In this document: positions 1 to 64,000 of the stretch, one piece after another | Position numbering within the stretch: the first letter of the stretch is position 1 | How the letters are laid out: each line of letters begins with the position of its first letter | From: Dehalococcoidia bacterium | GTDB lineage: Bacteria > Chloroflexota > Dehalococcoidia > Lucifugimonadales > UBA3495 | Direction: 5' to 3' | DNA: 64,000 bases | NCBI GenBank assembly: GCA_965243255.1 | Contig: CBDEUH010000004.1 | Span: 1,790,979-1,854,978, forward strand | Position numbers and translations under genes: made by a program | The notes under the pieces: model-generated | Told to the model about the DNA's origin: nothing | The model's input: the letters and a program-made list of their open reading frames with translations, nothing else | The model's database searches: none

Positions 1-725
1 AGGAGAGTCTGAAAGCCATTTACCAAATCCTGTCCATCCACCTGGGGAACCCGCCGGACAACTTTGACTGGCAGTGGAAGGACAAGGACGGCGAGTTTCA
101 CCGTGAAGGCGCGATGACGCCGTTGGAGTTCGCGGAGAAGTACATCGCCACGCCGATGGAGGAGTACGTGTGCCTGGTTCACGACCCGCGGCAGTCCAGC
201 CCGCCGGGGCGCACCTACACGGTGCAGTACCTGGGGAACGTGGTGGACGGGACCCGCATCAAGTACCTGAACGTGGACATTGAGCTGATGAAGGACATCG
301 CCATGCGGATGCTGCAGGACGGTCAGCCCGTGTGGATGGGTTGCGACACCGGCAAGCAGATGCACCGGGACAAGGGACTGTGGGACGCCGAACTGTTCGA
401 CTACGGCAGCGTGTACAGCGCCGACTTTGAGATGGACAAGGCGGACCGGCTGGAGTACCACCAGACGGCGATGACCCATGCGATGCTGTTCACCGGCGTG
501 GACGTGGTGGACGGGAAGCCTCGCCGCTGGCGGGTGGAAAACAGCTGGGACGACAAGGTGGGCGACAAGGGATTCTTCCTGATGAACGATTCCTGGTTCG
601 CCGAGTACATGTTTGAGATCGCGGCGCCGAAGAGCTACCTGCCGGCCGAGCTGCAGGAGGCGCTGGACCTGGAGCCGATTGTGCTGCCGCCGTGGGACCC
701 TATGGGGTCGCTGGCGACGGCCTAG
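1..725 (+). CDS. pepC: Aminopeptidase C / bleomycin-hydrolase-type C1 cysteine peptidase, C-terminal part (5' end outside window)
   Basis: Frame 3 is open from nt 3. Translation (...FDWQWKDKDGEFHREGAMTPLEF...THAMLFTGVD...WRVENSWD...GFFLMNDSWFAEYMFEIA...) fits the PepC-family C-terminal half. Stop at 723-725, followed by a hairpin. Confidence 0.8.
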   Translation, partial: ESLKAIYQILSIHLGNPPDNFDWQWKDKDGEFHREGAMTPLEFAEKYIATPMEEYVCLVHDPRQSSPPGRTYTVQYLGNVVDGTRIKYLNVDIELMKDIAMRMLQDGQPVWMGCDTGKQMHRDKGLWDAELFDYGSVYSADFEMDKADRLEYHQTAMTHAMLFTGVDVVDGKPRRWRVENSWDDKVGDKGFFLMNDSWFAEYMFEIAAPKSYLPAELQEALDLEPIVLPPWDPMGSLATA

Positions 726-737
726 CGGGGTGCATGC

Positions 738-762
738 AGGGGCGGGTCTAAGACCCGCCCCT
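738..762. terminator. GC-rich hairpin between convergent genes
   Basis: aggggcgggtc-taa-gacccgcccct (11-bp stem). Confidence 0.6.
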
Positions 763-788
763 AAACTTATTGGGCGGTGGCCGGCCGG

Positions 789-1142
789 TCAGGCTTCGGC
801 GTCGAACCAGGGCTTGGCGGCGGCTTCGTCCGGCCAGAGGAAGTCGAAACCGTTGCGGAGGGCGTTCTGGCGGTCGAGGTCTTCCCGGTCGCCGATGTGG
901 TAGTAGGCGTCGGCCTCGAAGCCGGACTTGACCTCGGCCAGCAGATGCTTGGCGACGGTGAAGTCAACGCTGATGTCAAATTCCTCCCACATGGAGCGCT
1001 GGCTGCTGGGGGGTCGGTCGGAGCAGCTGCCGATGAGGAAGCCCTTGTCGCGGACGATGCGGACCATCTCCATGGTCAAGGGGCCGGGCGGGTCGCCCAC
1101 CTCCAGGGTGCCGTCGATGTCAAAGCTGATGAGGATTGCCAT
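789..1142 (-). CDS. Small HAD-superfamily hydrolase-like protein
   Basis: 117-aa ORF with HAD motif I (SFDIDGTL), motif II-like (GSCSD) and motif IV-like (IGDREDLD). Short and cap-less. Confidence 0.6.
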   Translation of the reverse strand: MAILISFDIDGTLEVGDPPGPLTMEMVRIVRDKGFLIGSCSDRPPSSQRSMWEEFDISVDFTVAKHLLAEVKSGFEADAYYHIGDREDLDRQNALRNGFDFLWPDEAAAKPWFDAEA

Positions 1143-1221
1143 ACTGTTGCCTCGGTTGGGGTTGATGGGACGGAAGTTGGGGCGCCCACGGGGGACGCCC
1201 GGATTGGTTTCCGCAGTGTCT

Positions 1222-1249
1222 GGATTCCCGCCTTCGCGGGAATGACGGG
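1222..1249 (+). repeat. REP-like palindromic element, family A (GGATTCCCGC-N-GCGGGAATGACGGG)
   Basis: ggattcccgccttcgcgggaatgacggg; intergenic. Confidence 0.8.
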
Positions 1250-1258
1250 GGTTATTGG

Positions 1259-2590
1259 CTAGCTGGGGGTGGCGCTCCAGACGGTGAAGTTGCCGCCCAT
1301 GGGCATGGGGCCACCGGAGACGGCGATTTCGGGCTTGACGCCGGTGACGGAGCGGGCACCGGCCCGGCCCTGGATCTGCTGGATGCAGTCGGTGTGCATC
1401 CAGAAGCGGCTGCGTCCGCTGCCGATGTTGCCGCCGCTGGGCAGGACGGGGTTGGGGCCCTCGATGCTGATGTCGGTCTGGTAAAAGTCAAGGGCGTCGC
1501 CGCGCTGCATACCTCGGTAGCGCAGTCCCTCGATGTGGAACTGGTGGAACTGGGCGAAGCCGTCGTACATATTCTCGAAGGACAGGTCATCGGGGGAGAT
1601 ACCGGCGCTTTCGTAGATTTTGCGGCCGGTGGAATCGGTTTCGGCCTCAACCTCTTCGAGGGTGGGGACGATGCTGCGGGCGAGGCCGCGGCTGGAGGCG
1701 TGGCCGAGGATATAGACGGGCTTCTGGGCCATGTCCTGGGCCTTCTCGGCGGTGGTGAAGAGGTAGGCGGCCGAGGCCATGATGGGGATGTCGTTGTCGA
1801 ACAGGTTGGCCGGCTTGGCAATCCAGCGGGAGTTGAGGTAGTCCTCCGGGGGGAGCTGCTCGGGGCGATGCTGGGCCCAGTACCCTTCGGGGAAGAGCAG
1901 GCCGTTGCGGCGGGAGTTTTCCATGAAGGGGGCCATCATGTCGTGGTGTTTGCCGTACTTGGTGCAGTACTGGGCGAACTGGAGGGCGGTGCCGTAGCAG
2001 CCGGGGGCGCCCCAGAGGGTGCGGCCGGGGCTGAGGGCGAAGGAGCCGGGAACCTCGTTGGCGGCGCTGATGCCGCCGTGGTTGTAGCGACCCTCCAGGT
2101 TGTGCCAGCCCTTGAGGACCAGGCAGGTGCTGGCGAGGCCATCGCCCACGGCCTGGGCGGCGACGGTGATGGCGGCGGACATGCAGCCGGGGGCGTACAT
2201 GGTGAACTTGACGTTGGTCAGCTCGGGCATGTTCTTGAGGAGCCATTCGGCGCTGAGCTGGCCGATGCCGTCCAGGAGGTCGTCGGTGGGATTGAAGGCG
2301 TTGACCACGTCCATGGGGACGGGAGTGTCTGCGTCCCAGTGGGCGCCGGTGGTGGTTACGGGAACGAGGACAATGCCGTCAACCTGGCTGGGATCGACGC
2401 CGGCGTCTGCGATGGCCTGGCGGCAGGCCATGATGCTCTGAGCGCCGACGGAGGTTTCAGCCCGGCCGTCCCAGCGGCGGGCGGTGGGGGAGTGGCCGAT
2501 GCCGACGGCGGCGACCTTGCCCCGGTGGGGCCAGACACCGAGGCCCTCGGTGGAGCGGTACATTGATTCTGGCGCCATTTGAGTGGTCAT
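1259..2590 (-). CDS. Thiolase-fold protein (SCP-x / lipid-transfer type)
   Basis: 443-aa ORF with thiolase-like layout (…YAPGCMSAAITVAAQAV…, C-terminal GGNIGSGRS…). It sits directly downstream of a DUF35-type partner, which is the usual pairing. Confidence 0.75.
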   Translation of the reverse strand: MTTQMAPESMYRSTEGLGVWPHRGKVAAVGIGHSPTARRWDGRAETSVGAQSIMACRQAIADAGVDPSQVDGIVLVPVTTTGAHWDADTPVPMDVVNAFNPTDDLLDGIGQLSAEWLLKNMPELTNVKFTMYAPGCMSAAITVAAQAVGDGLASTCLVLKGWHNLEGRYNHGGISAANEVPGSFALSPGRTLWGAPGCYGTALQFAQYCTKYGKHHDMMAPFMENSRRNGLLFPEGYWAQHRPEQLPPEDYLNSRWIAKPANLFDNDIPIMASAAYLFTTAEKAQDMAQKPVYILGHASSRGLARSIVPTLEEVEAETDSTGRKIYESAGISPDDLSFENMYDGFAQFHQFHIEGLRYRGMQRGDALDFYQTDISIEGPNPVLPSGGNIGSGRSRFWMHTDCIQQIQGRAGARSVTGVKPEIAVSGGPMPMGGNFTVWSATPS

Positions 2591-2666
2591 ATCTCACTCC
2601 TTGGGTACGAATTGCGTACCGACGATGAGCAGTTTTCAGCGGGGGAGGGGTGGGAGGCGGGGGCGG

Positions 2667-3077
2667 CTATTCGACCAGCACCCACTCGGGAACCTTCTGG
2701 CCGTTGGCGGTCTCCTCGAAGATGACGCGGACGGCAGCGCCAACGGGCACCTCATCTGGGGGGACGCCCGGCAGGTGGGAGTACATCAGGATGCCGGGGT
2801 CTTCGTCGAGCATGATGGCGGCGAGGTTGAAGGGAAGGTCTTCTTTGAGGGACGCCACCGGGCAGTCGTAAACGACGCAGTAGTTGTAGATGGTGCCCCG
2901 TCCGCTGACTTCCTTCCAGACGACGCTTTCGCCCTCGCCGCAGATTTCACTGGCGGGACGGGGCGGGAAATACAGGCGGTCGCTGTTGGTGACAGACTGC
3001 ACCACCAGACGGCCCTCGTTAGCGGCGTCGAAGAAAGGCTTGTTAAAATCGTCGGGCACGACACCTTGTTTGACCAT
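2667..3077 (-). CDS. DUF35-type OB-fold protein (thiolase partner)
   Basis: ATG at 3075-3077 is the only plausible start in the tail of the 1089-aa shadow ORF. The 136-aa product (…GTIYNYCVVYDCP…PFNLAAIMLDEDPGILMYSHL…VRVIFEE) has the DUF35 OB-fold pattern. The Zn-ribbon cysteines are mostly absent. Confidence 0.75.
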   Translation of the reverse strand: MVKQGVVPDDFNKPFFDAANEGRLVVQSVTNSDRLYFPPRPASEICGEGESVVWKEVSGRGTIYNYCVVYDCPVASLKEDLPFNLAAIMLDEDPGILMYSHLPGVPPDEVPVGAAVRVIFEETANGQKVPEWVLVE

Positions 3078-3299
3078 GGTTTCCCCCAATTGATGTTGCC
3101 GAGGCCGGGCCGACAAATCCCGGCGTTGTCCGCCGGGAAGAGCGCCGGAATCGGATGATTTAGCAGGGCAAAGGTTATGCGGGAACGGCAGGCGTGTCAA
3201 GTTAGGAAACGACGGTTGCCCCATGCCCGGCGATGTGGCACCATTACGCTCGCAAAAATGAGGCACGGGAACAGGGACGCCAGGGAGAGGAACGCCGCC

Positions 3300-4094
3300 A
3301 TGAGCCTGGACATTTTCGACGTAGCCGGACAGAAGGTGCTGCTGACGGGCGCCGGTCGCGGCATCGGCAAGGGGATTGCGCTGGCCTTCGCCCAGGCCGG
3401 GGCCGACGTGGCGGTTACTGGGCTGACACCCACAGGGGTCAACCAGGTGGCGGAGGAGGTGCGCGCGCTGGGTCGGGTGTGCCTGCCGCTGACCGGGGAC
3501 GCGACGACAGGGGCGGACACCGACGCCATCGTAGAGCAGACCATTGCCGAGTTCGGCCACATCGACACGCTGGTGAACTGCGTGGGCGACGCCATCCGCA
3601 GGCCGGTGGTGCAGCTGCCGGGCAGCGACGTGCCCGGCATGACCGAGTCGGAGTGGCACAGCATCGTTGACATCAATCTGACGGAGGCGTTCCAGGGGTG
3701 CCGGGCCGTGGGGCCGCACTTGCTGGAGCGAGGCCGGGGCAGCGTCATCAACATCAGCGGGTGGGCGTCCTTCCGGGGGCGTCCCATGTCGGCCGCGTAC
3801 GATGCGGCCAAGGCGGGGCTGATGCGGTTCACCGAGGTGGTCGCGCAGGAGTGGGCGCCCCACGGCATTCGCTGCAACGCCATCGCGCCGGGGACGTTTC
3901 CCGACCCGGAGCAGATGTCGGCGGAGGCGTTCGCCGCGCGGGACGCCGGGGCCGCAGAGACCATTCCGCTGGGGCGGGTCGGCCGGCTGATTGAGGTGGG
4001 CTACCTGGCGGTGTACCTGGCCTCGCCGGCGGCGGCGTACGTTACCGGGCAGACGTGGGCCATTGATGGCGGCGTCAGCATCAAACATCCGTAA
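3300..4094 (+). CDS. SDR-family oxidoreductase
   Basis: Start moved to ATG 3300 (MSLDIFDV…). TGAGRGIGKG cofactor motif, YDAAK catalytic motif and C-terminal …VTGQTWAIDGG. Confidence 0.85.
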   Translation: MSLDIFDVAGQKVLLTGAGRGIGKGIALAFAQAGADVAVTGLTPTGVNQVAEEVRALGRVCLPLTGDATTGADTDAIVEQTIAEFGHIDTLVNCVGDAIRRPVVQLPGSDVPGMTESEWHSIVDINLTEAFQGCRAVGPHLLERGRGSVINISGWASFRGRPMSAAYDAAKAGLMRFTEVVAQEWAPHGIRCNAIAPGTFPDPEQMSAEAFAARDAGAAETIPLGRVGRLIEVGYLAVYLASPAAAYVTGQTWAIDGGVSIKHP

Positions 4095-4116
4095 GAGCGG
4101 GAGCAAAAGGATGCTG

Positions 4117-4143
4117 GGTTCCGGCTGGCGCGGGAATGACGAG
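4117..4143 (+). repeat. REP-like element, family A (degenerate left arm)
   Basis: ggttccggctggcgcgggaatgacgag; intergenic between the SDR and acyl-CoA synthetase genes. Confidence 0.7.
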
Positions 4144-4163
4144 ACACGTGCGGGAGGTCCGCC

Positions 4164-5777
4164 ATGACGATGCGATACGAACTGCTGGCGCACCGGATTC
4201 TGGAGCGGGCGGCGACGCAGTTTCCCAAGAAGCAAATCATCACCCGGGTGGGCGAGGGAACGCATCGGTACAGCTACGGGGATATGTTCACCCGCACGGC
4301 CCGGCTGGGCAACGCGCTGCGGGAGCTGGGCGTGGGGCCGGGGGACCGGGTGGGGACGTTTGCGTGGAACACCTACCGGCACCTGGAAGCATACTTCGCG
4401 CCGCCGACCATCGGGGCGGTGCTGCATACCATCAACATCCGCTTGGCTGCCGACGACATTGCGTACATCATCAATCACGCCGGGGACAAAGTGCTGCTGA
4501 TCGACCCGGACCTGGCGCCGCTGATTGAAGCCATCGCCGACCGGCTGACCACGGTGCAGCATTTCGTCATCCTGGGGGAGCCGAAGGAGGTAACCACTAC
4601 GCTGCCCGGCGCCGTGTGTTACGAGACGCTGCTGGCCGCAGCGTCGCCGGAGTACCGTCCGGCCGAGGTGGACGAGTACACGACCATGGGGCTGTGCTAC
4701 ACGTCGGCGACGACGGGGCTGCCCAAAGGGGTGGCCTATTCGCACCGGGCGGTGTATCTGCACTCGTTGACCTCGGCGATGACCGATATGTTCTCGCTGT
4801 CGGAGCGGGACCGGGTGATGGCGGTGGTGCCGATGTTCCACGCCAACTGCTGGGGGCTGCCCTATACGGCGACGCTGGTGGGGGCCGATCAGATTTTCCC
4901 GGGGGTGCGTCCGGACCCGCGGGCGATCTGCGAACTGGTGGAACGGGAGGGGGTAACGCTGAGCGCCGGCGTGCCCACCATCTGGATCGGGGTGCTGGAC
5001 TACCTGGAACGGTCGGGGGTGGAGCATGACCTGTCCACGCTGCGGCAGGTGGTGAGCGGAGGATCGGCGCTGCCGGTGGCGGTGCTGCAGGCATACCGGG
5101 ACCGGCTGGGCGTGGAGATGACCCACGCCTACGGGATGACCGAGGCGACGCCGCTGATATCGGTGAACCGTCGGCGCAGCTGGCTGGACGAGCTTTCGGC
5201 GGAGGAGCAGCTGGAGTTGTGCGCCAAGCAGGGGGTGGTTGCGCCGGGCATAGAGATGCGGCTGGTGGACGAGAACGGGAACGAAGCGGCGTGGGACGGC
5301 GAGCAGCGGGGGGAGTTGTGGTTCCGGGGGCCGTGGCTGGCCGGGGAGTACGTGAACGACGAACGCAGCGGGGAGACGTTCGTGGACGGCTGGTACCACA
5401 GCGGGGACATCGCCTCGATTGACCGCGACGGCTACATTCATATCGCCGACCGGGTGAGGGACATGGTGAAGAGCGGGGGCGAGTGGATATCGTCGGTGGA
5501 TTTGGAGTCGGCGATAATGGCGCATCCGGACGTGCTGGAGGCGGCGGTAATCGCGGTGCCGCATCCGCAGTGGCAGGAGCGTCCGCTGGCCTGCGTGGTG
5601 GCGAGGGCGGAAGCGTCGGGGCCGTTGACCAAGGACAAGATACTGGAGTTCATCCAGCCCCGGTTCGCGCGGTGGTGGCTGCCCGACGACGTGGTGTTCA
5701 TCGAAGAGATACCGAAGACCAGCGTGGGCAAGTTCGACAAGAAGGTATTGCGGGAGCGGTTTGAGCATCACCGCTGA
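4164..5777 (+). CDS. AMP-dependent acyl-CoA synthetase/ligase
   Basis: 537 aa with the AMP-binding motif YTSATTGLPKGV, …WYHSGDIA…DGY.HI.DR… and C-terminal …IPKTSVGKFDKK. Confidence 0.85.
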   Translation: MTMRYELLAHRILERAATQFPKKQIITRVGEGTHRYSYGDMFTRTARLGNALRELGVGPGDRVGTFAWNTYRHLEAYFAPPTIGAVLHTINIRLAADDIAYIINHAGDKVLLIDPDLAPLIEAIADRLTTVQHFVILGEPKEVTTTLPGAVCYETLLAAASPEYRPAEVDEYTTMGLCYTSATTGLPKGVAYSHRAVYLHSLTSAMTDMFSLSERDRVMAVVPMFHANCWGLPYTATLVGADQIFPGVRPDPRAICELVEREGVTLSAGVPTIWIGVLDYLERSGVEHDLSTLRQVVSGGSALPVAVLQAYRDRLGVEMTHAYGMTEATPLISVNRRRSWLDELSAEEQLELCAKQGVVAPGIEMRLVDENGNEAAWDGEQRGELWFRGPWLAGEYVNDERSGETFVDGWYHSGDIASIDRDGYIHIADRVRDMVKSGGEWISSVDLESAIMAHPDVLEAAVIAVPHPQWQERPLACVVARAEASGPLTKDKILEFIQPRFARWWLPDDVVFIEEIPKTSVGKFDKKVLRERFEHHR

Positions 5778-6465
5778 TAATCCGGACGGCGGCAGCGTCG
5801 CCATTGCCGCCGCCGGCATCCGCAAGGAGTACGGGGACCGGGCCGTGCTGCGGGGCGTTGACCTGACGGTAGGCTGGGGCGAGATAGCCGTGCTGTTCGG
5901 GGCCAACGGGGCGGGCAAGACGACGCTGCTGCGCATCCTGGCCGGGCTGACGCGGGCGGACGGCGGAGCGGTCCGGCTGGCGGGACGGCCGATGCATCGC
6001 CGGGGGAACCGGGCGCGCCGGCTGGTGGGGTTCGCCGGTCATCAGACGATGCTGTACAACGACCTGACGTGCCGGGAGAACCTGGCTTTTTACGCCCGGC
6101 TGTACGGCATCCGGAACGCGGGGCGGCGGATTGATGACGCGTTGGGTCAATTGCACCTGTCGGACCGGGCCAACCGGCGGGTGCGCACGCTGTCGCACGG
6201 GATGCAGAAGCGGCTGGCCATGGCGCGGGCGATATTGCACGAGCCGGAGGTGCTGCTGCTGGACGAGCCGGAATCGGGTCTGGACGGAGCGTCGGTGGAG
6301 ACGCTGGGGGAGCTGCTGAGGGAGTGGGCGGCGTCGGGGCGGGCGGCGCTGCTGACGACGCACAGTATTGAGGTGGGGCTGGCCTGGGCGCATCGGGCGT
6401 TGACGCTGGAGGGTGGTCGGGTGAGCGGGGTTGCTCCCGCTGATCCTTCGACAGGCGCAGGATGA
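5761..6465 (+). CDS. ccmA: Heme exporter ATP-binding protein CcmA (ABC ATPase)
   Basis: Walker A GANGAGKTT, signature LSHGMQKRL, Walker B LLLLDEP. First gene of the ccmABCDE order. TTG start overlaps the preceding gene by 17 nt, so the start is uncertain. The last ~10 codons lie in a palindromic repeat. Confidence 0.7.
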   Translation: MSITADNPDGGSVAIAAAGIRKEYGDRAVLRGVDLTVGWGEIAVLFGANGAGKTTLLRILAGLTRADGGAVRLAGRPMHRRGNRARRLVGFAGHQTMLYNDLTCRENLAFYARLYGIRNAGRRIDDALGQLHLSDRANRRVRTLSHGMQKRLAMARAILHEPEVLLLDEPESGLDGASVETLGELLREWAASGRAALLTTHSIEVGLAWAHRALTLEGGRVSGVAPADPSTGAG

Positions 6466-6472
6466 GCGGGAG
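6434..6472 (+). repeat. Palindromic element, family B (CTCCCGCTGATCCT-11 nt-AGGATGAGCGGGAG)
   Basis: 14-bp arms with one mismatch. Overlaps the last codons and the stop of ccmA. Confidence 0.8.
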
Positions 6473-6502
6473 TCGGACGGAGTGATAGAGAGCGGGGCGG
6501 TA

Positions 6503-7177
6503 ATGGAACTGTTGCGGGGGACGCTGGCGATTGCGTGGAAGGACGTTCGGCTGGAGCTGCGCTCCCGGGACGTCATCACGTCGGCGCTGGTGTTCGGGCT
6601 GATCGTGGTGGTGGTGTTCAACTTCGGGTTGAACCGGGCGCCGGGGAGCTTGGCTCCGGTGGCGCCGGGTTTGTTGTGGGTGGCGTACGCATTCATTGGG
6701 GTGCTGGCGATGAACCGGGCCTTTACGCGGGAGCTGGAGCAGGGCGGGATGGACGGGCTGCTGCTGGCGCCGGTGAGCCGGGACGCGGTGTTCCTGGGCA
6801 AGATGCTGGGGAGCTTGATTTTCATGCTGGTGATTGAGGCGATACTGCTGCCGGTGTTCGCGGTGATGCTGGACCTGCCCACGCTGTCGCCGACGCTGGG
6901 TCTGGTGATACTGCTGGCCACGGTGGGGTTTGCGACGGTGGGGACGTTCTTCGCGGGGATTGCGGTGCAAACGCGTTCGCGGGAGATACTGCTGCCGGTG
7001 CTGTTCTTTCCGGTGATTGTGCCGGTGATCATCGCTGCGGTGGAGGCGTCGGCGCTGGTATTGCAGGGTGGGCCGATGACAGGGGTTTGGACGCGGTGGC
7101 TGCCGCTGCTGGTGGTATTCGACGCGCTGTTTCTGGTAATATGTCCGTGGATTTTCGGGTTCATTTTCGAGGGATAG
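6503..7177 (+). CDS. ccmB: Heme exporter membrane protein CcmB
   Basis: ATG 6503 chosen (MELLRGTLAIAWKDVRLELRSRD…). Polytopic membrane protein typical of CcmB, positioned between ccmA and ccmC. Confidence 0.75.
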   Translation: MELLRGTLAIAWKDVRLELRSRDVITSALVFGLIVVVVFNFGLNRAPGSLAPVAPGLLWVAYAFIGVLAMNRAFTRELEQGGMDGLLLAPVSRDAVFLGKMLGSLIFMLVIEAILLPVFAVMLDLPTLSPTLGLVILLATVGFATVGTFFAGIAVQTRSREILLPVLFFPVIVPVIIAAVEASALVLQGGPMTGVWTRWLPLLVVFDALFLVICPWIFGFIFEG

Positions 7178-7183
7178 CGTAGA

Positions 7184-7924
7184 TTGGCGGCGATAGCAGG
7201 CCAACCGACGAGCAAGAGACCCAGGCGCGCGGCGATACGAGACGCGCGCTTTTGGCTGTTGCTGCTGGCCGCCGCGCTGACGCTGGTGGACGGCTACCTG
7301 ATTTTTGTGGTCGCGCCGACTGACTGGGTCCAGGGACACGTGGGAAGGACGCTGTACGTCCATGTTCCGATATCGATCCTGTCGTTTTTGGGGTTCCTGC
7401 TGTGCGCCATCGCGGGCGTCGGCTACCTGATACGGCGCAGCGAGGGTTGGGATCGGCTGGCTCACGCTGCCGCCGAGGTGGGCGTGGTGTTTGTGACGCT
7501 GGCGCTGCTGACTGGCATCATCTGGGGGAAGCCCATCTGGAACGCGTGGTGGCAGTGGGATGCGAGGCTTACTACTACTCTCATTCTCTGGTTCATCTAC
7601 GTGGCCTATTTGATGATACGGCAGTACGCGCCGACGCCGCAACAGGGCCGTGTCTGGTCGGCAGTGGTGGGCATCATTGGTTTCGTTGACGTGCCCATCG
7701 TGTACTTCTCGGTGAAGTGGTGGCGCACGTTGCATCCGGAGCAGGTGATCGGGCCGGCGGCGGCTGAGGGAAGCCTGGAGCCGATAGTGGCGCGCATCCT
7801 GATATTCTCGCTGGGGGCGATGCTGGCGCTGTTTGCCTATCTGCTGCTGGAGCGGATGGCGCTGCGAAAGACCGAGGACACGCTGGCGCAGTTGCGTCGA
7901 GAGGCGAATCTGGACCAGGCTTAG
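7184..7924 (+). CDS. ccmC: Heme exporter / heme lyase protein CcmC
   Basis: Contains the WWD-type tryptophan-rich motif WGKPIWNAWWQWDARLT and conserved His residues. TTG start at 7184. Confidence 0.85.
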   Translation: MAAIAGQPTSKRPRRAAIRDARFWLLLLAAALTLVDGYLIFVVAPTDWVQGHVGRTLYVHVPISILSFLGFLLCAIAGVGYLIRRSEGWDRLAHAAAEVGVVFVTLALLTGIIWGKPIWNAWWQWDARLTTTLILWFIYVAYLMIRQYAPTPQQGRVWSAVVGIIGFVDVPIVYFSVKWWRTLHPEQVIGPAAAEGSLEPIVARILIFSLGAMLALFAYLLLERMALRKTEDTLAQLRREANLDQA

Positions 7925-7942
7925 AAGGAAGCACGGAACAGT

Positions 7943-8140
7943 ATGACGGACATACCATCGGACAACCTGCCGCATCTCTTTGCCGCCTTCGCCATTGTGT
8001 GGGTGGTGTTTTTCATCTACGCCGGGTATATGTCGTGGCGGCGGCGGTCGGTGCAGCAGGAGCTGGAGGAACTGCGGGAGTCGGGGGAGGATGAGGAAGG
8101 GCGGGTCCTTCGACAGGCTCAGGATGAGCGGGAGCAGTAG
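7943..8140 (+). CDS. ccmD: Small single-TM protein, CcmD-like
   Basis: 65 aa with one hydrophobic helix (LFAAFAIVWVVFFIYAGYM) followed by a charged tail. Lies between ccmC and ccmE. The C-terminus (…LRQAQDEREQ) is encoded by a repeat element. Confidence 0.5.
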   Translation: MTDIPSDNLPHLFAAFAIVWVVFFIYAGYMSWRRRSVQQELEELRESGEDEEGRVLRQAQDEREQ

Positions 8141-8162
8141 GGTACAGGATGAGCGGGAGCAG
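8107..8162 (+). repeat. Family B element, partial, with duplicated right arm
   Basis: tccttcgacaggctcAGGATGAGCGGGAGCAG…tacAGGATGAGCGGGAGCAG. Supplies the C-terminus and stop of ccmD. Confidence 0.7.
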
Positions 8163-8214
8163 CAGGGTATAATGGGAAGACGAAGCCGGGCCCGTTGAGG
8201 ACGTACCGAAGCCA

Positions 8215-8778
8215 ATGCAGTCTGAGAACTACACCGACCAACCGGGGGAAACGATAGCCCCGTACCTGGAAGCCGATGCCGGCGAGGAGCGCTCCGGGTG
8301 GCGCAGCCATCGGGTGCGGCTGGGCATTCTGGCCGGCGTGATTGCGTTGGCGGTGGCGTATATGGTGTATGCGGCGTTTCCGGGGAACACGCTGTACTTC
8401 GTAACCGTGAGCGAGTTTGTGGAGGACCCCAGGCTGCACGACGGGCAGACGCTGCGGGTGGCCGGGGCGCTGTCGCCGGACAGCTTCCGGCGGGAGGACG
8501 GATCCGCGGTGTCGCGGTTCGCCCTGGGGGACAAGGAGCCGGACGTGCCGGGGATCGCGGCGGGCAGTCCGGAGATGGCGGCGAGCTATGTGGGGGTGCT
8601 GCCGGACCTGTTCTTCAACCCACACTCGGAGATCATCCTGGAAGGCAGCTACGACGGGGAGAGCGGCGTCTTCGTGACGGACAACATCCTGGTGAAGTGT
8701 CCGTCGAAGTACCAGTCGCTGCAGGCGGAGAATCCGGACGTGGTTCCGGGGGCGGCGGTTCCGCAAGGCGGGTATTGA
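8215..8778 (+). CDS. ccmE: Cytochrome c maturation heme chaperone CcmE, Cys-type (CxxxY) variant
   Basis: N-terminal TM anchor, OB-fold core (…LRVAGAL…ILEGSYD…GVFVTDNILVKCPSKYQS) with C-P-S-K-Y where canonical CcmE has H-x-x-x-Y. Confidence 0.75.
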   Translation: MQSENYTDQPGETIAPYLEADAGEERSGWRSHRVRLGILAGVIALAVAYMVYAAFPGNTLYFVTVSEFVEDPRLHDGQTLRVAGALSPDSFRREDGSAVSRFALGDKEPDVPGIAAGSPEMAASYVGVLPDLFFNPHSEIILEGSYDGESGVFVTDNILVKCPSKYQSLQAENPDVVPGAAVPQGGY

Positions 8779-8808
8779 GGTTAGGGCAGCTGGGATGCGA
8801 GGTGGGCG
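8748..8808 (+). repeat. 61-bp direct repeat, copy 1 (flanks protease cassette)
   Basis: 59 of 61 positions identical to 9447-9507. Contains the ccmE stop (8776-8778) and a copy of the vapC 3' end. Confidence 0.9.
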
Positions 8809-8811
8809 ATT

Positions 8812-9054
8812 ATGTTTGAGACGCCAACGACTATTGACAACGTAGGGAAACGTGGCCAAGCCGTGTACGACGAAAACATACGGCATTTGGTGGAGTCGGA
8901 GCATCACGGCCGGTTCATAGCGGTGGAGCCGGACAGCGGCGACTATGTGATTCGAGACCGAATTGTGGACGCCCAGCTTGACATGCAGGCCAAACGACCC
9001 AACACGTATTCGCACATCATTCGCATTGGCCACAAGGCCGCCATCATCAGGTGA
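8812..9054 (+). CDS. Small conserved partner protein of retropepsin-like protease (function unknown)
   Basis: 80-aa ORF starting 3 nt after the first copy of a 61-bp repeat. The …HGRFIAVEPDSGDYVI…IIRIGHKAA pattern is recalled from small genes found upstream of clan-AA proteases. Overlaps the next ORF by 4 nt. Confidence 0.55.
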   Translation: MFETPTTIDNVGKRGQAVYDENIRHLVESEHHGRFIAVEPDSGDYVIRDRIVDAQLDMQAKRPNTYSHIIRIGHKAAIIR

Positions 9055-9437
9055 GGGCTGTGGTTAGCGGAAGCATCAATCGGGCGGGACAGGCGATGTT
9101 GCCGCTAGCCGTGCAGGGTGTAGCGCGGCAACGATTCATCACGTTCAACTTCAACGTGGATACGGGATTCAACGGCGACTTGCAGTTGGCCGTTGCAGAC
9201 ATTGGCAGGCTGGAGTTGACTCCGGCAGGAATTGCCAATTCGCAATTGGCTGACGGGCAAATTGTTGAAGATAGAACGTACCCGGCGACAGTTCTGTGGT
9301 TGGGAACTCCTACGGCAGTGAACGTGATTGAGTCTGCAAATAACATCTCGCTAATTGGGACGGGGTTGCTTTGGGGGAGCGTGATGACTGTGGAGTGGGA
9401 GTTTGGCGGCAGCGTGACGGTTGAGCCGATTGCCTGA
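9051..9437 (+). CDS. Clan AA (retropepsin-like) aspartic protease
   Basis: 128 aa with catalytic VDTGFNGDL (D-T-G) and a downstream …LIGTGLL flap/dimer motif. Lower GC than neighbours. Confidence 0.7.
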   Translation: MRAVVSGSINRAGQAMLPLAVQGVARQRFITFNFNVDTGFNGDLQLAVADIGRLELTPAGIANSQLADGQIVEDRTYPATVLWLGTPTAVNVIESANNISLIGTGLLWGSVMTVEWEFGGSVTVEPIA

Positions 9438-9446
9438 ACCGGGATT

Positions 9447-9507
9447 GGGGGCGGCGGTTCCGCAGGGCGGGTATTGAGGTTAGGGCGGCTGGGATGCGAG
9501 GTGGGCG
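9447..9507 (+). repeat. 61-bp direct repeat, copy 2
   Basis: Contains the functional vapC 3' end (stop 9480-9482, minus strand) and a copy of the ccmE tail. Confidence 0.9.
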
Positions 9508-9923
9508 GCGTTTAGCGGGTCCAATCTTTGGAGCCAGGGAATGCGGTCGAGGTTCTGGTCGGCGGAGACGATGCGGTCGGTGCCGACGCGCTGCATGACG
9601 GCGGCGTGGAAGCAGTCCCGGGCGCTGACGCCGGCTTGCTGACCGACCATTTCGGCGGCGCGGAGGGCATCCTCCGGGTGGACGGATTCGATGCGCCCGC
9701 TCATCACGGCGGCGAAGCGGTGGAGCACCTGGTAGCCAAGCTGCCAACGATTGCGGGCACTGTAGTAGTGGATGAGTTCCTGCAAGACCTCGGCGCTGGT
9801 GAGGAAGCTTTCCGGGCGCTGGGCCGCCAGTCGCAGTATCCGCAGCGCGGGGTCTTTGAGAGGGTGGGCGGTTCCGGCAGCATAGATGGGAATGTTGGCA
9901 TCAACGAAGTAGGGGCGGTTCAT
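9480..9923 (-). CDS. vapC: PIN-domain toxin VapC
   Basis: 147 aa with N-terminal FVDANIPIY acidic motif, …SAEVLQEL…, …ARDCFHAAVM… and …IVSADQNLDR, typical of the PIN fold. Overlaps the upstream antitoxin gene by 23 nt. Confidence 0.8.
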   Translation of the reverse strand: MNRPYFVDANIPIYAAGTAHPLKDPALRILRLAAQRPESFLTSAEVLQELIHYYSARNRWQLGYQVLHRFAAVMSGRIESVHPEDALRAAEMVGQQAGVSARDCFHAAVMQRVGTDRIVSADQNLDRIPWLQRLDPLNAAHLASQPP

Positions 9924-10152
9924 GGGCAGCCTCGAGGACTTCGCGGAGTTGCATCGGGTCCTCCGGCACTTCCAGGGACATGGCAGCCAGGTCCCCGACG
10001 GCCTGCAGCCTCTGCCGGCTGACGGCGTCGCGGTGGGCGTTTTCGATCAGAGTGCGGATTACCGCGGAGGCGGACATTCCACGGGAGGCGGCCAGCTGGC
10101 TCAGCTGTTCGCGGAGCTTGTCGTCCAGCCTGACCTCGAACCTGGTAGCCAT
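9901..10152 (-). CDS. vapB: Ribbon-helix-helix (CopG-like) antitoxin VapB
   Basis: 83 aa with N-terminal beta-strand plus helices (RFEVRLDDKLREQLSQLAASRGMSASAVIRTLIE), directly upstream of vapC. Confidence 0.7.
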   Translation of the reverse strand: MATRFEVRLDDKLREQLSQLAASRGMSASAVIRTLIENAHRDAVSRQRLQAVGDLAAMSLEVPEDPMQLREVLEAAHEPPLLR

Positions 10153-10223
10153 CTCTTTACCCCTTCAACATACGTACAAATTGATACGGGTATAATGATA
10201 CGGCATTGGTGAGAAACAGGAAA

Positions 10224-10246
10224 GCCCCCGGCGCGGCGGCGGGGGC
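10224..10246 (-). terminator. Hairpin + T-rich tract after korB
   Basis: gcccccg…cgggggc, followed on the minus strand by tttcctgtttctc. Confidence 0.5.
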
Positions 10247-10273
10247 CTGGGTTGCGGTGGTTTGGGTTGGGGG

Positions 10274-11140
10274 TTAGAAGGTGTAGGCGTCCATGAGCTG
10301 TTCGACGGTGCGCTCGCGGGCCTTGCCGCGGATGATGCCCATGTTGGCGTCTAGGGACTGGCGGGTCTCATCCTTGTAGATGATGCCGACGGGGAGGCCG
10401 CCGCGCTGGACCAGTTCCTGGGCCGCCTGCTTGCTGCTGGCGTCGTGGTCGTCGGGGATGTCCCACAGCGCGGGGGCGATGCCTTCCTTGGGGTTGCCCT
10501 TGATGAGCTGGTAGGTGTCGTTGTAGGTAACGCAGGGGGACTGGACGTGAATCATGGACATGCCGTCGTGGTTCATGCCTTCGTTGATGAGCTGGGCGAG
10601 CACGCGGGGCTGTCCGGAGAAGCCGGAGGCGATGAAGGAGACGCCCAGGGTGAGGTAGAGTTCCAGGGGGTCGAGGTCTTCTTCGATTTTGCCGAAGGGG
10701 GTGCTGCTGGTGATGGCGCCCATTTCGGTGGTAGGCGAGCTTTGGCCCTTGGTGAGGCCGTACACGCCGTTGTCCATGATGACGGCGGTGATGTTGAGGT
10801 TGCGGGCAGCCTGGGGGGCGATGTGCTCGCCGCCGATGCTGAGGAAGTCGCCATCGCCGGCGACGACCACGACGTTGAGCTCGGGACGGGCCATCTTGAC
10901 GCCGAGGGCGACGGGGAGGGTGCGTCCGTGGATGCCGTGGATGCCGTAGGGCTGCTGGCCTTCGAGGAGGTGAACGAGGTTGCCGCTGCAGCCGATTCCG
11001 GCGACGACGACGTTGTTCTCGATGGGCAGGCCGGTTTCTTCCAGCCGGTTAATCATGGCGAATTCCAGGGCGCGACGCACGCCGAAGTCGCCGCAGCCGG
11101 GGCACCACTTGAAGTCGTATTCGGGGTTCTTCTTGCTCAT
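10274..11140 (-). CDS. korB: 2-oxoacid:ferredoxin oxidoreductase, beta (TPP-binding) subunit
   Basis: 288 aa with N-terminal WCPGCGDFG Cys motif and TPP motif GDGD…; 4-nt overlap with the alpha subunit. Confidence 0.9.
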   Translation of the reverse strand: MSKKNPEYDFKWCPGCGDFGVRRALEFAMINRLEETGLPIENNVVVAGIGCSGNLVHLLEGQQPYGIHGIHGRTLPVALGVKMARPELNVVVVAGDGDFLSIGGEHIAPQAARNLNITAVIMDNGVYGLTKGQSSPTTEMGAITSSTPFGKIEEDLDPLELYLTLGVSFIASGFSGQPRVLAQLINEGMNHDGMSMIHVQSPCVTYNDTYQLIKGNPKEGIAPALWDIPDDHDASSKQAAQELVQRGGLPVGIIYKDETRQSLDANMGIIRGKARERTVEQLMDAYTF

Positions 11141-12846
11141 ACCCGCGCTGCCTCCGTGTGCTCAGACACAATATTTTTGACTTTGGACACCAGATCGCTG
11201 ACCTTGAAGGGCAGGCCGGTGTATTGGGTGATTGCCTGGGCCCTGACGCCTTCGGAGCGCAGGATGCCGGCCCATTGGCCCTGGTAGTTGAGTTCCGGCA
11301 CGATGACCAGATCCTTGCTGCGCAGTTCCTCCAGCAGGCGTGGGGGCAGCGGGTGGAGGAACATGGTGAAGTACCAGCCGACATCGACGCCCTGCTCGCG
11401 CAGTTCGTCGAAGGCTTCCCGGGCCGGGCCCTTGGAGCCGCCCCAGGACATGATGGCGATGCTGGCGGCGTTGTTTTCGGCTTCGTAGTTGTCCTCTTCC
11501 AGGAGCTTGAGCTTGCTGAAACGGCGCTCGGTCATCTGGATGTGGCGGCTGGGCAGGTGGGTGGTATCGCCCATTTCGTCGTGCTCGCTGCCGTTGGCGA
11601 CGTAGGCGCCGGGGCCGCCGGGCAAGGGCATGGGAGACAACTCGTGGCCGGAATAGCGGTGGTAGCCGTTGCTGCCTTCGTAGGTGAGACGTTCCTCCAC
11701 CGGGATTTTGTTCAGGTCGGGCCGGGGGATGTTCTGGACGCGTTCGGCCATGGACATTTCGCTCATGAGGATGACGGGCCCCTGGTAGCGTTCGGCCCAG
11801 TTGATGGCGTGGGCCGCCGCGACGAAACATTCTTCCACGGAACCGGGGGCGATGATGGGCATTCGGACGTCGCCGTGGGCGGGATACATACAGCCCATGA
11901 GGTCGGACTGCTCGGTCTTGGTGGGCAGGCCGGTGGCGGGGCCGCCGCGCTGGACATCGACGACGACGAGGGGGATTTCGGCCATCCAGGCCAGGCCGAG
12001 GCCCTCGCTCATGAGGGAGATACCGGGGCCGGCGGTGGCGGTCATGGATTTCTTGCCAGCGTAGCCGGCGCCGAGGATGGCGGTGATGGCCTCGATTTCG
12101 GAGGAAACCTGATAGGCGAACTTGTCCTCACCGACCAGGTTGCGCTCCATCCAGAGGAGGATGGTGGTGGCGGGCGAGATGGGATAGCCGGCGTAGAAGC
12201 GGAGGCCGGCGTGGGTGGCGCCGAGGGCGATGGCCTCGTTGCCCTTGAGCATCATCTGCTGGTAATCGGGCGGGTTGGGAGGGGCGAGGTCGCCGAGGAC
12301 AAAGCCGCTTTCGGCGGCGTTCTGCCGTCCCAGCCGCATGGCTTCGATGTTGGATGAGATGATTTCGTCGTCGTTGTCGCGGCCGCGGCGGAAGCGGGCT
12401 TCGACGAAGTCTTCCAGGTACTGCTGGGGCATATGGACGAGTTGGGCGAGGGCGCCGATGACGACCATGTTAGCGGCCCGGTTATTGCCGGTGGAGCGGG
12501 CCAGGGTATCGATGGCGAGGCCGAAGGACCGGGGGTCGGTCATGGTGAAGTCGTCGGCGTTATAAATAATAACCCCGCCGTCGCGCACTTCTTCGGCGTG
12601 GGTTTCGTAGGCTTCTTCGTTGAAAGCGACCAGTACATCCACCTGGTCGCCGGAGCTCAGTACGGGCTCGGTGCGGATGCGGGCCTGGGTCCAAGTGGGG
12701 CCGCCGAGGATCTGTGAGGGGAAGGTGGCGTAGGTGAGGGCGTGGTAGCCGACCTGGGTGGAAGCCTGGGCCAGACCTTCCGCCGAGGTAACGACGCCCT
12801 GGCCACCTTCACCGGCGAACCGGACGACGAAGTCGTTCATTTGCAT
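11137..12846 (-). CDS. korA: 2-oxoacid:ferredoxin oxidoreductase, alpha subunit
   Basis: Start set at ATG 12844-12846 (MQMNDFVVRFAGEGGQGVV…) with GGAGGAA RBS upstream. Fused gamma-like and alpha domains typical of KorA. Confidence 0.9.
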   Translation of the reverse strand: MQMNDFVVRFAGEGGQGVVTSAEGLAQASTQVGYHALTYATFPSQILGGPTWTQARIRTEPVLSSGDQVDVLVAFNEEAYETHAEEVRDGGVIIYNADDFTMTDPRSFGLAIDTLARSTGNNRAANMVVIGALAQLVHMPQQYLEDFVEARFRRGRDNDDEIISSNIEAMRLGRQNAAESGFVLGDLAPPNPPDYQQMMLKGNEAIALGATHAGLRFYAGYPISPATTILLWMERNLVGEDKFAYQVSSEIEAITAILGAGYAGKKSMTATAGPGISLMSEGLGLAWMAEIPLVVVDVQRGGPATGLPTKTEQSDLMGCMYPAHGDVRMPIIAPGSVEECFVAAAHAINWAERYQGPVILMSEMSMAERVQNIPRPDLNKIPVEERLTYEGSNGYHRYSGHELSPMPLPGGPGAYVANGSEHDEMGDTTHLPSRHIQMTERRFSKLKLLEEDNYEAENNAASIAIMSWGGSKGPAREAFDELREQGVDVGWYFTMFLHPLPPRLLEELRSKDLVIVPELNYQGQWAGILRSEGVRAQAITQYTGLPFKVSDLVSKVKNIVSEHTEAARV

Positions 12847-13011
12847 CTGAGGGTTCCTCCGAACCGGCATATCAGCATCCGGCAGGCTGCTCTGGAGCGA
12901 ACCTCCGGGCCGTTTGGAATGGCGATTCAAGCACGATTGTGCGAGGGTGTTTAGCAGGGGGAATATAGCATTGCGGCCCCGAAGTTGTCAATTTATAACT
13001 GTGCCAAAGGT

Positions 13012-13020
13012 TGCTATAAT
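13012..13020 (+). promoter_or_regulatory. Extended -10 box TGCTATAAT, 8 nt upstream of the GT2 ATG (leaderless or near-leaderless mRNA)
   Basis: tgctataat-cggctgcc-ATG, with no Shine-Dalgarno sequence in between. Confidence 0.35.
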
Positions 13021-13028
13021 CGGCTGCC

Positions 13029-13793
13029 ATGCCGATTACCCTGGACGTTGTTATACCCTGCCTGAACGAGGAGCGGGCGCTGCCGGCGTGCATCAGACGG
13101 CTGCACGGATTCATGTCGGAGGCGATGGCGGCCTATGACTGGTCGATCACGGTGGCGGACAACGGATCGACGGACGGGACGCTGGAGGCGGCGGGGGCGA
13201 TGGCGGCGGAGTTTCGGGAAGTGGGGTGCATTCGGCTGGAGCAGCGGGGCCGGGGCCGGGCGTTGCGGCGGGCGTGGACGGAGAGCCGGGCGGACGTGGT
13301 GGCCTACATGGACGTTGACCTGTCCACGGATTTGGAGCACCTGCCGGCGCTGGTAGCGGCGGTGGCCGAGGAGGGCTATGACATCGCCACGGGTTCGCGG
13401 CTGCTGGGGGACTCGGAGGTGGTGGGACGGACGTTGAAGCGGGAGATAACGTCGCGGGGGTACAGCCTGCTGTTCCGGGGGATGTTCTTCACGTCGTTCC
13501 GGGACGCGCAATGCGGGTTCAAGGCGGCGGGCCGGCGGGCGGCGGACGAGCTGGCGCCGCTGGTGGAGGACAACGGTTGGTTCTTCGACTCGGAGTTGCT
13601 GATCCTGGCGGAGAAGTGCGGGTATCGCATCCGGGAGCTGCCGGTGCACTGGGAGGACGACCCGGACAGCCGGGTGCGCATCCTGCGGACGGCGTGGGAG
13701 GACGTGAAGGGGTTGCTGCGCCTGAAATTCGGCGGAGTGGGGCGAGCCCGGCGGGAGCTGGGCAATCGTGGGAACCGAGGTTTGCCGGGTTAG
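13029..13793 (+). CDS. Family-2 glycosyltransferase (dolichyl/polyprenyl-phosphate sugar synthase-like)
   Basis: 254 aa with VVIPCLNEE…, DNGSTDGT, YMDVDLSTD (DxD) and …GFKA…, typical of GT2. Confidence 0.85.
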   Translation: MPITLDVVIPCLNEERALPACIRRLHGFMSEAMAAYDWSITVADNGSTDGTLEAAGAMAAEFREVGCIRLEQRGRGRALRRAWTESRADVVAYMDVDLSTDLEHLPALVAAVAEEGYDIATGSRLLGDSEVVGRTLKREITSRGYSLLFRGMFFTSFRDAQCGFKAAGRRAADELAPLVEDNGWFFDSELLILAEKCGYRIRELPVHWEDDPDSRVRILRTAWEDVKGLLRLKFGGVGRARRELGNRGNRGLPG

Positions 13794-13829
13794 TGGACTG
13801 GCAGGATTTGGGGTCGGCCGGGCAGAGGG

Positions 13830-14690
13830 TCAGGGGCCGCGGATGCGTTTGAGGGCCTGGGCGGCGTTGAGGCGGTTGAGGTGTTGCCAGTTGGGGGAAA
13901 TCCAGTGGATCCGGTTGATGTCGATGGGGACTTCCGGGTGCTCCACGTTCCAGCGCTCCACGTACTTGGTGTAGCGGGCGAAGTAGTCTGCCATCACGTC
14001 GGCTTGGGCTGCGCCGATGACGAATTGGCCTCCGGGGGCTTCCTGGGCCATTTCCACACGCTGCTCGTCATCCAGGAGGTTGCCCTTGCAGTCGTGGAGT
14101 CGGTCTTCGCAGACGCAGGGGTAGGGGCGGATATTCGCGTAGTACGTCGAGCTGTGGCGGGCGAATTCCTGGTCTTCGGCCTGGCGGCGCCTGGCCTCCC
14201 GCTCCGCCGGGTCCAGGTCCAGGTCGAAGTCGTCGTCTGGGGTCTCTTCCGGTTCGGGGACGTAGTCGAAGCCCCGCTGCAGCAGCTCTTTGGCCGCGGA
14301 CAGCCGGTGGCAGGGTTTGAAGTCGGCGAACTCGCCCTGCATGGCGTCGATGAGGAAGCGGACGGCGACCCGGCCATCGTCGGTTTCCTCCCGGACGATG
14401 CGGGCCAGCTGGGCGCGTACATCGTTGGCCGCGTCCTGGGCTTCCCCCGCCTCCGCCCCTGGATTCCCGCCGGCGCGGGAATGACGGGATGCGGCGCGTT
14501 GGTCGGCCCGGGCCCGGTCAACGACGGCCTGGGCCTGGTCAAAGCCGAGTTTGACCAGGAGGCGGGCGGCATCGATGCGGTGGCAGGGGAGGAAGTCCGG
14601 GAGTTGGCCCTCCATGGCGGACAGCAGGAAGCGGACGATGCGGCGACCGTCCTGGGTTTCCTGGGCGATGACGTGGGCCAATGCGGACAT
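13830..14690 (-). CDS. Hypothetical protein with two tandem ~50-aa repeats and a Cys-containing C-terminal domain
   Basis: ATG 14688-14690 selected inside the 624-aa ORF; upstream of it the translation is Arg/Pro/His-rich shadow. Repeats are …QETQDGRRIVRFLLSAMEGQLPDFLPCHRIDAARLLVKLGFD and …REETDDGRVAVRFLIDAMQGEFADFKPCHRLSAAKELLQRGFD. Confidence 0.55.
   Translation of the reverse strand: MSALAHVIAQETQDGRRIVRFLLSAMEGQLPDFLPCHRIDAARLLVKLGFDQAQAVVDRARADQRAASRHSRAGGNPGAEAGEAQDAANDVRAQLARIVREETDDGRVAVRFLIDAMQGEFADFKPCHRLSAAKELLQRGFDYVPEPEETPDDDFDLDLDPAEREARRRQAEDQEFARHSSTYYANIRPYPCVCEDRLHDCKGNLLDDEQRVEMAQEAPGGQFVIGAAQADVMADYFARYTKYVERWNVEHPEVPIDINRIHWISPNWQHLNRLNAAQALKRIRGP
14461..14488 (+). repeat. 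REP-like element, family A, inside a CDS
   Basis: ggattcccgccggcgcgggaatgacggg. Lies in-frame within CDS 13830-14690, where it encodes …SRHSRAGGNPG… on the minus strand. Confidence 0.8.
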
Positions 14691-14823
14691 ATATTCTATT
14701 TTAGGATGGGTGACGGCGGGTGTCAACGGGGAGGTGTCATTGTCAGAATCAGGATTTTCGGGATTTGGGGATTGGCAGGATTGGGGGTGGGAGCATGGGA
14801 TGATGGCCACCCAGCTCCTGGAT

Positions 14824-14848
14824 GCCGGATCAAGTCCGGCATGACGGG
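14824..14848 (+). repeat. REP-like element, family A variant
   Basis: gccggatcaagtccggcatgacggg has the same ATGACGGG tail with a different 6-bp stem. Confidence 0.6.
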
Positions 14849-14963
14849 TGTGGGTGGGTGGGTTTGCGTTGACCGATTGGCGATGGTGGGTTAGATTCAG
14901 GGCTGGCACGGGGAGGCAGAGCGTTATCCCGTGCGAGTTGCCGAAGGATGGAGGACGATCGCT

Positions 14964-15734
14964 ATGCCGTTTTACGAAAGAGGCGCGACCCGCATTTATT
15001 ACGAAGAGGTGGGATCGGGGTTTCCGCTGCTGATCATTCCGGGCGGAGGGCTGGTGAATTCCACGGTGGAGGGGCTGAGAACCTCGCATCCGTTCAATCC
15101 GCTGGAGACGTATGGGGGCGACTTCCGCTGCATTGCGTCGGACCTGCGGAACGCACCGAACGGGCAATCGACCGGGCCGCTGGAGATTGACCGGCCCTGG
15201 GACGCGTTCACCGACGATCAGATCGGGCTGATGGACCACCTGGGCATCGACAAGTTCGGGGTGATTGGCTTCTGCATCGCCGGGCCGATGATACTGAACC
15301 TGCTGAGCCGGGCCGGTGGGCGAGTGGTGGCGGCGGCGCTGATGCAGCCCAGCGGGTACCGTCCGGAGCTGCCGGATCTGTTCTATCAGAACAACATCAC
15401 GGGCTGGGGGCCGCCGCTGTGCGAGCAGAGGTCGGACATCACCATGGAGATGGTGCACGACTTTTTGACGAACATGTACGTGAAGCGGGCGGATTTCGTG
15501 TTCACGGTGTCGCGGGAGTTCGTGAGCGGGCTGCAGACGCCGCTGCTGATCGCGCCCGACGACGTGCCGGCGCATCCGTACGCGCGGGCGATGGAGGTAG
15601 CCAACCTGGCGCCGAACTCGGAGGTAACCATCTATCCGTGGAAGGACACGCCGGAGCACACCGCCGAGGTGGTGGCGCACGGGCGTCGGTTCCTGAAGGC
15701 GCATACGCCGGCGGCGGTGGGGGCGGCGGACTGA
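14964..15734 (+). CDS. Alpha/beta-fold hydrolase
   Basis: ATG 14964 with AAGGATGGAGGA RBS upstream. MPFYERGATRIYYEEVGSGFPLLIIPGGG…, nucleophile-elbow-like GFCIAG. Confidence 0.75.
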   Translation: MPFYERGATRIYYEEVGSGFPLLIIPGGGLVNSTVEGLRTSHPFNPLETYGGDFRCIASDLRNAPNGQSTGPLEIDRPWDAFTDDQIGLMDHLGIDKFGVIGFCIAGPMILNLLSRAGGRVVAAALMQPSGYRPELPDLFYQNNITGWGPPLCEQRSDITMEMVHDFLTNMYVKRADFVFTVSREFVSGLQTPLLIAPDDVPAHPYARAMEVANLAPNSEVTIYPWKDTPEHTAEVVAHGRRFLKAHTPAAVGAAD

Positions 15735-15789
15735 CGGGGGGTTATCGAGGCGCTTGCGGGCATCGGCGTGGGATGTGTATCATAGGTGT

Positions 15790-15993
15790 ATGGCACGCAC
15801 CAACGTTGATATAGACGACCAGGCTTGCGCCGAGGTAATGCGGCGTTATCGGCTCCCTACGAAGCGGGAGGCCATCAACTTCGCTCTGCGAACGCTGGCG
15901 GCCGAACCCGCTTCGGTGGATGAGGCGCGTTCGATGCGGGGCATCGGATGGGAGGGCGACCTGGACGGGATGCGCGCGACTCGCGCACCGTGA
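15790..15993 (+). CDS. vapB: VapB-family type II antitoxin
   Basis: MARTNVDIDDQACAEVMRRYRLPTKREAINFALRTLA… is the typical VapB (MT-type) N-terminus. Its stop overlaps the GTG of the downstream vapC remnant (GTGA). Confidence 0.75.
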   Translation: MARTNVDIDDQACAEVMRRYRLPTKREAINFALRTLAAEPASVDEARSMRGIGWEGDLDGMRATRAP

Positions 15994-16165
15994 TACTGAT
16001 CGACACCTCGGCCTGGGTGGAATTTCGGAAGGGGAGACGGTACGGAAGTTGATGGACTGTCTCATCGGGGCGATAGCGATCCGGGCCGGGGTTCCCATCC
16101 TGCACAACGACGGGGATTACGACGTGCTGGCGCGCCACACCGAATTGCGAGTTTACGGGCGCTAG
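15990..16165 (+). pseudogene. vapC: vapC (PIN toxin) remnant with internal out-of-frame deletion
   Basis: Frame 0 reads VILIDTSAWVEFRKGRRYGS-stop (16050-16052). Frame 2 continues …GETVRKLMDCLIGAIAIRAGVPILHNDGDYDVLARHTELRV. These are the N- and C-terminal PIN segments; the ~70-80 central codons are missing. Confidence 0.7.
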
Positions 16166-16227
16166 GGTTGTGGCCGCAGATCTGAAGGGTGTGCCGGCGG
16201 CGGTGGGGGCGGCGGACTGACGGGGGG

Positions 16228-17967
16228 TTATTGGTCGATGCGGCAGCTGATGATGTCGAGGCCGTAATACTTGCGGTGGTGGACGGACGAGGCGTAATGG
16301 CGCAGGATGCGCACCGATAGCTGGCGTTCATCTTCCAAAGCGTGCTGGTCGCCCAGGTAGGCGATCTGGTCTTCGATATTGCCCTGGATGGCGTCGTGGG
16401 CGGCGACCATGATTTCGAGGTCGGCGGCGGCGCCGTCCGGGCGGATTGAGGCGATGAGGCGACGCTGCTGATCTTCGGGGCCGTGGTTTTCTTCCTGGAG
16501 CAGGCTGAGCACGGCCTCTTCGCCGACCAGACGCAGGCGGTTTTTGCCGACTTCGGTCCAGGAATGGCGGTCGGCGAACTGGGCGAGGAAGTCGTCGATG
16601 GCGGGCAGTGAGGACTGGGACAGGTCGATGCGCAGCTTGCGGGCGCGGAGGGCCGGCAGTTCGGTGAACAGGGTCATCACGATGGCGACCAGGCCGCCAA
16701 CGACGATGGTGTTGCCCACCAGGTGGCTGGATATGGTCCCTTCGACGAAGCCGCTGAGGACGCCGGCGGACAGGCCCAGGACGGTGGAGACGCCGGCGAT
16801 GCCGGCCTTTTTGTGGTCGATGGGGCCGGTGAAGACGGACTTGGCCCCCTCGACGAAGAGGGCTCCGAAGATGACGATATAGACGGCGCCGACGACCTGG
16901 CTGGGAACGGCGGTGAGGATGGCGAGGAGCTTGGAAAAGGGCGCCACGGCGATGGTGAACAGCCCCAGGTAGAGGCCCACGCTCCTGGCGGCGACGCCGG
17001 TGAAGCTGATGTACACCACGGTGGTTACCCAGGGCGCGGCCACGGGCAGGGTGCCGAGGAGACCGGAGAGCAGGGTTCCGATTCCGTACACGTTGAGTCC
17101 GCCCTGGACCTTGCGGAAGTCGATGGCGGCGAGATTGCGGCGGGATGCGGCGTAAACGATGGAAAGGTCTCCGGCCACCTTCATAAAGGCGGTAAGTTTG
17201 ACGAAGACGAAGACGGGAAGCAGGGTCCAGAAATCGGGGCCGAAGGTCAGGTCCAGTCCGGGCCACTGGAGATGGGGCAGGCTGAGCCAGGGCGCATCGA
17301 GGATGATGCCAACGTCGTAGAAGCCCAGGGGGACGGCGACCAGCAGGCCGACCATCACCATGCCGGGCAGGATCCACATGCGCCAGGCCGGGGAGTCTTT
17401 CATCAGGATGAAGGCGCCGGCGGCGAGGGCGGCGACTCCGGGGGCCAGGAAGAGGGCGGTTGAGGTGTCTTCGGGCTGAACGACGCCTCGGCTGATGATG
17501 AAGGGGACGGCGGAGATGGCCACCAGCATGACGATGACGCCGCTGACCGTTTGGGTGAAGATGCGACGCAGGGAGGCGAGGCGGAAGGTGAGAACGGTTT
17601 GGAGCAGGGTGGAGACGACGACGAGGGTGGCGAGGAGGCCGGGGCCGCCGGTATGGAGGGCCAGCACGGAGACGGCCAGGAAGGGCACGTTGAAGTTGCA
17701 GACGACGAGGCCGCCGGAGCCGAGATAGCGCAGCTGGATTGCCTGCAGGATCATGGCGACGCCGGAAGCGGCGAGGACGGTGAAGGTGGCCCAGGCGAGA
17801 TAGGCGTCGGACTGGCCGGAGGCGCGGACGACGAGGCCCACCAGCATGACCAGTCCGATGGTGTTGGGAACGAAGATCTGCAATGCCGAGGTAATACTCA
17901 GCAGAGGCGGGCACTGATCATCCGGCTCGAAGCGAGGGCCATGTCGCGCCTGGGCATCCCTGGACAT
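16228..17967 (-). CDS. Polytopic permease (NCS2/xanthine-uracil-permease-like) with ~130-aa cytoplasmic C-terminal domain
   Basis: 579 aa, with ~12 hydrophobic segments followed by a soluble tail (…LRIDLSQSSLPAIDDFLAQFADRHSW…RILRHYASSVHHRKYYGLDIISCRIDQ). Family assignment is by eye only. Confidence 0.55.
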   Translation of the reverse strand: MSRDAQARHGPRFEPDDQCPPLLSITSALQIFVPNTIGLVMLVGLVVRASGQSDAYLAWATFTVLAASGVAMILQAIQLRYLGSGGLVVCNFNVPFLAVSVLALHTGGPGLLATLVVVSTLLQTVLTFRLASLRRIFTQTVSGVIVMLVAISAVPFIISRGVVQPEDTSTALFLAPGVAALAAGAFILMKDSPAWRMWILPGMVMVGLLVAVPLGFYDVGIILDAPWLSLPHLQWPGLDLTFGPDFWTLLPVFVFVKLTAFMKVAGDLSIVYAASRRNLAAIDFRKVQGGLNVYGIGTLLSGLLGTLPVAAPWVTTVVYISFTGVAARSVGLYLGLFTIAVAPFSKLLAILTAVPSQVVGAVYIVIFGALFVEGAKSVFTGPIDHKKAGIAGVSTVLGLSAGVLSGFVEGTISSHLVGNTIVVGGLVAIVMTLFTELPALRARKLRIDLSQSSLPAIDDFLAQFADRHSWTEVGKNRLRLVGEEAVLSLLQEENHGPEDQQRRLIASIRPDGAAADLEIMVAAHDAIQGNIEDQIAYLGDQHALEDERQLSVRILRHYASSVHHRKYYGLDIISCRIDQ

Positions 17968-18111
17968 ATTGCTGAATCACTCGTTGGAAAGGGCCGGCTG
18001 GTTGTGGTGAACCCCTGGCCGGCTGAGCCATGCTATCACACGTGTGAAAAAGATGTGAGTTATGATAGGATGATTTTCCTGAAATTGGGCAAGTCGTAGG
18101 AGGTCGCCTAG

Positions 18112-20064
18112 ATGCGATATGAGCAGTACGTTAATACTCGGACGGGGTCGGCGGGGTTGATGAGCCAGGGGCTGCGGTCCGGGATCAGGGCATTGATTCT
18201 GACATTGATCATTGCGTCCTTGGCGGCGCTGGTGATTGCCTGCGGGGACGACCCGGCGCCGACGGCGGCGCCCACCGTTGCGGCGGCGCCGGCGGCAACG
18301 GCGACCACGGCGCCAACTGCAACGACAGCGCCGGCGGCCACTGCCATCCCGGCGCCGACGGCGGCACCGGGCCCGACGGCGGCGCCCACGGCTACGGCGA
18401 CCCCGGTGGCTACGCCCACGGCGGTTCCGGCGCCGACGCCGACCACCGCGCCGGAGCCGGACGTTACGCCGGCGCCGACACCGACGCCCACGGCGGAACC
18501 GACGCCGGAGCCGGTGGCGTTGGACGACGAGGGGGTGACCCGGGCCTACGTGGAGCAGGCCATCGACTATTACCGGGAGAATGGACTGGAGGCCACGGTT
18601 GAGTTCTACAAGAGCGACGCCAGCATCGCAGACGGTCGGCATCTGACCCTGATCGACAAGGGCGAGAGCGTGCTGCTGGTGTACCGTCCGACGCCGACGC
18701 TGCAGGGGCAGTACATTGGGCCCGGTTCGCCGTACCCGGGGCTGGAGCAACTGGCGAGCCTGGCTACGGATGAGGGTTTCTGGGGGACGGCCCGAGGCAT
18801 CAACCTGAACACCAGGCTGGAAGAGCCGCGGCGGATTTTGACCGTGCTATATGACGGGTACGTGTTCACCTCAAGCCATTCGGCGCTGATTGAAGACGTG
18901 GCCGCGTCCACGCAGGAGTACGTGGGCAAGGCGATTGCCAGGTACGACAGCGACGGGCTGGAGGCCGTCATCGGGCATTACAACAGCATGGACAGTCTGG
19001 ACGGTCAGTTCTACCTGTTCCTGATCGGGGAGGATGACCTGTATCTGGCGCATCCCATCTTTTCGCACCTGATCGGTTCGGACATCAAGGACGTGGTGGG
19101 GTCAGACGGACAGGAGCTGGGGAAGGAGATAGCGGAGGCCGGCGAGGATGGCATCTGGGTGGAATACCTGTGGCCGCATCCGGTGTCGCGGAAGGAGCAG
19201 CAGAAGGTTACGTGGGCGGTGCGGCACGACGGGCTGATCTTCGCGTCGGGGTATTATGCCGGCGAACCGGAGACCGGGCCGCCGGCGTGGCGTGGCGCGG
19301 ACCCCCGGGAGTACACGGAGGAGTACGTACACCGGGCCGTGGAGCGATACGAGCGGGACGGTTTGCAGTCGATGCTGAACTACTACAACAGCGTGGCCAG
19401 CTTTGAAGGGGAGTGGTATCTGTTCGCGACGGACGACGCCGACATCTATCACGTGCACCCGCTGGTGCCGGAGCTGATTGGAACGGACATCAAGGAGATA
19501 GTAGGGCCCGACGACTTCCGGTTGGGCGAGGCTCTGGCCAAGGCCACGGAGGAGGGCCTGTGGGTGGATTATTTGTGGCCGCATCCGGTGACGCTGAAGC
19601 AGGCTCCCAAGGCGGCTTACGCGGTGCGCCGGGACGGGATGCTTTTCGCTTCGGGATACTACGTACACATCGAGGATCCCGTGGCACGGACCAAGTCATA
19701 CGTGCAGCGGGCCATCCACCACTACGAGGAAAACGGGCTGGAAGGGACGATTGACTATTACAACAACGAGGAAAGTTTCGACGTTCAGTGGCAGCTTTTG
19801 ATGGCGGATGAAGACCTGACGCTGCTGCTGTCGCCGGTGGCGCAGCACCTGGTGGGGACCAACCTGCACCTGCTCTTCCGAAACATCAATCGGCAGGCCG
19901 CCAACGAGCTGGCCGGGGCTACCGAGGAGGGGGTCTGGATCACCTACATACGTCCGAACGTGAGGTCATCGGAGACGCTGTACGCGCACATGTGGGCGGT
20001 GCGGCACGACGGGTTTATATTCATGTCGCGCTACTTTGACGACCAGCCGGAGGATCCGGAGTAG
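18112..20064 (+). CDS. Secreted lipoprotein with Pro/Thr/Ala linker and four tandem sCache_2-like domains
   Basis: RBS TAGGAGG upstream; lipobox LVIAC; ~95-aa APT-rich linker. Four repeats follow, of the pattern Y(V)..AI..Y…GLE…Y…WYLF…HP…L(I/V)G(T/S)(D/N)…EG.W..Y.WP.P……A(V)R(H/R)DG.(I/L)F.SGYY. Confidence 0.7.
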   Translation: MRYEQYVNTRTGSAGLMSQGLRSGIRALILTLIIASLAALVIACGDDPAPTAAPTVAAAPAATATTAPTATTAPAATAIPAPTAAPGPTAAPTATATPVATPTAVPAPTPTTAPEPDVTPAPTPTPTAEPTPEPVALDDEGVTRAYVEQAIDYYRENGLEATVEFYKSDASIADGRHLTLIDKGESVLLVYRPTPTLQGQYIGPGSPYPGLEQLASLATDEGFWGTARGINLNTRLEEPRRILTVLYDGYVFTSSHSALIEDVAASTQEYVGKAIARYDSDGLEAVIGHYNSMDSLDGQFYLFLIGEDDLYLAHPIFSHLIGSDIKDVVGSDGQELGKEIAEAGEDGIWVEYLWPHPVSRKEQQKVTWAVRHDGLIFASGYYAGEPETGPPAWRGADPREYTEEYVHRAVERYERDGLQSMLNYYNSVASFEGEWYLFATDDADIYHVHPLVPELIGTDIKEIVGPDDFRLGEALAKATEEGLWVDYLWPHPVTLKQAPKAAYAVRRDGMLFASGYYVHIEDPVARTKSYVQRAIHHYEENGLEGTIDYYNNEESFDVQWQLLMADEDLTLLLSPVAQHLVGTNLHLLFRNINRQAANELAGATEEGVWITYIRPNVRSSETLYAHMWAVRHDGFIFMSRYFDDQPEDPE

Positions 20065-20116
20065 CGGTAGGGGGGCGCTATCCTCCACCTTCCGGATTCC
20101 TCATTGGCTCCTAGCA

Positions 20117-20147
20117 CAGCGCGGACTTGGCGGCGCTGGGGATTTTT
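20117..20147 (+). terminator. Hairpin + T-run after Cache lipoprotein gene
   Basis: cagcgc(g)-gacttgg-(c)ggcgctg, followed by gggGATTTTT. Confidence 0.4.
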
Positions 20148-20201
20148 GGTGGCAAGGCGGGGCCTACTGTTCCAATCGGGGCGGCGATGGAGCATAATAA
20201 A

Positions 20202-20275
20202 TGGCTGGGGATACAGGATTCGAACCTGTGATACCTGATCCAGAGTCAGGCGTCTTACCACTAGACTAATCCCCA
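20202..20275 (-). tRNA. tRNA-Gln (anticodon CTG)
   Basis: Hand-folded 74-nt cloverleaf: acceptor TGGGGAT/ATCCCCA, D arm GTCT-AGTGGTA-AGAC, anticodon arm CCTGA-CTCTGGA-TCAGG, variable TATC, T arm ACAGG-TTCGAAT-CCTGT, discriminator G, encoded CCA. Confidence 0.9.
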
Positions 20276-20311
20276 GCGCGGGTTTTGATTCTATCAAAGG
20301 AGAGTTTTGTG

Positions 20312-21178
20312 ATGCAACTGGGAGCCATCTTTCCGCAGACTGAGATCGGGGCCGACCCGGCGGCCGTGAAGGACTTTGCCCAGGCCGCCGAGGCGCTGGG
20401 CTATGAGCATCTCTTGGTGTTCGACCACGTGCTGGGAGCGGACCATACGCAGCGGGCGGAGTGGAACCGTCCGTACAACAAGGACGATATGTTTCACGAG
20501 CCGTTTGTGATGTTCGGCTACCTGGCCGGGGTGACGGAGAGGATCGAGTTCTGCACGGGCATCATCATCCTGCCGCAGCGTCAGACGGCGCTGGTGGCGA
20601 AGCAGACGGCGGAGGTGGACGTGCTGACGGGCGGTCGGCTGCGGCTGGGCATCGGCGTGGGCTGGAACGACGTGGAGTATGAGGCGCTGGGGGAGAACTG
20701 GGAGAATCGGGGACGCCGCTCGGCCGAGCAGATTGAGGTGCTGCGGATGCTGTGGACGCAGGAAGTGGTGAACTACGAGGGGCGTTACCACAAAATCACC
20801 CACGCCGGCATCAATCCGCTGCCGGTGCAGCGACCGATTCCGGTGTGGCTGGGGGGCGGCGCGCCGCAGGTGGTGCGGCGACTGGCGCGGATGGGGGACG
20901 GATGGTTTCCGCAGTTTCAGCCGGACGCGGCCGGACGGGAACGACTGGACGAGATGCGGGAGCTGGCCCGGGGCTACGGACGGGACCCGTCGGCCATCGG
21001 CGTGGAGGGTCGGGTCGCGTTGATGGACAGCGACAACCCGGACGACTGGAACCGGCTGGCGGCGGCCTGGGACGAGGCGGGGGCGACGCACCTGTCGGTG
21101 AATACGATGCGGGCGGGGCTGAAGGGGCCGGACGAACACATTGAGGCGATCCGGCGGTTCAAGGAGGCGACTGGGTGA
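20312..21178 (+). CDS. LLM-class (luciferase-like) F420/flavin-dependent oxidoreductase
   Basis: ATG 20312 with AAAGGAGAG RBS upstream. MQLGAIFPQTEIGADPAAVKDFAQAAEALGYEHLLVFDHV… and …RLRLGIGVGWN…, typical of the LLM fold. Confidence 0.8.
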   Translation: MQLGAIFPQTEIGADPAAVKDFAQAAEALGYEHLLVFDHVLGADHTQRAEWNRPYNKDDMFHEPFVMFGYLAGVTERIEFCTGIIILPQRQTALVAKQTAEVDVLTGGRLRLGIGVGWNDVEYEALGENWENRGRRSAEQIEVLRMLWTQEVVNYEGRYHKITHAGINPLPVQRPIPVWLGGGAPQVVRRLARMGDGWFPQFQPDAAGRERLDEMRELARGYGRDPSAIGVEGRVALMDSDNPDDWNRLAAAWDEAGATHLSVNTMRAGLKGPDEHIEAIRRFKEATG

Positions 21179-21294
21179 CGGGGGTTTGGGCCGAGAAATC
21201 CGGGCCGTCTTGACACCTGAGGGGGATAGCGGGCAAAATCATCTTTACGGAAATCTCACACACATTCAATCCAAATGACCGGGAGGAATTCTCC

Positions 21295-21537
21295 ATGCCG
21301 TCAACTGAAGAACGTCTCAGGAAGCTGATAGCCGACAACCTGGAAATCGACGGGAAGCCCATCAACGACGTGAACATGAGCAACAGCCTGCGGGACCTTG
21401 GGGTGTCGTCGGTGGACATTCTGGCCTTCGCCAGGGTGGTGCAGGCGGAGTTCGGCATCCAGTTCGGCGTGGAACAGTGCACCGAGCTGAAGAACCTGAA
21501 CGAGGTGATCGCGTACGTGGACGCGAATAGTGGGTGA
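21295..21537 (+). CDS. Acyl/peptidyl carrier protein
   Basis: 80 aa with GGAGG RBS and the phosphopantetheine attachment motif LGVSSVDIL in a four-helix-sized protein. Confidence 0.7.
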   Translation: MPSTEERLRKLIADNLEIDGKPINDVNMSNSLRDLGVSSVDILAFARVVQAEFGIQFGVEQCTELKNLNEVIAYVDANSG

Positions 21538-21552
21538 AGCTTCGGATTGAGG

Positions 21553-22098
21553 CTATGTTCCAGACTGGGCGAGGACAATAAACCTGGTGATATTGTCGGG
21601 TCGGTCCTGGATGCGGCGGGCGATAATCTCGGCCCTTCCCTCTGCGGCCCGTTGCGAGCAGATGGCTGCGGCCGGCTCTGCGCAGCGCTCCATGTCGTCC
21701 AGGGCCGCGGCGGTGCTTGCGGAGGTCGATTGCCTGGCCTGCGGCCAACAGCGCTCCAAGTAGCCCCGACACTCGAGGAGCGCCTGCGGATGGGAGAACA
21801 CCACCCGCACCTCTGACGCGCTCACGCCGCACCGGGTTGCCAGGCAGTGGTCAGTGGGCAGGTCTATCGCGTCGAGTGTAACTGCTCCGGTCTGCTGGGC
21901 GAGCAGCTCCGCCGTGGCGGCTACCGGCCCGCCCAACGTGCTTTCGAACGGGACCACGCCCCGTTGGGCAAGGCCGGAGGATACCGCCTCAAACACCTCC
22001 GCGATGGATGTTAGCGGGAGCAGTTCAGCGTTGGCGTCGTAACGGGTGGCAGCTTCTTCGCTGAACGTCCCCGGCGGTCCCAAATAGGCAATTCGCAT
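21553..22098 (-). CDS. pheA: Prephenate dehydratase catalytic (PDT) domain protein lacking ACT domain
   Basis: 181 aa: MRIAYLGPPGTFSEEAA…VVPFESTLGG…FSHPQAL.ECR.YL…DNITRFIVL. It ends where the ACT regulatory domain normally begins. Confidence 0.75.
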   Translation of the reverse strand: MRIAYLGPPGTFSEEAATRYDANAELLPLTSIAEVFEAVSSGLAQRGVVPFESTLGGPVAATAELLAQQTGAVTLDAIDLPTDHCLATRCGVSASEVRVVFSHPQALLECRGYLERCWPQARQSTSASTAAALDDMERCAEPAAAICSQRAAEGRAEIIARRIQDRPDNITRFIVLAQSGT

Positions 22099-22147
22099 AT
22101 TCTTCGCTCCAACCGTGCTTGAGGATGGAGTTCAAGATAGTTGGCAG

Positions 22148-22168
22148 CTTGCGCCGGAATGACGGGGG
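22148..22168 (+). repeat. REP-like element, family A, right half only
   Basis: …gcgccggaatgacggggg shares CCGGAATGACGGG with the 35193 copy. Confidence 0.5.
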
Positions 22169-22173
22169 AGGCG

Positions 22174-23106
22174 CTATACCTTGCCCACCAGGTTTTTGAG
22201 GGCGGCGTAGGTTCGGGGGGCTGAGTCGTTGGGGTCGGCGGTGGTGAAGATGTTGGCAATGAAGTCGGTGGCGCCGGCGGCGGCGAATTGTTGGAGCTGG
22301 GTTTGTAGGGAGGCCTCGTTGCCGACTACGGCGACTTCGGAGGGGCCCTCCACGTCTTCAACGTCGAGGATGCGGCGGTAGTTGACCAGGCGTCCGTAGC
22401 GTTCGTAGGACTGGGCGGCGGCGCGGCGTCCGGCGGCTTCGTCGTCGCAGACGGTGGCGGGCAGTCCGACGCAGATGCGGGGTTCGGGTCGGCCGGCGGC
22501 CTCGGCGGCGGCGTTGATGCGGGGACGGACGTGGTCGCGGATGGCGCGGGGGCCGGCCATCCAGGTGATGGTGCCGTCGGCCTGCTGTCCGGCGAGGCGG
22601 AGCATCCGGGGCGCGAGGGCGGAAATGAGCACTGGACAGTTGGGACGGTCCAGCACGTCCAGCTCGGCGTTGACGTTGTAGAAGTCGCCGGAGAATTGGA
22701 CGCGGCCCTGGTCGATGAGGGGGCGCAGGACGGAGAGGTATTCGCGGGTGTGCTGGGCCGGGCGGTCGTAGGAGAGGCCGAAGCTATCCTCGATGCCGGG
22801 GCGATGGGACGGGCCGATGCCGAGGAGGAAGCGTCCGCCGGCGGCAGTGGCGGTGGTCAGCGCCTGTTGCGCCAAGGCCATGGGGTGGCGGGGGTAGGTG
22901 GGCACGACGCCGACGCCCAGCTCGATGCGGGAGGTCTGGGTACCGGCCAGGGCGAGGACGGTGAGGGCGTCGTAGCCGCGGGCGGAGATGTGGGGGACCC
23001 AGAAGCTGTCGAATCCGTCGGCTTCGGCCTGCTTGATGCGGGCGATGAGTTCGTCCAGGCTGATGAGGTCGGCGGTGGATGCGCCGACGAAGACTCCGAT
23101 ACGCAT
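22174..23106 (-). CDS. LLM-class F420/flavin-dependent oxidoreductase
   Basis: 310 aa: MRIGVFVG…GFDSFWVPH…IELGVGVVPTYPRHPMALAQQA…. The start codon shares one nt with the SulP stop (TAATG). Confidence 0.8.
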   Translation of the reverse strand: MRIGVFVGASTADLISLDELIARIKQAEADGFDSFWVPHISARGYDALTVLALAGTQTSRIELGVGVVPTYPRHPMALAQQALTTATAAGGRFLLGIGPSHRPGIEDSFGLSYDRPAQHTREYLSVLRPLIDQGRVQFSGDFYNVNAELDVLDRPNCPVLISALAPRMLRLAGQQADGTITWMAGPRAIRDHVRPRINAAAEAAGRPEPRICVGLPATVCDDEAAGRRAAAQSYERYGRLVNYRRILDVEDVEGPSEVAVVGNEASLQTQLQQFAAAGATDFIANIFTTADPNDSAPRTYAALKNLVGKV

Positions 23107-24764
23107 TATGTTTTCTCCGCGGGTTGGGGTGTGATGTTGAGGATGGTGCGGGCGGCGGCTCGGGCGCCGTCGAGGTCAGCGACGAAGCGGTCGGGTGGGA
23201 CTTTGGCCAGGATGTTGAGGGCGGTGAGGTTGCGTTCGACGGGGGAGCCGGTGAGGCCCATGACGATGGACTCGGTGTCTTCGTCGATGGCGATGTCGAT
23301 CATCTGCTCGACGACCATGGCGGCGCTGTCGTCCATGTGGAGGGTTTCGGAGAAGTCGAAGATGACGACGTCGTGGTCGCTGATGTCGCTGCCGATGGTG
23401 TTGACCAGCTTGCTGGAAGAGGCGACGGAGAAACGGCCGCGCATCTTGATCTCACCGCAACGGGCAGCGAAGGGGTCGTTGGCGGCGGCGGCCTCCTCGG
23501 GCGATTCGTAGAGGAAGGTTTGGTCGAGGAGGGGGGTGGAGATAACGCTGTCGAGTTCCTGGCGTTCGAGTTGGCGGGCGGCGACCATGCCGGCGGCGAT
23601 GAGGCCGATGGCGATGGCGGTTACGAGGTCGAGGAACACCGTCAAGGCCAGGGTGATGAGCATGACGACGAGGTGGTCGCGCTGGATGAGATGGGCGCGT
23701 TTGATGAGTCGCCAGTCGATGATGTCCCAGCCCACTTTCATCAGGATGCCGGCGAGGACGGCGCGGGGAATTTCGGCGGCGTATTGACCGACACCCAGCA
23801 CCAGGGCCAGGAGGGCGGCGGCGCACACGACGCCGGAGATGGGGGTGCGTGAGCCGGAGCGGATATTGGTGACGGTGACCACCGTGTTGCCGGCGCCGGG
23901 CAAGCCGCCAATGAGGGCGGCGACGGTGTTGCCGATACCCTGGCCGACGAGCTCGCGGTTGGCGTTGTGGCTGGTGCGGGTGAGGGAGTCGGCGATGAGG
24001 GAGGTGAGCAGGCTGTCGATAGAGCCGAGGAGGGCGAGGACCAGGGCGGGAGTGAGGGAGCTGATGAGGAAGCCGGCGTCGAAGACGGGGATCCAGAGCT
24101 TGGGCAGGCCGGTGGGCACGTTGCCGATGACGGAGAGGTTGTTGAGCCAGAAGATGCCGATAATCGAGCCGACGATCATGGCAGCCAGGGGAGCCGGCAG
24201 GTAGCGGCGGGCCTGGGAAGGCCAGAGCGCGGCGACCAGCAGGGTGATGGAGGCGACGATGAGGGCGTGGACCTGGGCGTTGGAGATGGCGTCGGGGAGG
24301 GCGCGGATCTTATCCAGGACGCCGCCGGGCTCGATTTGGGCGCCGACGAAGGGCGCGACCTGGACGAGCATCACGATGACGCCGATGCCGGTCATGAAGC
24401 CGGAGATGACGGAGTAAGGGGTGTAGGCGACGAACCGTCCGATCCTGATTGCGCCGAGGACAATCTGGATGAGGCCGGCCAGCACGACGACGGTGAAGGC
24501 CCTGGCGAAATCGCCATCGGAGTGGACGGTTACGATGACGGCCATGGCGACGCTCATGGGGCCGGTGGGACCGGAAATCTGGGAGCGGGTGCCGCCGAAG
24601 ACGGCGGCGAAGAAACCGACGGCGATGGCGCCATACATGCCGGCGATGGGGCCGAGACCGGAGGCGACGCCGAAGGCCAGGGCGACCGGCAACCCCACCA
24701 CCGATGCCGTGAGACCACCGAAGAGGTCGCCGCGCAGCGCGGCGAGGGTATAGCGTGGTCTCAT
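23106..24764 (-). CDS. SulP-family anion transporter with C-terminal STAS domain
   Basis: 552 aa with the SulP membrane core (…GDLFGGLTASVVGLPVALAFGVASG…) and a STAS tail (…VVIFDFSETLHMDDSAAMVVEQMI…). Confidence 0.9.
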   Translation of the reverse strand: MRPRYTLAALRGDLFGGLTASVVGLPVALAFGVASGLGPIAGMYGAIAVGFFAAVFGGTRSQISGPTGPMSVAMAVIVTVHSDGDFARAFTVVVLAGLIQIVLGAIRIGRFVAYTPYSVISGFMTGIGVIVMLVQVAPFVGAQIEPGGVLDKIRALPDAISNAQVHALIVASITLLVAALWPSQARRYLPAPLAAMIVGSIIGIFWLNNLSVIGNVPTGLPKLWIPVFDAGFLISSLTPALVLALLGSIDSLLTSLIADSLTRTSHNANRELVGQGIGNTVAALIGGLPGAGNTVVTVTNIRSGSRTPISGVVCAAALLALVLGVGQYAAEIPRAVLAGILMKVGWDIIDWRLIKRAHLIQRDHLVVMLITLALTVFLDLVTAIAIGLIAAGMVAARQLERQELDSVISTPLLDQTFLYESPEEAAAANDPFAARCGEIKMRGRFSVASSSKLVNTIGSDISDHDVVIFDFSETLHMDDSAAMVVEQMIDIAIDEDTESIVMGLTGSPVERNLTALNILAKVPPDRFVADLDGARAAARTILNITPQPAEKT

Positions 24765-24779
24765 CGGGCAGCTATGCCG

Positions 24780-25988
24780 TCATTTGGGCAGCAGGGCGGC
24801 GACCCGGTCGAGGATGCGATGGCCGACCTCGTATTTGGTGAGCAGGGGGAGTCGCTCCACCTGGAGCTCGCGGTCGATGAGGACAACGCGGTTGGTGTCC
24901 ACGCCGAAACCGCTGCCCTCCTCGGTGATGTCGTTGGCGACGATGAGGTCGAGGGACTTGCGGCGGACCTTGTCGGCGGCGTTGGCCTCGAGGTTTTCGC
25001 TCTCGGCGGAGAAGCCGACGCGGACGAAATCGCCGGTGGCGGTGGCCAGGATGTCGGTGGTCTGCTCCAGGTCGATGGACATTTCATCGGCGGCGGTCTT
25101 CTTGATCTTCTGCTGGGCGGCGACGGCGGGGCGGTAGTCGGCGACGGCAGCGGCCATGATGAGGGCGTCGGCGGTGGGGGTTTCGGCGAGGACGGCGTCG
25201 CACATTTCCTGGGCGGAGCGCACCGGGGCCATCTTGATGAGCGGAGGGTCGGGCAGCGCGGTGGGAGCGGCGACGAGAACGACCTGAGCGCCCCGGTCGC
25301 GGGCGGCTTCGGCGACGGCGTAGCCCATGCGGCCGGAGGAGTGGTTGGTGATGACGCGGACGGGGTCGATGGCCTCCTGGGTGCCGCCGGCGCTGACGAT
25401 GACCTTGCGTCCGGCGAGGTCGCCGTTTTGGCCCAGGGCGGCGGCGATGTGGCCGAGGAGGTCGGCGGGTTCGACCAGGCGGCCCATACCGATGAGGCCG
25501 GAGGCGAGGCGTCCGGGGGCCGGGCCGGCCAGGAGGACGCCGCGACTACGGAGGCGGGCGACGTTTTCCCGGGTGGCGGGATGGTCGAACATGTTGGCGT
25601 CCATGGCCGGTGCGACGAGCAGGGGGGCCTCGGTGGCGACGACGGTGGTGGTGAGGGGGTCGTCGGCGAGTCCGGCGGCGAGCTTGGCGATGCAGTGGAC
25701 GGTGGCCGGGGCGATGACGACGATGTCGGCCCAGCGGGCCAGGGCGACGTGTTCGACGCTGTGCTCGGAGTTGGCGTCGAAGGTGTCGGTGACGACGGGG
25801 CGATGGGTGAGGCTGCGGAAGGCCAGGGGGGTGACGAAGTGGGTGGCCCCGTAGCTGAGGATGGTTTCGACGTTGGCGCCGGCCTGGACCAGCTTGCTGG
25901 CGAGATCAAGGGCCTTGTAGCAGGCGATGCTGCCGGTAACTCCGAGGACGATGTTTTTTCCGGCCAGTGCAGATTGCATAGGGGTCAC
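24780..25988 (-). CDS. coaBC: Bifunctional phosphopantothenoylcysteine decarboxylase / phosphopantothenate-cysteine ligase
   Basis: 402 aa with the flavoprotein N-domain (KNIVLGVTGSIACYKA…) and the CoaB domain (…VITNHSSGRMGYAVAEAA…). Confidence 0.92.
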   Translation of the reverse strand: MTPMQSALAGKNIVLGVTGSIACYKALDLASKLVQAGANVETILSYGATHFVTPLAFRSLTHRPVVTDTFDANSEHSVEHVALARWADIVVIAPATVHCIAKLAAGLADDPLTTTVVATEAPLLVAPAMDANMFDHPATRENVARLRSRGVLLAGPAPGRLASGLIGMGRLVEPADLLGHIAAALGQNGDLAGRKVIVSAGGTQEAIDPVRVITNHSSGRMGYAVAEAARDRGAQVVLVAAPTALPDPPLIKMAPVRSAQEMCDAVLAETPTADALIMAAAVADYRPAVAAQQKIKKTAADEMSIDLEQTTDILATATGDFVRVGFSAESENLEANAADKVRRKSLDLIVANDITEEGSGFGVDTNRVVLIDRELQVERLPLLTKYEVGHRILDRVAALLPK

Positions 25989-25991
25989 CTT

Positions 25992-26819
25992 TTATCCGGC
26001 GCCATTCATGCGGTAGATGAGGTCGAGGCCCACGAGGGTCAGTTCCTGGTTGATGTCGTCAAAGACGGGGGAGTGATCGGCGATGACGGTAACGAGGCCG
26101 CCGGTGCCGACGACCCTGGCATCGGAGCCGATTTCGGACTTGAACCGCTGGACCATGGTGGTAACCAGACCGGCGTAGCCGAGGACGAGGCCGGACTGCA
26201 GGGCGGCGGTGGTATTGCGTCCGACGGCTTCGGGCGGGGCGACCAGCTCGACGCGGCGGAGCAGGGAGGTGTTGTCGTAGAGGGCGTCGGCGGAGAGGTT
26301 GATGCCGGGGGCGATGGCGCCGCCCAGGTACTCACCGTGGCGGGAAACGGCGTCGAAAACGGTGGCGGTGCCCAGGTCAACGACGATGACGGGGGAGCCA
26401 TAGAGCTTGACGGCGGCGACGGCGTCCACGATGCGGTCGGCGCCGACGTCGCGGGGGTTGTCGTAGCGGACGGGCATACCGAGGTCAACCTGGGAGTTGA
26501 CCAGCAGGGGCGGGACGCCGAAGAAGCTACGGCAGACATCTTCGAAGAGGCCGGTGAGAGGTGGGACGACGGAGCAGATGCAGGCGGCGGTGATGTCGGC
26601 GGGGGAGATGCCGCGGAACTCGAGGAGGTTGCGGAGCAGGATGCCGTATTCGTCGGCGAGGCGGCGGGAGTCGGTGGCGATGCGAAGGGTGGTTACGAGG
26701 CGTTGGGTGGGGTTGGCGTCGTTGGGGTCGGCAGCGGCGGGCGGGCCGTTGAGTGGCTGGGGGTCGTGGAAGACGCCGAGGGTGACGGCGGTGTTGCCGA
26801 TGTCGATGGTGAGCAGCAT
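25992..26819 (-). CDS. coaX: Type III pantothenate kinase
   Basis: 275 aa: MLLTIDIGNTAVTLGVF…VVDLGTATVFD…GGAIAPG… is the ASKHA-fold CoaX signature. Immediately upstream of coaBC. Confidence 0.9.
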   Translation of the reverse strand: MLLTIDIGNTAVTLGVFHDPQPLNGPPAAADPNDANPTQRLVTTLRIATDSRRLADEYGILLRNLLEFRGISPADITAACICSVVPPLTGLFEDVCRSFFGVPPLLVNSQVDLGMPVRYDNPRDVGADRIVDAVAAVKLYGSPVIVVDLGTATVFDAVSRHGEYLGGAIAPGINLSADALYDNTSLLRRVELVAPPEAVGRNTTAALQSGLVLGYAGLVTTMVQRFKSEIGSDARVVGTGGLVTVIADHSPVFDDINQELTLVGLDLIYRMNGAG

Positions 26820-26875
26820 GTGAAAACCCGGCTAATAGTATAACTTTCCTATATTGCCGACTGCCAGCGTGGGGG

Positions 26876-27361
26876 TTAGCGGCGGTCGAAGCCGATTTGG
26901 ACGATGCGGGGTTGGTCAACGCCGGCGACGCCGACGTACTGGAAGAGGGCGCCGTCGGCATCGCGGGGTTGGGCGTCCTGGACGATGACGGTTTCGCCGC
27001 CGAGGAGGAGGTTGGCGAAGGGCGCGGCCTGGGAGTCGGAGCCCGGGTCGGTGGGGAAAACGAAGCTGAGGCCGGGGACGTTGGTGAACTCGATATGTCC
27101 GTCTTCGTCGCTAATCCAGAATTCGTCGATGGTGGTGGAGTCGGCGATGCGGCCGAGGGCGACGTCGATTTCCTGGGGGGTCATGCCGGCGCGGAGGGCG
27201 GCGTCGATGTAGTAGGCAGTGAGGGTGGCTTGAGCGACCATGTGGTCGGTCTCGGGGATTGGGGCGGCGACGGGAGCATCGGCATCGTTGCCGTTAGCGC
27301 CGCAGGCGATGGCCAGCGCCAGGATGATGGAGAGGGCGGTAAAGAGTATGGCTCTGGGCAT
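26876..27361 (-). CDS. Small lipoprotein, function unknown
   Basis: ATG 27359-27361 chosen (MPRAILFTALSIILALAIACGANG…); lipobox LAIAC; 161 aa. Confidence 0.55.
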   Translation of the reverse strand: MPRAILFTALSIILALAIACGANGNDADAPVAAPIPETDHMVAQATLTAYYIDAALRAGMTPQEIDVALGRIADSTTIDEFWISDEDGHIEFTNVPGLSFVFPTDPGSDSQAAPFANLLLGGETVIVQDAQPRDADGALFQYVGVAGVDQPRIVQIGFDRR

Positions 27362-27382
27362 TAGTGGGTCTCCTTGGCCTCG

Positions 27383-27418
27383 GTATGGGGCCGACGTATG
27401 GGGCCTGTGTATGGCGGG
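27383..27418 (+). repeat. Three direct 10-nt repeats with 13-bp period (GTATGGGGCC x2, GTATGGCGGG)
   Basis: Copies at 27383, 27396 and 27409, in the divergent intergenic region between the lipoprotein and PRP-TIR genes. Confidence 0.6.
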
Positions 27419-27451
27419 TATTTTACACGATACGGTTAGAGGGGTGATTTG

Positions 27452-27460
27452 TGCTAGAAT
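27452..27460 (+). promoter_or_regulatory. Extended -10 box TGCTAGAAT upstream of PRP-TIR gene
   Basis: 31 nt upstream of ATG 27492; a GGAG RBS follows. Confidence 0.4.
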
Positions 27461-27491
27461 CGTGGCCGAAATCCCTTTTGGAGACATACTG

Positions 27492-28775
27492 ATGGCCAAT
27501 ATGGAACTGGTCCAAATCGTGAAGCAGGGGCGGGACGCCGTGACAGCGTGGCGGGAGGAGAACCCCAATCAGCAAATGGACCTGAACGCGTGCTACATGA
27601 GCCATGCCCGGATTCCCATGGTGAACCTGCGGGGCGCGGATATGCGGGACGGCGACTTCATGGGGGCGATGGTGCGCCGGGCGGACCTGTCGAACAGCTA
27701 TCTGAACGACGCGCACTTTTACCGGGCCGACCTGCGGGAGGTGAACCTGAGCCGGGCGATTGCGCCGGGGGCGAACCTGCGGGGGGCCGACCTGCGCAAC
27801 GCCAACCTGGCCGGGATTAACCTGGACCGGGGGACGCTGTCGGAGGCGAACCTGTCGGGGGCGGATTTGACCAACGCCAACCTGGACCGGGCCAACCTGG
27901 ACCGGACCAACCTGACCGGGGCGAACCTGACCGGGGCCAGCTTCAACGGGGCGAATCTGTCGCGCACCAACCTGTCGGGGGCCATTCTGAACGAGGCGGA
28001 CTTTTACGAGGCGGTGCTGAACGACACGGTTACCGAAGAGGCGGACTTTCACAACTGCATCATCGGGTACACGGTGTTCCAAAACTGCGCCATGGACGCG
28101 GCGGTGGGCCTGGAGAGCGTGCGGCACGACGCGCCGAGCACCATTGGGCTGGACACCCTGCTGAGGTCACGGGGCATGTTGCCGGAGTCGTTCATCCTGG
28201 GTTCCGGGGTGCCGATTGGGGTATCGGGGATACAGGACTCGGTGTCGGACGCGCTGGTAACGACGCTGGAGGTGCACATTTCCTGCGCGAACGGGGACAT
28301 TGAGTTTGCCCGGCAGCTGGAGGCCAACCTGCGGGCGCAGGGAGTGCGCAGCTGGGTGTTCGCCGAAGGGTTCCGGGGCAATCCGCTGGTGGACCGGCGG
28401 GCGACGTCCGGTGAGGAAGAAATCGAGAGGTGGATTCGGCATTACGACCGGCTGGTGGTGGTGTGCACGGCGGACGGGCTGGACAGCGAGACGGTGCGCA
28501 ACGACATCACGGCGGCGCAGGAAGCGGAGCGAAGCGGGGACCAGTGGACGATGTACCTGGTGGACGCCGACGGCGTGATGGGCGCCGGGCGCAACCGGGC
28601 GGCGCGGCTGCTGAAGGAGGAGCACCGGGTGTTTGACCTGACCGGGCAGGATGGAGGGTCGGAGGAGTACCAGGCGGCGTTGGTGGACCTGATTGACAAC
28701 TTGAGGCAGGAGCAGCCGGCCAGCGCGGCGAAGCCACCGCGGCAGGCGGCGGACCCGAGGACGCTGCAGCTGTAG
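27492..28775 (+). CDS. Pentapeptide-repeat protein with C-terminal TIR-like domain
   Basis: ATG 27492 with GGAG RBS upstream. ~35 A(D/N)LxG pentapeptide units (…ANLRGADLRNANLAGINLDRGTLSEANLSGADLTNANL…). The C-terminal ~150 aa begins VHISCANGDIEFARQLEANLRAQGVRSWV…RLVVVCTADGLDSETVRNDI…, a TIR_2-like pattern of strands and helices. Confidence 0.7.
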   Translation: MANMELVQIVKQGRDAVTAWREENPNQQMDLNACYMSHARIPMVNLRGADMRDGDFMGAMVRRADLSNSYLNDAHFYRADLREVNLSRAIAPGANLRGADLRNANLAGINLDRGTLSEANLSGADLTNANLDRANLDRTNLTGANLTGASFNGANLSRTNLSGAILNEADFYEAVLNDTVTEEADFHNCIIGYTVFQNCAMDAAVGLESVRHDAPSTIGLDTLLRSRGMLPESFILGSGVPIGVSGIQDSVSDALVTTLEVHISCANGDIEFARQLEANLRAQGVRSWVFAEGFRGNPLVDRRATSGEEEIERWIRHYDRLVVVCTADGLDSETVRNDITAAQEAERSGDQWTMYLVDADGVMGAGRNRAARLLKEEHRVFDLTGQDGGSEEYQAALVDLIDNLRQEQPASAAKPPRQAADPRTLQL

Positions 28776-28838
28776 GTTTGCGTCCTCACCCCGGCCCTCG
28801 CCCGCAAGGGGAAGAGGGAGACGGGTATTAAATGAGTA

Positions 28839-28864
28839 CAGGGGCGGGAGTGATCCCGCCCCTG
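28839..28864. terminator. Hairpin between convergent PRP-TIR and rdhA-like genes
   Basis: caggggcggga-gtga-tcccgcccctg (11-bp stem). Confidence 0.6.
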
Positions 28865-28911
28865 CGTTTGGTCTGTTCCGGAGAACCGACGGATTCGGTC
28901 GGCTACATGGT

Positions 28912-30186
28912 TTAGATGTAGTCTTCCTCTTCGTACATCATGTCGACATTATCGGTGCTCTGGCCGAGGCCGCGGGTGACGTCGTTGCGGAAGGCTTCCA
29001 GCATCGAATCGGTGATCTCGTTGCCGTTGGCGCGGGCGGCGTCCTTGAGCTGGTCGAAGGCCCACTCGGAGGTGTCGCCGTGGGGCATGTCGAAGAAGCC
29101 GGGCTCGAAGACGGGGAGTTCGCCGGGGCCGAAGTAGCCCTTGCCCTCGATGTTGTAACCTTCGAGGTCGTGGGTGCCCTTGCCGAGGACCTGACCGGTG
29201 GCAGCGTAGTGCTCCATGGTGGCCTTCATGCCGTACTTCTGGATGGGGCAGACCTTCATGCAGACGCCGCAACCGAGGTAGCGGGCCATGACGGGCCGGC
29301 AGCGCTTGAAGTAGAGCTTGTTCTTCTCGATGCCGCGCCACCAGATCTTGTCGCGCATGAGGGCGCGGCCGGGGCAGCGGTTGACGCAGACCTGGCAGAC
29401 CTGACAGAAGGCGTGGATGCCGTAGTCCACCGGGCTGTCATAGGTGACGTTGGCGTCGGTGGTGATCATCATGATGCGGCAGCGGGAGCCGACGTGGGGG
29501 GTCAGCAGGTAGCCGCAGGCGCCGAGCTGTCCGAGGCCGGCGGCGACGAACATCGGGATGTAGGGGCCGGTGTTGTCGTTGGGGCTGTGGACCTGGGCGC
29601 GGTAGCCGAGGCTGCGGACGAAGTTGCCCAGTTCCAGGCCGGCCGCGCCTTCAGTGCGGTAGGTGCTGGAGTGGACGATTTCGGCGTCGATGCTGGGGAT
29701 GGTCTGGGTAGGTTCGAAGTCCTGCTCGTAGGCCAAGCAGATGACGTGGGGGAAGCGGACCCAGTCCTTCTTGCTCTGATAGACGTAGCGGATGTCGAAG
29801 GCAGCGATGCCGACTTCGACGAAGCCGAGCTCGCGGGCCTTCTGCTTGATGGCCTCGGTGACGTCGTCGCCGGAGGATTCGGCGGTGGGTTCGAGGTCGC
29901 CGGTCAAGCGGGCAGCCATGACGAGGTTGCGATTGAGCTTGTCGTGTTCCTTGCGGATTTCGCGCATCTCGGCGTGCTGGTCGCGGAGGGTGTTGGCCCA
30001 GTCGCGGGAGGCTCGCTCGGTGATGTTCATGGTTTCGACGGGATACTCGCGGGAGTACCAGTCAACTTCGCGCTGGTTCATGGGGATGCCGGGAGTGGTT
30101 TCGAGCTCCTCGGGCACCGGGATGGTGACAGGCGCGTCGCCCAGATACTTGCCGGGACGCCGTACCTCATGACCGATGGTTAGCAT
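28912..30186 (-). CDS. Cytoplasmic 4Fe-4S protein of the reductive-dehalogenase / epoxyqueuosine-reductase (RdhA/QueG) superfamily, paralogue 1
   Basis: 424 aa. AAGLGQLGACGYLLTPHVGSRCRIMMITTD core, then CQVCQVCVNRCP (Cx2Cx2Cx3CP) and C…CGVCMKVCP clusters. No Tat signal. Confidence 0.7.
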   Translation of the reverse strand: MLTIGHEVRRPGKYLGDAPVTIPVPEELETTPGIPMNQREVDWYSREYPVETMNITERASRDWANTLRDQHAEMREIRKEHDKLNRNLVMAARLTGDLEPTAESSGDDVTEAIKQKARELGFVEVGIAAFDIRYVYQSKKDWVRFPHVICLAYEQDFEPTQTIPSIDAEIVHSSTYRTEGAAGLELGNFVRSLGYRAQVHSPNDNTGPYIPMFVAAGLGQLGACGYLLTPHVGSRCRIMMITTDANVTYDSPVDYGIHAFCQVCQVCVNRCPGRALMRDKIWWRGIEKNKLYFKRCRPVMARYLGCGVCMKVCPIQKYGMKATMEHYAATGQVLGKGTHDLEGYNIEGKGYFGPGELPVFEPGFFDMPHGDTSEWAFDQLKDAARANGNEITDSMLEAFRNDVTRGLGQSTDNVDMMYEEEDYI

Positions 30187-30233
30187 ATCCTCCTCCTTCT
30201 GATGGACTGCCTAGATAGGCCGAATTTGGAGAA

Positions 30234-30262
30234 AAGATACTGCCGCCCCAAGTAATTGTCAA
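30234..30262 (-). promoter_or_regulatory. Sigma70-like promoter of rdhA-like paralogue 1 (TTGACA-17-TATCTT)
   Basis: Minus-strand reading of 30257-30262 (-35) and 30234-30239 (-10), in a 211-bp AT-rich spacer. Confidence 0.45.
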
Positions 30263-30341
30263 TACTTGGGCAGTGGAATCATCATATTCTATTGCATGAT
30301 GATGATTATTTAGAGGCGGGAATAGGTGAGGAAAGGAAAAA

Positions 30342-30365
30342 GCCGGCGGGATTGCTCCCGCCGGC
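30342..30365 (-). terminator. Hairpin with T-runs on both strands after rdhA-like paralogue 2
   Basis: gccggcggga-ttgc-tcccgccggc, flanked by aaaaa / ttttt. Confidence 0.65.
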
Positions 30366-30397
30366 CCTTTTTGCCGGTTGGCGAGGTTGGGGGGCTA

Positions 30398-31675
30398 CTA
30401 GATGTAGTCCTGGTCCTCGGCCATCATTGCGAGAACGTCGCCGCTCTGCAGGGCAATGGAGCGCTGGATCTGGACCTTGAGGTCTTCGATCATCGCATCG
30501 GGGATTTCGCCTTCGTTCTCAGCGGCGGCTTCCTTCATGGACTCGAAGGCCCACTCGTCGGAGTTGCCGTGAGGCATGTCGAAGAAGCCACGCTCGAAGA
30601 CGGGGAGTTCGCCGGGGCCGAAGTAGCCCTTGCCTTCCAGGTTGTAGCCTTCGAGGTCGTGGGTGCCCTTGCCGAGGACCTGACCGGTGGCGGCGTAGTG
30701 CTCCATGACGTTCTTGAGGCCGTACTTCTGGATGGGGCAAACCTTCATGCAGACGCCGCAGCCGAGATAGCGGGCCATGACGGGGCGACAGCGCTTGAAG
30801 TAGAGCTTGTTCTTCTCGATACCGCGCCACCAGATCTTGTCGCGCATGAGGGCGCGGCCGGGGCAGCGGTTCACGCAGACCTGGCAAACCTGGCAGAAGG
30901 CGTGGATGCCGTAGTCGACGGGCGCGTCGTGGGTGACGTTGGCGTCGGTGGTGACCATCATCAGCCGCATCCGGTTGCCGGTGTGCGGGGACAGCAGGTA
31001 TCCGCAGGCGCCCAGGGAGCCGAGACCGGCGGCCACGAACATGGGGATGACGGGGCCGGTGGCGTCGCTGGAGTGGACGACGTGGGCCTTGTAGCCCAGG
31101 GAGCGGATGAAGTTGCCCAGTTCCAGGCCGGCCGCAGCCTGAGTGCGGTAGGTGCTGGAGTGGACGATCTCAGCGTCGATGCTGGGGATGGTCTGGGTGG
31201 GCTCGAAGTCCTGCTCGTAGGCCAAGCAGATGGCGTGGGGCAGAACGGTGAAGCCGCGCTTGCTCTTGTAGTCGTAGCGGGGGTCGTAGGAGGTGATGCC
31301 CACTTCCAGGTAACCCAGCTGGCGCGCCTTGTCCTTGATGAGCTGAGAGACGTCCTCGCCGCTGGATTCAGCGGTGGGCTCCATCTCGGCGGTGGCGCGG
31401 GCGGCCATGATCAGGTTGGAGTTGAGCTTGTCGTGCTCCTTACGAATCTCCCGCATTTCGGCGTGGAGGTCGCGGAGGGTGTTGGCCCAGTCGCGGGAAG
31501 CGCGCTCGGTGATGTTCATGGTTTCCAGCGGATATTCGCGGGCGTACCAGTCAACTTCGCGGCCGGTCATGGGGATGCCGGGGACAGTTTCCAGTTCTTC
31601 GGGAACCGGAATCGTGATTTCGGCGTCGCCCCAGTGGCGTCCGGGTCGGCGCACCTCGTGCCCAATGGTAAGCAT
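30398..31675 (-). CDS. Cytoplasmic 4Fe-4S protein of the RdhA/QueG superfamily, paralogue 2
   Basis: 425 aa, colinear with paralogue 1 (roughly four-fifths identical by eye). The 66-aa Fe-S block VDYGIHAFCQVC…CPIQKYG is identical. Confidence 0.7.
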   Translation of the reverse strand: MLTIGHEVRRPGRHWGDAEITIPVPEELETVPGIPMTGREVDWYAREYPLETMNITERASRDWANTLRDLHAEMREIRKEHDKLNSNLIMAARATAEMEPTAESSGEDVSQLIKDKARQLGYLEVGITSYDPRYDYKSKRGFTVLPHAICLAYEQDFEPTQTIPSIDAEIVHSSTYRTQAAAGLELGNFIRSLGYKAHVVHSSDATGPVIPMFVAAGLGSLGACGYLLSPHTGNRMRLMMVTTDANVTHDAPVDYGIHAFCQVCQVCVNRCPGRALMRDKIWWRGIEKNKLYFKRCRPVMARYLGCGVCMKVCPIQKYGLKNVMEHYAATGQVLGKGTHDLEGYNLEGKGYFGPGELPVFERGFFDMPHGNSDEWAFESMKEAAAENEGEIPDAMIEDLKVQIQRSIALQSGDVLAMMAEDQDYI

Positions 31676-31730
31676 ATCAGCCTCCTCAGTGGTTGGCTCT
31701 GCCGCAGGATTGCGGCGGTATTTGGGGCAA

Positions 31731-31758
31731 TTTATACCCTATGCGGAACCTTTGTCAA
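31731..31758 (-). promoter_or_regulatory. Sigma70-like promoter of rdhA-like paralogue 2 (TTGACA-16-TATAAA)
   Basis: Minus-strand reading of 31753-31758 (-35) and 31731-31736 (-10). Confidence 0.45.
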
Positions 31759-31907
31759 CAGCAATTTGCAAGTTCCCGGGGGAATTCCCGGTGAATTACG
31801 GATTTCGTCGCCGGAAAGGAGATTTATTCGCGAATGGCTCCGAATTTTGGACGGCAATCGGAACAGGCGGGGTTGGCGGGGAAAAGGTGGCGGGCAACCC
31901 CGGAAAG

Positions 31908-33575
31908 TCAGGAGCCGGTGCGGCGGGCGATCATGGCGTCGGCCAGGGGGCTGGCGCCGGACCTGACGGCGATGTTGACCAGGGAGGGGCGCCCGGAGTT
32001 GATGGCGCGCTCCACGGCCGGGGCCACGTCGTCGGGCTGTTCGACGAGCTCGGCGTGTCCGCCGATGCCGGCCACCACCTGGTCGTAGCGGACGCCGGGG
32101 CGGAGAGCGGTGCCAACGTCGCGTCCGAAGTAGGCCAGCTGGAAGGTGCGGTCGATGCCCCAGTTGCCGTCGTTGCCCATGATGCCGGTGATGTTGAGGT
32201 TGTGGCGGATGCAGGTGTCGTACTCCATGGAGTAGAAGCCGAAGGAGCCGTCGCCCATGAAGGCCAGCACCTTGCTGTCGGGGTAGGCCAGCTTGGCGGC
32301 CATGGCGTAGGGGATTGCGCCGCCCAGGTGGCTCAGGGGGCCGAGGCGCATGAAGTGTCCGGGCTTGCGGGCGGGCAGGTAGCAGCGGCCCCACTGGACG
32401 TAGTCGCCGCCGTCCAGCACGATGAAGGTGTCCTCGTCAACCAGGTGCTCGATGCGGGTGTACACGTCGAGGGGGTGCATGGGGGCCTGGCCGGTGGCGT
32501 TGCTGCGGAGGCTATCGAGCCAGGCGGTGTGTTCCTGCTTGAGTTGGTCGAGCCAGGGGCCGAGGCTGCGGTTGGGTTTGGCGGCGGCGGTGAGCTGGTC
32601 AACGATGGCGCCGAGGTCGCCGAGCAGGCCGACGGCGACGCCCCGGTTGCGTCCGATTTCGGCCGGGGAGGGGTCGGCCTGGATGAGCTTGGTGTCGGCA
32701 TTGAAGATGCCGCCGTAGCGGTAGCGGTGGTCGAGACGCTTGCCCAGGAGCAGGACCACGTCGGCCTCGCGGAACTTGCGAGCGGTATGGTTCAGAGCGC
32801 CGTCGGCGTAGCCGAAGCAGAGGGGATGGAGGTCGTCGATGAGGCCGCGGGCCTGCTCGACGGTGAAGATGGGGGCGCCGGTGGCTTCGACCAGGGCTTC
32901 CAACTGGGCCGGTTCGACGGAGTAGCGGGCCGGGTTGCCGACGATGATGACGGGTCGCTGGGCGTTGGCGAGGAGGTTGGCGGCCTGCTCGATGAGGGTA
33001 GGGTCGCCCTGGGGACGGCCCATGTTGCGGTATTCCTGGGGCAGATACGGGGGCAGGTCTTCCTCGCTGATGGGGGCTTCCTGCAGGTCGATGGGCAGGG
33101 TGAGATGGACCGGGCCGGGGCGTCCGCTCATGGCGGTGCGGAAGGCGGTGGCGACGAATTCGGGGATGCGCTGCTTGTCGTGAATCAGCCAGGAGCCCTT
33201 GGAAACGGGGGCGGCCATGGCGACCTGGTCGATTTCCTGGAAGGTGGCCTGTCCCTTTTCGGGGAGTTCGGCGCAGCCGGCGACGAAGATGACGGGGCTT
33301 TCGGAGGTGTAGATGGCGGGCAGGCCGGAGATGGCGTTGGCGAAGCCGGGACCACCGGTGAACAAAGCGACGGCGGGCTGGCCGGTGATGCGGGCGTAGC
33401 CGTCGGCCATGTGCATGGCGGCGCCTTCGTGTCGGGTGTCGATGAACTCGATGCCCTCGTCGGCGGCGGCGTCCACCAGGGGTAGGATGGTATCGCCCAC
33501 GATGGTGAAGACCTTTTGGACTCCTTCCTGTTTCAGGCAGCGGATAAAGAGGTGGCCCCCGTTCAGGTCCGGCAT
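31908..33575 (-). CDS. Thiamine-diphosphate-dependent enzyme (acetolactate synthase / decarboxylase-like)
   Basis: 555 aa with the three-domain TPP layout: …HEGAAMHMADGYARITGQPAV…GGPGFANA… and the TPP motif GDGSFGF…N. Confidence 0.85.
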   Translation of the reverse strand: MPDLNGGHLFIRCLKQEGVQKVFTIVGDTILPLVDAAADEGIEFIDTRHEGAAMHMADGYARITGQPAVALFTGGPGFANAISGLPAIYTSESPVIFVAGCAELPEKGQATFQEIDQVAMAAPVSKGSWLIHDKQRIPEFVATAFRTAMSGRPGPVHLTLPIDLQEAPISEEDLPPYLPQEYRNMGRPQGDPTLIEQAANLLANAQRPVIIVGNPARYSVEPAQLEALVEATGAPIFTVEQARGLIDDLHPLCFGYADGALNHTARKFREADVVLLLGKRLDHRYRYGGIFNADTKLIQADPSPAEIGRNRGVAVGLLGDLGAIVDQLTAAAKPNRSLGPWLDQLKQEHTAWLDSLRSNATGQAPMHPLDVYTRIEHLVDEDTFIVLDGGDYVQWGRCYLPARKPGHFMRLGPLSHLGGAIPYAMAAKLAYPDSKVLAFMGDGSFGFYSMEYDTCIRHNLNITGIMGNDGNWGIDRTFQLAYFGRDVGTALRPGVRYDQVVAGIGGHAELVEQPDDVAPAVERAINSGRPSLVNIAVRSGASPLADAMIARRTGS

Positions 33576-33643
33576 AGGTATGACTCCTGGTATGGCATGG
33601 GTAGCCCGCTGGGGGCGGGCGGGGTAATGGTATCACAGGCCCA

Positions 33644-33652
33644 TGCTATAAT
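33644..33652 (+). promoter_or_regulatory. Extended -10 box TGCTATAAT upstream of the antitoxin/PIN pair
   Basis: 36 nt upstream of ATG 33689. Confidence 0.4.
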
Positions 33653-33688
33653 CGGGCTACAATCGCTTCGCGGCGAGGGTTGCCTACT

Positions 33689-33955
33689 ATGATCACTCCT
33701 GAAAAGAACGAAGACAAAGAGCCGACCGAACAGGGCGAAGACTCTGCCATCAAAAAGCTCTACGACGCGTTGCCCGATTTTTGGAAAGGGTACGTCGGGG
33801 TGGTGGACAGCAGCAAGGACCCGAATGCCGGTACTTACAAAACATCGGCCTCCAAATACGGCCAAGAATACAGCGACATGCTGTGGGAAGAGTACCAGCG
33901 GGACCAGGCCGAGGCCAAGCTTCGAAACGAACGCGAACGCAAGCGGCAGCAATGA
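33689..33955 (+). CDS. Small charged protein, putative antitoxin partner of downstream PIN gene
   Basis: 88 aa from ATG 33689. Its stop overlaps the PIN start (ATGA). No recognisable RHH/AbrB motif; the call rests on position only. Confidence 0.4.
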   Translation: MITPEKNEDKEPTEQGEDSAIKKLYDALPDFWKGYVGVVDSSKDPNAGTYKTSASKYGQEYSDMLWEEYQRDQAEAKLRNERERKRQQ

Positions 33956-34353
33956 TGCTGACGGACACTGGGCCGCTGGTTGGCCTGATCAACGTCGCTG
34001 ACCAGCATCATGCCCGATGCCTCGCAGCCTTACCCCCGGAGCCGCTACTTACCACCTGGCCTTGCTTCGCTGAGGCTATGCACCTGCTGTGGAGGGACGG
34101 CGGCCATCGCTATCGGGCTACGCTTTGGGATATGTACTTTGACGGGAGGTTGGTACTCCATGAACTGACGGCAGCGGAAACCGTGCGCATGGCCGCGCTG
34201 ATGGAACAGTACCGGGACTTGCCGATGGATTTAGCGGACGCGTCACTGGTGGCGGTAGCGGAGAGCCTGGGTATGCGGCGGGTGTTCACGGTTGACCGGC
34301 AGTTTTTTGTGTATCGGCTGGGGGATGGCGGCGCGCTGACGGTTGTGCCGTAG
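33952..34353 (+). CDS. PIN-domain protein (VapC-like toxin)
   Basis: 133 aa: MMLTDTGPLVGL…, …DLADASLVAVAE…VFTVDRQF.VYR give the acidic PIN residues in the canonical order. Confidence 0.75.
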   Translation: MMLTDTGPLVGLINVADQHHARCLAALPPEPLLTTWPCFAEAMHLLWRDGGHRYRATLWDMYFDGRLVLHELTAAETVRMAALMEQYRDLPMDLADASLVAVAESLGMRRVFTVDRQFFVYRLGDGGALTVVP

Positions 34354-35193
34354 ATGGGCAAGCTGTACGTGGTGGGGACTCCCATCGGGAACCTGGAGGA
34401 CATTACGGTGCGGGCGGCGCGGGTGTTGGCGTCGGCGGCACTGGTGGCGGCGGAGGATACGCGGGTTACGCGGCGGCTGCTGGCGCATCTGGAGGCCAGG
34501 CCGCGGGTGGTCAGTTGCAACGAGCACAACTGGCAACGGCGGCTGCCGTCGCTGCTGGAGGCGTTGGACATCGGCGACGTGGCGCTGGTTACCGACGCGG
34601 GGTCGCCGGCAATCAGCGATCCCGGCGCAGGTCTGGTGGCGGCGATTGCCGGGGCCGGGCATGAGGTGGTCAGCGTGCCGGGGGTTTCGGCGGTGGCGGC
34701 AGCGTTGTCGGTGGCCGGGTTTGCCGCCGACCGGTTCGTGTTCCTGGGGTTTCTGCCCCGGCGTGGGACGGAGCGCAGGGCTGCGTTGGAAGATGCGGCG
34801 AGCCTGGGGCAGACGCTGGTATTGTTCGAAGCGCCGCATCGCCTGAAGGCGACGCTGGCGGACATCGCCGAGACGCTGGGCGACCCGCCGCTGGCGGTGT
34901 GCCGGGAGCTGACCAAGCTGCACGAGGAGGTCTGGCGCGGCACGGCGTCAGGTGCGTTGGATTACTTTGCAGAGCCGAGAGGGGAGTTCACCATTGTGGT
35001 GGGGGCGGCGGCTGATGAGGGCGTGGATGCAGCGGCGACGGAGCCGGCCATCACGGTTGCGGCGGCGCGGGAGGCGTTGGCGCAGCGGCGGGCGGAGGGA
35101 ATGCGCGGGCAGGCGGCGGTGGCGGAAGTGGTGGCGGCCACCGGGCTGTCGCGGCGGGTGGTGTATGGGTTATGGGTGGAGACGGGGGGTTAG
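34354..35193 (+). CDS. rsmI: 16S rRNA (cytidine1402-2'-O)-methyltransferase
   Basis: MGKLYVVGTPIGNLEDITVRAARVL…AEDTR.T..LL…SDAG.P.ISDPG… is the tetrapyrrole-methylase-fold RsmI signature. Confidence 0.9.
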   Translation: MGKLYVVGTPIGNLEDITVRAARVLASAALVAAEDTRVTRRLLAHLEARPRVVSCNEHNWQRRLPSLLEALDIGDVALVTDAGSPAISDPGAGLVAAIAGAGHEVVSVPGVSAVAAALSVAGFAADRFVFLGFLPRRGTERRAALEDAASLGQTLVLFEAPHRLKATLADIAETLGDPPLAVCRELTKLHEEVWRGTASGALDYFAEPRGEFTIVVGAAADEGVDAAATEPAITVAAAREALAQRRAEGMRGQAAVAEVVAATGLSRRVVYGLWVETGG

Positions 35194-35219
35194 ATTCCGG
35201 CTTTCACCGGAATGACGGG
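35193..35219 (+). repeat. REP-like element, family A
   Basis: gattccggctttcaccggaatgacggg; begins at the last base of the rsmI stop codon. Confidence 0.75.
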
Positions 35220-35268
35220 ACGATGCGGGAAAGGACTGGGGCGATGGGAGAGTTGCGGGACGGCGGCG

Positions 35269-36069
35269 CTAGGCGCAGACGACGACGGCTTCGCCGAGGC
35301 CCTCGATGGAGACGCGGCCCTCGGAGGCGAAGCCCAGGGGCGTGGGCGGGACCAGGCTGCCGGTGATGACGGTGTCGCCGGCCTTGAGGGGATGGTTGCG
35401 GGCGGACAGCTCGTTGGCCAGCCAGACCAGCGGCTCGAAGGGGTGGCCCATGACGTCGCGGCCGTAGCCCTCCCCCACCTGCTCGTGGTTGATTTTCATG
35501 ACGCCGTGGCAGCCGACCAGGTCGAGGCTCTGCCAGTCGGTGACCGGGTCGCCGAGGACGACGCCGGCATTGAGGATGTTGACGGCGACGCTGAGCAGGG
35601 TGCGTTCTTCGGTGGTGAGGTCGTCGGGAGTGCGGATGTCCACAATCTCGAAGGCGGTGGCGACTTCGGCGACGGCGTCGGCGACGGTGTCGCGGGTGTA
35701 GGGCGCGCCGGAGGCGGGGAGGTCTTTGCCCAGGGTAACGCCGACTTCCAGCTCGATGCCCAGGTTGACGTACTCGGTGAAGTTGAGGACGACCGGGGAG
35801 CGCAGGATGGTCTTCTCGAAGACGCCGCCGAGCACCGGATGGTTGAGGCCGGCGCGTTCCTGCATAACGGGGGTGGTGTAGGCGAGCTTGTAGCCGGCCA
35901 GCGGCCCCCACAGGCTGGACAACATGCAGTGGAGTTCCAGCTGGATGGCATAGGCCTCGTCCAGGGTTTTGGGAAACAGGCGGTCGGGGAGCCGGTCGAA
36001 GGGTTGCACGGCCTGGTATTTTTCGAAAATCAACTCGGCGGCTTCGCGGGCCGGCGTGGTGGTTACCAT
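35269..36069 (-). CDS. 2-keto-4-pentenoate hydratase-like (FAH-family hydratase/decarboxylase)
   Basis: 266 aa: …LDEAYAIQLEL……GYKLAYTTP…, …IELEVGVTLGKDL…, …GDTVITGSL…. Confidence 0.8.
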   Translation of the reverse strand: MVTTTPAREAAELIFEKYQAVQPFDRLPDRLFPKTLDEAYAIQLELHCMLSSLWGPLAGYKLAYTTPVMQERAGLNHPVLGGVFEKTILRSPVVLNFTEYVNLGIELEVGVTLGKDLPASGAPYTRDTVADAVAEVATAFEIVDIRTPDDLTTEERTLLSVAVNILNAGVVLGDPVTDWQSLDLVGCHGVMKINHEQVGEGYGRDVMGHPFEPLVWLANELSARNHPLKAGDTVITGSLVPPTPLGFASEGRVSIEGLGEAVVVCA

Positions 36070-36106
36070 GGTGGCCTCCTGGAGTACGGTTCGGCTGGGA
36101 TTATAA

Positions 36107-36139
36107 CCAGAGGGGCGGGTGTGTGAAACCCGCCCCTGG
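36107..36139 (-). terminator. Hairpin after CDGSH gene
   Basis: ccaggggcgggt-gtgtgaa-acccgcccctgg (12-bp stem). Confidence 0.55.
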
Positions 36140-36168
36140 TTGATTGCCTTGCGATGGGCGTCCGGAAG

Positions 36169-36375
36169 CTAACGCGCCTCGCTGACCGCCTCGAAGCCGC
36201 AGTCGCGGTGGGTGCCGTCGCAGAAGGGCTTGTTGTCGGACTGTCCGCAGCGGCAGAAGGAGACCCACTGTCCTTCGGGGACGGCGTAGTTGTTGCCGTC
36301 CTGGTCAACAATTTCGATTTCTCCGATGACCCGCAGGGGGCCGTTGCCGCGAACTTCTACCTTGACGTCTGCCAT
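36169..36375 (-). CDS. CDGSH-type iron-sulfur domain protein
   Basis: 68 aa containing CRCGQSDNKPFCDGTH (C-x-C-x2-S-x5-C-D-G-S/T-H). Confidence 0.85.
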   Translation of the reverse strand: MADVKVEVRGNGPLRVIGEIEIVDQDGNNYAVPEGQWVSFCRCGQSDNKPFCDGTHRDCGFEAVSEAR

Positions 36376-36487
36376 TATGACGTTCCTCCTCAGGTTGGTT
36401 TGGTGAATGGCGGTTGCCCAGCCGACGGGGTTAGCGGCGCCGTCGGCAAGGCAAAGTGATTATTCACGAAAACGGGGCGTGGGTCAA

Positions 36488-36883
36488 TTAGAGGTTGACC
36501 ACCAGGTTGTCGGGGGCGCGGCAGAGGATGCCTTCCTGCTCTTCGTCGTAGGGGTTTTCCTCGATGTGGGGGGTGTTGGCCGGGACGAAGATGAAGTCGC
36601 CGGGGCCGGCTTCAATCCATTCCTCGAAGTTCTCGCCGAAATAGACGCGGACGTAGCCACGCAGGACGTAGGCGGCGGTTTCGGCTTCCAGGTGGGTGTG
36701 CGGCGGGCCCTTTTCGCGGGGGGCGGCGGTAACCTTGCCCATCCAGATCTTGGTGGTGTCGCCCTTGCCGGGGACGATGGCGGGCTGGCGGACCATGCCG
36801 GGGGTCTGGATGGTTTCGGAGGCGTCGCCGACGGTGTGGACGACGTAGGGTTTGAGGGTAGTTTGCGGTTGGGTGGTGGTCAT
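36488..36883 (-). CDS. Cupin-domain protein
   Basis: ATG 36881-36883 with AAAGGAGC RBS upstream. 131 aa with cupin motifs (…GPPHTHLEAETAAYVLRGYV…GDFIFVPANTPH…). Confidence 0.75.
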   Translation of the reverse strand: MTTTQPQTTLKPYVVHTVGDASETIQTPGMVRQPAIVPGKGDTTKIWMGKVTAAPREKGPPHTHLEAETAAYVLRGYVRVYFGENFEEWIEAGPGDFIFVPANTPHIEENPYDEEQEGILCRAPDNLVVNL

Positions 36884-36990
36884 GGTTGTTGCTCCTTTGG
36901 TTGATGGGGCGGGTTTGCTGCTGTCGGCGGGTTGGATGATAAGGTCGCGGCGGTTGGGATACAAGGGGGAGGAGATGAGGTGAGTGAGGG

Positions 36991-37953
36991 TCATGGGGCT
37001 GGCTCCGGTGCGCCCACCTTCAATTCGTTTATTACCTGTTTCAAATAAGGTTGAATGGCGTTCTTCAAGTCAACCAGATTGACGAACATCCACTCTCTGA
37101 TTTTGTCAAGTGCTTCGGGCGGGTCGCCGATGGCGCCATTTCGTGACAAGAACACAGAGCACATGCGTTGCTTGTCACGTCTGTCCCATGTCAGTGTCCC
37201 GTTGATCTCACCCTCAATCTCGTTTCGAAGGCCGTGCAACGCGTCAAAAACTTGTTTGTTATATTCCCTATCCTCGGTCGCAATCCACAAATACGCCGAC
37301 GCAGAGGGGCCACTCCAGAAACCCACGGCGTAGGTTATGCCATCGTATCCGGATGGAAACGCGTGGTCATTGGCAGCCAGTGCCGCGACCCGGTCTGTAA
37401 TTCCCTCCTCTCTTAACCGGTCAATCAAAGGCTGAAAGAAATCACGGTATTTTTGTCCATTACTTCGGCGCCCGCTTACGGACGTATAGTCGAAATCGTT
37501 TGGGCCCGCAATGAGTTTGAGATATGGAGCATAGGCGTCTCCAATTCTCCAAGCGCTAACTTCGACAGCGTAAATTCGGACGCCATTTCGATTGAGCCAT
37601 TTTACGGTGCGACGATGCCAATCTGTGAATCCGCTTGCAACCCAGATCAGGATATCCGAGTTGCTATGGGCTGCGTATCCAAGGATGCCAGCGCCATGGT
37701 CGTTGTCGGAGGTTTCCAGTTGGTTTTCGATAACCACCCCGGTTCCCGTGTCAACCTCTTTGGCCAAGATGTCAACGCGTCCTCCCTCGCCGGGTAACGT
37801 TGCTTCCGTGTCGACCAACTCTAACTGCAAGCCAACCGCCTCGCTGAGCACATCAAGATTTCTGGCCAACCAAGGGGTGAAGTTTAACGCTTCGTGCGGC
37901 CAAACGTTGCGAACGCCAACACGTTCGAATTTTCCCAGGTCTCTCGTGGCCAT
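36991..37953 (-). CDS. PD-(D/E)xK nuclease-like N-domain + DUF4268-like C-domain protein
   Basis: 320 aa. N-terminus …VWPHEALNFTPWLARNLDVLSEAVGL…GRVDILAKEVDTGTGVVIENQLETSDNDHGAGILGYAA… carries D…E.Q core residues. GC is clearly lower than the flanks (~47% in one hand-counted line). Confidence 0.6.
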   Translation of the reverse strand: MATRDLGKFERVGVRNVWPHEALNFTPWLARNLDVLSEAVGLQLELVDTEATLPGEGGRVDILAKEVDTGTGVVIENQLETSDNDHGAGILGYAAHSNSDILIWVASGFTDWHRRTVKWLNRNGVRIYAVEVSAWRIGDAYAPYLKLIAGPNDFDYTSVSGRRSNGQKYRDFFQPLIDRLREEGITDRVAALAANDHAFPSGYDGITYAVGFWSGPSASAYLWIATEDREYNKQVFDALHGLRNEIEGEINGTLTWDRRDKQRMCSVFLSRNGAIGDPPEALDKIREWMFVNLVDLKNAIQPYLKQVINELKVGAPEPAP

Positions 37954-37984
37954 AGCCAGGCTTTATAACCTCGTCGCTCGTTAA

Positions 37985-38014
37985 AGTAGGGGCGAATGGT
38001 TGTTCGCCCCTACT
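37985..38014 (-). terminator. Hairpin after molybdopterin-subunit gene
   Basis: agtaggggcgaa-tggttg-ttcgcccctact (12-bp stem). Confidence 0.55.
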
Positions 38015-38042
38015 ATGGTATCACCGGAGTGTTACGGGTTGG

Positions 38043-40376
38043 TTAGGTGGCGTTTTGTTGCCAGAGGGCTTCGAGGACGGCGCCGGGGTTCATGGGGAGG
38101 TTGGTCAGGCGGACGCCGGTGGCGTCGTGGATGGCGTTGGCGATGGCGGCCATGGGCGGGACGATGGGCACTTCGCCGACGCCGCGCACGCCGTAGGGAT
38201 GGCCGGGGTTGGGCACCTCCACCACTACGGTGTCAATCATGGGCAGGTCCAGGGCCGTAGGCATCCGGTAGTCCAGGAAGCTGGAGTTCTGCATCTGGGC
38301 GTCGTCGTTGAAGTAGTACTCCTCGTTGAGGGCCCAGCCGATGCCCTGGACGGCGCCGCCCTGGATTTGTCCCTCCACGTAGGACGGGTGGATGGCGGTG
38401 CCGGCGTCCTGGATGGCGGTGTAGCGCAGGATGTCCACCTTGCCGGTGTCTTCGTCCACGGCCACGTCGGCGATGTGCAGGGCGTAGGCACCGCCGACGC
38501 CGGTGGGGGAGACGTTGGCGCGTCCGACGATGGGGCCGCCGGTGCCGTTGAGACGGGCGGCCAGCTGCTGGAAGGTGAAGCGCAGTTCCGGCTCGGACTT
38601 GTGCTGGATGACGCCGGCGTCGTACTCGACGTTTTCGGGGTCGATGTCCCAGATGCGGGCGGCGCGTTCAATCATCTGGCGTTTCACGTCCTGGGCGGCT
38701 TCGTAGGAGGCCCAGCCGGTCTTGAAGGCGACGCCGCTGCCGCCGGTCATGGAAGTCCAGCCGATGGAGTTGGTGTCGCCGACGGCGGGGGACACGTCTT
38801 CGGCGGCGATGCCGAGGACTTCGGCGACGTGCATGGCGGCGACGGCGCGGGAGCCGCCGATGTCGGGGGAACCCTCGACCAGGCTGACGGTGCCGTCGGC
38901 CAGGACGCTGGCGATGGCGCTGGCGGGGCCGGTGCCGTTGAACCAGAAGCCGCCGGCGACGCCGCGACCGACCTTTTTGCCCTCAGCTTCGGGGGAGCGA
39001 TCGATGGGGGCGTTCCAGTGGTCGTGCTCGCGTCCGGCCTGGACGGTTTCCAGCCAGCCGATGCTGCCGAACTGGGGGCCGGTGACGCGGCGGTCGCCCG
39101 GCCTGGCGCCGTTGAGGGTGCGGAACTCGAGCTTGTCCATGCCGATGGCGTCGCAGATTTCGTCAACGACGGATTCGACGGCGAAGGCGGCGGCCGGGGA
39201 GCCGGGGGCGCGGTAGGCGGCCGTCTTGGGATGGTTGAGCACCACGTCAGCAGCCTCGACGCGGCCGTTTTCGATGTTGTAGCAGGAGAGGGCGCACTGG
39301 GCGCCGGGGTTGACCGGGGAGCCGGGGAAGGCGCCGGCCTCGTAATAGAGGGAGACGTCGGCGGCGGTGATTTTGCCGTCGTTGGTTACGCCCATCTTGA
39401 CGCGGAGGTAGCCGCCGGAGGTGGGGCCGGTGCCCTCGAAGACCTCGGTGCGGGACATTTGAATCTTGACGGGGCGGCCGGTCTTGCGGGACAGGGCGGC
39501 GGCCACGGGTTCGAGGTACACCAGGGTCTTGCCGCCGAAGCCGCCGCCGATTTCCAGCTGGGTTACCAGGACCTTGGACACGGGGATGCCCAGGATGGTG
39601 GCGGTCTGATCGCGGACGTTGAAGTGGCCCTGGCTGCTGCACCAGAGATGGAGTGAACCGTCGGCGTTCCAGAGGGCGGTGGCGGCGTGGGGTTCGATGT
39701 AGCCCTGGTGGACGGCCTTGGTGCGGAACTCGCGCTCGATGACCACGTCGGCGGCGGCGAATCCGGCATCCAAGTCGCCGGTTTCGTAGAAGTAGCGGTT
39801 GGGGACGTTGCCGGTCTTGCCGGCGTCGTCCTCGGCCATGAGGCCGCCGGGGCGGACGTTGGGGTCGTTGAGGTTGGCGAGGCGTTCGTGAACCAGGGGG
39901 GCGTCGTCGCGCATGGCTTCGAGGACGTCCTGCACCGGGGTGAGCACTTCGTAGTCAACGTCGATGAGAGCGAGGGCGAGCTCGGCCTCGTGGGCGCTGT
40001 CGGCGGCAACGGCGGCGATGGCGTGGCCCTTGTAGAGGGCTTTTTCGGCGGCCAGGCAGTTGTTGCTGAGGAACTTGGGGTTAATCATGGCCCCTTCGCC
40101 CAGGTCGATGACCCGGCCGGCCGGCTGGGGGAAGTCGGCGGAGGTTACCACGGCGTGGATGCCGGGCATGGCCTGGGCCTTGCTGGTGTCGATGGACTTG
40201 ATGCGGGCGTGAGCGTGGGGGCTACGCAGGACCTTGGCGTAGAGCATTCCGGGCAGGGTGATGTCGGCGCCGTACTGGGCCCGGCCGGTAACCTTGTCGG
40301 TACCGTCGTGGCGGATGGGACGGCTGCCGATAACGCGGTAGCCATTGGTAGCGGCGGACTGCTGGGTGGTAGTCAT
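38043..40376 (-). CDS. Xanthine-dehydrogenase-family molybdopterin-binding (large) subunit
   Basis: ATG 40374-40376 (MTTTQQSAATNGYRVIGSRPIRHDGTDKVTGRAQYGADI…). 777 aa with the aldehyde oxidase/XDH a/b-hammerhead and MoCo domains. Confidence 0.9.
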   Translation of the reverse strand: MTTTQQSAATNGYRVIGSRPIRHDGTDKVTGRAQYGADITLPGMLYAKVLRSPHAHARIKSIDTSKAQAMPGIHAVVTSADFPQPAGRVIDLGEGAMINPKFLSNNCLAAEKALYKGHAIAAVAADSAHEAELALALIDVDYEVLTPVQDVLEAMRDDAPLVHERLANLNDPNVRPGGLMAEDDAGKTGNVPNRYFYETGDLDAGFAAADVVIEREFRTKAVHQGYIEPHAATALWNADGSLHLWCSSQGHFNVRDQTATILGIPVSKVLVTQLEIGGGFGGKTLVYLEPVAAALSRKTGRPVKIQMSRTEVFEGTGPTSGGYLRVKMGVTNDGKITAADVSLYYEAGAFPGSPVNPGAQCALSCYNIENGRVEAADVVLNHPKTAAYRAPGSPAAAFAVESVVDEICDAIGMDKLEFRTLNGARPGDRRVTGPQFGSIGWLETVQAGREHDHWNAPIDRSPEAEGKKVGRGVAGGFWFNGTGPASAIASVLADGTVSLVEGSPDIGGSRAVAAMHVAEVLGIAAEDVSPAVGDTNSIGWTSMTGGSGVAFKTGWASYEAAQDVKRQMIERAARIWDIDPENVEYDAGVIQHKSEPELRFTFQQLAARLNGTGGPIVGRANVSPTGVGGAYALHIADVAVDEDTGKVDILRYTAIQDAGTAIHPSYVEGQIQGGAVQGIGWALNEEYYFNDDAQMQNSSFLDYRMPTALDLPMIDTVVVEVPNPGHPYGVRGVGEVPIVPPMAAIANAIHDATGVRLTNLPMNPGAVLEALWQQNAT

Positions 40377-40464
40377 GGTTCGTCTCCCAAAGGTGTCGGA
40401 TGGTACGGAAGCGGGGTGATGGCGGCATATTACCATTTATGGCAGGTAATGACAGGGGGCTGCG

Positions 40465-40491
40465 TTGCATTATGCAAACCTGCGCTATAAT
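40465..40491 (+). promoter_or_regulatory. Candidate promoter of CoA-transferase gene: 13-bp palindrome TTGCATTATGCAA over the -35 region, then TATAAT
   Basis: ttgcat-t-atgcaa at 40465-40477 and tataat at 40486-40491. Confidence 0.4.
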
Positions 40492-40548
40492 ATCGCCCGC
40501 AGCAGCGAGGCCGGGGCGAAAAACCGGCTCCGGCGGAGGTAACACTGC

Positions 40549-41748
40549 ATGGCGAAACCATTGGAAGGCATCAAGGTGCTGGACTTGACCCGCGCGCTGG
40601 CGGGGCCCTTCTGCGCGCTAATGCTGGGGGACTACGGCGCGGACGTGATCAAGATTGAGCGGCCCGGGGCCGGGGACGACACGCGGAAGTGGGGGCCGCC
40701 GTTCATCGGGGAAGAGTCGGCCTACTTCCTGTCGGTGAACCGGAACAAGCGGAGCCTTACGCTGAACCTGCGGGACGAGAAGGCGCAGCAGGTGTTTTTG
40801 AAGCTGGCGGCCGACGCGGACGTGATAGTGGAGAACTTCACGCCGGACGTGATGTCCAACTTCAACCTGGGCTACGAGGACATCAAGAAGGTCAATCCGG
40901 GGGTCATCTATTGCTCCATATCCGGGTTTGGGGCGACGGGGCCGTACCGGAATCGGCCGGCCTACGACCAGATCATGCAGGGCATCAGCGGGTTGATGAG
41001 CATTACCGGCGACCTGGGGGGCGACCCGCAGAAGGTGGGCATTGCGGTTGCGGACATCGGCGCCGGGATGTGGGCGGCCTTTGCCGTGATGACGGCCCTG
41101 TTCCATCGCAATTCGCAGAACGGCAGCGGGCAGGGGCAGCACATTGACCTGTCGATGCTGGACGCGCAGGTGGCCTGGATGACGTATCAGGCCGGGTACT
41201 ACTTTGCAACGGGCGAGGCTCCGAAACGGCTGGGCGCGGCGCATCCGACGCTGGTGCCGTACCAGGCCTTCATGGGCAAGGACGGCAAGTACTTCAACGT
41301 GGCGGTGGGATCGGACGCGCTGTGGGATCGGTTCTGCGAGGGGATAGACCGGATGGATCTGCACGAGCACCCGGACTATGCGAGCAACGGCGTGCGGGTG
41401 AACAACCGGTCGAAGCTGGTGCCGCTGCTGCAAGAGTACTTCCTGAAAAAGGACGCGGACGACTGGGTGGCGGACCTGCAGGCGGCGAGAGTGCCGGCCG
41501 GGCCGATCAATGACCTGGCGGACGTGTTTGGCGACGCGCAGGTGCTGCACCGGGAGATGCTGCTGGAGATGCCGCATCCGACGCTGGGCAGCATCAAGCA
41601 GACGGGGCTGCCAATCAAGTTTTCGGAGACCCCGGGCGGGCTGGACCAGCCTCCGCCGCTGCTGGGGGAGCACAATCATCAGATCCTGACCGGGCTGGGG
41701 TATTCGGACGCCGACGTGGAGCAGATGGCCGCGTCGGGGGTCATCTAA
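40549..41748 (+). CDS. Family III (CaiB/BaiF) CoA-transferase
   Basis: 399 aa: LEGIKVLDLTRALAGPFCALMLGDYGADVIKIERPG.GDDTR.WGPP… is the canonical N-terminus. Confidence 0.9.
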   Translation: MAKPLEGIKVLDLTRALAGPFCALMLGDYGADVIKIERPGAGDDTRKWGPPFIGEESAYFLSVNRNKRSLTLNLRDEKAQQVFLKLAADADVIVENFTPDVMSNFNLGYEDIKKVNPGVIYCSISGFGATGPYRNRPAYDQIMQGISGLMSITGDLGGDPQKVGIAVADIGAGMWAAFAVMTALFHRNSQNGSGQGQHIDLSMLDAQVAWMTYQAGYYFATGEAPKRLGAAHPTLVPYQAFMGKDGKYFNVAVGSDALWDRFCEGIDRMDLHEHPDYASNGVRVNNRSKLVPLLQEYFLKKDADDWVADLQAARVPAGPINDLADVFGDAQVLHREMLLEMPHPTLGSIKQTGLPIKFSETPGGLDQPPPLLGEHNHQILTGLGYSDADVEQMAASGVI

Positions 41749-41779
41749 CGCCGGCTGTCGGAATCTGGAGGTAGGCCAG

Positions 41780-42610
41780 ATGGACCTGGGATTGCAGGAT
41801 ACGGTGGCGCTGGTGGTGGACTCCCACCTGGGGCTGGCAACGGCGGCGGCGGCATCGCTGGCCAACGAAGGGGCGCTGCTATCCCTAACGGCCCCGGACA
41901 GCTACAGCATGCGGCACGTGGAGATTGAACTGGCGCGGTCGAACATTCCGCAGGAGCGGTTCCGGGCGGTGATCGCCGACCTGAACCGGACGCGGGACAT
42001 ACACCGGCTGGTGCGGGAGACGCTGCACCGTCAGAATGACATCGGCGTGCTGGTGAACACGGTGCAGGAGCTGGACGCCGCCTCGGCGGTGGAGCTGCAG
42101 GAAGAAAACATTGAGCCGGCGCTGGGGCGCAATTTCTTCGCGGCGGTGCAGCTGACGCGGGAAGTGGTGCCGCACATGAAGCGGCTGGGGATGGGCCGGA
42201 TCATCAACTTGATCCCGTATTCGGCCATTGAAGTGTCGTCGGGGGGGACGCTGTCGTCGCTGAGCCTGGCGCCGCTGCTGGCGTACTTCAAGGGTCTGGC
42301 CTTTGAGCTGGCGTCGAGGAACATCACGGTGAACAACATCATCTACTTTGGCGTGGGGTGCGACGAGCCGGAAAACGGCAATCACGGTCCGGACGGGAAT
42401 GGCGGCACGCAGAACGGCGCAGCATCCGATGATCTGCCGGAAAACGGGGCGAAGCGGCTCGCGGTGGGAGACGATTCTCCGATGCACCGGATGGCGGAGC
42501 CGCATGAAATCGGCGACGTGGTGGCGATGGTGGCATCGTCGCGGGCGTCGTACCTGACGGGGGCCAACATCATCCTGGACGGCGGGCGGCACCGGCAGTA
42601 CTACGCCTGA
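41780..42610 (+). CDS. SDR-fold protein with degenerate cofactor/catalytic motifs and a Gly/Asn/Asp-rich insertion
   Basis: 276 aa. Has a Rossmann-like layout and C-terminal …YLTGANIILDGG, but VVDSHLGLA replaces TGxxxGxG and no clear YxxxK is present. ~45-aa low-complexity insert (CDEPENGNHGPDGNGGTQNGAASDDLPENG…). Confidence 0.6.
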   Translation: MDLGLQDTVALVVDSHLGLATAAAASLANEGALLSLTAPDSYSMRHVEIELARSNIPQERFRAVIADLNRTRDIHRLVRETLHRQNDIGVLVNTVQELDAASAVELQEENIEPALGRNFFAAVQLTREVVPHMKRLGMGRIINLIPYSAIEVSSGGTLSSLSLAPLLAYFKGLAFELASRNITVNNIIYFGVGCDEPENGNHGPDGNGGTQNGAASDDLPENGAKRLAVGDDSPMHRMAEPHEIGDVVAMVASSRASYLTGANIILDGGRHRQYYA

Positions 42611-42650
42611 AGCAGCCCGGACAGCACAGCGACACGGCGGGAGGAATCTC

Positions 42651-43829
42651 ATGACCAGCCGGCAGATGATTGACGACGCGCAAGAATTCCTGGCCAGCGA
42701 AAACATACCCGCCTGGCTGATCTACGATTACCTGGGCTGCAACCCGATACTGGCGCAGGTGGCGCAGCCGTCGGGCCACGTTACCCGGCCGGTATTCCTG
42801 TACGTGCCGGCGGTGGGCGCGCCGCGTCTGCTGACCCATCACGTGGACGCGGGCAAGTTCGCGGACGGCGGGGTTGAAAGCGTGGTGTACCGCAATCGCG
42901 ACAGCCTGGAGTCGGCGCTGGGGGATCTGCTGGCCGGTATGTCACGGGTGGCCATGGAGTATTCGCCGCGGAACGGTCTGCCCCGGGTATCGCGGGTGGA
43001 CGCGGGCACGGTGGAGCTGGTGCAGAGCATGGGGCCGGAGGTGGTGTCCTCGGCGGACCTGATGCAGTATGCCACGCAGCGGTGGTCTGCGGAGCAGCTG
43101 GCCAGCCACCGGCGGGCCGGCGAGACGCTGGGCCGCATCGTGAACGAGGCATTCGTCCGCATCGGGCAGCGCCTGGGGGAGGGGGTTACGGAGTTTGAAA
43201 TCGCCGAGTTCATCCGTCGGCGTTTCCGGGAAGAGGGGCTGACCACGGCGGACGGGCCCATTGTGTCCACCAACGCGCACTGCTCGGATCCGCACTACGA
43301 GCCGGCGGCGGAGGGGAGCAGCGTCATCGGGGCCGGCGACTGGGTGCTGATTGACCTGTGGGCGCGGGAGGACGCGCCGGATGGCGTGTACGCCGACATC
43401 ACGTGGACGGCCTACGTGGGCGACGAGCCGCCGGAACGGAACCGGGAGATCTTTGACATCGTGGTGGGGGCGCGGGACGCCGCGTTGGAGTTCCTACAGG
43501 ACGCGCACGGGGCGGGGGACGCGGTGCAGGGGTGGCAGGTTGACGACGTGGCCCGCCGCTACATCGCCGAGCGTGGCTATGGGGAATACTTCACCCACCG
43601 GCTGGGGCACAGCATCTACCAGACGGTGCACGGCGAGGGGGTCAACCTGGACAACTTTGAGACCCACGACACGCGGCGGGTCATCCCCGGCGTGGGCTTT
43701 TCCATTGAGCCGGGGATTTACCTGCCGGAGTTCGGCGTGCGCTCGGAGATTGACGCCTACGTGGGCGAGGACGGCCCCTACGCGTCGTCGCCGGTGCAGC
43801 GGGAGATAGTGCTGATCACTGGGAAGTAA
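42651..43829 (+). CDS. M24-family metallopeptidase (Xaa-Pro aminopeptidase-like)
   Basis: 392 aa with the pita-bread metal ligand context: …DLWAR……HRLGHSIY..VHG…GFSIEPGIY…GVRSEID. Confidence 0.85.
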   Translation: MTSRQMIDDAQEFLASENIPAWLIYDYLGCNPILAQVAQPSGHVTRPVFLYVPAVGAPRLLTHHVDAGKFADGGVESVVYRNRDSLESALGDLLAGMSRVAMEYSPRNGLPRVSRVDAGTVELVQSMGPEVVSSADLMQYATQRWSAEQLASHRRAGETLGRIVNEAFVRIGQRLGEGVTEFEIAEFIRRRFREEGLTTADGPIVSTNAHCSDPHYEPAAEGSSVIGAGDWVLIDLWAREDAPDGVYADITWTAYVGDEPPERNREIFDIVVGARDAALEFLQDAHGAGDAVQGWQVDDVARRYIAERGYGEYFTHRLGHSIYQTVHGEGVNLDNFETHDTRRVIPGVGFSIEPGIYLPEFGVRSEIDAYVGEDGPYASSPVQREIVLITGK

Positions 43830-44679
43830 TCGTTCCGTTGAAGGCCAGTTCGAGGCGGATGGTGTCATCGACGCTGAGGACGACGGCGACGCGGGGTTTA
43901 TCCATCCCGAAGTCGTCGAAGGTGAACTCGACGATGGCGAGGCCCTTCATGGTACCGGCCTGGGTGAAGACTCCCTGAACGTCCCAGATGACCTGCTCGG
44001 TGCGGTCCTTGATGGTCAGGTCGCCGGTGAGAGTGAAGGCCACCGGGAAGTTGGTGGTGGGCGGCCACTCCAGGTTGTCAACCGCGGTGGGCTGGAACAC
44101 GACCTCGGGGTAGGTGTCGGTCTCCAACGTGCGGTTGCGGACGTAGCCATCGCGTCGGTTGCTGTCGGTGCGCAGGGTGGCGGCCTGCACGGCGAGGCGG
44201 CTTTGGTCGGCAATCACCGCGCCGTCGGCGTCAAAGGCGATGGCGCCGGCCACGTCGGTGGTCTCGCCCACTGCGACGAAGAAACCGGTGTTGGCCAGCT
44301 CTTCCTCGACGCGGTAGCGGGCGACGGTTCCCTCGCCCAAGGTGAAGAGGGTGGCTGCGGCGGGGGGCGCCGGCTCGGGGGTGGGAGGTTCGGCCGGGGC
44401 CTCCGTGGGAGGCGCGGCCGGGGGTTCGGTGGGGGTCGCTGGCGCCGGGGTGGCCGGCGGGGCGGGGGTGGCGGCGGGGGCAGCCGTTGCCGAGGGCGGG
44501 TTGGTGGCGGCCGGGGCCGGGGCTTCCGTGGCCGCAGCGGTGGCCGGGGGCTGAGGGGCCTGGGTAGCGGCCGGGATTGAGGTGGGTTCGGTTGGGGAGC
44601 CGCCGCAGGCGACGACGAAGACGGCAAGAGCCAGGGCAGCGAAGATAAGGGCGGGGGTGAAGCGGTGATCGATGGACAT
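43816..44679 (-). CDS. YceI-like domain lipoprotein with Pro/Thr/Ala linker
   Basis: ATG 44677-44679 inside the 602-aa ORF. Lipobox FVVAC, ~80-aa PA/PT linker, then a YceI-like pattern (…ATLRTDSNRRDGYVRNRTLETDTYPEVVF…LTGDLTIKDRT…). Confidence 0.75.
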   Translation of the reverse strand: MSIDHRFTPALIFAALALAVFVVACGGSPTEPTSIPAATQAPQPPATAAATEAPAPAATNPPSATAAPAATPAPPATPAPATPTEPPAAPPTEAPAEPPTPEPAPPAAATLFTLGEGTVARYRVEEELANTGFFVAVGETTDVAGAIAFDADGAVIADQSRLAVQAATLRTDSNRRDGYVRNRTLETDTYPEVVFQPTAVDNLEWPPTTNFPVAFTLTGDLTIKDRTEQVIWDVQGVFTQAGTMKGLAIVEFTFDDFGMDKPRVAVVLSVDDTIRLELAFNGTITSQ

Positions 44680-44787
44680 GCAGAGTCTCCCTGCGAAAAA
44701 GTTTGCGGGGATTAATTCTAACATTGCCCCGGCCCCGGCGCGGCGGTACAATCCGGCCAACAGCCTAATACCTGGGAGCAGTTGACC

Positions 44788-45936
44788 ATGAAATTCGGCC
44801 TGGCTTACGAAATGCAGCGTCCCGAGCTGGACGACCACGCGGTGATTGAGGAAACCATCGAGCAGGTCTGCCTGGCGGACGAGATGGGGTTTGATTACGT
44901 GTGGTTTGTGGAGCACCACTTTCTGACGACGTTCAGTATGTCGCCGTGCCCGGAGGTCATCTTCGGCGCGCTGAGCAAGCTGACCAAGCGGATCCGGCTG
45001 GGGTTTGGCGTAATCATCCTGCCCTACCATCACCCGGTGCGGGTGGCCGAGCGGGTGGCCATGGTGGACCATCTGACCAACGGGCGGGTGGACATGGGGA
45101 CGGGGCGGAGCGCGGCCTACGAGCAGACGGGGATGGGCATCGACCCGCGGGAAACCAGGGAGATGTGGGAAGAGTCGCTGAAGATGATCCCGCAAATCTG
45201 GGAATCGGATTACTTTGAGTGGGAGGGCCGGTACTGGAACGTGCCGCCGCGCCAGGTGCTGCCCAAGCCGTACCAGCAGCCGCACCCGCCCATCTGGGTA
45301 GCGGCTCTGCAGCCGGCGACCTACGAGCTGGCGGCGGAACGGGGCATCGGGGTGATGGCGCTGGGGGTCAGCGCGCCGTCGGTGCTGGAGCCGCACATCG
45401 CGGCGTACCGGGAGAACATCAAGAAGGCCAAGCCGGTGGGGCAGTTCGTCAACAACCAGTGGCTGAGTTCCATCTTCGGCCTGTGCGGCGCGGACAACGG
45501 GGCAACTCGCCAGCTGTGCGCCGACTCGCTGAAGACGTTCTTCGGGCCGGGGCGTCCCTACGTGCAGGACCAGAAGGACGTGTACGCGCGTCTGCTGGAC
45601 CAGTGGGGCGGCATTCCGGAACACCTGCAGCAGAACTTCTCACGCTACATTGACGTGCCGGAGGAAGGCGCGGATGCCGAAGCCGGCGGCGTTGACCTGT
45701 CTGGGGGCACGGCGCTGGCGCAGAAGATCTGGGAGGAGTTCGACGCGGACACGCTGGCGGAGCGGGGCGTGATCGTGGCCGGCGACCCGGACAGCTGCAT
45801 CAGGGCGGCCAAGCTGCACGAGGCGACCGGGGTTGACCAGCTACAGTTCCTGATGGCCACCGAGACCGTGGCTCACGACAAGGTGATGGAGTCCATCGAG
45901 ATGTTCGGCAAGCACGTGTTTCCGGCGTTTAAGTAG
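44788..45936 (+). CDS. LLM-class flavin-dependent oxidoreductase/monooxygenase
   Basis: ATG 44788 (MKFGLAYEMQRPE…GFDYVWFVEHHF…RIRLGFGVIILPYHHPVRVAERVAMVDHLTNGRVDMGTGRS). Confidence 0.85.
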   Translation: MKFGLAYEMQRPELDDHAVIEETIEQVCLADEMGFDYVWFVEHHFLTTFSMSPCPEVIFGALSKLTKRIRLGFGVIILPYHHPVRVAERVAMVDHLTNGRVDMGTGRSAAYEQTGMGIDPRETREMWEESLKMIPQIWESDYFEWEGRYWNVPPRQVLPKPYQQPHPPIWVAALQPATYELAAERGIGVMALGVSAPSVLEPHIAAYRENIKKAKPVGQFVNNQWLSSIFGLCGADNGATRQLCADSLKTFFGPGRPYVQDQKDVYARLLDQWGGIPEHLQQNFSRYIDVPEEGADAEAGGVDLSGGTALAQKIWEEFDADTLAERGVIVAGDPDSCIRAAKLHEATGVDQLQFLMATETVAHDKVMESIEMFGKHVFPAFK

Positions 45937-47023
45937 GGTCGCCGGTAAGGTCGCTGACGCGGGGGGCGACCTCCTCGGCGATGAGGCGGAGACAGTCCAG
46001 CTCCCACTGGTGGTCGTCGGGGTCCTGGGTGATGCAGAGGAGGTGGCCGAAGCCGCCGACCTCGTCGTAGAGCTGGCGGATGCGCTGGGCGCACTCGTCG
46101 GGGTCGCCGACAATCCAGATGTTTTCCATCATGTAGTCGACGGTGAGGTCGTCGTCGCTCATGTTGGGGTCGATCTTGGTGGCCTGAATCAGGCCGGAAC
46201 CCAGGCGGTTAGGCAGCTGGTGCTGGAGGTAGTTGCGGCCCAGGACGGCGTAGGCGCGCTCGCGGGCCTCCTCGGGGGTTTCGGCGACGAAAACGTCGCG
46301 GCCGATGCGCCAGTCGGCGCGGCTGGCTTCCCGGCCGGCTTCGGCGGCGGCGTCCTCAACGGTGGTCCAGTGGTCGCCCAGGTAGTGCGGGGCCAGGTTG
46401 CTGCTGCTCATGGGGATGTAGCCCTCGCGTCCGGCGACGCGGATGCTGCTGCTGCCGATGGAGGTGGCGGCGACGCCGATGGGGGGATGGGGCTGCTGGA
46501 GGGGCTTCATGTGGAGGCCGCGTTCCAGCACGGGGTCGAGCTCGGGCGCTTCGATGTCGAAGAACTCGCCGTGGTACTCGAACTTGCCCTCGGAGGCCCA
46601 GAGGCTGAGGACGATGTCCAGCACCTCGGCGGCGCGGCGGCGGACGTCGTCGCCCTGGCCGGGGTCCATGCCGAAAAGTTGCAGGTCGGTGGGGATGGCC
46701 CGGTGTCCGATGCCCCAGTAGAGTCGGCCGCGGGTGAGGTGGTCGAGCATGGCGATGCGGTGGGCCAGCTCGATGGGGTTGTGGATGGGCAGGAGGGTGA
46801 CGCCGGTGGCGAGGCGGATGTTCTCGGTGAGGGCGGAGGCCTTGGCAATCAGCAGGTCGGGGAAGGGGGCGTTTTCCCAGCGCTCGGTGAGGTGCTCGCC
46901 AATCCAGGCTTCGTGAAAGCCGAGGCGGTCGGCGGCCTGGAGGAGGTCAAGGTCGCGGTCGTAGGAATCGGCGTAGGAACGGTGGGGTGGATGCAAGGGC
47001 ATCATGAACAGGCCGAATTGCAT
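45929..47023 (-). CDS. LLM-class flavin-dependent monooxygenase
   Basis: ATG 47021-47023 with AAAGGAG RBS upstream. MQFGLFMMPLH…GFHEAWIGEH……LLPIHNPIELAHRIAMLDHLTRGRLYWGIG. Convergent 8-nt overlap with the preceding LLM gene. Confidence 0.85.
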   Translation of the reverse strand: MQFGLFMMPLHPPHRSYADSYDRDLDLLQAADRLGFHEAWIGEHLTERWENAPFPDLLIAKASALTENIRLATGVTLLPIHNPIELAHRIAMLDHLTRGRLYWGIGHRAIPTDLQLFGMDPGQGDDVRRRAAEVLDIVLSLWASEGKFEYHGEFFDIEAPELDPVLERGLHMKPLQQPHPPIGVAATSIGSSSIRVAGREGYIPMSSSNLAPHYLGDHWTTVEDAAAEAGREASRADWRIGRDVFVAETPEEARERAYAVLGRNYLQHQLPNRLGSGLIQATKIDPNMSDDDLTVDYMMENIWIVGDPDECAQRIRQLYDEVGGFGHLLCITQDPDDHQWELDCLRLIAEEVAPRVSDLTGDPT

Positions 47024-47159
47024 GGGGGTACTCCTTTGGTCAACAGACAGCGGGGATGGCGATGCGGCAAGGGTAGGCTGGGCAAGCGTTGGTGTCAACG
47101 GCGTCGGACGTCGGAAATTTGATGACACCTGCAACGATGCGCCGGAGGCTGGGGCACGT

Positions 47160-47165
47160 TATAAT
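47160..47165 (+). promoter_or_regulatory. -10 box TATAAT upstream of mod
   Basis: gttataat lies 33 nt upstream of ATG 47199. Confidence 0.35.
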
Positions 47166-47198
47166 TTCACCCGCAACCGAATCCATTGAGGACAGGTC

Positions 47199-50100
47199 AT
47201 GACTACCTCATCTACCGCCACCGAGACGAACCTAGTCAAGTTCCAGAATCTGCTGTGCGAGCTGTTCCAGTTCGACTGCGCCAACCTGGACTTTGGCATC
47301 TACCGCATCATGAACCACAAGCGGGAGGTCATTAGGCAGTTCATTACAGAAAAGCTGCCGGCTGCCGTCGCTAGCGAACTGGATAGCGGCCCTCTTGCCG
47401 AGCAAGCCCGCGCCCAATCCGCCCTGGAGGAAGCCGCTCAGCGCGTTCGCGACAATATCGATCCTGACGCCATTGACGAGTTCGGCAGCCTTAACGAGCA
47501 ATACCACGGTACGCAGGCCGGTCGCGACTACCTTGCGGCCCAAGCCAACGCCGCCGACGGCAGCCGCAGCCGGGAAGCGGTTGAAGCCGAAATTTACAAT
47601 CACCTCTACACCTTCTTCAGCCGCTACTACGAAGAAGGCGACTTCATTTCCAAGCGGCGTTACTCCCGCAACGAACGCTACGCCATCCCCTACAACGGTG
47701 AGGAAGTCTATCTCCACTGGGCCAACAGCGACCAGTATTACGTCAAAACCGACGAGCACTTCCGCAACTACGACTGGACCGCCCCCAACGGCGTTGCCGT
47801 CCGTTTTCGACTGGACAACGCCGACGTGGAACAGAACAACGTCAAAGGGGACGACCGCCTATTCTTGCCGCTTTGCGACAAATCCCAATGGGACGCTGAT
47901 TCGCAGACGATTACGATACCTTTTGAGTTCCGACCACTGAACGGCGCAGAAAAGCAGCAGTACGGTAAAGGGCGACAGAAGCAGCAAGAGAATATCATCG
48001 CTGGCGCCATCACTGAGATTCAGGAAAACCTGCCACAACATCCCGACGCACTGGCAGCACTGACCGGAGAAGAGCGGAGCAACGGTAACGGACCGGTCAG
48101 CCATTTGGAGCACCACCTATGGCGGTACGTCGCTCGCAACAACGCCGACTTCTTCATCCACAAGGATTTGTCCGGCTTCCTGAATCGGGAGCTGGACTTC
48201 TACCTGAAGAACGAGGTGTTAAACTTGGACAACATGACCATCGCCGGGCAGAACATGGCCGACGGCTGGTTTCAAACGCTGCGGCTGGTCAAGGAAGTCG
48301 GCGGCCAAGTCATCGGATTCCTGGCCCAGATTGAAAACTTCCAGAAGACACTGTACGAAAAGCGCAAGTTCGTCACCGAAACGCACTACTGCATCACCAT
48401 GAACGACATTGGTGCCGATTTCTACCACGAAATCATCGCCAACGAAGGGCAGTGGAACGAATGGCAAGAACTGTTCGACGTTGACGGCACCGACCGCAGC
48501 AATGGCTTCTTGGAAGCGCACCCCACGCTAGTAATTGACACCAGACACTTTCGCGCCGACTTCACCAACCGCTTGCTGGAGTCCTTCAAAGATTTGGACA
48601 GCGTAACCGACGGACTGCTGGTGCGTGGCGAAAACTGGCAAGCCTTACGCCTCTTCGAAGAGAAATACGTGGGCAGAATCAGTTGCATCTACATTGATCC
48701 TCCTTATAACACTGAGACGTCAGAAATACTCTACAAAAATGGCTACAAGGACTCTACTTGGATAACCATGATGAAGGATCGTGTGCTTTTCAATAAGAGT
48801 TTCCTTGCTAGTGGAGGCTTCAACGTCGTTACGATCGACCACGTAGAGTTGCACAACTTGGCGATGATACTGGACCAGACCTTTGGTAAGGAGCAGCATG
48901 TAGGAACGGTCTCTATTCTCATCAATCCCAAAGGGCGGCAACACGAAAAATTCTTTTCCAAGTCCACCGAGTACATGATTGTTCACTGCAACGATTTGGG
49001 TGTTGCAAGGTTCAATCAAGTAGCGATCAGTTCAGAGAAAGCCCAAACTTTCACTCTTTCAGATGGGCAGAGGCGATACCGCCTCGACCCCTTCGCGAGG
49101 ATTCGCAACAGCACAACGAGGGAGATAAAGCCTGAAGCCTATTATCCCATTTTTGTGAGTCCCGATTTAAGCGATCTTACGCTTGAAGAGTCCAAGGTGG
49201 GATATACGGCGGTGTATCCCGTTAATGACGAGGGCAAGGAGTTTTCTTGGAAAGTCGGTCCAGAGACCTTTTCCCAACGGTTGAAGCAGGGCGATTATGT
49301 TGCCAAACGCAACGCACAGGGGAAGTTGCAGATTTTCAACAAATACTACGAGAACCAAGTGCATCACAATCTGTGGCACGATAAGAAGTACTACCCGGAG
49401 TTCAATGGAACGCAGCTATTGAAAGCGCTTTTCGGAGAGTCTTGGTTTTCATACCCGAAATCGGTTTATGCCGTCTCCGACACGCTGAAGCTGATGGCTG
49501 AAGAGCATTCGTTTGTCCTCGACTACTTCGCCGGTTCCGGCACTACTGGCCATGCTGCCATCAACCTAAACCGTGAGGATGGCGGCCAACGCAAGTTCAT
49601 CTTGGTGGAAATGGGCGAGTACTTTGACACGGTACTGCTGCCCCGCATCAAGAAAGTCACCTACTCCCCGGAATGGAAAGACGGCACACCCCAGAGGCAA
49701 GCGACCGCCGAGGAAGTCGAAAGATCGCCCCGCATCGTGAAGTACATTCTTCTTGAATCCTACGAGGACGCGCTGGATAGCATCGAGTTTGACCAAGTAG
49801 TCGTAGAAACTCAACAAAGTTTGACAGAGCCGGATGACGAGTACCTGCTCAAGTATATGCTGGGCTGGGAAACCAAGGACAGCGCAACGCTGCTCAACGT
49901 TGGCAAGCTGAGCAGCCCATTCGACTACCGGCTGCGGGCCCACGTTAACGGCGCAAAGCAGGAACGCGAGGTTGACCTGCCGGAGACGTTTAACTACCTG
50001 CTCGGTCTGAAAGTCCGGAGGCGACGCACCTTCGATGACGATGGACGGCGATACCTGGTGTACCGCGGTGAAACCCGCGCCAATCCGGGCCGAGCGGTAG

Positions 50101-50288
50101 CGGTTATCTGGCGCGCTACCGAGGGATGGGCAGAGGAGGACTTCGCCCGCGACCGTGATTTCGTCGCAGAGCACAATCTGGCCGGCGGCGCCGATACGGT
50201 GTACGTCAACGGTGATTCCTGCATCCCCGGCGCCAAGCCCATTGAGCCAATGTTCAAAGAGCGGATGTTTGCCGGCGTAGACGTCTGA
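47199..50288 (+). CDS. mod: Type III-like DNA methyltransferase (Mod; beta-class N6/N4 amino-MTase) with ~480-aa N-terminal and ~270-aa C-terminal extensions
   Basis: 1029 aa. Motif IV CIYIDPPYNT precedes motif I VLDYFAGSGTTGHAAI, the beta-class order found in PF01555-type Mod enzymes. The N-terminal domain (…CANLDFGIYRIMNHKREVI…) is not assignable by eye. Low GC. Confidence 0.85.
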   Translation: MTTSSTATETNLVKFQNLLCELFQFDCANLDFGIYRIMNHKREVIRQFITEKLPAAVASELDSGPLAEQARAQSALEEAAQRVRDNIDPDAIDEFGSLNEQYHGTQAGRDYLAAQANAADGSRSREAVEAEIYNHLYTFFSRYYEEGDFISKRRYSRNERYAIPYNGEEVYLHWANSDQYYVKTDEHFRNYDWTAPNGVAVRFRLDNADVEQNNVKGDDRLFLPLCDKSQWDADSQTITIPFEFRPLNGAEKQQYGKGRQKQQENIIAGAITEIQENLPQHPDALAALTGEERSNGNGPVSHLEHHLWRYVARNNADFFIHKDLSGFLNRELDFYLKNEVLNLDNMTIAGQNMADGWFQTLRLVKEVGGQVIGFLAQIENFQKTLYEKRKFVTETHYCITMNDIGADFYHEIIANEGQWNEWQELFDVDGTDRSNGFLEAHPTLVIDTRHFRADFTNRLLESFKDLDSVTDGLLVRGENWQALRLFEEKYVGRISCIYIDPPYNTETSEILYKNGYKDSTWITMMKDRVLFNKSFLASGGFNVVTIDHVELHNLAMILDQTFGKEQHVGTVSILINPKGRQHEKFFSKSTEYMIVHCNDLGVARFNQVAISSEKAQTFTLSDGQRRYRLDPFARIRNSTTREIKPEAYYPIFVSPDLSDLTLEESKVGYTAVYPVNDEGKEFSWKVGPETFSQRLKQGDYVAKRNAQGKLQIFNKYYENQVHHNLWHDKKYYPEFNGTQLLKALFGESWFSYPKSVYAVSDTLKLMAEEHSFVLDYFAGSGTTGHAAINLNREDGGQRKFILVEMGEYFDTVLLPRIKKVTYSPEWKDGTPQRQATAEEVERSPRIVKYILLESYEDALDSIEFDQVVVETQQSLTEPDDEYLLKYMLGWETKDSATLLNVGKLSSPFDYRLRAHVNGAKQEREVDLPETFNYLLGLKVRRRRTFDDDGRRYLVYRGETRANPGRAVAVIWRATEGWAEEDFARDRDFVAEHNLAGGADTVYVNGDSCIPGAKPIEPMFKERMFAGVDV

Positions 50289-50317
50289 AACCAGCGATTT
50301 ATTGGAGGAGGCGCACT

Positions 50318-53300
50318 ATGCCGCCCCAACAAGGCTATGCCCAACTGGAGCAGAAGCTGGCGTTACTGGCTTGGCTGCACAGCCGATTGGGCTACACAAA
50401 AACGACCAATCTACTGTCGGACCTGAAGCGGGCCGACGAGGGCTTTGACTCGGAAGACCGCAGCCACGTCTACGCCCGGTTGGCGTCTCAGGCCGAGCAG
50501 CTGCAAGGCGTGACGACGGGCGACTTGGAACGCTACGACGACAACATCCGCCAGCACCTGGACGCTATGAACGCTGGCCGGGCGGAAGCTATTACTTTGC
50601 GTTATTTCCAGTACCTGGCGGCGCTGTACACCGAAATTTACCTTGACCGCTACTGCAACCGTCGTGAAACCTTGCTGCGTTCGCTCAACGAATTCGTAAC
50701 CCAGCATAACGACGGCCTAGTCACCAGTGAGCGCTGGGAATCTTTTGTCAAGGCCGACCTGGACAAACTGGCCTTTTGGATGGCTACGGGCAGCGGCAAG
50801 ACCCTGTTACTGCACCTGAACTACCGCCAGTTTCTTCACTACAATCAGGAAACGTTGGACAACATCCTGCTCATCACACCCAACGAAGGACTGACCCAGC
50901 AGCACATTGAGGAATTGCAAGCCTCCAACATTTCGGCGGAACGGTTTGACCTCAATGATAGCGGCATTTTGCTCAATACAACCGGGACCGTAAAGGTTAC
51001 CGAAATTACGAAGCTGGTAATGGAAAAACGCGGCGAAGGCGACAGCGTTCCGGTGGAGGCCTTCGAGGGCAACAACCTGATTTTCGTGGACGAGGGGCAC
51101 AAAGGCTCGGGCGGGGAAGCATGGCGCAGCGTGCGCGACTACTTGGGCGAAACCGGCTTCACCTTTGAATACAGCGCGACTTTCGGGCAAGCACTGGCCG
51201 CAGCCAACAATGACGCACTGCTTGCCGAGTACGGCAAAGCCATTGCCTTTGACTATTCCTACCGTCACTTTTACAACGACGGCTACGGCAAGGATTTCAA
51301 CATACTGAACCTGCAACAGGAAGTGGTAGCGGAACAGACAGATACATTGCTGCTGGCCAATCTGCTATCTTTCTACGAACAGCAGTTGGTCTTCGAGGAT
51401 AAAGAAGACGCGTTCCGCCCTTACAACCTGTCTAGGCCACTGTGGACTTTTATTGGCGGCAGCGTCAACGCCGTATACCGAGAAAGTGGCCAGCCACGCA
51501 GCGACATTCTCACCGTAGTACGATTCCTACACCGCGTGTTGAGCGAACGGCACTGGGCCGTCCCTGCTATCGACCGGCTGCTAAATGGACAGTCGGGACT
51601 GACTGACGAGCAAGGATGGGACATTTTTGCCGACCGGTTTGACTACCTACGCAGCCTCGGTCTCGAAGCGGCTGGGGTATACCGGGACGCGCTGCAAGAG
51701 GTAATGCATACTGATAGCGGCGGCGGACTTGAGCTGCATGACCTACGCGGTAGCGATGGCGAACTGGGACTGAAAGCAGCCGGCGGCAGCGATTATTTCG
51801 GCGTTATCTATATCGGAGACACTCCCGCGTTTAAGCGATTGGCCGACGGCGCTGGCCTCGAAGTCACCGAGGACGCGTTGCATGGGTCCCTGTTCGACCG
51901 GATCAACGAGCAGGATTCAACGGTTGAGGTACTGGCCGGCTCCCGCAAATTCATCGAGGGATGGAACTCCTGGCGCGTGTCCAACATGGGCCTATTGAAC
52001 ATTGGACGTACCGAAGGTTCCCAAATAATCCAGTTGTTCGGCAGGGGCGTACGCCTACGGGGTCGGGATATGTCGCTGAAGCGTAGTTCGGCGTTCTCGG
52101 ACGAGCAGCACCCACACCACATCAAGCTACTCGAAACCCTCAACATCTTCGCTCTTCGCGCCAACTACATGACTCAGTTTAAGGATTATCTGGAAAGCGA
52201 AGGCATTGATACGCAAGGCCCGCTGGAGCTCCCGTTGTTCATCCAGCCCAATCAGGATTTCCTAAACAAGGGATTAGTCATCCCACGCTTGGACGAAGGC
52301 AAGAGTTTCGCCGGCCAGGAAACTGTGCCGTTGCAGTTCGACCCCAATATCCGACCCGTGTCGGTAGTAATGTCGGCGACGGTTCAACAAATCAGTAGCG
52401 GGCAAGATGGCGTCGTTGAAACCGGCGCCAGCGCCGGGACAGAGAGAACAATTCCCTCAAAAAGCCTGGACCTGGTTGATTGGAGCGAAGTCTATCTCGC
52501 GCTGCTGGAGTACAAGAAGACCAAGGGGTTCAGCAACTTGCTGATACTGCAGGGAGCCTTGCGTGACATCCTGCAAGCCACACCAACGACATACCGTTTG
52601 GAAGCTGAGCAATCCGTGGTTGAACCTAAGAGTTACAGTGACCGGCGACGGCTACAGGAAGCGGTAACCAGCATCTTGCGACGATATGCTGACGCGCTCT
52701 ACCGACGGCGACAAGCGCGTTGGGAATCGAACAACCTGACCTATCGCCGGCTTGATGACTCCGATGACAACTTCCGGTTCAACATCGCCGAAAACAGTGG
52801 CACTGGGCAGTACATCGTCAGAGTTCCTCGCGACCAACCGGACTTGGCGCAGGAAATTGAGCGTCTCGTCGCGGACTGCAATTCCCTCTACCAACAGGAA
52901 CAAGGAGATTTGCCGCGCATCCATTTTGACCGACACCTGTACCAGCCTCTCCTGGTAGAAGCCGACGGTGTAACCTCGTCGCCGGCCGGTTTGCAAGAGA
53001 GCGAGCTCAAATTCGTAGTCGACCTGCGCGACTACTGCTCAAACTCGTCATATGCTCCGACAACGGGGACAGAGCTGTTTTTGCTGCGCAACCTGACGCG
53101 TGGCAAAGGCGTTGGCTTTTTTGAGAGCAGCGGTTTCTACCCCGATTTCATCCTTTGGGTGAAATCGAGCGAACAACAACGCATCGTGTTCGTAGAACCC
53201 CACGGGATGCTGAACGCGAAGGCATACTTTCACGACGACAAAGCCCAACTCCACGAACGCCTGCCGGAACTAGCGCAGCAGATTGCTACCCGCTCAGGCG

Positions 53301-53470
53301 ACCTGGACGTACAACTGGACTCCTTCATCGTCTCGGCCACCCCATACGATGACCTGCAGGAGCGTTACGGTGAAGGCGATTGGAACAAAGCGGATTTCGC
53401 GGCTAAGCACATCCTATTTCAAGAACGCAGCGACACGTACGATTACGTGGCCCAAATCCTCCGGGGCTGA
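50318..53470 (+). CDS. res: Type III-like restriction subunit (Res): SF2 DExH helicase with C-terminal PD-(D/E)xK-like region
   Basis: 1050 aa with GGAGGAGG RBS upstream. Walker A FWMATGSGKTLL, motif II LIFVDEGHKGSG, later …SRKFIEGWNSWRVSNM… (motif VI-like). C-terminal FYPDFILWV…IVFVEPHG is nuclease-like. Starts 29 nt after mod. Confidence 0.8.
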   Translation: MPPQQGYAQLEQKLALLAWLHSRLGYTKTTNLLSDLKRADEGFDSEDRSHVYARLASQAEQLQGVTTGDLERYDDNIRQHLDAMNAGRAEAITLRYFQYLAALYTEIYLDRYCNRRETLLRSLNEFVTQHNDGLVTSERWESFVKADLDKLAFWMATGSGKTLLLHLNYRQFLHYNQETLDNILLITPNEGLTQQHIEELQASNISAERFDLNDSGILLNTTGTVKVTEITKLVMEKRGEGDSVPVEAFEGNNLIFVDEGHKGSGGEAWRSVRDYLGETGFTFEYSATFGQALAAANNDALLAEYGKAIAFDYSYRHFYNDGYGKDFNILNLQQEVVAEQTDTLLLANLLSFYEQQLVFEDKEDAFRPYNLSRPLWTFIGGSVNAVYRESGQPRSDILTVVRFLHRVLSERHWAVPAIDRLLNGQSGLTDEQGWDIFADRFDYLRSLGLEAAGVYRDALQEVMHTDSGGGLELHDLRGSDGELGLKAAGGSDYFGVIYIGDTPAFKRLADGAGLEVTEDALHGSLFDRINEQDSTVEVLAGSRKFIEGWNSWRVSNMGLLNIGRTEGSQIIQLFGRGVRLRGRDMSLKRSSAFSDEQHPHHIKLLETLNIFALRANYMTQFKDYLESEGIDTQGPLELPLFIQPNQDFLNKGLVIPRLDEGKSFAGQETVPLQFDPNIRPVSVVMSATVQQISSGQDGVVETGASAGTERTIPSKSLDLVDWSEVYLALLEYKKTKGFSNLLILQGALRDILQATPTTYRLEAEQSVVEPKSYSDRRRLQEAVTSILRRYADALYRRRQARWESNNLTYRRLDDSDDNFRFNIAENSGTGQYIVRVPRDQPDLAQEIERLVADCNSLYQQEQGDLPRIHFDRHLYQPLLVEADGVTSSPAGLQESELKFVVDLRDYCSNSSYAPTTGTELFLLRNLTRGKGVGFFESSGFYPDFILWVKSSEQQRIVFVEPHGMLNAKAYFHDDKAQLHERLPELAQQIATRSGDLDVQLDSFIVSATPYDDLQERYGEGDWNKADFAAKHILFQERSDTYDYVAQILRG

Positions 53471-53503
53471 AAAGCGGCGTACGCAGTCTCTTCGTTCACC
53501 CGG

Positions 53504-53509
53504 TATAAT
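53504..53509 (+). promoter_or_regulatory. -10 box TATAAT upstream of sppA
   Basis: cggtataat lies 41 nt upstream of ATG 53551. Confidence 0.35.
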
Positions 53510-53550
53510 CCAAACTAACCACTGGTTGCCCACCCTACAGGTAACTGAAT

Positions 53551-54381
53551 ATGCTTTTTTTCAAACGCAGGCCCAGCATTGCCGTTGTTGAGATGCACGG
53601 CACGATTGGCACGGCGATTCGGGAACCGGACTATACTCGCTTGTTTGAGCGGGTGCGGGAAAACCGGAAGGTGGGGGCGCTGGTGCTGGACATTGACTCG
53701 CCCGGGGGTTCGGCTACGGCCAGCGACATCCTGTACGAGAACGTGCGGCGGGTGGCCGAGCGCAAGCCGGTGGTGGCCTACGTGCGCGGACTGGGCGCGT
53801 CGGGCGGTTACTACATTGCCTGCGGCGCCAGCCAGATCATGGCGTCCCGCGCCGCGCTGGTGGGTTCCATCGGGGTGATTTACCTGCGGCCCATCCTGCA
53901 GCAGCTTTTCGGGAAGATGGGCGTTGAGTTCTCGGTGTTCAAGGGCGGGCGGCTGAAGGATATGTCGGGCTTCTGGCGGATGCCCACGGACGAGGAGTCG
54001 GAGAAGTTCCAGGGTCTGATCAGCGAGATGTACGACCTGTTCGTGTCGGTGGTGTCGGAGAGCCGCAAGCTGACGGACGAGCAGACGCGGGAGCTGGCCA
54101 CGGGGGAGCTGTACACGGCGGCGCAGGCCCGGGAGTTGGGTTTGATCGATCGCACCGGCGGGATTGACGACGCCATCGCGGAGGCGATGCGGCTGAGCGG
54201 GGCGCGGCGGAGGATTCGCCATTACCGTCCGAAGCGTGCGTTCATGGCGCGGCTGGGGGTGCCGGGACGGGCCGGGGGTTCCTATCTGTCGGCGCTGGAG
54301 GGGATGGCCGGGATGATGGGCGGCGGGGTTTACTTCATCGAGCCGGGGATGATGGGCGGGTTCGTGTCGAGGGATCGTTAG
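53551..54381 (+). CDS. sppA: Signal peptide peptidase SppA (36K type, S49)
   Basis: 276 aa: …ALVLDIDSPGGSATASD…, …LGASGGYYIACGA……GSIGV… give the Ser/Lys dyad context. Confidence 0.85.
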   Translation: MLFFKRRPSIAVVEMHGTIGTAIREPDYTRLFERVRENRKVGALVLDIDSPGGSATASDILYENVRRVAERKPVVAYVRGLGASGGYYIACGASQIMASRAALVGSIGVIYLRPILQQLFGKMGVEFSVFKGGRLKDMSGFWRMPTDEESEKFQGLISEMYDLFVSVVSESRKLTDEQTRELATGELYTAAQARELGLIDRTGGIDDAIAEAMRLSGARRRIRHYRPKRAFMARLGVPGRAGGSYLSALEGMAGMMGGGVYFIEPGMMGGFVSRDR

Positions 54382-54390
54382 CGATAATCG

Positions 54391-55200
54391 CTAGTTGGCG
54401 GACTTGGCTTCCTGCCAGAGGGCTTCTTTGTCGTCCAGGGGGAGGGCGGTGAAATCCTGGCCGCGTTGTGCGGCGAGGCGTTCCATGATCCGGTAGCGGT
54501 GTCGGAACTTGGCGTTGGTCTGGCGGAGGGCGTCCTCGGTCTGGATGCCGGACCAGCGGGCGACGTTGACCAGGGCGAAGAGCACGTCGCCGAACTCGTC
54601 CAGGCGTTCGGCGTCGGTGGCGGCGGCGCGAAACTCGGCGATTTCCTCCACCAGCTTGTCCAGCACGCCGTTGGCGTCGTCCCAGTCGAAGCCGAAGCGG
54701 GCGGCGCGGTCCTGAATCAGCTGGGCGGCGGCGAGGGCGGGCAGGGCGGCCGGGACGCTGTCCATGGCGGAGGGTTCGGGCTTGCCGGCCTGACGGCGTT
54801 CTTCGGCCTTGAGCTGCTCCCAGTTGCGTTCCACCTGCCGGGCGTCGGAGGCTTCAGCGTCGCCGAACACGTGGGGATGGCGGCGGATGAGCTTGCGGTT
54901 GATGGCGGTGAGGACGTCGGCGATGTCGAAGTGGCCGGCGGCCTGGGCGATGTCGGCGTGAAAGGCGATCTGGACCAGGATGTCGCCCAGCTCTTCGGCA
55001 AGCTCGGCAGGCTGGCCGGCGTCGATGGCCTCCAGGGTCTCGTAACATTCTTCCAGGAGGTTGCGCTTGAGGGACTGGTGGGTCTGCTCGGCGTCCCAGG
55101 GGCAACCGCCGGGGCCGCGCAGGCGGGCGACGATGTCGATGAGGGACTGGAATTCGCCGATGCGGGCTTCGGGTATGGGGGAATGAAGGTTGGTACTCAT
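54391..55200 (-). CDS. mazG: Nucleoside triphosphate pyrophosphohydrolase MazG
   Basis: 269 aa with tandem MazG domains (…GGCPWDAEQTHQSLKRNLLEECYE…EELGD.L…; second …EE..E………EFGDVLFALVNVAR). Confidence 0.9.
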   Translation of the reverse strand: MSTNLHSPIPEARIGEFQSLIDIVARLRGPGGCPWDAEQTHQSLKRNLLEECYETLEAIDAGQPAELAEELGDILVQIAFHADIAQAAGHFDIADVLTAINRKLIRRHPHVFGDAEASDARQVERNWEQLKAEERRQAGKPEPSAMDSVPAALPALAAAQLIQDRAARFGFDWDDANGVLDKLVEEIAEFRAAATDAERLDEFGDVLFALVNVARWSGIQTEDALRQTNAKFRHRYRIMERLAAQRGQDFTALPLDDKEALWQEAKSAN

Positions 55201-55278
55201 AGCGCGGGCAATATAACATAGTGGGCCGCTACGCTATTTTGTCGCGGCAAAGTCCGCCTGGATTGGAACCACAGACGT

Positions 55279-56016
55279 ATGATTTCTCGAACCAACCTTG
55301 CCAGAGCGGCGGCCAACAAGTACCGGGGCGCCGCCATCCTGACCGTGCCCGCCGTGCTGCTGTTCCTGGTGGCCGGCTCGGTGGCGTGGGCGGTGAACGA
55401 CCCCGGGCTGTACCGCAACGGATTTGAGCGGTACGACACGGCGGCGCGCTCCGGCATCACCGACGCCGACCTGATCGTCATCGGGGCCGAACTGCGCCGG
55501 TACTTCAACACCTCCGTCGAGCCGCTGTCGGTGCGGGCGCCGATTTACGGGGTCGAGCAGGACGTGTTCAACGGGCGGGAGGTGGCGCACATGTACGACG
55601 TGAAGCGGTTGGTGCGGGGGACGTACTGGGTAGCCGTCGGGTCGGCGCTGTGGATCCTGGCGACGCTGGCGGGCGGATTTGCGTTGCGGCGGCGGGAGTA
55701 CGTCGGCTCGGCGGCGCGGCTGGCGCTGTGGGGCGGCGGCGTAACGCTGGCGGCGGTGGTTGGGGTCGGGCTGGCGTCGGTGGTGGCCTTCGAGGAGCTG
55801 TTCTTGCTGTTTCACCAGCTGAGCTTCGCCAACGACCTGTGGATCCTGGACCCGCGGACCGACTACCTGCTGATCATGTTTCCGGGGCCGTTCTGGTTCG
55901 ACGCGACGATGCGGGTGGCGGTGACGGCGGTGCTGGGGGCGGTGCTACTGCTGTCCAGCGGGGTTGCCGTGTTATGCTATGAACGTTGGCAATCGAAAAG
56001 GCAGAGCGGAGATTGA
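55279..56016 (+). CDS. TIGR01906/DUF1461-family integral membrane protein
   Basis: 245 aa, ~4 TM segments, with conserved …FNGREVAHMYDVK… and …FHQLSFANDLWILDPRTDYLLIMFP..FW…. Confidence 0.7.
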   Translation: MISRTNLARAAANKYRGAAILTVPAVLLFLVAGSVAWAVNDPGLYRNGFERYDTAARSGITDADLIVIGAELRRYFNTSVEPLSVRAPIYGVEQDVFNGREVAHMYDVKRLVRGTYWVAVGSALWILATLAGGFALRRREYVGSAARLALWGGGVTLAAVVGVGLASVVAFEELFLLFHQLSFANDLWILDPRTDYLLIMFPGPFWFDATMRVAVTAVLGAVLLLSSGVAVLCYERWQSKRQSGD

Positions 56017-56017
56017 G

Positions 56018-57070
56018 ATGACGCGGCAGCTCTCCTTACCCGGCCCCTTTGACTTGGAGCTCAGCCTGACGATGGGGCAGGCGTTTCGCTGGCGTTCGCT
56101 GGGCGACGGCTGGTTTTCGGGTGTGCTGGGGGAGAACCTGGTACACATTCGGCAGACGGAGGACGGGGTTGAGTACCGGGTTGGGGGACCGGAGGGGGAG
56201 CGGGAGGCTGGTGATGCTGATGATGAACTGCTGCGCCGCTACTTCCGGGCGGACGACGACGTTGGGGCGATTTACGCGGACATCAGCGGGCGCGACCCCA
56301 AGCTGGCCACGATCATCGAGGAGTTCCCGGGGTTGCGCATCCTGCGGCAGGATCCGTGGGAGTGCACGGTGGCCTACCTATGCTCGGCGAACAACAACGT
56401 CAAGCGTATCGGCGCGATTGTGGAAAGGATAGCGTGTGAGTTCGGCCGCACGTTGGCGTTGGGCCCCGACGTGAGCGCCGTGTTTCCGACGCCGGATCAG
56501 ATGCTTGCGGCCCGTGACCCCGTTGCGAAGCTTCACAAGATGCAATTGGGATTGTATCGAGACAAGAACATCGTCAAGGCGGCGCACCGCTTTGCGAACG
56601 GGGAATTGGATCCGGACCAGCTCAGGAGCGCGTCGTACCAGGATGTGCTGCCGGTGTTGATGGAGGGGGCGCGTAATAAGAGCAAGGCGAATGGCATCGG
56701 GCCCAAAGTTGCGGATTGCATCGCGTTGTTTTCGCTGGACCAACTGGATGCGTTCCCAGTGGACCTGTGGGTATGGCGGGCCATCACTGAGGCATATCCG
56801 GAATGGGGATTCCAGGAAAATACAAAGCCCAGCGATAAAAACCTCCGCGAGGTGTCTGAACAAGCCCGGCAGGTGTTCGGCGAATACGCCGGTTACGCCA
56901 ATCAGTACCTGTTCTACTGGCGGCGGCGATATGGCGAAGAACCCTTGCCATTTGCCACACGTTGGAGAGGGAAACTACGCATCACGCCGCCGGCTGGCCG
57001 AGAGATTAATGACCAATATCTTGACGACCTGCGCTACGAGTACCTGAAAGCCAAATACCTGTCATGTTGA
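56018..57070 (+). CDS. ogg: 8-oxoguanine DNA glycosylase/AP lyase (OGG1 type) with C-terminal extension
   Basis: ATG 56018. OGG_N pattern (LELSLTMGQAFRW…), …DPWECTVAYLCSANNNVKRI…, HhH-GPD with GIGPKVADCIALFSLD…FPVDLWVWR (catalytic Lys and Asp context). ~45 extra residues follow the fold. Confidence 0.8.
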   Translation: MTRQLSLPGPFDLELSLTMGQAFRWRSLGDGWFSGVLGENLVHIRQTEDGVEYRVGGPEGEREAGDADDELLRRYFRADDDVGAIYADISGRDPKLATIIEEFPGLRILRQDPWECTVAYLCSANNNVKRIGAIVERIACEFGRTLALGPDVSAVFPTPDQMLAARDPVAKLHKMQLGLYRDKNIVKAAHRFANGELDPDQLRSASYQDVLPVLMEGARNKSKANGIGPKVADCIALFSLDQLDAFPVDLWVWRAITEAYPEWGFQENTKPSDKNLREVSEQARQVFGEYAGYANQYLFYWRRRYGEEPLPFATRWRGKLRITPPAGREINDQYLDDLRYEYLKAKYLSC

Positions 57071-57468
57071 TTGACAACAACGTGCTGCTCGATCTTGGAC
57101 TCAACCGGAAGCCGGATTCCTTGATAACTGAGGAACTGCTCAATCGCATTGGGCAGTCGGCAACGACTGCGTTTGTATCTTGGCACTCCGTCGCTACGTG
57201 CCACTACATCATGGAGCGCGACATAGACCGGGCAACGGCCCGCGCTTTCGTTGAGCAACTAACCGCTTTACTTACCGTTGCACCGGTCGGCCACCAATCC
57301 CTTCTTTATGCCCTGACCCTGCCGATGAGCGACTTTGAGGACGCGATGCAGGTTGCCGCTGCCCGAGCCGCCGGGGCGCAGCACATCGTTACCCGCGACA
57401 TCGGGGACTTTGGCAACTCGCCCATTCGTGCGGTTACGCCGGAGGAGGCGTTGCGGGAGCTGTTTTAG
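57064..57468 (+). CDS. PIN-domain protein (VapC-like), no separate antitoxin ORF
   Basis: 134 aa: MLIDNNVLLDL…, …MSDFEDAMQVAAA…HIVTRDIGDF. The ATG overlaps the ogg stop by 7 nt. Confidence 0.75.
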   Translation: MLIDNNVLLDLGLNRKPDSLITEELLNRIGQSATTAFVSWHSVATCHYIMERDIDRATARAFVEQLTALLTVAPVGHQSLLYALTLPMSDFEDAMQVAAARAAGAQHIVTRDIGDFGNSPIRAVTPEEALRELF

Positions 57469-58405
57469 GGGGTGATTTCCGGACGCCGCCGGTGATGATG
57501 CGGAAGTGGGCGATAGTTTGGGCGTCGGCGAAGGCTTGCTGGGCGCGTCGGTAGAGGGGCTTGCTGCGGCGTTGCTGGGCATCGAGGAGGATGCCGACCA
57601 CGGTGCCGCTGTGGGCGACGTTGATGCCGGCCGCGCTGTGTTCTGCGGCGAAATCGGCGGCGCGGGCTACCCATTGGGCCGAGGCCGGCGGATGTCCGGC
57701 CAGGGCGCTAATGGTCGCGCCGCGGCCCACCAGGTTGGCATCGCTGCGGCGGATGCCCTCGCGCACCAGGGCCAGGGCCTCGGCGGTGCGGTGGGCAATC
57801 TCCTGCCACTGCTGCGTGCGGTCGATGCGGTTGAACTCCAGGGTGTCCACGACGCCGCCGGGGTCGATGACGATTACTTCCATGGCCGGCGGAGGCCCCA
57901 GGGATTCGACAGCGCTGCCCCGGCGGTGGTCGAAGAGGGTGATGCCGGGAAACATCACGCCGTCGGTGGGCTCGACGGACAGGGCGATGCGGGCGATTGC
58001 CTGCGGGGGGAAAGCACGGCCGGCGGCGTGGCCCAGCGCGCCGATGGCGGCCGTGATGTCGGCGCTGCTGCTGCCCATGCCCTTACCGGGCGGAATGGGG
58101 TTGGCGATGGACACCTGGGCGGATAGGTTGGCGACGCCGAGCTGGGCGGTCAGTTCGTCAAGGGCGATGGAAACGGCCTGCCGGGTCTTGGGCAGATGAT
58201 CGAGGCCGCGCACCGTGTGTCCGGAGGCGTCGCCGGCGCGCAGGGTGACGGTGGCGCGGGAAAACTGGTTGATGGGGCAGGTAACCAGAAAATCGGCGCC
58301 GTCGGCGATGCCCTGCACCAGTTCGCCGCAGGTTCCGGGGGCGAGGGCGGTGGCAGCGCCGATGGGTTCAGGCAAGGGGTTCACCTTGACCCGAGGCTTT
58401 CCCAT
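57434..58405 (-). CDS. pduX: GHMP-family kinase, probable L-threonine kinase of cobalamin lower-ligand linker synthesis (PduX-like)
   Basis: 323 aa: …APGTCGELVQG… N-terminal motif and GHMP motif PPGKGMGSSSAD. Directly upstream of cobU-cobQ-type neighbours. Confidence 0.6.
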   Translation of the reverse strand: MGKPRVKVNPLPEPIGAATALAPGTCGELVQGIADGADFLVTCPINQFSRATVTLRAGDASGHTVRGLDHLPKTRQAVSIALDELTAQLGVANLSAQVSIANPIPPGKGMGSSSADITAAIGALGHAAGRAFPPQAIARIALSVEPTDGVMFPGITLFDHRRGSAVESLGPPPAMEVIVIDPGGVVDTLEFNRIDRTQQWQEIAHRTAEALALVREGIRRSDANLVGRGATISALAGHPPASAQWVARAADFAAEHSAAGINVAHSGTVVGILLDAQQRRSKPLYRRAQQAFADAQTIAHFRIITGGVRKSPPKTAPATPPPA

Positions 58406-58973
58406 CGCGGGATAGGGCTTTGATTGGGAGGGGGATGCCGGCCACCACCAGGGTTACGGCGTCGGCGTCGGCGGCGATGGTTTGGTTCACGGTGCCCAGG
58501 AGGTCCTGGAACTGACGGCCCAGGGATGAGGTGGCGACGAGGGAGTGTCCGACCTCGCTGCTGACGATGACGGCAAGGGAGTCCAGGTCGGCGACGAAGG
58601 AGGCGAAGCGCCGCACTGCGCCGACGACGCGGGCTTCCAGCTCGGCCGGGGGGGCGTTTTCGTGCTCGAACATCAGGTTGGACACCCAGCCGTCGAGGGA
58701 GTCGAGCAACAGGACGGGCGGGCGGGCCGCATCCAGCGGCAACCCTTGCAGCGCGCCCACGGGGTTCAGGGGGGCTTCCACGGTCTGCCATGCCGCTGGG
58801 CGCCGTTCCTGGTGGCGCCGGATACGATCCGACATTTCGTCGTCAACGGCGACGCCGGTGGCCAGGTAAAGCACCGGGCGGTCGGTGGCCGAGGCCAGTT
58901 GGGCGGTGACCTTTTCGGCGTGGGCGCTCTTGCCGGAGCGGATGCCGCCCAGAACCAGATGGAGGCTGCTCAT
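58368..58973 (-). CDS. cobU: Adenosylcobinamide kinase / adenosylcobinamide-phosphate guanylyltransferase
   Basis: 201 aa with P-loop LVLGGIRSGKSAHAE and a CobU/CobP-sized protein. 4-nt overlap with cobQ. Confidence 0.85.
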   Translation of the reverse strand: MSSLHLVLGGIRSGKSAHAEKVTAQLASATDRPVLYLATGVAVDDEMSDRIRRHQERRPAAWQTVEAPLNPVGALQGLPLDAARPPVLLLDSLDGWVSNLMFEHENAPPAELEARVVGAVRRFASFVADLDSLAVIVSSEVGHSLVATSSLGRQFQDLLGTVNQTIAADADAVTLVVAGIPLPIKALSRDGKASGQGEPLA

Positions 58974-60544
58974 AGCGCCGGGGAGAGGCCCGTCATGTCG
59001 TACACCAAGTCCATGCGCAGGCTGTGGCGGACCCAGTCGGCGAGGCGGTCGTACTCGCGGTCGCGGGCCACGTCAACGCCCTCGGGCAGGGTTACGCCCT
59101 TACGCCGGGCCAGTTCGCCGAGGACGGCGCGGCGGACGCCGGCGTTGTGGAACAGGCCGTGGATGTAGGTTCCCAGCACGCGGCCGGAGGCGTCCAGGGC
59201 GCCGTCGAGGGCGGTGGCTGGCGTTACGGGAGCGTCGGCGCGGTCGTTGACGGCGAAGGGGGGGATGAAACCCTCGCCGACGGTGCGGCCCATGTGAATT
59301 TCGTAGCCGACGACGTTCTCGCCGGACGCGCCGGAGAGCAGGCCGCCGGGGTTGCCGGCCTCGGCGCGCACGGTGGCCTGGACCCGGTGGGTCTCCTTGG
59401 TGCCGGCGAAGGTGGTTGACAGGGGCAGGAGGCCCAAGCCGTCGGCCTGGCCGATGGTGGATTCGATGCCGTCGGGGTCGTAGAGGGTTTCGCCGAGCAT
59501 CTGGTAGCCGCCGCAGATGCCGATGACGGAGGAGCCGCCGGCGACGGTGTCGGCCAACGCGCGGGACAGCCCCTGCTCTTCCATCCAGAGCAGGTCGGGG
59601 ATGGTGGTCTTGCTGCCGGGCAGGATTACCAGGTCGGGGCGGCCCAGGCGGTCGCCGTGCTGGACGTAGCGCAGGGCCACGCCAGGCTCGCGGGCCAGGG
59701 GGTCGAAGTCGTCGAAGTTGGAGATGTGGGGCACCTGGACCACGGCGACGTCGAGGACGGCGGCGGCGGAAGATGACGGCGGCGTGATTTCCAGGGCGAC
59801 GGAGTCCTCTTCGGGGATGTGGATGTCGCGGAAGTGGTGGACGACGCCGACGACGGGCTTGCGGGTGCGTTTCTCCAGCCAGGTGAGGCCGTCGGTGAGC
59901 AGGGAGGCGTCGCCACGAAACTTGTTGATGATCATACCCTTGACCGCAGCCTTTTCCCTCCTGTTCAGCAGCGCCAGGGTGCCGACCAGGGAGGCGAAGA
60001 CGCCGCCGCGGTCGATGTCGCCGCAGAGGAGCACGGGGGCGTCGGCATAGAGGGCGACGCGCATATTGACGATTTCGGTCTTCTTGAGGTTGATTTCGGC
60101 GGGGCTGCCGGCGCCTTCAATAACCACCACATCGTGCTCGCGGCGGAGGGTGTCCAGGGACTGGCTAACGGAGTCCCACAGGGTGGCTTTGAGGTCGAAG
60201 TAGTCGCGGGCGCGCGCCGAGGTCAGCGGGCGGCCCATGAGGACCACCTGGGCGTGGCTGTCGGCTTCGGGTTTGAGCAGGACGGGGTTCATCTCGGCGC
60301 GGGCTTCGACGCCGGCGGCTTCGGCCTGGACGGCCTGGGCGCGGCCGATTTCGGCGCCGTCGGGCGTTACGTAGGAGTTGTTGGACATATTCTGCGCTTT
60401 GAAGGGGGCGACGCGCAGTCCGTCCTGGCGCAGGATGCGGCACAGCGCGGACACGAGCACGCTCTTGCCGACGTGGGACGCGGTTCCCTGGACCATCAGG
60501 ACGCGGCCCAGGGGGGCGGGCAATTCACTACCGACAACTGGCAT
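58970..60544 (-). CDS. cobQ: Cobyric acid synthase
   Basis: 524 aa with the CobQ/CobB ATPase domain (…MVQGTASHVGKSVLVSALCRIL…) and the GATase-3 domain (…ICGGYQMLG…IHG). Confidence 0.92.
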   Translation of the reverse strand: MPVVGSELPAPLGRVLMVQGTASHVGKSVLVSALCRILRQDGLRVAPFKAQNMSNNSYVTPDGAEIGRAQAVQAEAAGVEARAEMNPVLLKPEADSHAQVVLMGRPLTSARARDYFDLKATLWDSVSQSLDTLRREHDVVVIEGAGSPAEINLKKTEIVNMRVALYADAPVLLCGDIDRGGVFASLVGTLALLNRREKAAVKGMIINKFRGDASLLTDGLTWLEKRTRKPVVGVVHHFRDIHIPEEDSVALEITPPSSSAAAVLDVAVVQVPHISNFDDFDPLAREPGVALRYVQHGDRLGRPDLVILPGSKTTIPDLLWMEEQGLSRALADTVAGGSSVIGICGGYQMLGETLYDPDGIESTIGQADGLGLLPLSTTFAGTKETHRVQATVRAEAGNPGGLLSGASGENVVGYEIHMGRTVGEGFIPPFAVNDRADAPVTPATALDGALDASGRVLGTYIHGLFHNAGVRRAVLGELARRKGVTLPEGVDVARDREYDRLADWVRHSLRMDLVYDMTGLSPAL

Positions 60545-60654
60545 AAGGACCTCCGCGGTAATGATACCCTATTCATTGACTGCCGGCGTTGCCTGGGGTA
60601 TGGTAAATGCCGCTATGCGCTTACCTTAGAATCACCGCCAGGGAGTGTGCCAAG

Positions 60655-61080
60655 ATGGCCGAACAAGACCTGCCCGTGTTCGTGTACGACGAAGTCGAAA
60701 TCGGCGAAGAACTCGGCTCCTACGAATATCTGCTGACGCAGGAGATGGTTGACCTGTACCGCAAGGCGGTGGACGACCCGGACGCGGTGTTCCCCACCAT
60801 AGCCGTCAAGCACGACGCCACCTCCCTGGCCCTGGCCTACGACGACCAGACGGGGGGCATCAACGCGGGCAACGAGATCGACCTGCACAATCCGCCGATT
60901 CCCGGCAAGAAGATACGGGTTACCGGGCGGGTGCACGACAAGTACGTGCGTCGGGAGAAGCCCTACCTGGTGATTGAGGCCACGGCGACGGACGAGGACG
61001 GCCGGCTCATTGAGAAAATGCGCACCTATCAAATCAAGAAACCCGAGGAGTTGGGCAAAAAATGGCATCCGCAAGGCTAG
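60655..61080 (+). CDS. Hotdog-fold (MaoC-like dehydratase N-type) protein
   Basis: ATG 60655. 141 aa, …GKKIRVTGRVHDKYVRREKPYLVIEATATDEDGRLIEK…, a typical hotdog sheet ending. Paired with the next gene. Confidence 0.65.
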   Translation: MAEQDLPVFVYDEVEIGEELGSYEYLLTQEMVDLYRKAVDDPDAVFPTIAVKHDATSLALAYDDQTGGINAGNEIDLHNPPIPGKKIRVTGRVHDKYVRREKPYLVIEATATDEDGRLIEKMRTYQIKKPEELGKKWHPQG

Positions 61081-61484
61081 ACAGCGAAACGCTGCCGGTA
61101 ATTTCCAAGCACATCACGCAGGACGTGATCAACCAGTTCGAGTCGTGCGGCATCCTGAACCGGGCGAACATCCACAACGACCCGGAGCTGGCGGCCAAGC
61201 GGCTGGGCACGACCTACGCCATCGCGTCGGGTCGCATGAGCATCGCGTTTTGCACGGAGGCCATGCGCAAGTTCGTGGGGGCGGAGGACTTTCACCGCAG
61301 CGGCAACGTGAGCCTGAAGTTCTTGCGTCCGGTGAAGCACGGCGACACGGTGTCGGTGCACGGGCAGGTGAACAGCCGGCAGCCCCAGGACGACGGCAGC
61401 ACGATGGTCGTGGTTGACGTGTACTGCGAGAACCAGGACGGCGACAAGACGGCGGTGGGGCAGGCGAGCGCGGTGGTTCGCTAG
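61062..61484 (+). CDS. MaoC-family dehydratase (hotdog fold)
   Basis: 140 aa: …NIHNDPELA…, …FLRPVKHGDTVSVHGQV…VVVDVYCENQDGDKTAVGQASAVV. Confidence 0.7.
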   Translation: MASARLDSETLPVISKHITQDVINQFESCGILNRANIHNDPELAAKRLGTTYAIASGRMSIAFCTEAMRKFVGAEDFHRSGNVSLKFLRPVKHGDTVSVHGQVNSRQPQDDGSTMVVVDVYCENQDGDKTAVGQASAVVR

Positions 61485-61526
61485 ACGGGCTACGCCGGCG
61501 GGTATTCGATCAGGTTTGAGCGTGCG

Positions 61527-61883
61527 ATGACTACCGTAGTTGAATACCACGCCGAAAGGAGTTGGCACTTCCTCGACCTGGTGGACGATGAGGTGGAACG
61601 GGGCGAGTTGGAGGAGGCCAGCAACAAGTTGTGGGGCGCGGCCGCTCATGCCATCAAGGCGGTGGCCGAGCGCCGGGGCTGGTTCCACGGCTCGCACAAC
61701 GCGCTGGCGGATACCGTGATGCGCTTGATTGACGATGAAGGCGCCCCGGCAATTCTGTACACGTACTATTCATCGGCAAGCTCGTTTCATTCGCGATTTT
61801 ACGGCTGGCCTCCCGGCGTTAATGAAATCCGGCACGGCAAGGGGGAAATGGCGAACTTCATCCGTATGCTGGAAGATTTGTAA
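61527..61883 (+). CDS. PaREP1-like helical protein
   Basis: 118 aa. …GELEEASNKLWGAAAHAIKAVAERRGW…SH.AL…………FHSRFYGW… follows the pattern I recall for PaREP1-family proteins. Confidence 0.5.
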   Translation: MTTVVEYHAERSWHFLDLVDDEVERGELEEASNKLWGAAAHAIKAVAERRGWFHGSHNALADTVMRLIDDEGAPAILYTYYSSASSFHSRFYGWPPGVNEIRHGKGEMANFIRMLEDL

Positions 61884-61952
61884 GCGAGGGGGCGTCTCTT
61901 GCCGCCGAAGCGCATTGACCTGTTGAACGACCGCATTACAGGAGCAACCCGA

Positions 61953-62267
61953 ATGACCATGACCCGTTCCGAGTTCGGCAAAGTTGAAGTGGACATCGTT
62001 TATTGCGTGCCTTGAGGCTACCACGGCCTCGCCACGTGGCTGGCGACCGAGTTCTGGCGTTCGCAAAACGCCGGCGACATTGCCATCAAACTGACGCCGG
62101 CGGACAAGGGCCGGCTGGAGATTTACCTGGACGGCGCGAAGATATTTGACCGCTTTGACGAGGAAGGGGACGAATACCCCGGCTACAGCAAGGTGAACGA
62201 ACTGAAGATGGTCATTGCCGAGCGCGTCTTCGACGTTGAAGACGAGATGATGGCGGCCAACAACTGA
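61953..62267 (+). CDS. SelW/SelT/SelH (Rdx)-family selenoprotein, TGA(62013-62015) read as selenocysteine
   Basis: GGAG lies 8 nt upstream of the ATG. Single frame: MTMTRSEFGKVEVDIVYCVP-U-GYHGLATWLATEFWRS…IKLTPADKGRLEIYLDGAKIFDRFDEEGDEYPGYSKVNELKMVIAERVF…, with the CxxU motif at the Rdx redox position. Hairpin immediately 3' of the TGA. Not present in the ORF track. Confidence 0.75.
62017..62044 (+). promoter_or_regulatory. Candidate bacterial SECIS hairpin
   Basis: GCUACCACG (62017-62025) pairs with CGUGG-C-UGGC (62035-62044): 9 bp with one bulge and one G-U. The loop is 9 nt (GCCUCGCCA), and the apex lies ~15 nt 3' of the UGA. Confidence 0.5.
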
Positions 62268-62277
62268 CGCCCACTCG

Positions 62278-62302
62278 GTCATTCCCGGGAAGGCGGTAAT
62301 CT
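62278..62302 (-). repeat. REP-like element, family A, inverted orientation
   Basis: gtcattcccgggaaggcggtaatct matches the reverse complement of the 1222 copy at 22 of 25 positions. Confidence 0.65.
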
Positions 62303-62310
62303 GGAACATC

Positions 62311-63012
62311 ATGGCAAACAACGAACACGTGGAAATAGTGCGGGCCGGCAAAGTCGGCCTGGAATCCTGGCGGGCGGACAACCCGGAGGGGACGCTGGAC
62401 CTGAGGGTCGCCGATTTGAGCGGCCTGGACCTGGCCGGGGCCGACCTGCGGGGGAGCGATCTGCGGGGGGCGAACCTGGCCGACGCGCGGCTGACCAGGG
62501 CCAACCTGTCACGCTGCGATCTGCGGGCTACCGACTTCACCGGGGCCGATCTCTATGGGGCGACGCTGGCGTCGGCGGAGATGGCGATGGCCATCCTGCG
62601 CAACGTCAACCTGTTCTGGGCGGACCTGAAGCAATCCAACATGCAGGAAAGCGTTTTGCAGTGGTCGCGGCTCAATCGGGCGTCGTTCCTGAATACGGAC
62701 CTGACCGCCGCCGATTGCAGCCAGACCACGGCCATCGAGGTTGACCTGCGCTCGGCCAACCTGACTGACTCCAACTGGCAGGGGGCGAACATGAACGGGG
62801 CCGACGTGAGCCGGGCCGTGATGCAGGGGGCGGATTTCACCAACGCCAAAATCCGAGACTCCATGTGGATCATGACCGACCTGCGGGGGGCGAACTTCAA
62901 CCAGGCCAGCCTGCATCGCTGCGACATGACCATGGGCAAGTGGGACGATACGACGCGGTTCCCGCCCGGCTTCGACCCCACCCACATCGAAAACCGGGTG
63001 GACGACTACTAA
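62311..63012 (+). CDS. Pentapeptide-repeat protein
   Basis: 233 aa with continuous A(D/N)LxG-type repeats. The N-terminus MANNEHVEIVRAGKVGLESWRADNP is paralogous to that of the 27492 gene. Confidence 0.85.
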   Translation: MANNEHVEIVRAGKVGLESWRADNPEGTLDLRVADLSGLDLAGADLRGSDLRGANLADARLTRANLSRCDLRATDFTGADLYGATLASAEMAMAILRNVNLFWADLKQSNMQESVLQWSRLNRASFLNTDLTAADCSQTTAIEVDLRSANLTDSNWQGANMNGADVSRAVMQGADFTNAKIRDSMWIMTDLRGANFNQASLHRCDMTMGKWDDTTRFPPGFDPTHIENRVDDY

Positions 63013-63020
63013 TTCGGGCC

Positions 63021-64000
63021 ATGGCCATCCTGCTGATAGCATCGCATGGGCCCGGCGCGGGCAAAACGGCAATCGCCGCCGGGCTGGCCAGGCTTATTGA
63101 GCGCAGCGGCGCATCGGTTGCGGTGTGCAAGCCGCTGTCACCGGCCGGCAGCGCCGATCCGGACGCCGGCTATTTTGCGGACGGGTTCGGCGGCAGCGCA
63201 GCGGTGGCGGAAGGCGACGACGGGGCGGCTTTGGATGACGCCGCGAATGCCGTGCGTTCCCTGTCGGGGCGGAGCGAGCACGTTTTGGTGGAAGTGGCCA
63301 ACCCGGTGAGCGGGTCGGGCATCGCGTCATCGTTGACGGCCGGCCTGGCGGAACGGCTCTCGGCGCGGGTGATTGCTATTTTTGGATACGAGGCGCAGCT
63401 GTCCGCGGTGGCCGTATCCGGGGCAGTGGCCACCCTGGGCGACGGACTGGCCGGGGTGATCGTCAACCAGACGCCGCGCTACCGGGCCGGCGAAGTCGGG
63501 GCGATGCTGGCGGAGGTGGCCGCCGCCGGCATTCCGGTCGGCGCCGCGCTGCCGGAAGACCGCTCCATGCTCTCGCTAACGATGACGCAACTGGCGCAGC
63601 AACTGGGCGGACGGTGGGAGCTGGAACCATCGGACGGGGAAGCGTGGATTGACCGCTTTCTCATCGGCGGGAACATCATGGACTCGGGGGCCGGCTACTT
63701 CGGGCGGTACGCTCACCAGGCGGTGATCACGCGGGCGGAACGGCCGGACATCCAGATGGCCAGTTTGACGCAGGACACGCGGTGCCTGGTGCTGACCGGG
63801 GGCGCGCGGCCCACGGAGTACATCCGCGTGGAGGCATCGAAGCGGGATGTGCCGGTGCTGCTGGTGGACGGCGGGACGGTGGAGACTGCCGAGGCGGTGG
63901 GCAACCTGCTGGGCGCGGTGTTGCCCTATCACGCGCACAAGGCGTGGAGGATGGCCGACCTGCTGGCGGAGCGGATTGACCCAGCGGCAGTGTTGGCCGG
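63021..64000 (+). CDS. Phosphotransacetylase-family N-terminal module protein (P-loop/CobQ-like + DRTGG domain), 3' end outside window
   Basis: Frame is open from ATG 63021 to the window end (so absent from the ORF track). MAILLIASHGPGAGKTAIAAGLARL… P-loop, later …DTRCLVLTGGARP… (DRTGG-like). Confidence 0.65.
   Translation, partial: MAILLIASHGPGAGKTAIAAGLARLIERSGASVAVCKPLSPAGSADPDAGYFADGFGGSAAVAEGDDGAALDDAANAVRSLSGRSEHVLVEVANPVSGSGIASSLTAGLAERLSARVIAIFGYEAQLSAVAVSGAVATLGDGLAGVIVNQTPRYRAGEVGAMLAEVAAAGIPVGAALPEDRSMLSLTMTQLAQQLGGRWELEPSDGEAWIDRFLIGGNIMDSGAGYFGRYAHQAVITRAERPDIQMASLTQDTRCLVLTGGARPTEYIRVEASKRDVPVLLVDGGTVETAEAVGNLLGAVLPYHAHKAWRMADLLAERIDPAAVLA

Follow-up and report, generated by a model that had tools for sequence, protein, structure and literature searches.

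[quoted passage not shown] It is documented mainly for restriction–modification genes and has been attributed to their DNA-cutting activity, Kobayashi's suggestion being that double-strand breakage by the cargo itself drives the insertion. Little is understood of how chromosomal toxin–antitoxin and small defence modules move when no transposase or integrase is involved. In homology-facilitated illegitimate recombination, homology anchors the incoming DNA at one end, and the other end is attached by an illegitimate joint without an enzyme encoded by the element; the classical outcome is an insertion together with a deletion of recipient DNA, not a duplication. This process is said to have been treated by de Vries & Wackernagel and by Prudhomme et al., both in 2002. 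Pneumococcal merodiploid duplications, which are large, reportedly use long repeats and, in the work of Johnston et al. in 2013, a two-sister-chromatid geometry. The former process is described for naturally transformable bacteria (PMC3240628), and genetic exchange by transformation gives rise to partial chromosome duplications in Streptococcus pneumoniae (Johnston et al., 2013, PMC3784515).

The stretch of DNA analysed here (the window, 64 kb) comes from an uncultured sponge-associated Dehalococcoidia (SAR202). A repeat search and a script run on the window revealed a direct repeat in which nucleotides 8748–8808 and 9447–9507 are identical at 59 of 61 positions. A sequence-only reading of this DNA had placed the two mismatches at 8766/9465 and 8787/9486; the duplication and the first mismatch are as it described, while the second lies one position further on, at 8788/9487. 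Both mismatches are A/G. The 32-nt core of the repeat occurs only twice in the window and has a match in none of 100 shuffles, so the repeat is not due to chance, and the sole matches to the 61-mer among 87 related loci are ccmE tails. The left-hand gene, ccmE (8215–8778, plus strand; Cys-type, CPSKY; Pfam CcmE, 1.4e-17), is the last of ccmABCDE and is syntenic in 80 related loci. The left half of copy 1 (8748–8778) is the end of this gene, 31 nt with the stop included. The remainder of this copy (8779–8808) duplicates 30 nt of the vapC tail; it now serves as the spacer between ccmE and orf80 and contains a GAGGTG Shine–Dalgarno-like sequence upstream of orf80. Copy 2 begins with a non-coding relic of the ccmE tail (9447–9477), followed by the real 3' end of vapC (9480–9507). 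The stop of ccmE (product ending …AAVPQGGY) at 8776–8778 is thus inside copy 1 and that of vapC (…AHLASQPP, minus strand) at 9480–9482 inside copy 2, and the earlier assignment of real gene ends and partner relics to the two copies holds. Between the copies lies an insert of 638 bp (8809–9446, plus strand) with exactly the two open reading frames that had been described: the ATG of orf80 at 8812 is 3 nt past copy 1 and the stop of orf128 at 9435–9437 is 9 nt ahead of copy 2. As had also been stated, these two genes leave no recombinase in the insert, and 61 nt is far longer than the target duplications made by transposases.

To the right of the insert, vapC (9480–9923, minus strand; Pfam PIN, 6.5e-14) encodes a PIN-domain toxin and is followed by a gene for a VapB-type ribbon–helix–helix antitoxin (9901–10152, minus strand; Pfam RHH_1, 2.8e-7), a G+C-rich hairpin or terminator segment before the korB stop (10222–10273) and korB itself (10274–11140, minus strand), which encodes the β subunit of a 2-oxoacid:ferredoxin oxidoreductase and is the conserved right flank. 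The hairpin segment is common to loci with the cassette and forms the right-hand homologous border of the gap between ccmE and korB: the alignment of the window with loci L081 and L082 resumes at 10222, and an inverted-repeat arm spans 10217–10240. In related SAR202 genomes this gap behaves as a slot for alternative cargo, being empty or holding vapBC (type A), a DUF5678-like gene with a retropepsin gene (type B) or an NYN gene, with the alleles scattered patchily over the KorAB tree. Blastn against L081 and L082 places the limits of type-B homology at ATT-ATG (8809) and ACCGGGAT (9445). The relatives found for the cassette (47–75% amino-acid identity) all lie inside the ccmE/korB gap, and the closest homologues of orf128 (65–75%) are all in the order ccmE–orf80–orf128–terminator–korB. 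The cassette is therefore an alternative allele of the slot stacked onto the vapBC allele, and the window carries both. The cassette was not seen to move between sites and does not look like a roaming element; scans of metagenome contigs with VapC and with orf128 as queries gave no matches.

The sequence-only reading had regarded the arrangement as the footprint of an insertion between the convergent genes ccmE and vapC, whose 3' ends lie close together, and had predicted an empty site with one copy of the 61-mer. Such single-copy sites do occur in relatives. Window segments 8000–8809 and 9447–10300 both align to L001, overlapping on one repeat copy at 6534–6595; in a 10.5 kb contig from run X8, ccmE abuts vapC, the insert is skipped and the repeat is single; and the distant locus L008 has vapBC without the cassette at the same ccmE/vapC junction. 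L001 is the sister of the window in the KorAB tree (support 99/98), and the window's vapC is 90 and 85% identical in nucleotides, and 90 and 88% in amino acids, to the genes at the same position in L001 and L008, respectively. Against L001, the synonymous divergence of vapBC (dS 0.37–0.45) tracks that of the flanks (0.20–0.27), indicating vertical descent of the backbone with vapBC. Against L081 and L082, dS reaches 0.71–1.16 in the cassette and 0.24–0.35 in the flanks. The insert, suspected by eye of being less G+C-rich than its surroundings, is indeed so (55.3% versus 62.9–66.5%), and its GC3 is 0.64–0.69 versus 0.79–0.90. By divergence and composition the cassette is foreign to the backbone of the window.

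The first cassette gene, orf80 (8812–9054, plus strand), encodes a small protein under purifying selection that is distantly DUF5678-like: one of ten family members matches DUF5678, weakly (E = 0.032). For orf80 alone there was no Pfam or PADLOC match, and a profile search against the PDB gave none. The second, orf128 (9051–9437, plus strand), has a GTG start that overlaps the orf80 stop by four nucleotides (GTGA), which indicates translational coupling of the two genes. Its product matches TIGR03698 at 1.6e-9 and 38 bits, below the cut-off of 57; Asp37 and Thr38 are invariant and Gly39 near-invariant among 31 homologues. The AlphaFold model (pLDDT 90.6) has as its best Foldseek matches the Rickettsia retropepsin-like protease (PDB code 5c9f; 6.8e-6) and HIV-1 protease (~3e-4). 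With the catalytic Asp-Thr/Ser-Gly motif of the clan present in the modelled fold, orf128 is predicted to be a clan AA retropepsin-like aspartic protease. The likeness to the Rickettsia conorii enzyme (5c9f) lies in the retropepsin fold with its DTG motif; that enzyme is reportedly membrane-associated and does not belong to a two-gene cassette. A simple consensus scan found no promoter or terminator inside the cassette, which, lying downstream of ccmE, would be transcribed from the ccm operon. By architecture the pair resembles type II toxin–antitoxin modules, as judged from the gene overlap, the small sizes, a dN/dS of 0.08–0.26 and a slot that otherwise holds vapBC.

Two further duplications of this kind were found, making three events in ~1 Mb of sampled sequence. 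In the window, an exact 39-bp duplication (15707–15745 and 16193–16231; the event spans 15707–16231) brackets a 447-bp insert with vapB (15790–15993; VapB_antitoxin, 9.4e-14) and an internally deleted vapC. Copy 1 contains the stop of a hydrolase gene (14931–15734, plus strand) and copy 2 that of a transporter gene (16228–17967, minus strand). The empty form is the main contig in runs X1 and X4, where exactly 486 nt are skipped, and run X2 contains both forms at depths of 7.7 versus 54.7; this insertion is present or absent within natural populations. No allele is known in the same slot and the relative of this vapB in L010 sits elsewhere, so that stacking of alleles does not explain the 39-bp case. 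In L006, a repeat of 65–88 bp (63/65 identical) surrounds an NYN gene and duplicates the terminator and the last nine codons of korB. For two of the three events, the source of the cargo is another allele of the slot concerned. A 32-bp repeat in L025 proved to be the shared C-terminus of tandem paralogues and was set aside.

We compared these cases with the criteria of Furuta et al. (2010, PMC2853133) for insertion with long target duplication. Flanking direct repeats longer than 30 bp are present in all three (61 nt at 59/61, 39/39, and 63/65 in L006); an uninterrupted single-copy site that aligns to both repeats exists in a relative (L001 and X8, and X1 and X4 for the 39-bp case); and no integrase, transposase or other mobile element lies in or beside the insert, the syntenic neighbourhood (ccmABCDE, vapBC and korAB) likewise containing no recombinase. 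The likeness extends to a small selfish-type unit without a mobility gene, to repeats that vary in length by site, are single at the empty site and are probably unique to the locus, judging for the 61-mer from the window and the 87 related loci, to a repeat that can extend into the 3' end of a neighbouring gene, and to an insert with a composition unlike that of the host. The published survey also specified restriction–modification cargo, a criterion of the survey and not of mechanism. Here the inserts hold a DUF5678-like gene with a retropepsin gene, the remnant of a vapBC pair or an NYN gene, none with an evident DNA-cutting function, and the suggestion that cargo breakage drives insertion therefore does not fit the retropepsin pair and the vapBC cargo. 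The host group and the stacking of slot alleles in two of the three cases are further differences.

The reading that we consider probable on balance is an insertion with long target duplication in which host recombination stacked the type-B cassette onto the type-A allele. In the ancestral type-A state the stops of ccmE and vapC would have stood 2 nt apart, and the lineage's own recombination machinery would have acquired a diverged cassette of type B. At the right-hand joint (9446/9447), the end of the cassette, 9 nt past the orf128 stop, would have been connected illegitimately 31 nt ahead of the ccmE stop; no microhomology was established at this joint, the true donor allele being outside the sampled loci. 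On the left, the cassette would meet the chromosome at 8808/8809, exactly where the likeness between types A and B ends, after a stretch of ~30 nt that forms the end of vapC in type A and looks like the ccmE–orf80 spacer of type B, the apparent homology between this tail and type-B spacers extending over ~20 nt. Since, counted along the chromosome, the right joint would be 61 nt further upstream than the left one, the segment between them is present twice, and neither ccmE nor vapC loses its end. The duplication requires more than simple recombination on one duplex; the route may have been template switching or illegitimate recombination assisted by homology, in which two sister chromosome copies, rather than a transposase or integrase, probably took part. 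We infer that host recombination did the joining; the 61 nt may all have arisen at once.

The nearest strain to the window, strain X (runs X1–X5), bears directly on the last point. It is 96–97% identical and shares the window's cassette and right junction, yet its repeat is limited to the 31-nt ccmE tail: exactly one 31-mer is shared by its two copies and stands at twice the depth of the flanks, hence is present twice. In place of the 30-nt vapC relic it has a 22-nt type-B spacer, GCAGGGATGCGAGGAGGGGATT (reconstructed from the listed differences to the window), similar to those of L086, L007 and X13 contigs. A one-step target duplication of 61 bp is thus not required. Instead, a left crossover within ccmE and a single illegitimate joint at 9446/9447 could have duplicated the 31-nt tail while keeping the donor's 22-nt spacer, after which, only in the lineage of the window, gene conversion primed by the 31-nt identity would have overwritten the spacer with the 30-nt vapC tail. 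The relic at 8779–8808 is identical at 30 of 30 positions to the vapC tail of strain X, also reconstructed from the listed differences, and is therefore young. The cassette core differs at two of ~640 nt and the flanks at ~3.3%, which implies recent sharing, and the differences cluster at 8780–8844 (11 nt of indels and seven substitutions), so the left junction was remodelled in one lineage, that of the window or that of strain X. Conversion from copy 2 would, however, leave unexplained six orf80 substitutions at 8817–8844, beside the spacer, whereas one homologous patch imported into strain X from a common type-B strain would cover spacer and substitutions together, and the 61-bp state would then be the older. 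As the exact 39-bp case shows, moreover, a single step is enough to duplicate the ends of both genes; we regard the two-step origin as rather doubtful. An error of assembly or polishing in the source metagenome-assembled genome has a negligible chance of being the explanation. The window's version of 8765–8860, and with it its own left junction, was found in none of the indexed public runs searched, and the raw-read run X15 (host Hi-C) has no reads at the locus; yet the cassette, its right joint and a repeated ccmE tail at twice the flank depth recur in five independent runs, the two copies differ from one another at two positions, and the A at 8788 in copy 1 is shared with strain X and L001.

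Direct repeats that rebuild the ends of the target genes are also the classic scar of an integrase, and a cassette core that hardly differs between strains whose flanks have diverged further is what a moving element would give. A tyrosine or serine recombinase encoded elsewhere could then have integrated the cassette site-specifically, the repeats being attL and attR and the cassette with one repeat an excisable circle. This is very unlikely: the repeats measure 31, 39, 61 and 65–88 nt according to site, with no core shared among the 61-bp, 39-bp and L006 cases; the insert ends have no terminal inverted repeats and shuffled sequences fold as well as the repeats do (z-scores 0.17 and 0.85), giving no sign of an attC-like or terminator hairpin; neither insert nor neighbourhood supplies a recombinase; the cassette was never seen outside the ccmE/korB slot; and in X1–X5 its depth equals that of the flanks, with no empty-junction contig. 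The likeness to integron cassettes and integrase att sites, namely a small promoterless cassette after a transcribed gene and direct repeats rebuilding gene ends, stops at repeats that are copies of the local gene ends, and an integron cassette was rejected on the missing hairpin and the absence of an integrase from the neighbourhood. A DNA transposon or insertion sequence was likewise rejected (no inverted repeats, no transposase, a duplication variable at 31–88 nt). A Campbell-type circle carrying the 61-mer was set aside, as it presupposes a donor already with the arrangement. Finally, both cargoes might be ancestral. The arrangement would then stem from tandem duplication on the spot and subsequent replacement, pathway ii of Lim et al. 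(2012, PMC3457768), and the 'empty' L001 and L008 would be deletions between repeats. Direct repeats of 31–61 nt are able to mediate deletion, the cargo states are patchy on the tree and the 39-bp case is just as compatible with a loss mediated by its repeats. The cassette, however, has about three times the synonymous divergence of the flanks and a different composition and therefore did not co-evolve with the backbone, L008 has vapBC alone at the same junction in spite of its distance, and more steps are needed; we judge this history improbable.

For the preferred reading, stacking by host recombination, the transformation literature supplies partial models. Homology-facilitated illegitimate recombination fits a donor cassette flanked by ccmE and korB homology, although the process is itself inferred here. 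By analogy with pneumococcal merodiploidy, a two-sister geometry would account for a duplicated target around foreign DNA; the duplications here are of 31–88 bp and the comparison is an analogy only. Three events in ~1 Mb, one of them still polymorphic, with cargo lacking an evident DNA-cutting function, point to a recombination pathway of the host rather than one driven by the cargo. Tentatively, SAR202 and similar bacteria may possess a general recombinase-free entry route by which toxin–antitoxin and defence mini-cassettes enter tight convergent-gene junctions through offset joining to two sister chromosome copies, duplicating 30–90 bp with both stop codons and leaving the neighbours undamaged; slots such as ccmE/korB would gather and swap cargo in this way. 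If true, such a route would explain the spread of toxin–antitoxin modules without mobile elements. The locus shows the footprint known from restriction–modification genes around cargo of another kind in an uncultured sponge symbiont, it presents a convergent-gene slot in which alternative alleles are exchanged and stacked, and it offers natural before-and-after pairs for work on the mechanism.

The 9-mer GGCGGCGGT is present in the left ends of both duplications in the window; it occurs 15 times on the plus strand of the window, was noticed post hoc and was given no weight.

Comparison of the two repeat copies (8748-8808 and 9447-9507) bore out the 61-bp duplication described in the sequence-only reading, with 59 of 61 positions identical; the mismatches lie at 8766/9465, as reported there, and at 8788/9487, one position away from the 8787/9486 originally given. 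The gene calls also stand: copy 1 contains the 3′ end of ccmE (8215-8778, Pfam CcmE) and copy 2 that of a PIN-domain vapC (9480-9923, minus strand), accompanied by a ribbon-helix-helix antitoxin gene (9901-10152, minus strand). The 638-bp insert between the copies holds two ORFs, orf80 (8812-9054, 80 amino acids) and orf128 (9051-9437, 128 amino acids), which overlap in GTGA. Its GC content, judged by eye to be lower than that of the flanks, was counted at 55.3% against 63-66.5% in the surroundings (GC3 of 0.64-0.69 against 0.79-0.90). The 32-nt repeat core has two sites in the window and no others and was produced by 0 of 100 shuffles, while matches to the 61-mer among 87 related loci were confined to ccmE tails.

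A ccmE-based scan yielded 80 loci from SAR202/Dehalococcoidia genomes, many of them sponge-derived, in most of which ccmE and korB are convergent across a gap of 75-225 bp. In L001, the sister of the window in the KorAB tree (support 99/98), and in the more distant L008, the order is ccmE-vapC-vapB-korB and the cassette is absent. Window segments 8000-8809 and 9447-10300 can each be aligned to L001, where they overlap on a single repeat copy (6534-6595), and a 10.5-kb contig from a sponge metagenome (run X8) has the same cassette-free arrangement; together these demonstrate the empty site that had been predicted. All placeable relatives of the cassette sit between ccmE and korB: they occur in L004-L007, L013, L019 and L024, L015 has a decayed version, and the homologues nearest to the cassette, at 65-75% amino-acid identity, are those of L081-L087. 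In L010 this gap contains an NYN-domain gene alone, and in L006 it contains both cargoes. These states are scattered over the KorAB tree, so the gap acts as a cargo slot whose alleles can be exchanged; the cassette is an allele of this slot and not a roaming element, and the window combines the vapBC allele (type A) with the cassette allele (type B). Homology to type B starts at 8809 (ATT ATG), ends at 9445 and picks up again from 10222, at the hairpin before korB. Synonymous divergence shows the cassette to be the foreign part of the locus, with dS against L081/L082 of 0.71-1.16 for the cassette and 0.24-0.35 for the flanks; against L001, dS is 0.37-0.45 for vapBC and 0.20-0.27 for the flanks.

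Among 31 homologues of orf128, an Asp-Thr pair is invariant and a Gly near-invariant. The protein matches TIGR03698 with a score under the model cut-off, and the structure predicted for it (pLDDT 90.6) is a retropepsin fold whose closest structural counterparts are a retropepsin-like protease from Rickettsia conorii and HIV-1 protease. Family searches with orf80 alone matched no family; one of ten relatives matched DUF5678 weakly (E = 0.032). In L004, L005, L006, L007, L013, L019 and L024, the orf80-like gene is a fused tandem duplication with two domains (about 175-180 residues; about 6585-7125 in most of these loci) preceding the retropepsin gene. Both orf80 and orf128 are under purifying selection (dN/dS of 0.08-0.26), and their arrangement resembles that of a toxin-antitoxin pair. 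Scans of metagenome contigs with VapC and with orf128 gave no matches.

The closest strain to the window, strain X (metagenome runs X1-X5), has flanks 96-97% identical to it and shares its cassette and right joint, with the cassette at flank depth. The repeat copies of strain X have exactly one 31-mer in common (9448-9478, at double depth), which is the ccmE tail. Its ccmE-orf80 spacer, reconstructed from the listed differences, is 22 nt long (GCAGGGATGCGAGGAGGGGATT) and resembles type-B spacers of L086, L007 and contigs from run X13. Differences between window and strain X are uneven: 11 nt of indels and seven substitutions cluster within the 65 nt of 8780-8844, compared with two differing positions in 8845-9486 and about 3.3% in the flanks. 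This unevenness implies that the cassette core was recently shared between strains and that the left junction was remodelled in one of them, the differences at 8780-8844 being a recombination patch. We lean towards the view that a common type-B strain donated one homologous patch to strain X, an event that would account for both the spacer and the orf80 substitutions. Conversion from copy 2 within the window would fit the relic at 8779-8808, identical at 30 of 30 positions to the vapC tail of strain X (likewise reconstructed), but it is less favoured since it would account for the relic alone. The A at 8788 in copy 1 is common to strain X and L001, making the G at 9487 the newer state.

A second duplication in the window, exact over 39 bp (15707-15745 and 16193-16231), encloses 447 bp of inserted DNA in which vapB is intact and vapC has an internal deletion; the stop codon of a hydrolase gene falls in copy 1 and that of a convergent transporter gene in copy 2. 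The main-depth contig of runs X1 and X4 lacks exactly 486 nt, the insert plus one repeat. In run X2 the two forms occur together, the one with the insert (0 mismatches) at depth 7.7 and the one without it at 54.7 (about 12% versus 88%). This insert is thus a natural presence/absence polymorphism. A vapB remnant 88% identical at the amino-acid level to the second vapB of the window lies in a different slot in L010 (11230-11800); it is followed by a Phd/YefM-like antitoxin gene, and a stretch near 12300-12390 may, by eye, be tRNA-like. In L006, a 65-nt direct repeat (63/65; 7528-7592 and 8461-8525) encloses the NYN-domain gene and extends left to about 7505/8438, some 88 nt in all, through a terminator hairpin; the terminator and the nine final codons of korB are thereby present twice. 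The loops of the two hairpin copies are approximately reverse complements of each other.

No terminal inverted repeats were found on the inserts, no repeat hairpins stronger than in shuffled controls, no recombinase gene in the cassette, as the sequence-only reading had stated, or in its syntenic neighbourhood, and no core common to the 61-nt, 39-bp and L006 cases; together with the variation in repeat length (31, 39, 61 and 65-88 nt), these negative results speak against a transposase, integron or integrase. The original proposal of an insertion largely holds, with the corrections that the cassette is a slot allele stacked on another, that the 61-nt length may not have arisen in one step, and that the phenomenon, insertion with long target duplication, is of a known kind. 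In the window and in L006 the donor would have borne its cargo in the same slot, so that flank homology would align it with the recipient. On this reading the joint at 9446/9447 is clearly illegitimate; that at 8808/8809 falls exactly where type-A and type-B alleles cease to resemble each other. AGGAGGG/GAGGTGGG-type sequence in the vapC tails of the window and L001 recurs in type-B spacers; this similarity, over some 20 nt, suggests that the stretch is homologous between alleles. In recipient coordinates the right joint is situated upstream of the left one, so two target copies are required for the product, which sister chromatids or a template switch might supply; merodiploid formation during transformation (PMC3784515) would be an analogue of this step. 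For insertions with long target duplication, DNA breakage by the cargo itself was suspected as the driver (Furuta, 2010; PMC2853133). The retropepsin pair and vapBC have no evident DNA-cutting function, making a host pathway more likely here. Duplication-flanked insertion being already known, the present case is a well-documented further instance, unusual in cargo and host and accompanied by natural polymorphism.

The last ten or so vapC codons (9480-9507; compared with L001 and L008) fall outside the PIN domain, and their DNA is similar to the spacers between ccmE and orf80 in genomes that carry the cassette, down to a Shine-Dalgarno-like AGGAGGG; the tail may descend from such a spacer. Both window duplications start (8748-8760 and 15707-15720) with G-rich sequence containing GGCGGCGGT and encoding Ala-Ala-Val, probably a coincidence given the frequency of this 9-mer in the window (15 occurrences on the plus strand, one on the minus). 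A 93-nt direct repeat in L032 (8808-8900 and 9264-9356; 92%, copies 363 bp apart), one copy being the true 3′ terminus of a gene on the minus strand and the other a relic, adjoins another NYN-domain gene (8097-8645). Upstream of the ccm genes, L013 (3423-4195), L021 (3529-4246) and L063 (6677-8426) have large direct repeats of 62-301 nt whose copies are nearly identical. The sequence CCTTCGACAGGC.CAGGATGAGCGGGAG is a dispersed repeat that extends over the ends of ccmA and ccmD (6439-6472 and 8101-8169, with a 25-nt tandem at 8120-8169) and is matched at high depth by many unrelated contigs in runs X1-X6.

What the first reader, a model, noticed from the sequence alone, without database searches (positions are those of the whole stretch)
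27492..28775. Pentapeptide-repeat beta-helix fused to a TIR-like domain
The N-terminal ~250 aa are uninterrupted A(D/N)LxG pentapeptide repeats, a fold known for DNA mimicry. A ~60-aa linker follows. The C-terminal ~150 aa then read like a TIR_2-type domain: betaA VHISCANGD, alphaA IEFARQLEANLRAQG, betaB VRSWVF, …RLVVVCTADGL, DSETVRNDI (a Glu in the usual catalytic neighbourhood). Bacterial TIR domains are typically NAD-consuming effectors in anti-phage systems. A DNA-mimic sensor or decoy joined to a TIR domain would be an unusual single-gene architecture. The gene is solitary, with its own extended -10 promoter and a terminator.
Basis: partly seen in the sequence, partly recalled or inferred. 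Interest (0 to 1): 0.6.

Follow-up and report, generated by a model that had tools for sequence, protein, structure and literature searches.

The report
Core-genome pentapeptide-TIR protein, altered site
The gene really does join a pentapeptide-repeat beta-helix to a TIR domain, but in this marine Dehalococcoidia family it is a universal, vertically inherited gene with Asp replacing the TIR catalytic Glu, so it looks like a domesticated TIR protein rather than a mobile antiphage NAD-destroyer.

Summary
Window 27492-28775 (+) encodes a 427-aa cytoplasmic protein: a two-helix cap, 36 in-register pentapeptide repeats, a conserved 52-aa linker, a TIR domain and a short conserved tail. Pfam TIR_2 scores 36.6 bits (cut-off 28), and the best Foldseek hits are TIR domains.

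- The fusion is not unusual. PRP plus C-terminal TIR is a large family found patchily across many phyla.
The canonical Glu column holds an invariant Asp (D338), the adjacent Trp is lost, and the BB-loop is 7 residues longer and nearly invariant.
- The gene behaves as a core gene, not as typical defence cargo. It is in 89 of 89 high-quality genomes of its family (26 of 27 genera) and in no other family of a 301-genome class sample. dN/dS is about 0.09, and no PADLOC system matches.
- It sits next to RdhA-like and TPP-enzyme genes in f1 and in every Glu-keeping outgroup lineage checked.

My best reading (about 0.45) is a domesticated TIR protein with a remodelled nucleotide pocket, acting as a resident sensor or regulator. 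Function is untested. I class it as a new variant of a known kind.

The parts
27451..27459 (+). Extended -10 promoter element, TGCTAGAAT.
   Evidence: It is invariant as TGCTA(A/G)AAT in 12 species of the genus while the flanking spacer diverges. The same 9-mer recurs 40-103 nt upstream of the orthologue in at least 10 other genera. The generic -35/-10 scan did not call it.
27480..27485 (+). Shine-Dalgarno sequence, GGAGAC, 6 nt before the ATG.
   Evidence: GGAGAC is kept in 11 of 12 species (GGATAC in the twelfth), and five of its six bases are invariant. The sequence is read.
27492..28775 (+). Coding sequence of the 427-aa PRP-TIR protein (P0001), including the stop codon.
   Evidence: More than 120 full-length orthologues of 421-427 aa start at the same Met.
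27492..27569 (+). N-terminal two-helix cap, residues 1-26.
   Evidence: AF2 places helices at 4-12 and 14-23. Mean column identity is 0.81. The cap is shared with the paralogues.
27570..28109 (+). Pentapeptide-repeat right-handed beta-helix, residues 27-206: 36 pentads, about 9 coils, with no loop insertions.
   Evidence: Pfam Pentapeptide E = 3.6e-37. The pentad register is shown. AF2 pLDDT is 93-99. Foldseek matches HetL, MfpA, QnrB1 and AlbG at E = 1e-12 to 1e-6.
28110..28265 (+). Conserved linker, residues 207-258, with the motif GL..VRHDAPSTxGxDTLxRSxGxxPxxF..G.G.P.
   Evidence: Invariant residues include H212, D213, A214, P215, S216, G219, D221, S226, G228, F234 and G239. A similar H.GPS...FLRG.G.P motif is present in canonical PRP-TIRs of other phyla. 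dN/dS is 0.068.
28266..28706 (+). TIR domain, residues 259-405.
   Evidence: TIR_2 scores 36.6 bits against a cut-off of 28. Foldseek best matches are TIR domains, with TM 0.50-0.57 and E from 3.5e-4. hhalign to the canonical PRP-TIR profile gives 99.5% probability.
28365..28445 (+). Extended BB-loop/alphaB segment, residues 292-318: EGFRGNPLVDRRATSGEEEIERWIRHY.
   Evidence: This is the best-conserved part of the TIR domain, with mean column identity 0.80. Median dN is 0 among 12 species while dS is about 1. It carries 3+4 extra residues relative to canonical relatives. AF2 confidence is below 50 in both models.
28485..28508 (+). Active-site motif SETVRNDI, residues 332-339.
   Evidence: Translated. 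The canonical relative P0219 aligns its W...E to AbTir kkdWtnyEldgl. MAFFT, the tree alignment and hhalign all place D338 under that Glu. D338 and E333 are invariant in 43 of 43 sequences.
28707..28772 (+). C-terminal tail, residues 406-427, with the conserved QPASAG motif; most orthologues end in QL.
   Evidence: AF2 confidence is low for residues 419-427.
28839..28864 (.). G+C-rich hairpin between the convergent PRP-TIR and RdhA-like genes, a likely terminator.
   Evidence: The stem has 11 bp with 9 G-C pairs, followed by the tail CGTTTGGTCT. The fold has z = -2.3.
28912..31675 (-). Two tandem RdhA/QueG-like Fe-S protein genes (28912-30186 and 30398-31675). They are the conserved neighbours of PRP-TIR.
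   Evidence: NCBIfam RDH scores 101 bits, below its cut-off of 160. They are the only two copies in the genome. An RdhA-like gene lies beside PRP-TIR in most f1 loci read: 17 of the 19 f1 genome regions fetched and all three contigs looked up that reach the downstream gene. One also lies directly upstream, on the same strand, in every Glu-keeping outgroup lineage checked.
31908..33575 (-). Thiamine-pyrophosphate enzyme (acetolactate-synthase-like or 2-hydroxyacyl-CoA-lyase-like), the third member of the conserved block.
   Evidence: Pfam TPP_enzyme_N, _M and _C all match. NCBIfam scores are below the equivalog cut-offs. The gene is conserved beside the RdhA-like genes and in L124 and L041.

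Best explanation
What the gene encodes (shown). The gene encodes a cytoplasmic, constitutively promoted protein. A rigid, acidic pentapeptide-repeat beta-helix is joined to a TIR domain through a conserved linker.

Evolutionary history (shown).
- The protein descends from the large, horizontally scattered PRP-TIR family, whose members keep the canonical S-x-W-x3-E TIR active site.
- One Trp-less branch of that family settled immediately downstream of an RdhA-like/TPP-enzyme gene block in Dehalococcoidia.
- In one family (f1) the gene was inverted in place and became a universal single-copy core gene.
- In that family the catalytic Glu changed to an invariant Asp, and the BB-loop became longer and nearly invariant.

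Likely mechanism (inferred). The protein is a domesticated TIR protein rather than a mobile abortive-infection NADase.
- Its remodelled pocket (D338, E333, R336/N337 and the BB-loop) probably still binds an NAD-like nucleotide. It may process that nucleotide slowly or with altered chemistry.
- The beta-helix and linker probably provide the docking or oligomerisation surface that gates the pocket.
- The result would be a resident sensor or regulator serving a cell-intrinsic function of this lineage, possibly connected with the neighbouring RdhA-like/TPP module.

Status of the claims. Architecture, active-site substitutions, distribution, selection and synteny are shown. Ligand, activity, partners and biological role are inferred.
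For: Architecture and fold.

Active site.
- The canonical relative P0219 aligns its W...E to AbTir's W...E.
- Three independent alignments put D338 under that Glu and T334 under the Trp.
- Asp is present in 43 of 43 family members and in all f1 loci read.
- The nearest outgroups keep Glu (VRNEI, LREEM, LRGEM). The tree therefore implies a single E-to-D change at the base of a clade with SH-aLRT 100.

Core-gene behaviour.
- The orthologue is in 25 of 25 genomes of the genus.
- It is in 149 of 151 genomes, 89 of 89 high-quality genomes and 26 of 27 genera of the family.
- In a 301-genome class sample it is found only in the two genomes of that family.
- Length is constant at 414-427 aa.
- dN/dS is 0.09 in all domains, and median dN is 0 in the BB-loop.

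Context.
- Synteny with coaBC-coaX and with the RdhA-like and TPP genes holds across genera.
- There is no PADLOC match.

Contrast with canonical PRP-TIRs.
- They are 55-67% identical across Acidobacteriota, Chloroflexota, Chlorobi, SAR324, Ignavibacteria, Verrucomicrobia, Poribacteria and others.
- They have no recurrent neighbour.
- One close outgroup sits beside a transposase and a STAND-like gene.

Literature. The catalytic Glu and the BB-loop Asp/Gly are described as crucial for NADase activity in all TIRs studied, and TIRs lacking them act as regulators (PMC13732033).
Against: - Glu to Asp is a conservative change. The Asp is invariant and lies in a strongly constrained pocket, so catalysis, including NAD+ cleavage, may well persist. 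No assay exists.
- Some immune genes are core within a lineage, so being a core gene does not exclude an immune role.
- The BB-loop, which carries much of the argument, is modelled with low confidence. No active-site geometry could be inspected.
- Foldseek similarity to solved TIRs is only moderate (TM 0.50-0.57, E >= 3.5e-4).
- The link to the RdhA-like/TPP block may be inherited gene order only. In f1 the genes are convergent, with separate promoters and a terminator. RdhA-like genes occur widely without PRP-TIR (92 versus 15 of 201 genomes). Locus L122 shares both flanks with an f1 locus, which shows that this region rearranges slowly in general.
Confidence: 0.45

Rival explanations
1. Resident single-gene immune sensor. 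The TIR domain is an active NADase or signal synthase that uses Asp338 as its catalytic acid. The beta-helix senses a phage DNA-binding protein or another infection cue, oligomerisation follows, and NAD+ is depleted (abortive infection). The system simply became fixed in this lineage.
For: - It belongs by descent to the PRP-TIR family, whose canonical members have an intact W...E site, are scattered across phyla and sometimes lie by mobile or conflict genes.
- The pocket residues and BB-loop are under very strong constraint, as expected for an enzyme.
- The gene is solitary and has its own promoter.
Against: - The catalytic Glu and the Trp are both replaced.
- Presence is universal with stable position across 26 genera, and dN/dS is a uniform 0.09 with no sign of diversifying selection on the supposed sensor surface.
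- There is no PADLOC hit, and the neighbours are metabolic.
Confidence: 0.25
2. Catalytically inactive TIR used only for protein-protein assembly. It would act as an adaptor or as a regulator of another TIR, for example the second PRP-TIR paralogue present in most genomes of the family. This would be analogous to the sensor TIRs of paired plant NLRs, which lack the catalytic Glu.
For: - The Glu and the Trp are lost.
- Most family genomes carry a second PRP-TIR paralogue of about 35% identity.
- Plant sensor TIRs without the Glu or the BB-loop Asp regulate an executor TIR (PMC13732033).
Against: - An Asp kept invariant at the catalytic column, together with invariant E333, R336 and N337, points to a ligand pocket rather than a relaxed site.
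- Several genera (g210, g211, g216, g231, g232) show only the focal copy at the search threshold.
- The two genes are about 1.09 Mb apart in this genome.
Confidence: 0.15
3. Accessory factor of the RdhA-like/TPP-enzyme module. The PRP-TIR acts on, regulates or supplies a nucleotide-derived factor to the neighbouring Fe-S (possibly cobamide) enzyme pathway.
For: - An RdhA-like gene lies directly next to PRP-TIR in most f1 loci read. In every Glu-keeping outgroup lineage checked it lies upstream on the same strand, with gaps down to 164 nt.
- The genome's only two RdhA-like genes are the ones beside it.
- All 15 PRP-TIR-positive genomes in the order sample have the RdhA-like gene, against 77 of 186 negatives (Fisher p = 4e-6, not corrected for phylogeny).
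Against: - Only about four independent lineages are involved.
- In f1 the genes are convergent, with their own promoter and terminator.
- RdhA-like genes are common without PRP-TIR.
- The other flank is also conserved between an outgroup locus and an f1 locus, so the region may simply rearrange slowly.
- No biochemical logic is established.
Confidence: 0.12
4. Host-directed eukaryote-like effector of a sponge symbiont, which would interfere with host TIR signalling in the manner of BtpA/TcpB.
For: Bacterial TIR proteins of pathogens mimic host adaptors; this is background knowledge.
Against: - Orthologues with the same synteny occur in pelagic Tara Oceans and open-ocean assemblies.
- The N-terminus is a conserved helical cap with no signal peptide.
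- The gene is universal in the family regardless of source.
Confidence: 0.03

Closest known systems
Canonical bacterial PRP-TIR proteins: uncharacterised, annotated as 'toll/interleukin-1 receptor domain-containing protein' or 'YjbI pentapeptide repeats'.
   Same: - The order of parts is the same: N-terminal helical cap, pentapeptide beta-helix, H.GPS...FLRG.G.P linker, C-terminal TIR_2 domain.
- The TIR domains match profile-to-profile at 99.5% probability over 157 columns.
- The focal clade nests inside this family in the tree.
   Different: - Canonical members keep S-x-W-V-x2-E and a short BB-loop.
- They are scattered across many phyla at 55-67% identity, often with several copies per genome and no fixed neighbours.
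- The focal clade has Asp for Glu, Thr for Trp and 7 extra BB-loop residues. It is a single-copy core gene with fixed synteny.
Bacterial TIR NADases of the AbTir / PdTIR / BtpA(TcpB) type.
   Same: The fold is TIR (Foldseek hits 7uxu, 3h16, 4lzp). The betaA-alphaA-betaB sequence is similar. Canonical PRP-TIR relatives hit these proteins at E = 1e-7 to 1e-4.
   Different: - Asp occupies the column of AbTir's catalytic Glu, and the Trp is absent.
- The BB-loop is remodelled.
- The N-terminal partner domain is a beta-helix, not a coiled coil.
- No activity data exist.
TIR modules of known defence systems: Thoeris ThsB, SPARTA TIR-APAZ and TIR-STING/CBASS effectors.
   Same: SPARTA TIR-APAZ is the best structural match (E = 3.5e-4, TM about 0.55).
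   Different: - There is no ThsA, short Argonaute, cyclase or STING partner nearby.
- No PADLOC model matches beyond a weak HEC-01B hit at E = 0.0037.
- The catalytic Glu is not conserved.
DNA-mimic pentapeptide-repeat proteins (MfpA, Qnr, AlbG) and HetL.
   Same: It has the right-handed quadrilateral beta-helix, an acidic surface composition, and sub-threshold NCBIfam similarity to HetL and Qnr.
   Different: - All NCBIfam scores are far below the family cut-offs (for example Qnr 47 bits against 240).
- There are no Qnr-type loops.
- The C-terminus carries a TIR domain instead of a dimerisation helix.
- Interaction with gyrase or any other DNA-binding protein is untested.
Sensor TIR domains of paired plant TIR-NLRs (for example RRS1).
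   Same: These are TIR domains that have lost the catalytic Glu and yet are conserved and functional as regulators (PMC13732033).
   Different: They belong to a different kingdom and architecture. [quoted passage not shown] Here a conservative Asp is strictly kept and the BB-loop is hyper-conserved.

Membership tests
TIR domain superfamily (Pfam TIR_2, PF13676) | Sequence match to the family profile above the curated cut-off. | tested here: met
   The score is 36.6 bits against a gathering cut-off of 28, over residues 261-351. hhalign to canonical PRP-TIR TIR domains gives 99.5% probability and E = 1e-22.
TIR domain superfamily (Pfam TIR_2, PF13676) | Flavodoxin-like five-stranded alpha/beta TIR fold. 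| tested here: met
   AF2 predicts betaA to betaE with intervening helices. The best PDB matches are TIR domains, but only at TM 0.50-0.57 and E >= 3.5e-4.
Catalytic TIR NADases (AbTir, SARM1, ThsB, plant TIRs) | Catalytic Glu at the start of alphaC (the W-x3-E motif in bacterial TIRs). | tested here: not met
   Asp338 occupies the column and Thr334 replaces the Trp. This holds in all 43 family members aligned and in all f1 loci read.
Catalytic TIR NADases (AbTir, SARM1, ThsB, plant TIRs) | BB-loop Gly and Asp needed to form the composite active site. | tested here: inconclusive
   An invariant R295-G296 and a conserved D/E301 exist. However, 3+4 inserted residues make the register ambiguous, and the loop is modelled at pLDDT below 50.
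Catalytic TIR NADases (AbTir, SARM1, ThsB, plant TIRs) | NAD+ cleavage or cyclisation activity. | not testable with these tools
   This needs a biochemical assay.
Pentapeptide repeat proteins (Pfam PF00805) | Tandem A(D/N)LXX pentads forming a right-handed quadrilateral beta-helix. | tested here: met
   Pfam E = 3.6e-37. There are 36 in-register pentads. AF2 pLDDT is 93-99, and Foldseek matches HetL, MfpA and Qnr.
Qnr/MfpA DNA-mimic gyrase protectors | Membership of the Qnr or MfpA equivalog families, and interaction with gyrase. | tested here: not met
   NCBIfam Qnr scores 47.5 bits against a cut-off of 240, and MfpA scores 31.7 against 360. The interaction itself is not testable here.
Known anti-phage defence systems (PADLOC-DB v2) | Match to a defence-protein model, with the system's partner genes nearby. 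| tested here: not met
   The only hit is HEC-01B at E = 0.0037 and 15 bits. The neighbours are a lipoprotein, coaX, coaBC, RdhA-like genes and a TPP enzyme.
Typical mobile defence genes | Patchy distribution, variable genomic position and fast turnover. | tested here: not met
   The gene is in 89 of 89 high-quality genomes and 26 of 27 genera of the family. Synteny is conserved. dN/dS is 0.09.
PRP-TIR fusion family (unnamed) | Cap, PRP helix, H.(G/A)PS linker and C-terminal TIR in one polypeptide, with phylogenetic nesting inside the family. | tested here: met

The most novel reading that the evidence does not exclude
A bacterial TIR domain has been domesticated as a permanent companion of an RdhA-like (Fe-S, possibly cobamide) and TPP-enzyme metabolic module. 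It would use an Asp-based, Trp-less pocket with an extended BB-loop to carry out a different N-glycosidic reaction on a pyridine or related nucleotide. Examples would be base exchange, or synthesis of a regulatory or cofactor-related nucleotide, rather than NAD+ depletion. That would be a non-immune, metabolic role for a TIR enzyme.
Probability: 0.07. Interest if true: 0.85.

Novelty: new variant of a known kind. Interest (0 to 1): 0.55.

Why it matters
Bacterial TIR domains are now read almost automatically as NAD+-consuming antiphage effectors. This clade is a clear counter-example in its evolutionary behaviour. A TIR protein derived from a scattered, conflict-type family became a universal, slowly evolving, single-copy gene of a whole family of abundant marine Dehalococcoidia. 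A single fixed Glu-to-Asp change sits at the catalytic position, and the BB-loop has been rebuilt and is hyper-conserved.

The clade offers three things:
- a natural experiment on what an Asp-based TIR pocket does;
- a traceable series of intermediates: canonical, then Trp-less with Glu, then Trp-less with Asp;
- an unexpected and persistent neighbourhood with RdhA-like and TPP-enzyme genes.

It also cautions against annotating every PRP-TIR or TIR_2 hit as a defence gene.

Tried and rejected
- Direct sequence search of the C-domain against PDB chains gave only chance-level hits. A family profile reached AbTir, PdTIR and TIR chains only weakly (E = 0.6-1.6) and only over betaA to betaB. The catalytic column was therefore mapped transitively, through canonical relatives that hit AbTir at E = 1e-7, and checked with hhalign.
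- The generic sigma-70 scan found no promoter. Phylogenetic footprinting was used instead.
- I tested whether canonical PRP-TIRs sit in defence islands. Among 142 neighbouring ORFs from 18 loci in different phyla, no Pfam family recurred in more than 3 proteins. Defence hits were few: two proteins matching type IIG RM/DrmMI models, two matching a dCTPase model and one WYL protein. No conclusion on defence-island enrichment can be drawn.
- I tested whether the RdhA-like gene occurs only with PRP-TIR. This was rejected: RdhA-like genes are in 92 of 201 genomes of the order, against 15 for PRP-TIR.
- The host-effector reading was rejected, because pelagic orthologues share the synteny.
- Literature searches found no paper on this clade, on PRP-TIR function, or on Asp-based TIR catalysis.
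Full report
**1. Observation**

Window 27492-28775 (+) is an intact ORF of 427 codons. The frame is open further upstream, but more than 120 full-length orthologues of 421-427 aa all begin MANME or MADIE. A conserved GGAGAC lies 6 nt before this ATG.

Pfam finds pentapeptide repeats at E = 3.6e-37. It finds TIR_2 at 36.6 bits, above the gathering cut-off of 28, over residues 261-351. NCBIfam gives only sub-threshold similarity to HetL, Qnr and MfpA. PADLOC gives nothing beyond a 15-bit hit.

AlphaFold2 on a 43-sequence family alignment gives pLDDT 87 and pTM 0.77. The model has:
- a two-helix cap (residues 4-23);
- a beta-helix from about 27 to 206;
- three short linker helices;
- a five-stranded alpha/beta domain (259-405).

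The repeats are 36 pentads in perfect register.

Foldseek on the whole model returns HetL, MfpA, Qnr and AlbG. Foldseek on the C-domain alone returns SPARTA TIR-APAZ, MyD88, TLR1, TIR-STING, BtpA, AbTir and PdTIR at E = 3.5e-4 to 1e-2 and TM 0.50-0.57.

**2. Promoter and terminator**

A generic -35/-10 scan finds nothing. However, TGCTAGAAT (27451-27459) is an extended -10, and it is invariant as TGCTA(A/G)AAT in 12 species while the rest of the spacer diverges. The same 9-mer recurs upstream of orthologues in at least ten other genera.

An 11-bp G+C-rich hairpin (28839-28864) separates the gene from the convergent downstream gene. The gene is monocistronic.

**3. The active site is not canonical**

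A canonical relative of the C-domain (P0219) aligns at E = 1e-7 with AbTir. Its ...S-A-W-V-E-D-E-I... falls on AbTir ...k-k-d-W-t-n-y-E-l.... That the Glu of this W-x3-E motif is AbTir's catalytic residue (E208) rests on my own knowledge of the literature.

Three alignments agree on the mapping: a MAFFT alignment, the independent alignment made for the tree, and a profile-profile comparison (99.5% probability, E = 1e-22, 157 columns). In all three:
- D338 falls under that Glu;
- T334 falls under the Trp;

D338 and E333 are invariant in 43 of 43 family members. The motif (R/L)(N/T)D(I/L/V) is present in every f1 locus read.

The segment between betaB and betaC (EGFRGNPLVDRRATSGEEEIERWIRHY, residues 292-318) is the best-conserved part of the TIR domain:
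- its mean column identity is 0.80;
- it has 3+4 residues more than in canonical relatives;
- it shows no non-synonymous change in most comparisons among 12 species although dS is about 1;
- it is modelled with pLDDT below 50 in both predictions.

According to PMC13732033, the catalytic Glu and the BB-loop Asp/Gly are crucial for NADase activity in all TIRs studied. The same paper reports that TIRs lacking them, the sensor members of paired plant NLRs, act as regulators.

**4. The fusion is a common architecture**

An exhaustive HMMER search of 1.84 billion representatives with the C-domain alone gave 139 clusters. Of 55 scanned, 53 have TIR_2 and 35 have pentapeptide repeats N-terminal to it. 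They share the same cap and the same H.GPS...FLRG.G.P linker.

One degenerate pattern from the canonical TIR found 435 confirmed copies in one-genome-per-species contigs. The best 80 are 55-67% identical across Acidobacteriota, several classes of Chloroflexota, Chlorobi, SAR324, Ignavibacteria, Desulfarculus, Verrucomicrobia, Poribacteria, Nitrospinota and Dormibacterota, sometimes with several copies per genome. Most of these carry S..S.W[VI]..E.

Their neighbours are heterogeneous, with no recurrent partner and only a few defence-type genes. The fusion itself is thus a widespread, scattered and experimentally uncharacterised module. Literature searches found no functional study of it.

**5. 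In this lineage the gene is a core gene**

- In the window's genus the orthologue is in 25 of 25 genomes at 76-100% identity.
- In a family-level sample it is in 149 of 151 genomes, 89 of 89 high-quality ones and 26 of 27 genera, at 46-100% identity, with one full-length copy in each.
- In a class-level sample of 301 genomes only the two members of this family have it.
- In an order-level sample of 201, only 15 genomes have any homologue at E <= 1e-60. These are the family members plus three other lineages at 36-43% identity.
- Nei-Gojobori dN/dS among 12 species is 0.09 overall: PRP 0.095, linker 0.068, TIR 0.085. dS is near 1.1, so these values are rough.

Source names for orthologues are 'Chloroflexi bacterium' and 'Dehalococcoidia bacterium'. 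Loci carrying a 57%-identical orthologue come from Tara Oceans and other open-ocean assemblies.

**6. Evolutionary path**

A quick maximum-likelihood tree gives this order:
- The f1 orthologues form one clade (SH-aLRT 100), and all carry Asp.
- Around them sit Trp-less but Glu-keeping proteins: P0180, P0178/G028, P0179 and P0187 (support 99).
- Outside those sit the canonical W...E proteins.

The Trp was therefore lost first, and E to D happened once at the base of the family clade. The quick search leaves many deeper forks unresolved, and the own-genome paralogue sits on a long branch.

**7. Neighbourhood**

Within the genus the order is coaBC, coaX, (small lipoprotein), PRP-TIR, RdhA-like, RdhA-like, TPP enzyme.

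Across the family:
- Of the 19 f1 genome regions fetched, from 19 different genera, 17 have one to four tandem RdhA-like genes (73-84% identity) next to and convergent with PRP-TIR. These are usually followed by the TPP enzyme.
- The same holds for three looked-up contigs and for L015.
- In G459 the RdhA-like gene is about 11 kb away. In G363 none was found in about 12.5 kb on that side, and in G433 none in the 11.6 kb up to the end of the contig.
- coaX-coaBC is kept on the other side in about half of the loci.

This genome has only two RdhA-like genes, and both are at this locus.

In every Glu-keeping outgroup lineage checked, an RdhA-like gene lies directly upstream of PRP-TIR on the same strand, with gaps of 164-2063 nt. 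These lineages are P0180, P0179, G028 and four sister genomes, G519 and G635. A TPP enzyme precedes the RdhA-like gene in two of them, L124 and L041. The gene was therefore inverted in place in f1.

The next outgroup, P0187, has no RdhA-like neighbour. It is instead one of a tandem PRP-TIR pair beside a DDE transposase and an AAA_16/TPR gene.

In the order sample, all 15 PRP-TIR-positive genomes have the RdhA-like gene, against 77 of 186 negatives (Fisher p = 4e-6, not corrected for phylogeny).

Three points argue against a functional link:
- RdhA-like genes are far more widespread than PRP-TIR.
- In f1 the two are transcribed separately.
- An outgroup locus shares both flanks with an f1 locus, so the region may simply be stable.

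**8. Paralogues**

Most genomes of the family have a second PRP-TIR of about 35% identity. In this genome it lies at G000:C4:2913270-2914271 and scores 27.6 bits on TIR_2, just under the cut-off. Some genomes also have a PRP-only protein that shares the cap and helix. In this window it is at 62311-62928.

**9. Interpretation**

Shown:
- the architecture;
- the TIR fold;
- the Asp-for-Glu and Thr-for-Trp replacements;
- the extended, invariant BB-loop;
- universal vertical inheritance in one family;
- strong purifying selection;
- no defence partners;
- persistent adjacency to RdhA-like and TPP genes.

Inferred: the protein is a domesticated TIR. Its constrained pocket most likely still binds an NAD-like nucleotide, with activity weak or altered, and the beta-helix and linker provide docking or oligomerisation. 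It would act as a resident sensor or regulator (confidence about 0.45).

Rivals:
- a fixed single-gene immune NADase that uses Asp (0.25);
- a non-catalytic adaptor, perhaps paired with the paralogue (0.15);
- an accessory of the RdhA-like/TPP module (0.12; this overlaps with the main reading);
- a host-directed effector (0.03).

**10. Relation to earlier notes of this scan**

After I had reached the Asp and core-gene result, a look-up by sequence showed that an earlier follow-up on another marine Dehalococcoidia genome (e1-2134207) reported the same reading. It is an AI note, not independent evidence.

- the family-wide count;
- the tree with its order of changes;
- the dN/dS profile;
- the promoter footprint;
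- the conserved RdhA-like/TPP neighbourhood, including the in-place inversion.

**11. Limits**

- There was no access to model coordinates.
- Confidence in the BB-loop model is low.
- Structural similarity to solved TIRs is only moderate.
- The tree is a quick search.
- The co-occurrence statistics are not phylogenetically corrected.

Noticed in passing
window 28912-33575 (-), and loci L016-L041, L122-L124: A block of one to four tandem RdhA/QueG-like Fe-S genes plus a TPP enzyme is conserved beside PRP-TIR across the family and in outgroup lineages. The RdhA-like proteins are 73-84% identical across genera, which is more conserved than CoaBC or CoaX in the same loci. One genome (G519) has eight copies.
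   Followed up: partly
G000:C4:2913270-2914271 (-) = L002 1315-2754 (-); window 62311-62928 (+): The genome holds a second PRP-TIR paralogue of about 35% identity, with TIR_2 at 27.6 bits (just under the cut-off) and an unclear catalytic column. It also holds a PRP-only paralogue that shares the N-terminal cap and helix. The second PRP-TIR paralogue recurs in most genomes of the family; the PRP-only one was seen in some genomes of the genus.
   Followed up: partly
window 28707-28772 (+): After the last TIR helix the tail keeps a QPASAG motif, and nearly all orthologues end in Gln-Leu. Glu-keeping outgroups have a related (D/Q)(Q/E)EASxG. It may be a short linear docking or processing motif.
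   Followed up: no
window 28401-28412 (+), residues D301-R302-R303-x-T305-S306: The invariant BB-loop contains a basic-x-Thr-Ser patch (DRRxTS) followed by an acidic run (EEExER), in a segment AF2 cannot place. It could be a regulatory, for example phosphorylatable, loop. This is pure conjecture.
   Followed up: no
The extended -10 and the Shine-Dalgarno just downstream are conserved.
   Followed up: partly
window 26876-27364 (-): The divergent 162-aa putative lipoprotein matches no Pfam or NCBIfam family. It was found in only 8 of 12 species of the genus at this position.
   Followed up: partly
L130 4952-7068: A Trp-less, Glu-keeping PRP-TIR occurs as a tandem pair next to a SWIM/DDE transposase and an AAA_16/TPR STAND-like gene. 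This is the kind of mobile or conflict context the focal clade lacks.
   Followed up: no
L124 319-1845: An N6/N4 methyltransferase plus an ApaLI-type restriction endonuclease pair lies about 5 kb from the outgroup TPP/RdhA-like/PRP-TIR block.
   Followed up: no
L122 1-3807: A group II intron-type reverse transcriptase/maturase and a Transposase_mut gene lie a few kb upstream of the outgroup RdhA-like/PRP-TIR pair.
   Followed up: no

Follow-up and report, generated by a model that had tools for sequence, protein, structure and literature searches.

[quoted passage not shown] 2021, PMC8259958). Both characterised members of the family methylate to m4C, and in E. coli NCTC86 Eco86II modifies GAGCC in this way, for which its Mod subunit alone suffices (PMC8259958). 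In assays containing ATP and substrates with head-to-head sites, Eco86II cuts approximately 25 bp 3′ of its site (PMC8259958). Type III enzymes methylate a single strand of a short asymmetric site and, using ATP, cleave some 25-27 bp away provided that two unmodified sites are inversely oriented, a behaviour that has been shown for Eco86II (PMC8259958). The branch to which the characterised members belong carries a DrmD-like SNF2 gene 5′ of mod, an association reported in more than 500 genomes; this gene is dispensable for Eco86II methylation, and the active enzyme fraction does not contain its product (Murray et al. 2021, PMC8259958).

The window, a 64-kb stretch of a Dehalococcoidia contig, contains a pair of genes related to these systems. 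Two intact ORFs of the same orientation (+ strand, as are all features of the insert and its junctions described below), mod (47199..50288, 1029 aa) and res (50318..53470, 1050 aa), were assigned by ORF prediction, PADLOC and homology as the Type III methyltransferase subunit of the long, Eco86II-like family and an SF2 helicase-nuclease subunit, respectively. A GAGGA ribosome-binding site precedes the ATG of mod, and the 29-nt spacer between the genes (50289..50317) contains no cargo gene and includes a Shine-Dalgarno sequence, GGAGGAGG (50304-50311), before res. In this arrangement the two genes could be transcribed together. GC content is approximately 55% over the pair and ranges from 0.48 to 0.62 between 47000 and 53500, versus 0.63 to 0.73 on both sides. 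The flanking genes are housekeeping genes coding for a luciferase-like monooxygenase, which is divergent and lies immediately 5′ of mod, YceI, an M24 peptidase, an SppA/S49 peptidase, MazG and OGG. These coordinates and GC values agree with the original prediction of a co-oriented, low-GC Mod/Res pair between high-GC core genes with no integrase or tRNA nearby: the genes around the pair include no integrase, and the only tRNA gene of the window, a tRNA-Gln, lies at 20202.

Since two close relatives of the host, L090 and L091, retain the same flanking genes and lack the pair, mod and res constitute an insertion of approximately 6.5 kb, with which the drop in GC content coincides. Homology to L090/L091 ends at 47071/47040 on the left and restarts at 53550 on the right. 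The left junction together with the stretch leading up to mod, delimited by this alignment and by the sequence (47041..47198), contains TATAAT (47160-47165) followed by TTCACCCG (47166-47173); the right junction, delimited likewise (53471..53549), contains a second copy of TTCACCCG (53495-53502) followed by another TATAAT (53504-53509), shortly before the ATG of sppA at 53551. The 8-mer repeat at the two junctions is statistically weak. Overall, the data support horizontal acquisition of a unit with Type III architecture.

Our preferred reading, to which we assign a probability of roughly 0.85, is that the pair forms a Type III R-M system of two genes, inserted by horizontal transfer and belonging to the long-Mod family of Eco86II/BspHIV. 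PADLOC classification returned Type III profiles for both proteins, with Mod matching MTase_III PDLC03646 over aa 18-1012 (E 3.7e-178) and Res matching REase_III PDLC03654 (E 1.3e-153); the same profiles also span the full length of the enterobacterial homologues (1173 and 1651 bits, respectively). BLASTP aligned Mod with M.EcoF9792I/M.Eco86II over aa 19-1025 (33% identity) and Res with R.EcoF9792I/R.Eco86II over aa 41-1036 (35% identity), identifying the homologous pair in E. coli NCTC86/F9792 as Eco86II/EcoF9792I, whose locus we located in NCTC86. Because the PADLOC models cover nearly the whole of both proteins and the Eco86II homologues are full length, the suggestion that the unit might be something other than Type III was not supported. 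Its description as non-textbook was apt inasmuch as the long-Mod family is a divergent branch of Type III, but publications have described this branch from 2021 onwards.

Features shared by the window pair and Eco86II are the modules at the two ends of Mod, a variable target-recognition region (TRD) in its centre, the beta-class order of DPPY and FxGxG motifs, an SF2 helicase, a putative C-terminal PD-nuclease and tightly spaced genes in the order mod then res. Sizes are also comparable (1029 and 1050 aa versus 1040 and 1126 aa for Mod and Res of Eco86II). However, identity is only 33-35%, the window has neither an SNF2/DrmD-like third gene nor an HTH gene upstream, and its nuclease has EPHG where Eco86II has DPKG. 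The two TRDs are unrelated, and the specificity of the window pair should thus differ from that of Eco86II.

Comparison with EcoP1I, EcoP15I and Mbo45V revealed the same two-subunit organization, with mod before res and, as in classical Type III enzymes, a Res helicase that is N-terminal and a putative nuclease that is C-terminal. The relatedness of the Mod core to the Mod proteins of all three is evident in sequence (E 1e-19 to 1e-53) as well as in fold (E 1e-14 to 1e-18 in Foldseek, with 6k0w, 4zcf and 7dsu as its top hits), and hhalign aligned Mod 469-809, comprising the core and TRD, with EcoP1I 92-468 (E 1.6e-41). The Mod N- and C-terminal regions remained unaligned to the ends of EcoP1I Mod in hhalign. 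EcoP1I Mod has 646 aa with DPPY near residue 124, whereas DPPY is at residue 500 of the window Mod, which has approximately 370 extra N-terminal residues relative to classical Type III. The two proteins had both been thought oversized; this is true of Mod but not of Res, which exceeds EcoP1I Res (970 aa) by just about 80 aa. The two Res proteins are very distant from each other, and their alignment by hhalign covered 38 columns around DExH..SAT only, with 9% probability.

All sequence motifs quoted in the original prediction are present (CIYIDPPYNT, DYFAGSGTTG, ATGSGKT, VDEGH, YPDFILWV and VFVEPHG), and large parts of both proteins are indeed unassigned, Pfam covering only aa 494-808 of Mod and aa 138-289 of Res. 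The N-terminal module of Mod (aa 1-470, 47199..48608), delimited by conservation and homologue clusters, has no match in Pfam or among PDB sequences. It was found in 2,421 clusters at 50% identity, is N-terminal in all 150 best hits and defines the long-Mod family. It also includes the most conserved stretch of Mod, aa 121-210 (…RYAIPYNGEEVYLHWANSDQYYVKT…; conservation 0.79-0.92). AF2 models, of moderate confidence only (pLDDT 71-76), represent this module as helical, beta and helical segments, with low confidence for aa 145-186. The C-terminal module, with a conservation of 0.61-0.77, spans approximately 220 aa (aa 810-1029, 49626..50285) and not the approximately 270 aa first estimated; it has no significant match in Pfam or among PDB sequences and is shared in part, to about aa 942, with another PADLOC MTase_III profile, PDLC03638. 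Full-length homologues among characterised enzymes, which the original prediction named as one ground for its refutation, do exist, and the extra regions match those of Eco86II but are annotated as domains nowhere.

Between these modules, the translation and alignment place catalytic motif IV, CIYIDPPYNT, at aa 496-505 (48684..48713), aligned to motif IV of EcoP1I, EcoP15I and Mbo45V Mod; among 117 homologues, D500 and P501 never vary and P502 and Y503 hardly do. Motif IV reads DPPY in m4C and m6A chemistries alike. The AdoMet-binding motif I, DYFAGSGTTG (aa 775-784, 49521..49550, from the translation), has invariant D775, F777, G779, S780, G781 and T782. DPPY (aa 500-503) thus precedes FAGSG (aa 777-781) with the TRD in between, which is the beta-class order. 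In the conservation profile of 120 homologues, the TRD (aa ~540-750, 48816..49448) is hypervariable, with an identity to the query of 0.10-0.31 versus 0.5-0.9 elsewhere in Mod. As a side observation, the central part of the mod homologue in E. coli is exchanged between strains. Across the pair, Res is more conserved than Mod. Judged from the alignments, a hypervariable TRD between conserved flanks, together with the more conserved Res, is the pattern of an R-M system.

The RecA1 lobe of the Res helicase, matched by Pfam ResIII (E 2.9e-13), extends from Walker A, ATGSGKT (aa 156-162), to DEGH (aa 258-261; 50783..51100), and A156, T157, G158, G160, K161 and T162 as well as D258, E259, G260 and H261 are invariant. 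Conservation also delineates QLFGRGVRL (aa 572-580, 52031..52057), a probable helicase motif VI in which Q572, F574, G575, G577 and R579 are invariant in 114 homologues. Res has no match among PDB sequences, and Foldseek searches with its model returned weak SF2 matches (HsdR, RIG-I-like and Snf2), the nearest being HsdR of EcoR124I (E ~3e-4). At the C-terminus, the sequence contains a putative nuclease core of the PD-(D/E)xK type, P942-D943 … E960-P961-H962-G963 (53141..53206), within YPDFILWV (aa 941-948) and VFVEPHG (aa 957-963). Alignment to family members bearing DPKG at this position, namely Eco86II and enterobacterial, Aeromonas, Hymenobacter and Natronosalvus homologues, bore out the earlier remark that His stands where the Lys is expected. 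P942 is present in 120 of 120 homologues, D943 and H962 each in 119, the odd one being a gap, and position 960 is E in 104 and D in 15; (E/D)PHG was found in all 70 environmental loci scored. The near-invariance of the PD, the acidic residue and the His within the branch argues for selection on the site.

This substitution raises the alternative that the pair methylates but that the ExH Res has lost classical cleavage, being perhaps an inactive nuclease, a nickase or a replication-blocking translocase, in which case the unit would serve chiefly for epigenetic or selfish methylation or would defend without cleaving. The replacement of the catalytic Lys by His in 119 of 120 close homologues and 70 of 70 environmental loci, when Eco86II has DPKG, favours such a loss, and we know of no characterised PD-(D/E)xK enzyme with ExH. 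ExH is also absent from the active-site variants described in the lysine and histidine passages of a survey of PD-(D/E)xK enzymes (PMC3424549). However, the PD, the acidic residue, the His and the Gly are essentially invariant across phyla, down to approximately 44% Res identity, as expected of an active site that is used rather than decaying. Moreover, a second conserved Lys, K975, starts the next helix in both the ExH and the DPKG branches, and variants in which the Lys has moved to this helix are on record (PMC3424549). Finally, relatives carry defence cargo between mod and res, as active R-M loci do. We thus consider loss of classical cleavage unlikely. It is about equally doubtful that the two-gene ExH branch is mechanistically distinct from the Eco86II type, either through a His-based or relocated-Lys nuclease or through a sensing or catalytic activity of the Mod N-terminal module replacing the missing ATPase. 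This idea was considered because the pair has no SNF2 partner, the nuclease Lys is replaced by His and the N-terminal Mod module is unmatched in Pfam and among PDB sequences, its most conserved stretch (aa 145-186) being left unmodelled by AF2.

The juxtaposition of a methyltransferase gene and a large helicase gene, and the tie of the sister branch to a DrmD-like SNF2 gene, also recall DISARM/ARMADA. The pair could be the remnant of a larger multi-gene system of this kind, or work as one, in which case two genes would be insufficient and the SNF2 partner would have been lost or lie elsewhere. In support of this, a DrmD-like SNF2 gene lies 5′ of mod in the branch with characterised members, an association reported from more than 500 genomes (PMC8259958), and PADLOC DrmD matched the copy of this gene on an E. 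coli plasmid (E 2.5e-196). Yet tblastn detected no SNF2 homologue in the window, nor within approximately 6 kb upstream of mod in 80 environmental loci, so the two-gene form is the stable state of the branch. Class 1 DISARM/ARMADA combines a DrmD/ArmA SNF2 protein, an adenine methyltransferase and a DUF1998 helicase; unlike these systems, the pair has no PLD or SNF2 gene beside it, and Res is not a YprA/DUF1998 helicase as ArmC of ARMADA is. Among the Pfam and PADLOC matches listed for Mod and Res, none was to DUF1998, DrmA, DrmB or DrmMI. Lacking all of these and SNF2, the pair was rejected as a member of DISARM/ARMADA. Eco86II itself, in which the SNF2 gene is not needed for methylation and its product is absent from the cutting fraction (PMC8259958), also speaks against the need for a lost partner, which we regard as very improbable. 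That low GC content and long ORFs merely coincide, or that both genes are decaying, functionless pseudogenes, can practically be dismissed, since the conservation data contradict it: compared with thousands of homologues neither ORF is truncated, and both have intact catalytic residues and proper ribosome-binding sites.

The Type III R-M reading is also consistent with the gene order in relatives. Of 82 related loci, drawn from many phyla, 79 have mod followed by res on one strand, and the contigs of the other three end too early. Approximately one third of these loci have 0.5-5 kb of cargo genes between mod and res, including HepT/MNT, Fic, OLD and GmrSD. Defence cargo between methylase and nuclease genes is a point of likeness to Type I R-M loci, which have the form hsdM/S … hsdR and encode a separate specificity subunit, HsdS, besides HsdM of the gamma class and HsdR, whose nuclease is at the N-terminus. 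Type I was rejected, as there is no HsdS, Mod is beta-class with an internal TRD and the nuclease of Res is C-terminal; Res scored 24 bits against the HsdR NCBIfam model, the cutoff of which is 284. Clustered at 50% identity, the long-Mod family comes to approximately 2,400 clusters; its species representatives, from many bacterial phyla, number at least 580, and further members lie on haloarchaeal plasmids. Most of its environmental members form a two-gene branch with invariant ExH, of which, to our knowledge, no member has been tested biochemically.

Extrapolating from the homologous Eco86II and from the EcoP15I paradigm, we expect a dimer of Mod to use the variable region at its centre for reading a short asymmetric site and to methylate one strand at an exocyclic amine, yielding m4C as in the characterised members, or possibly m6A. 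The conserved modules at both ends of Mod may serve to bind Res, a role proposed for them by analogy, and the SF2 ATPase of Res would drive its movement along DNA from an unmodified site. Once two inversely oriented unmodified sites communicate, Res would cut near the site (approximately 25 bp 3′ in Eco86II), provided that the ExH nuclease is able to cleave. Incoming phage or plasmid DNA would be destroyed in this way and the host protected.

The outcome is a clean annotation, that of an ordinary Type III R-M island and not of a new defence system, which saves follow-up effort. The find is largely ordinary because Eco86II, the E. coli member of the family, is already characterised; what is new is a two-gene, ExH-branch member of a known family rather than a new kind of system. 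The long-Mod family is very large, yet its 470-aa Mod module and its Res lack a solved structure or domain model, and the methylome or structure of one ExH-branch member would fill a real, though incremental, gap. Across the family, other defence genes have repeatedly settled at the mod-res junction.

The genes coding for Mod (47199 to 50288, 1029 aa) and Res (50318 to 53470, 1050 aa) are both intact, lie on the forward strand and are separated by a gap of 29 nt, with a ribosome-binding site (GGAGGAGG) ahead of res. All of the Mod and Res motifs quoted in the original prediction were found in their places in the translated ORFs. The description of a low-GC pair between high-GC genes and remote from any tRNA also proved accurate: GC content is 0.48 to 0.62 across 47000 to 53500 compared to 0.63 to 0.73 on either side, the pair is flanked by genes of housekeeping type (M24 peptidase, YceI, luciferase-like monooxygenase, SppA, MazG and OGG), and the sole tRNA of the 64-kb window is located 27 kb from the island. 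A sigma-70 promoter scan returned no match, and the TATAAT boxes at both island junctions were spotted by eye only. Phase variation was rejected given the absence of tandem repeats.

We examined whether the pair could be something other than a Type III system, as had been suggested. The PADLOC profile MTase_III PDLC03646 spans residues 18-1012 of Mod (E = 3.7e-178), and REase_III PDLC03654 matches Res (E = 1.3e-153, best stretch aa 303-1037); the pair is already callable as Type III R-M by PADLOC, and DefenseFinder and REBASE would very probably call it likewise. On IncF plasmids of E. coli and Klebsiella, an HTH gene and an SNF2 gene precede a homologous pair (1046 and 1120 aa) that matches the same two profiles end to end, the SNF2 protein scoring as DrmD. 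A diverged chromosomal copy was found in E. coli F9792, to which the NCTC86 copy is 99.9% identical at the nucleotide level, the order being SNF2 (963 aa), Mod (1040 aa) and Res (1126 aa). NCTC86 is among the strains that have only one Type III system (PMC8259958), hence its SNF2-Mod-Res locus is Eco86II, which Murray et al. (2021) characterised from this strain, listing EcoF9792I with the same motif (PMC8259958). M.Eco86II alone makes m4C at GAGCC, and the partially purified enzyme, supplied with ATP, cut plasmids bearing head-to-head sites about 25 bp 3′ of the site (PMC8259958). An extra SF2 ATPase gene lies 5′ of mod in Eco86II and BspHIV; it is dispensable for methylation and its product was missing from the active fraction, and the Eco86II clones measured 5.9 kb (PMC8259958). 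Both characterised relatives make m4C. The clone size, less a vector that we assume to be about 2.7 kb, fits a mod gene of about 3.2 kb.

The window Mod is 33% identical to that of Eco86II over aa 19-1025, and the window Res 35% identical over aa 41-1036. As these alignments run end to end, a Type III enzyme with known biochemistry also has the regions of the window proteins called unassigned. The pair is thus no outsider to Type III, while the regions themselves still match no fold or function. In contrast, the TRD of Eco86II is unrelated to that of the window Mod, so the recognition sequence is not predictable; nor is the modified base, since DPPY serves both m4C and m6A chemistries. The best-supported reading, which we infer from anatomy and homology, the two things known directly of the window pair, is that it would be a Type III enzyme working like Eco86II and EcoP15I.

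Comparison with a classical Type III enzyme located the size difference mostly in one subunit. Using hhalign, Mod 469-809 aligned with EcoP1I Mod 92-468 (E = 1.6e-41) and nothing outside was aligned; DPPY stands at residue 500 in the window Mod compared to about 124 in the 646-aa EcoP1I Mod. Profile comparison of the two Res proteins aligned 38 columns only, around DExH..SAT, and the window Res exceeds that of EcoP1I (970 aa) by only about 80 aa, so that the claim of two oversized subunits stands for Mod and not for Res. The sole Pfam domains were N6_N4_Mtase (Mod 494-808) and ResIII (Res 138-289). Lenient Pfam scans of five sub-regions outside these domains (E up to 10), and of 52 N-terminal modules of Mod homologues taken one by one, yielded nothing consistent, in agreement with the view that the regions outside the core are assignable to no domain; the part of the Mod C-terminus left unassigned measures about 220 aa, not about 270. 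One of the aligned homologues carries a helix-hairpin-helix (HHH_5, E = 5e-12) in its N-terminal module, for which the window Mod gave no match. NCBIfam returned only sub-threshold matches. The PADLOC profile PDLC03638 (816 positions) has Mod 308-942 in common, indicating that a second Type III Mod family also contains parts of the extra regions of Mod.

Searches of PDB sequences, run with single proteins as well as with four profiles, matched the Mod core only, to the solved Type III Mods Mbo45V, 6k0w and EcoP15I; Res, profile included, had no match, and the N- and C-terminal modules of Mod had nothing significant. The AF2 model of Mod (pLDDT 75.8) matched Type III Mods in the PDB by Foldseek at 1e-14 to 1e-18, full-length matches that are dominated by the methyltransferase core and do not separately cover the extra modules. 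The Res model (pLDDT 71) gave weak, generic SF2 matches to HsdR of EcoR124I, RIG-I-like helicases and Snf2 enzymes. A literature search by accession returned no matches.

Residues ~540-750 of Mod, between DPPY and FxGxG, are hypervariable (identity 0.10-0.31), while conservation is high over the first 480 and the last 220 aa, with a top block at aa 151-180 (0.92). Judged from these alignments, this profile is the R-M pattern. Being conserved alongside Res while the TRD varies, the two modules may dock Res or dimerise Mod. As a query, the N-terminal module retrieved 2,421 clusters at 50% identity, 921 of them at E≤1e-30, and in the best 150 matches it is always N-terminal, mostly in proteins of about 1000 aa. 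The most conserved stretch of Mod, aa 145-186 (47631-47756; …SKRRYSRNERYAIPYNGEEVYLHWANSDQYYVKTDEH…), has invariant D148, E169 and K183, matched no known family and is the worst-modelled part in AF2 (pLDDT <50). It could be an interface folding only in complex, or an unrecognised active site.

The nuclease of the window Res reads P942-D943 … E960-P961-H962-G963. Alignment to homologues with DPKG confirmed the predicted His at the expected Lys position: DPKG is aligned with the window EPHG in Eco86II Res and in the enterobacterial, Aeromonas, Hymenobacter and Natronosalvus copies. The substitution is branch-wide: of 120 close homologues 119 have His, as do a Priestia plasmid copy and every one of the 70 environmental loci scored. 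Such a replacement of Lys could mean that the nuclease is non-cleaving or altered, which we consider improbable: the PD, the acidic residue, the His and the Gly are invariant, which argues for a functional ExH site as far as residue conservation can tell, and both branches retain a Lys, K975, where the next helix begins. Relocation of the Lys to that helix is documented among PD-(D/E)xK variants (PMC3424549). K949 was rejected as the relocated catalytic Lys on the basis of AF2 hairpin geometry and because the DPKG branch does not conserve it.

Unlike Eco86II, which has an SNF2 gene 5′ of mod, the window pair has none; neither the 64-kb window nor the roughly 6 kb preceding mod in 80 environmental loci contained an SNF2 gene, indicating a stable two-gene branch. 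The DPKG branch often has a DrmD-like SNF2 gene 5′ of mod (PADLOC DrmD, E = 2.5e-196), in many cases together with a small HTH gene. SNF2 accompanies the enterobacterial and Aeromonas copies and lies a few genes upstream of mod in Hymenobacter. The Natronosalvus copy (DPKG) has no adjacent SNF2 gene, and the Priestia plasmid copy (EPHG) has a different helicase upstream. The loci behind these comparisons, all from relatives and not from the window, are L083:5989-8949, L086:5068-7977, L089:1589-4480 and L085:1-2421. The DrmD-like neighbour of the enterobacterial relatives raises the idea that the pair is a fragment of a DISARM/ARMADA-like multi-gene system. We rejected this identity as very unlikely because the window contains no SNF2 gene and, among the matches listed, no DUF1998, DrmA or DrmB. 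That the pair is a non-functional remnant is hardly credible.

The Type III pair is an insertion. SppA homologues 91-93% identical to that of the window occur on two contigs from island-free relatives, L090 and L091, in the same gene order (M24 peptidase, YceI, two luciferase-like genes, SppA and MazG), with OGG and PIN also following in order in L090, where the contig was read through. The Mod/Res pair is absent from both. Nucleotide homology (87-94%) ends at 47040/47071 and restarts at 53550, leaving about 6.5 kb in the window against a spacer of 119-446 nt in the relatives. The names on the SppA relatives suggest a Chloroflexota/Dehalococcoidia host. TATAAT and the 8-mer TTCACCCG occur at both junctions, where no longer terminal repeats were found. 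With four copies of the 8-mer in the window against 2.9 expected, its sharing between two short junction stretches is near chance, and terminal repeats of a mobile element were rejected since the shared 8-mer and TATAAT are near chance level. The window segment 55964-57468 holds an OGG-like glycosylase ORF (OGG_N and HhH-GPD) and then, with a 7-nt overlap, a gene for a PIN-domain protein (57064-57468), where GC dips locally to 0.57-0.58. There was no sign of an antitoxin-like gene, and as the OGG-PIN pairing is also kept in L090, it is not an insertion. L091, from a close relative of the window organism without the island, and L001, from a different 3.87-Mb genome, come from one metagenome sample (ERZ24894577). 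The L001 Res is 83% identical to the window Res and its locus has another context, between queG-like and thiG genes. Their co-occurrence fits (recent) lateral transfer of the system between members of one community.

Full-length homologues number in the thousands (Mod 54-75%, Res 63-84% identity), both genes being on the same contigs. Screening one genome per species revealed a relative in at least 580 species, including Dehalococcoidia, Anaerolineae, Latescibacterota, Poribacteria, Gemmatimonadota, Gamma- and Deltaproteobacteria, Planctomycetota, Verrucomicrobiota, Bacteroidota, Spirochaetia and Bacillota; plasmids from haloarchaea, Hymenobacter, Aeromonas, Priestia and enterobacteria carry homologues as well. 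In 79 of 82 loci mod lies 5′ of res and shares its strand; the remaining three contigs end too early. About a third of the related loci (L010-L079) carry 0.5-5 kb of cargo between mod and res (e.g., L033:4034-4704, L036:9099-11643, L019:9021-10899, L034:3256-5039, L046:9063-10154 and L070:4541-7498), including MNT/HepT toxin-antitoxin pairs, Fic, OLD-family AAA_15 with TOPRIM, GmrSD_N/DUF262, RhuM, AAA_14 with DUF4143 and a weak, sub-threshold DndB-like match. The cargo on Aeromonas plasmid L086 (11177-12954), an AAA ATPase with DUF4276, is PARIS-like. The mod-res junction of the long-Mod family seems to be a hotspot at which defence genes become embedded, as also happens in Type I loci; the window pair has no cargo there. 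An Eco86II-type mod occurs in 167 of 5,426 complete E. coli genomes (e.g., H70-H109), and in most of these copies just the gene ends match, at 97% identity, the middle being replaced, which points to many predicted TRD alleles, hence specificities, at one chromosomal locus.
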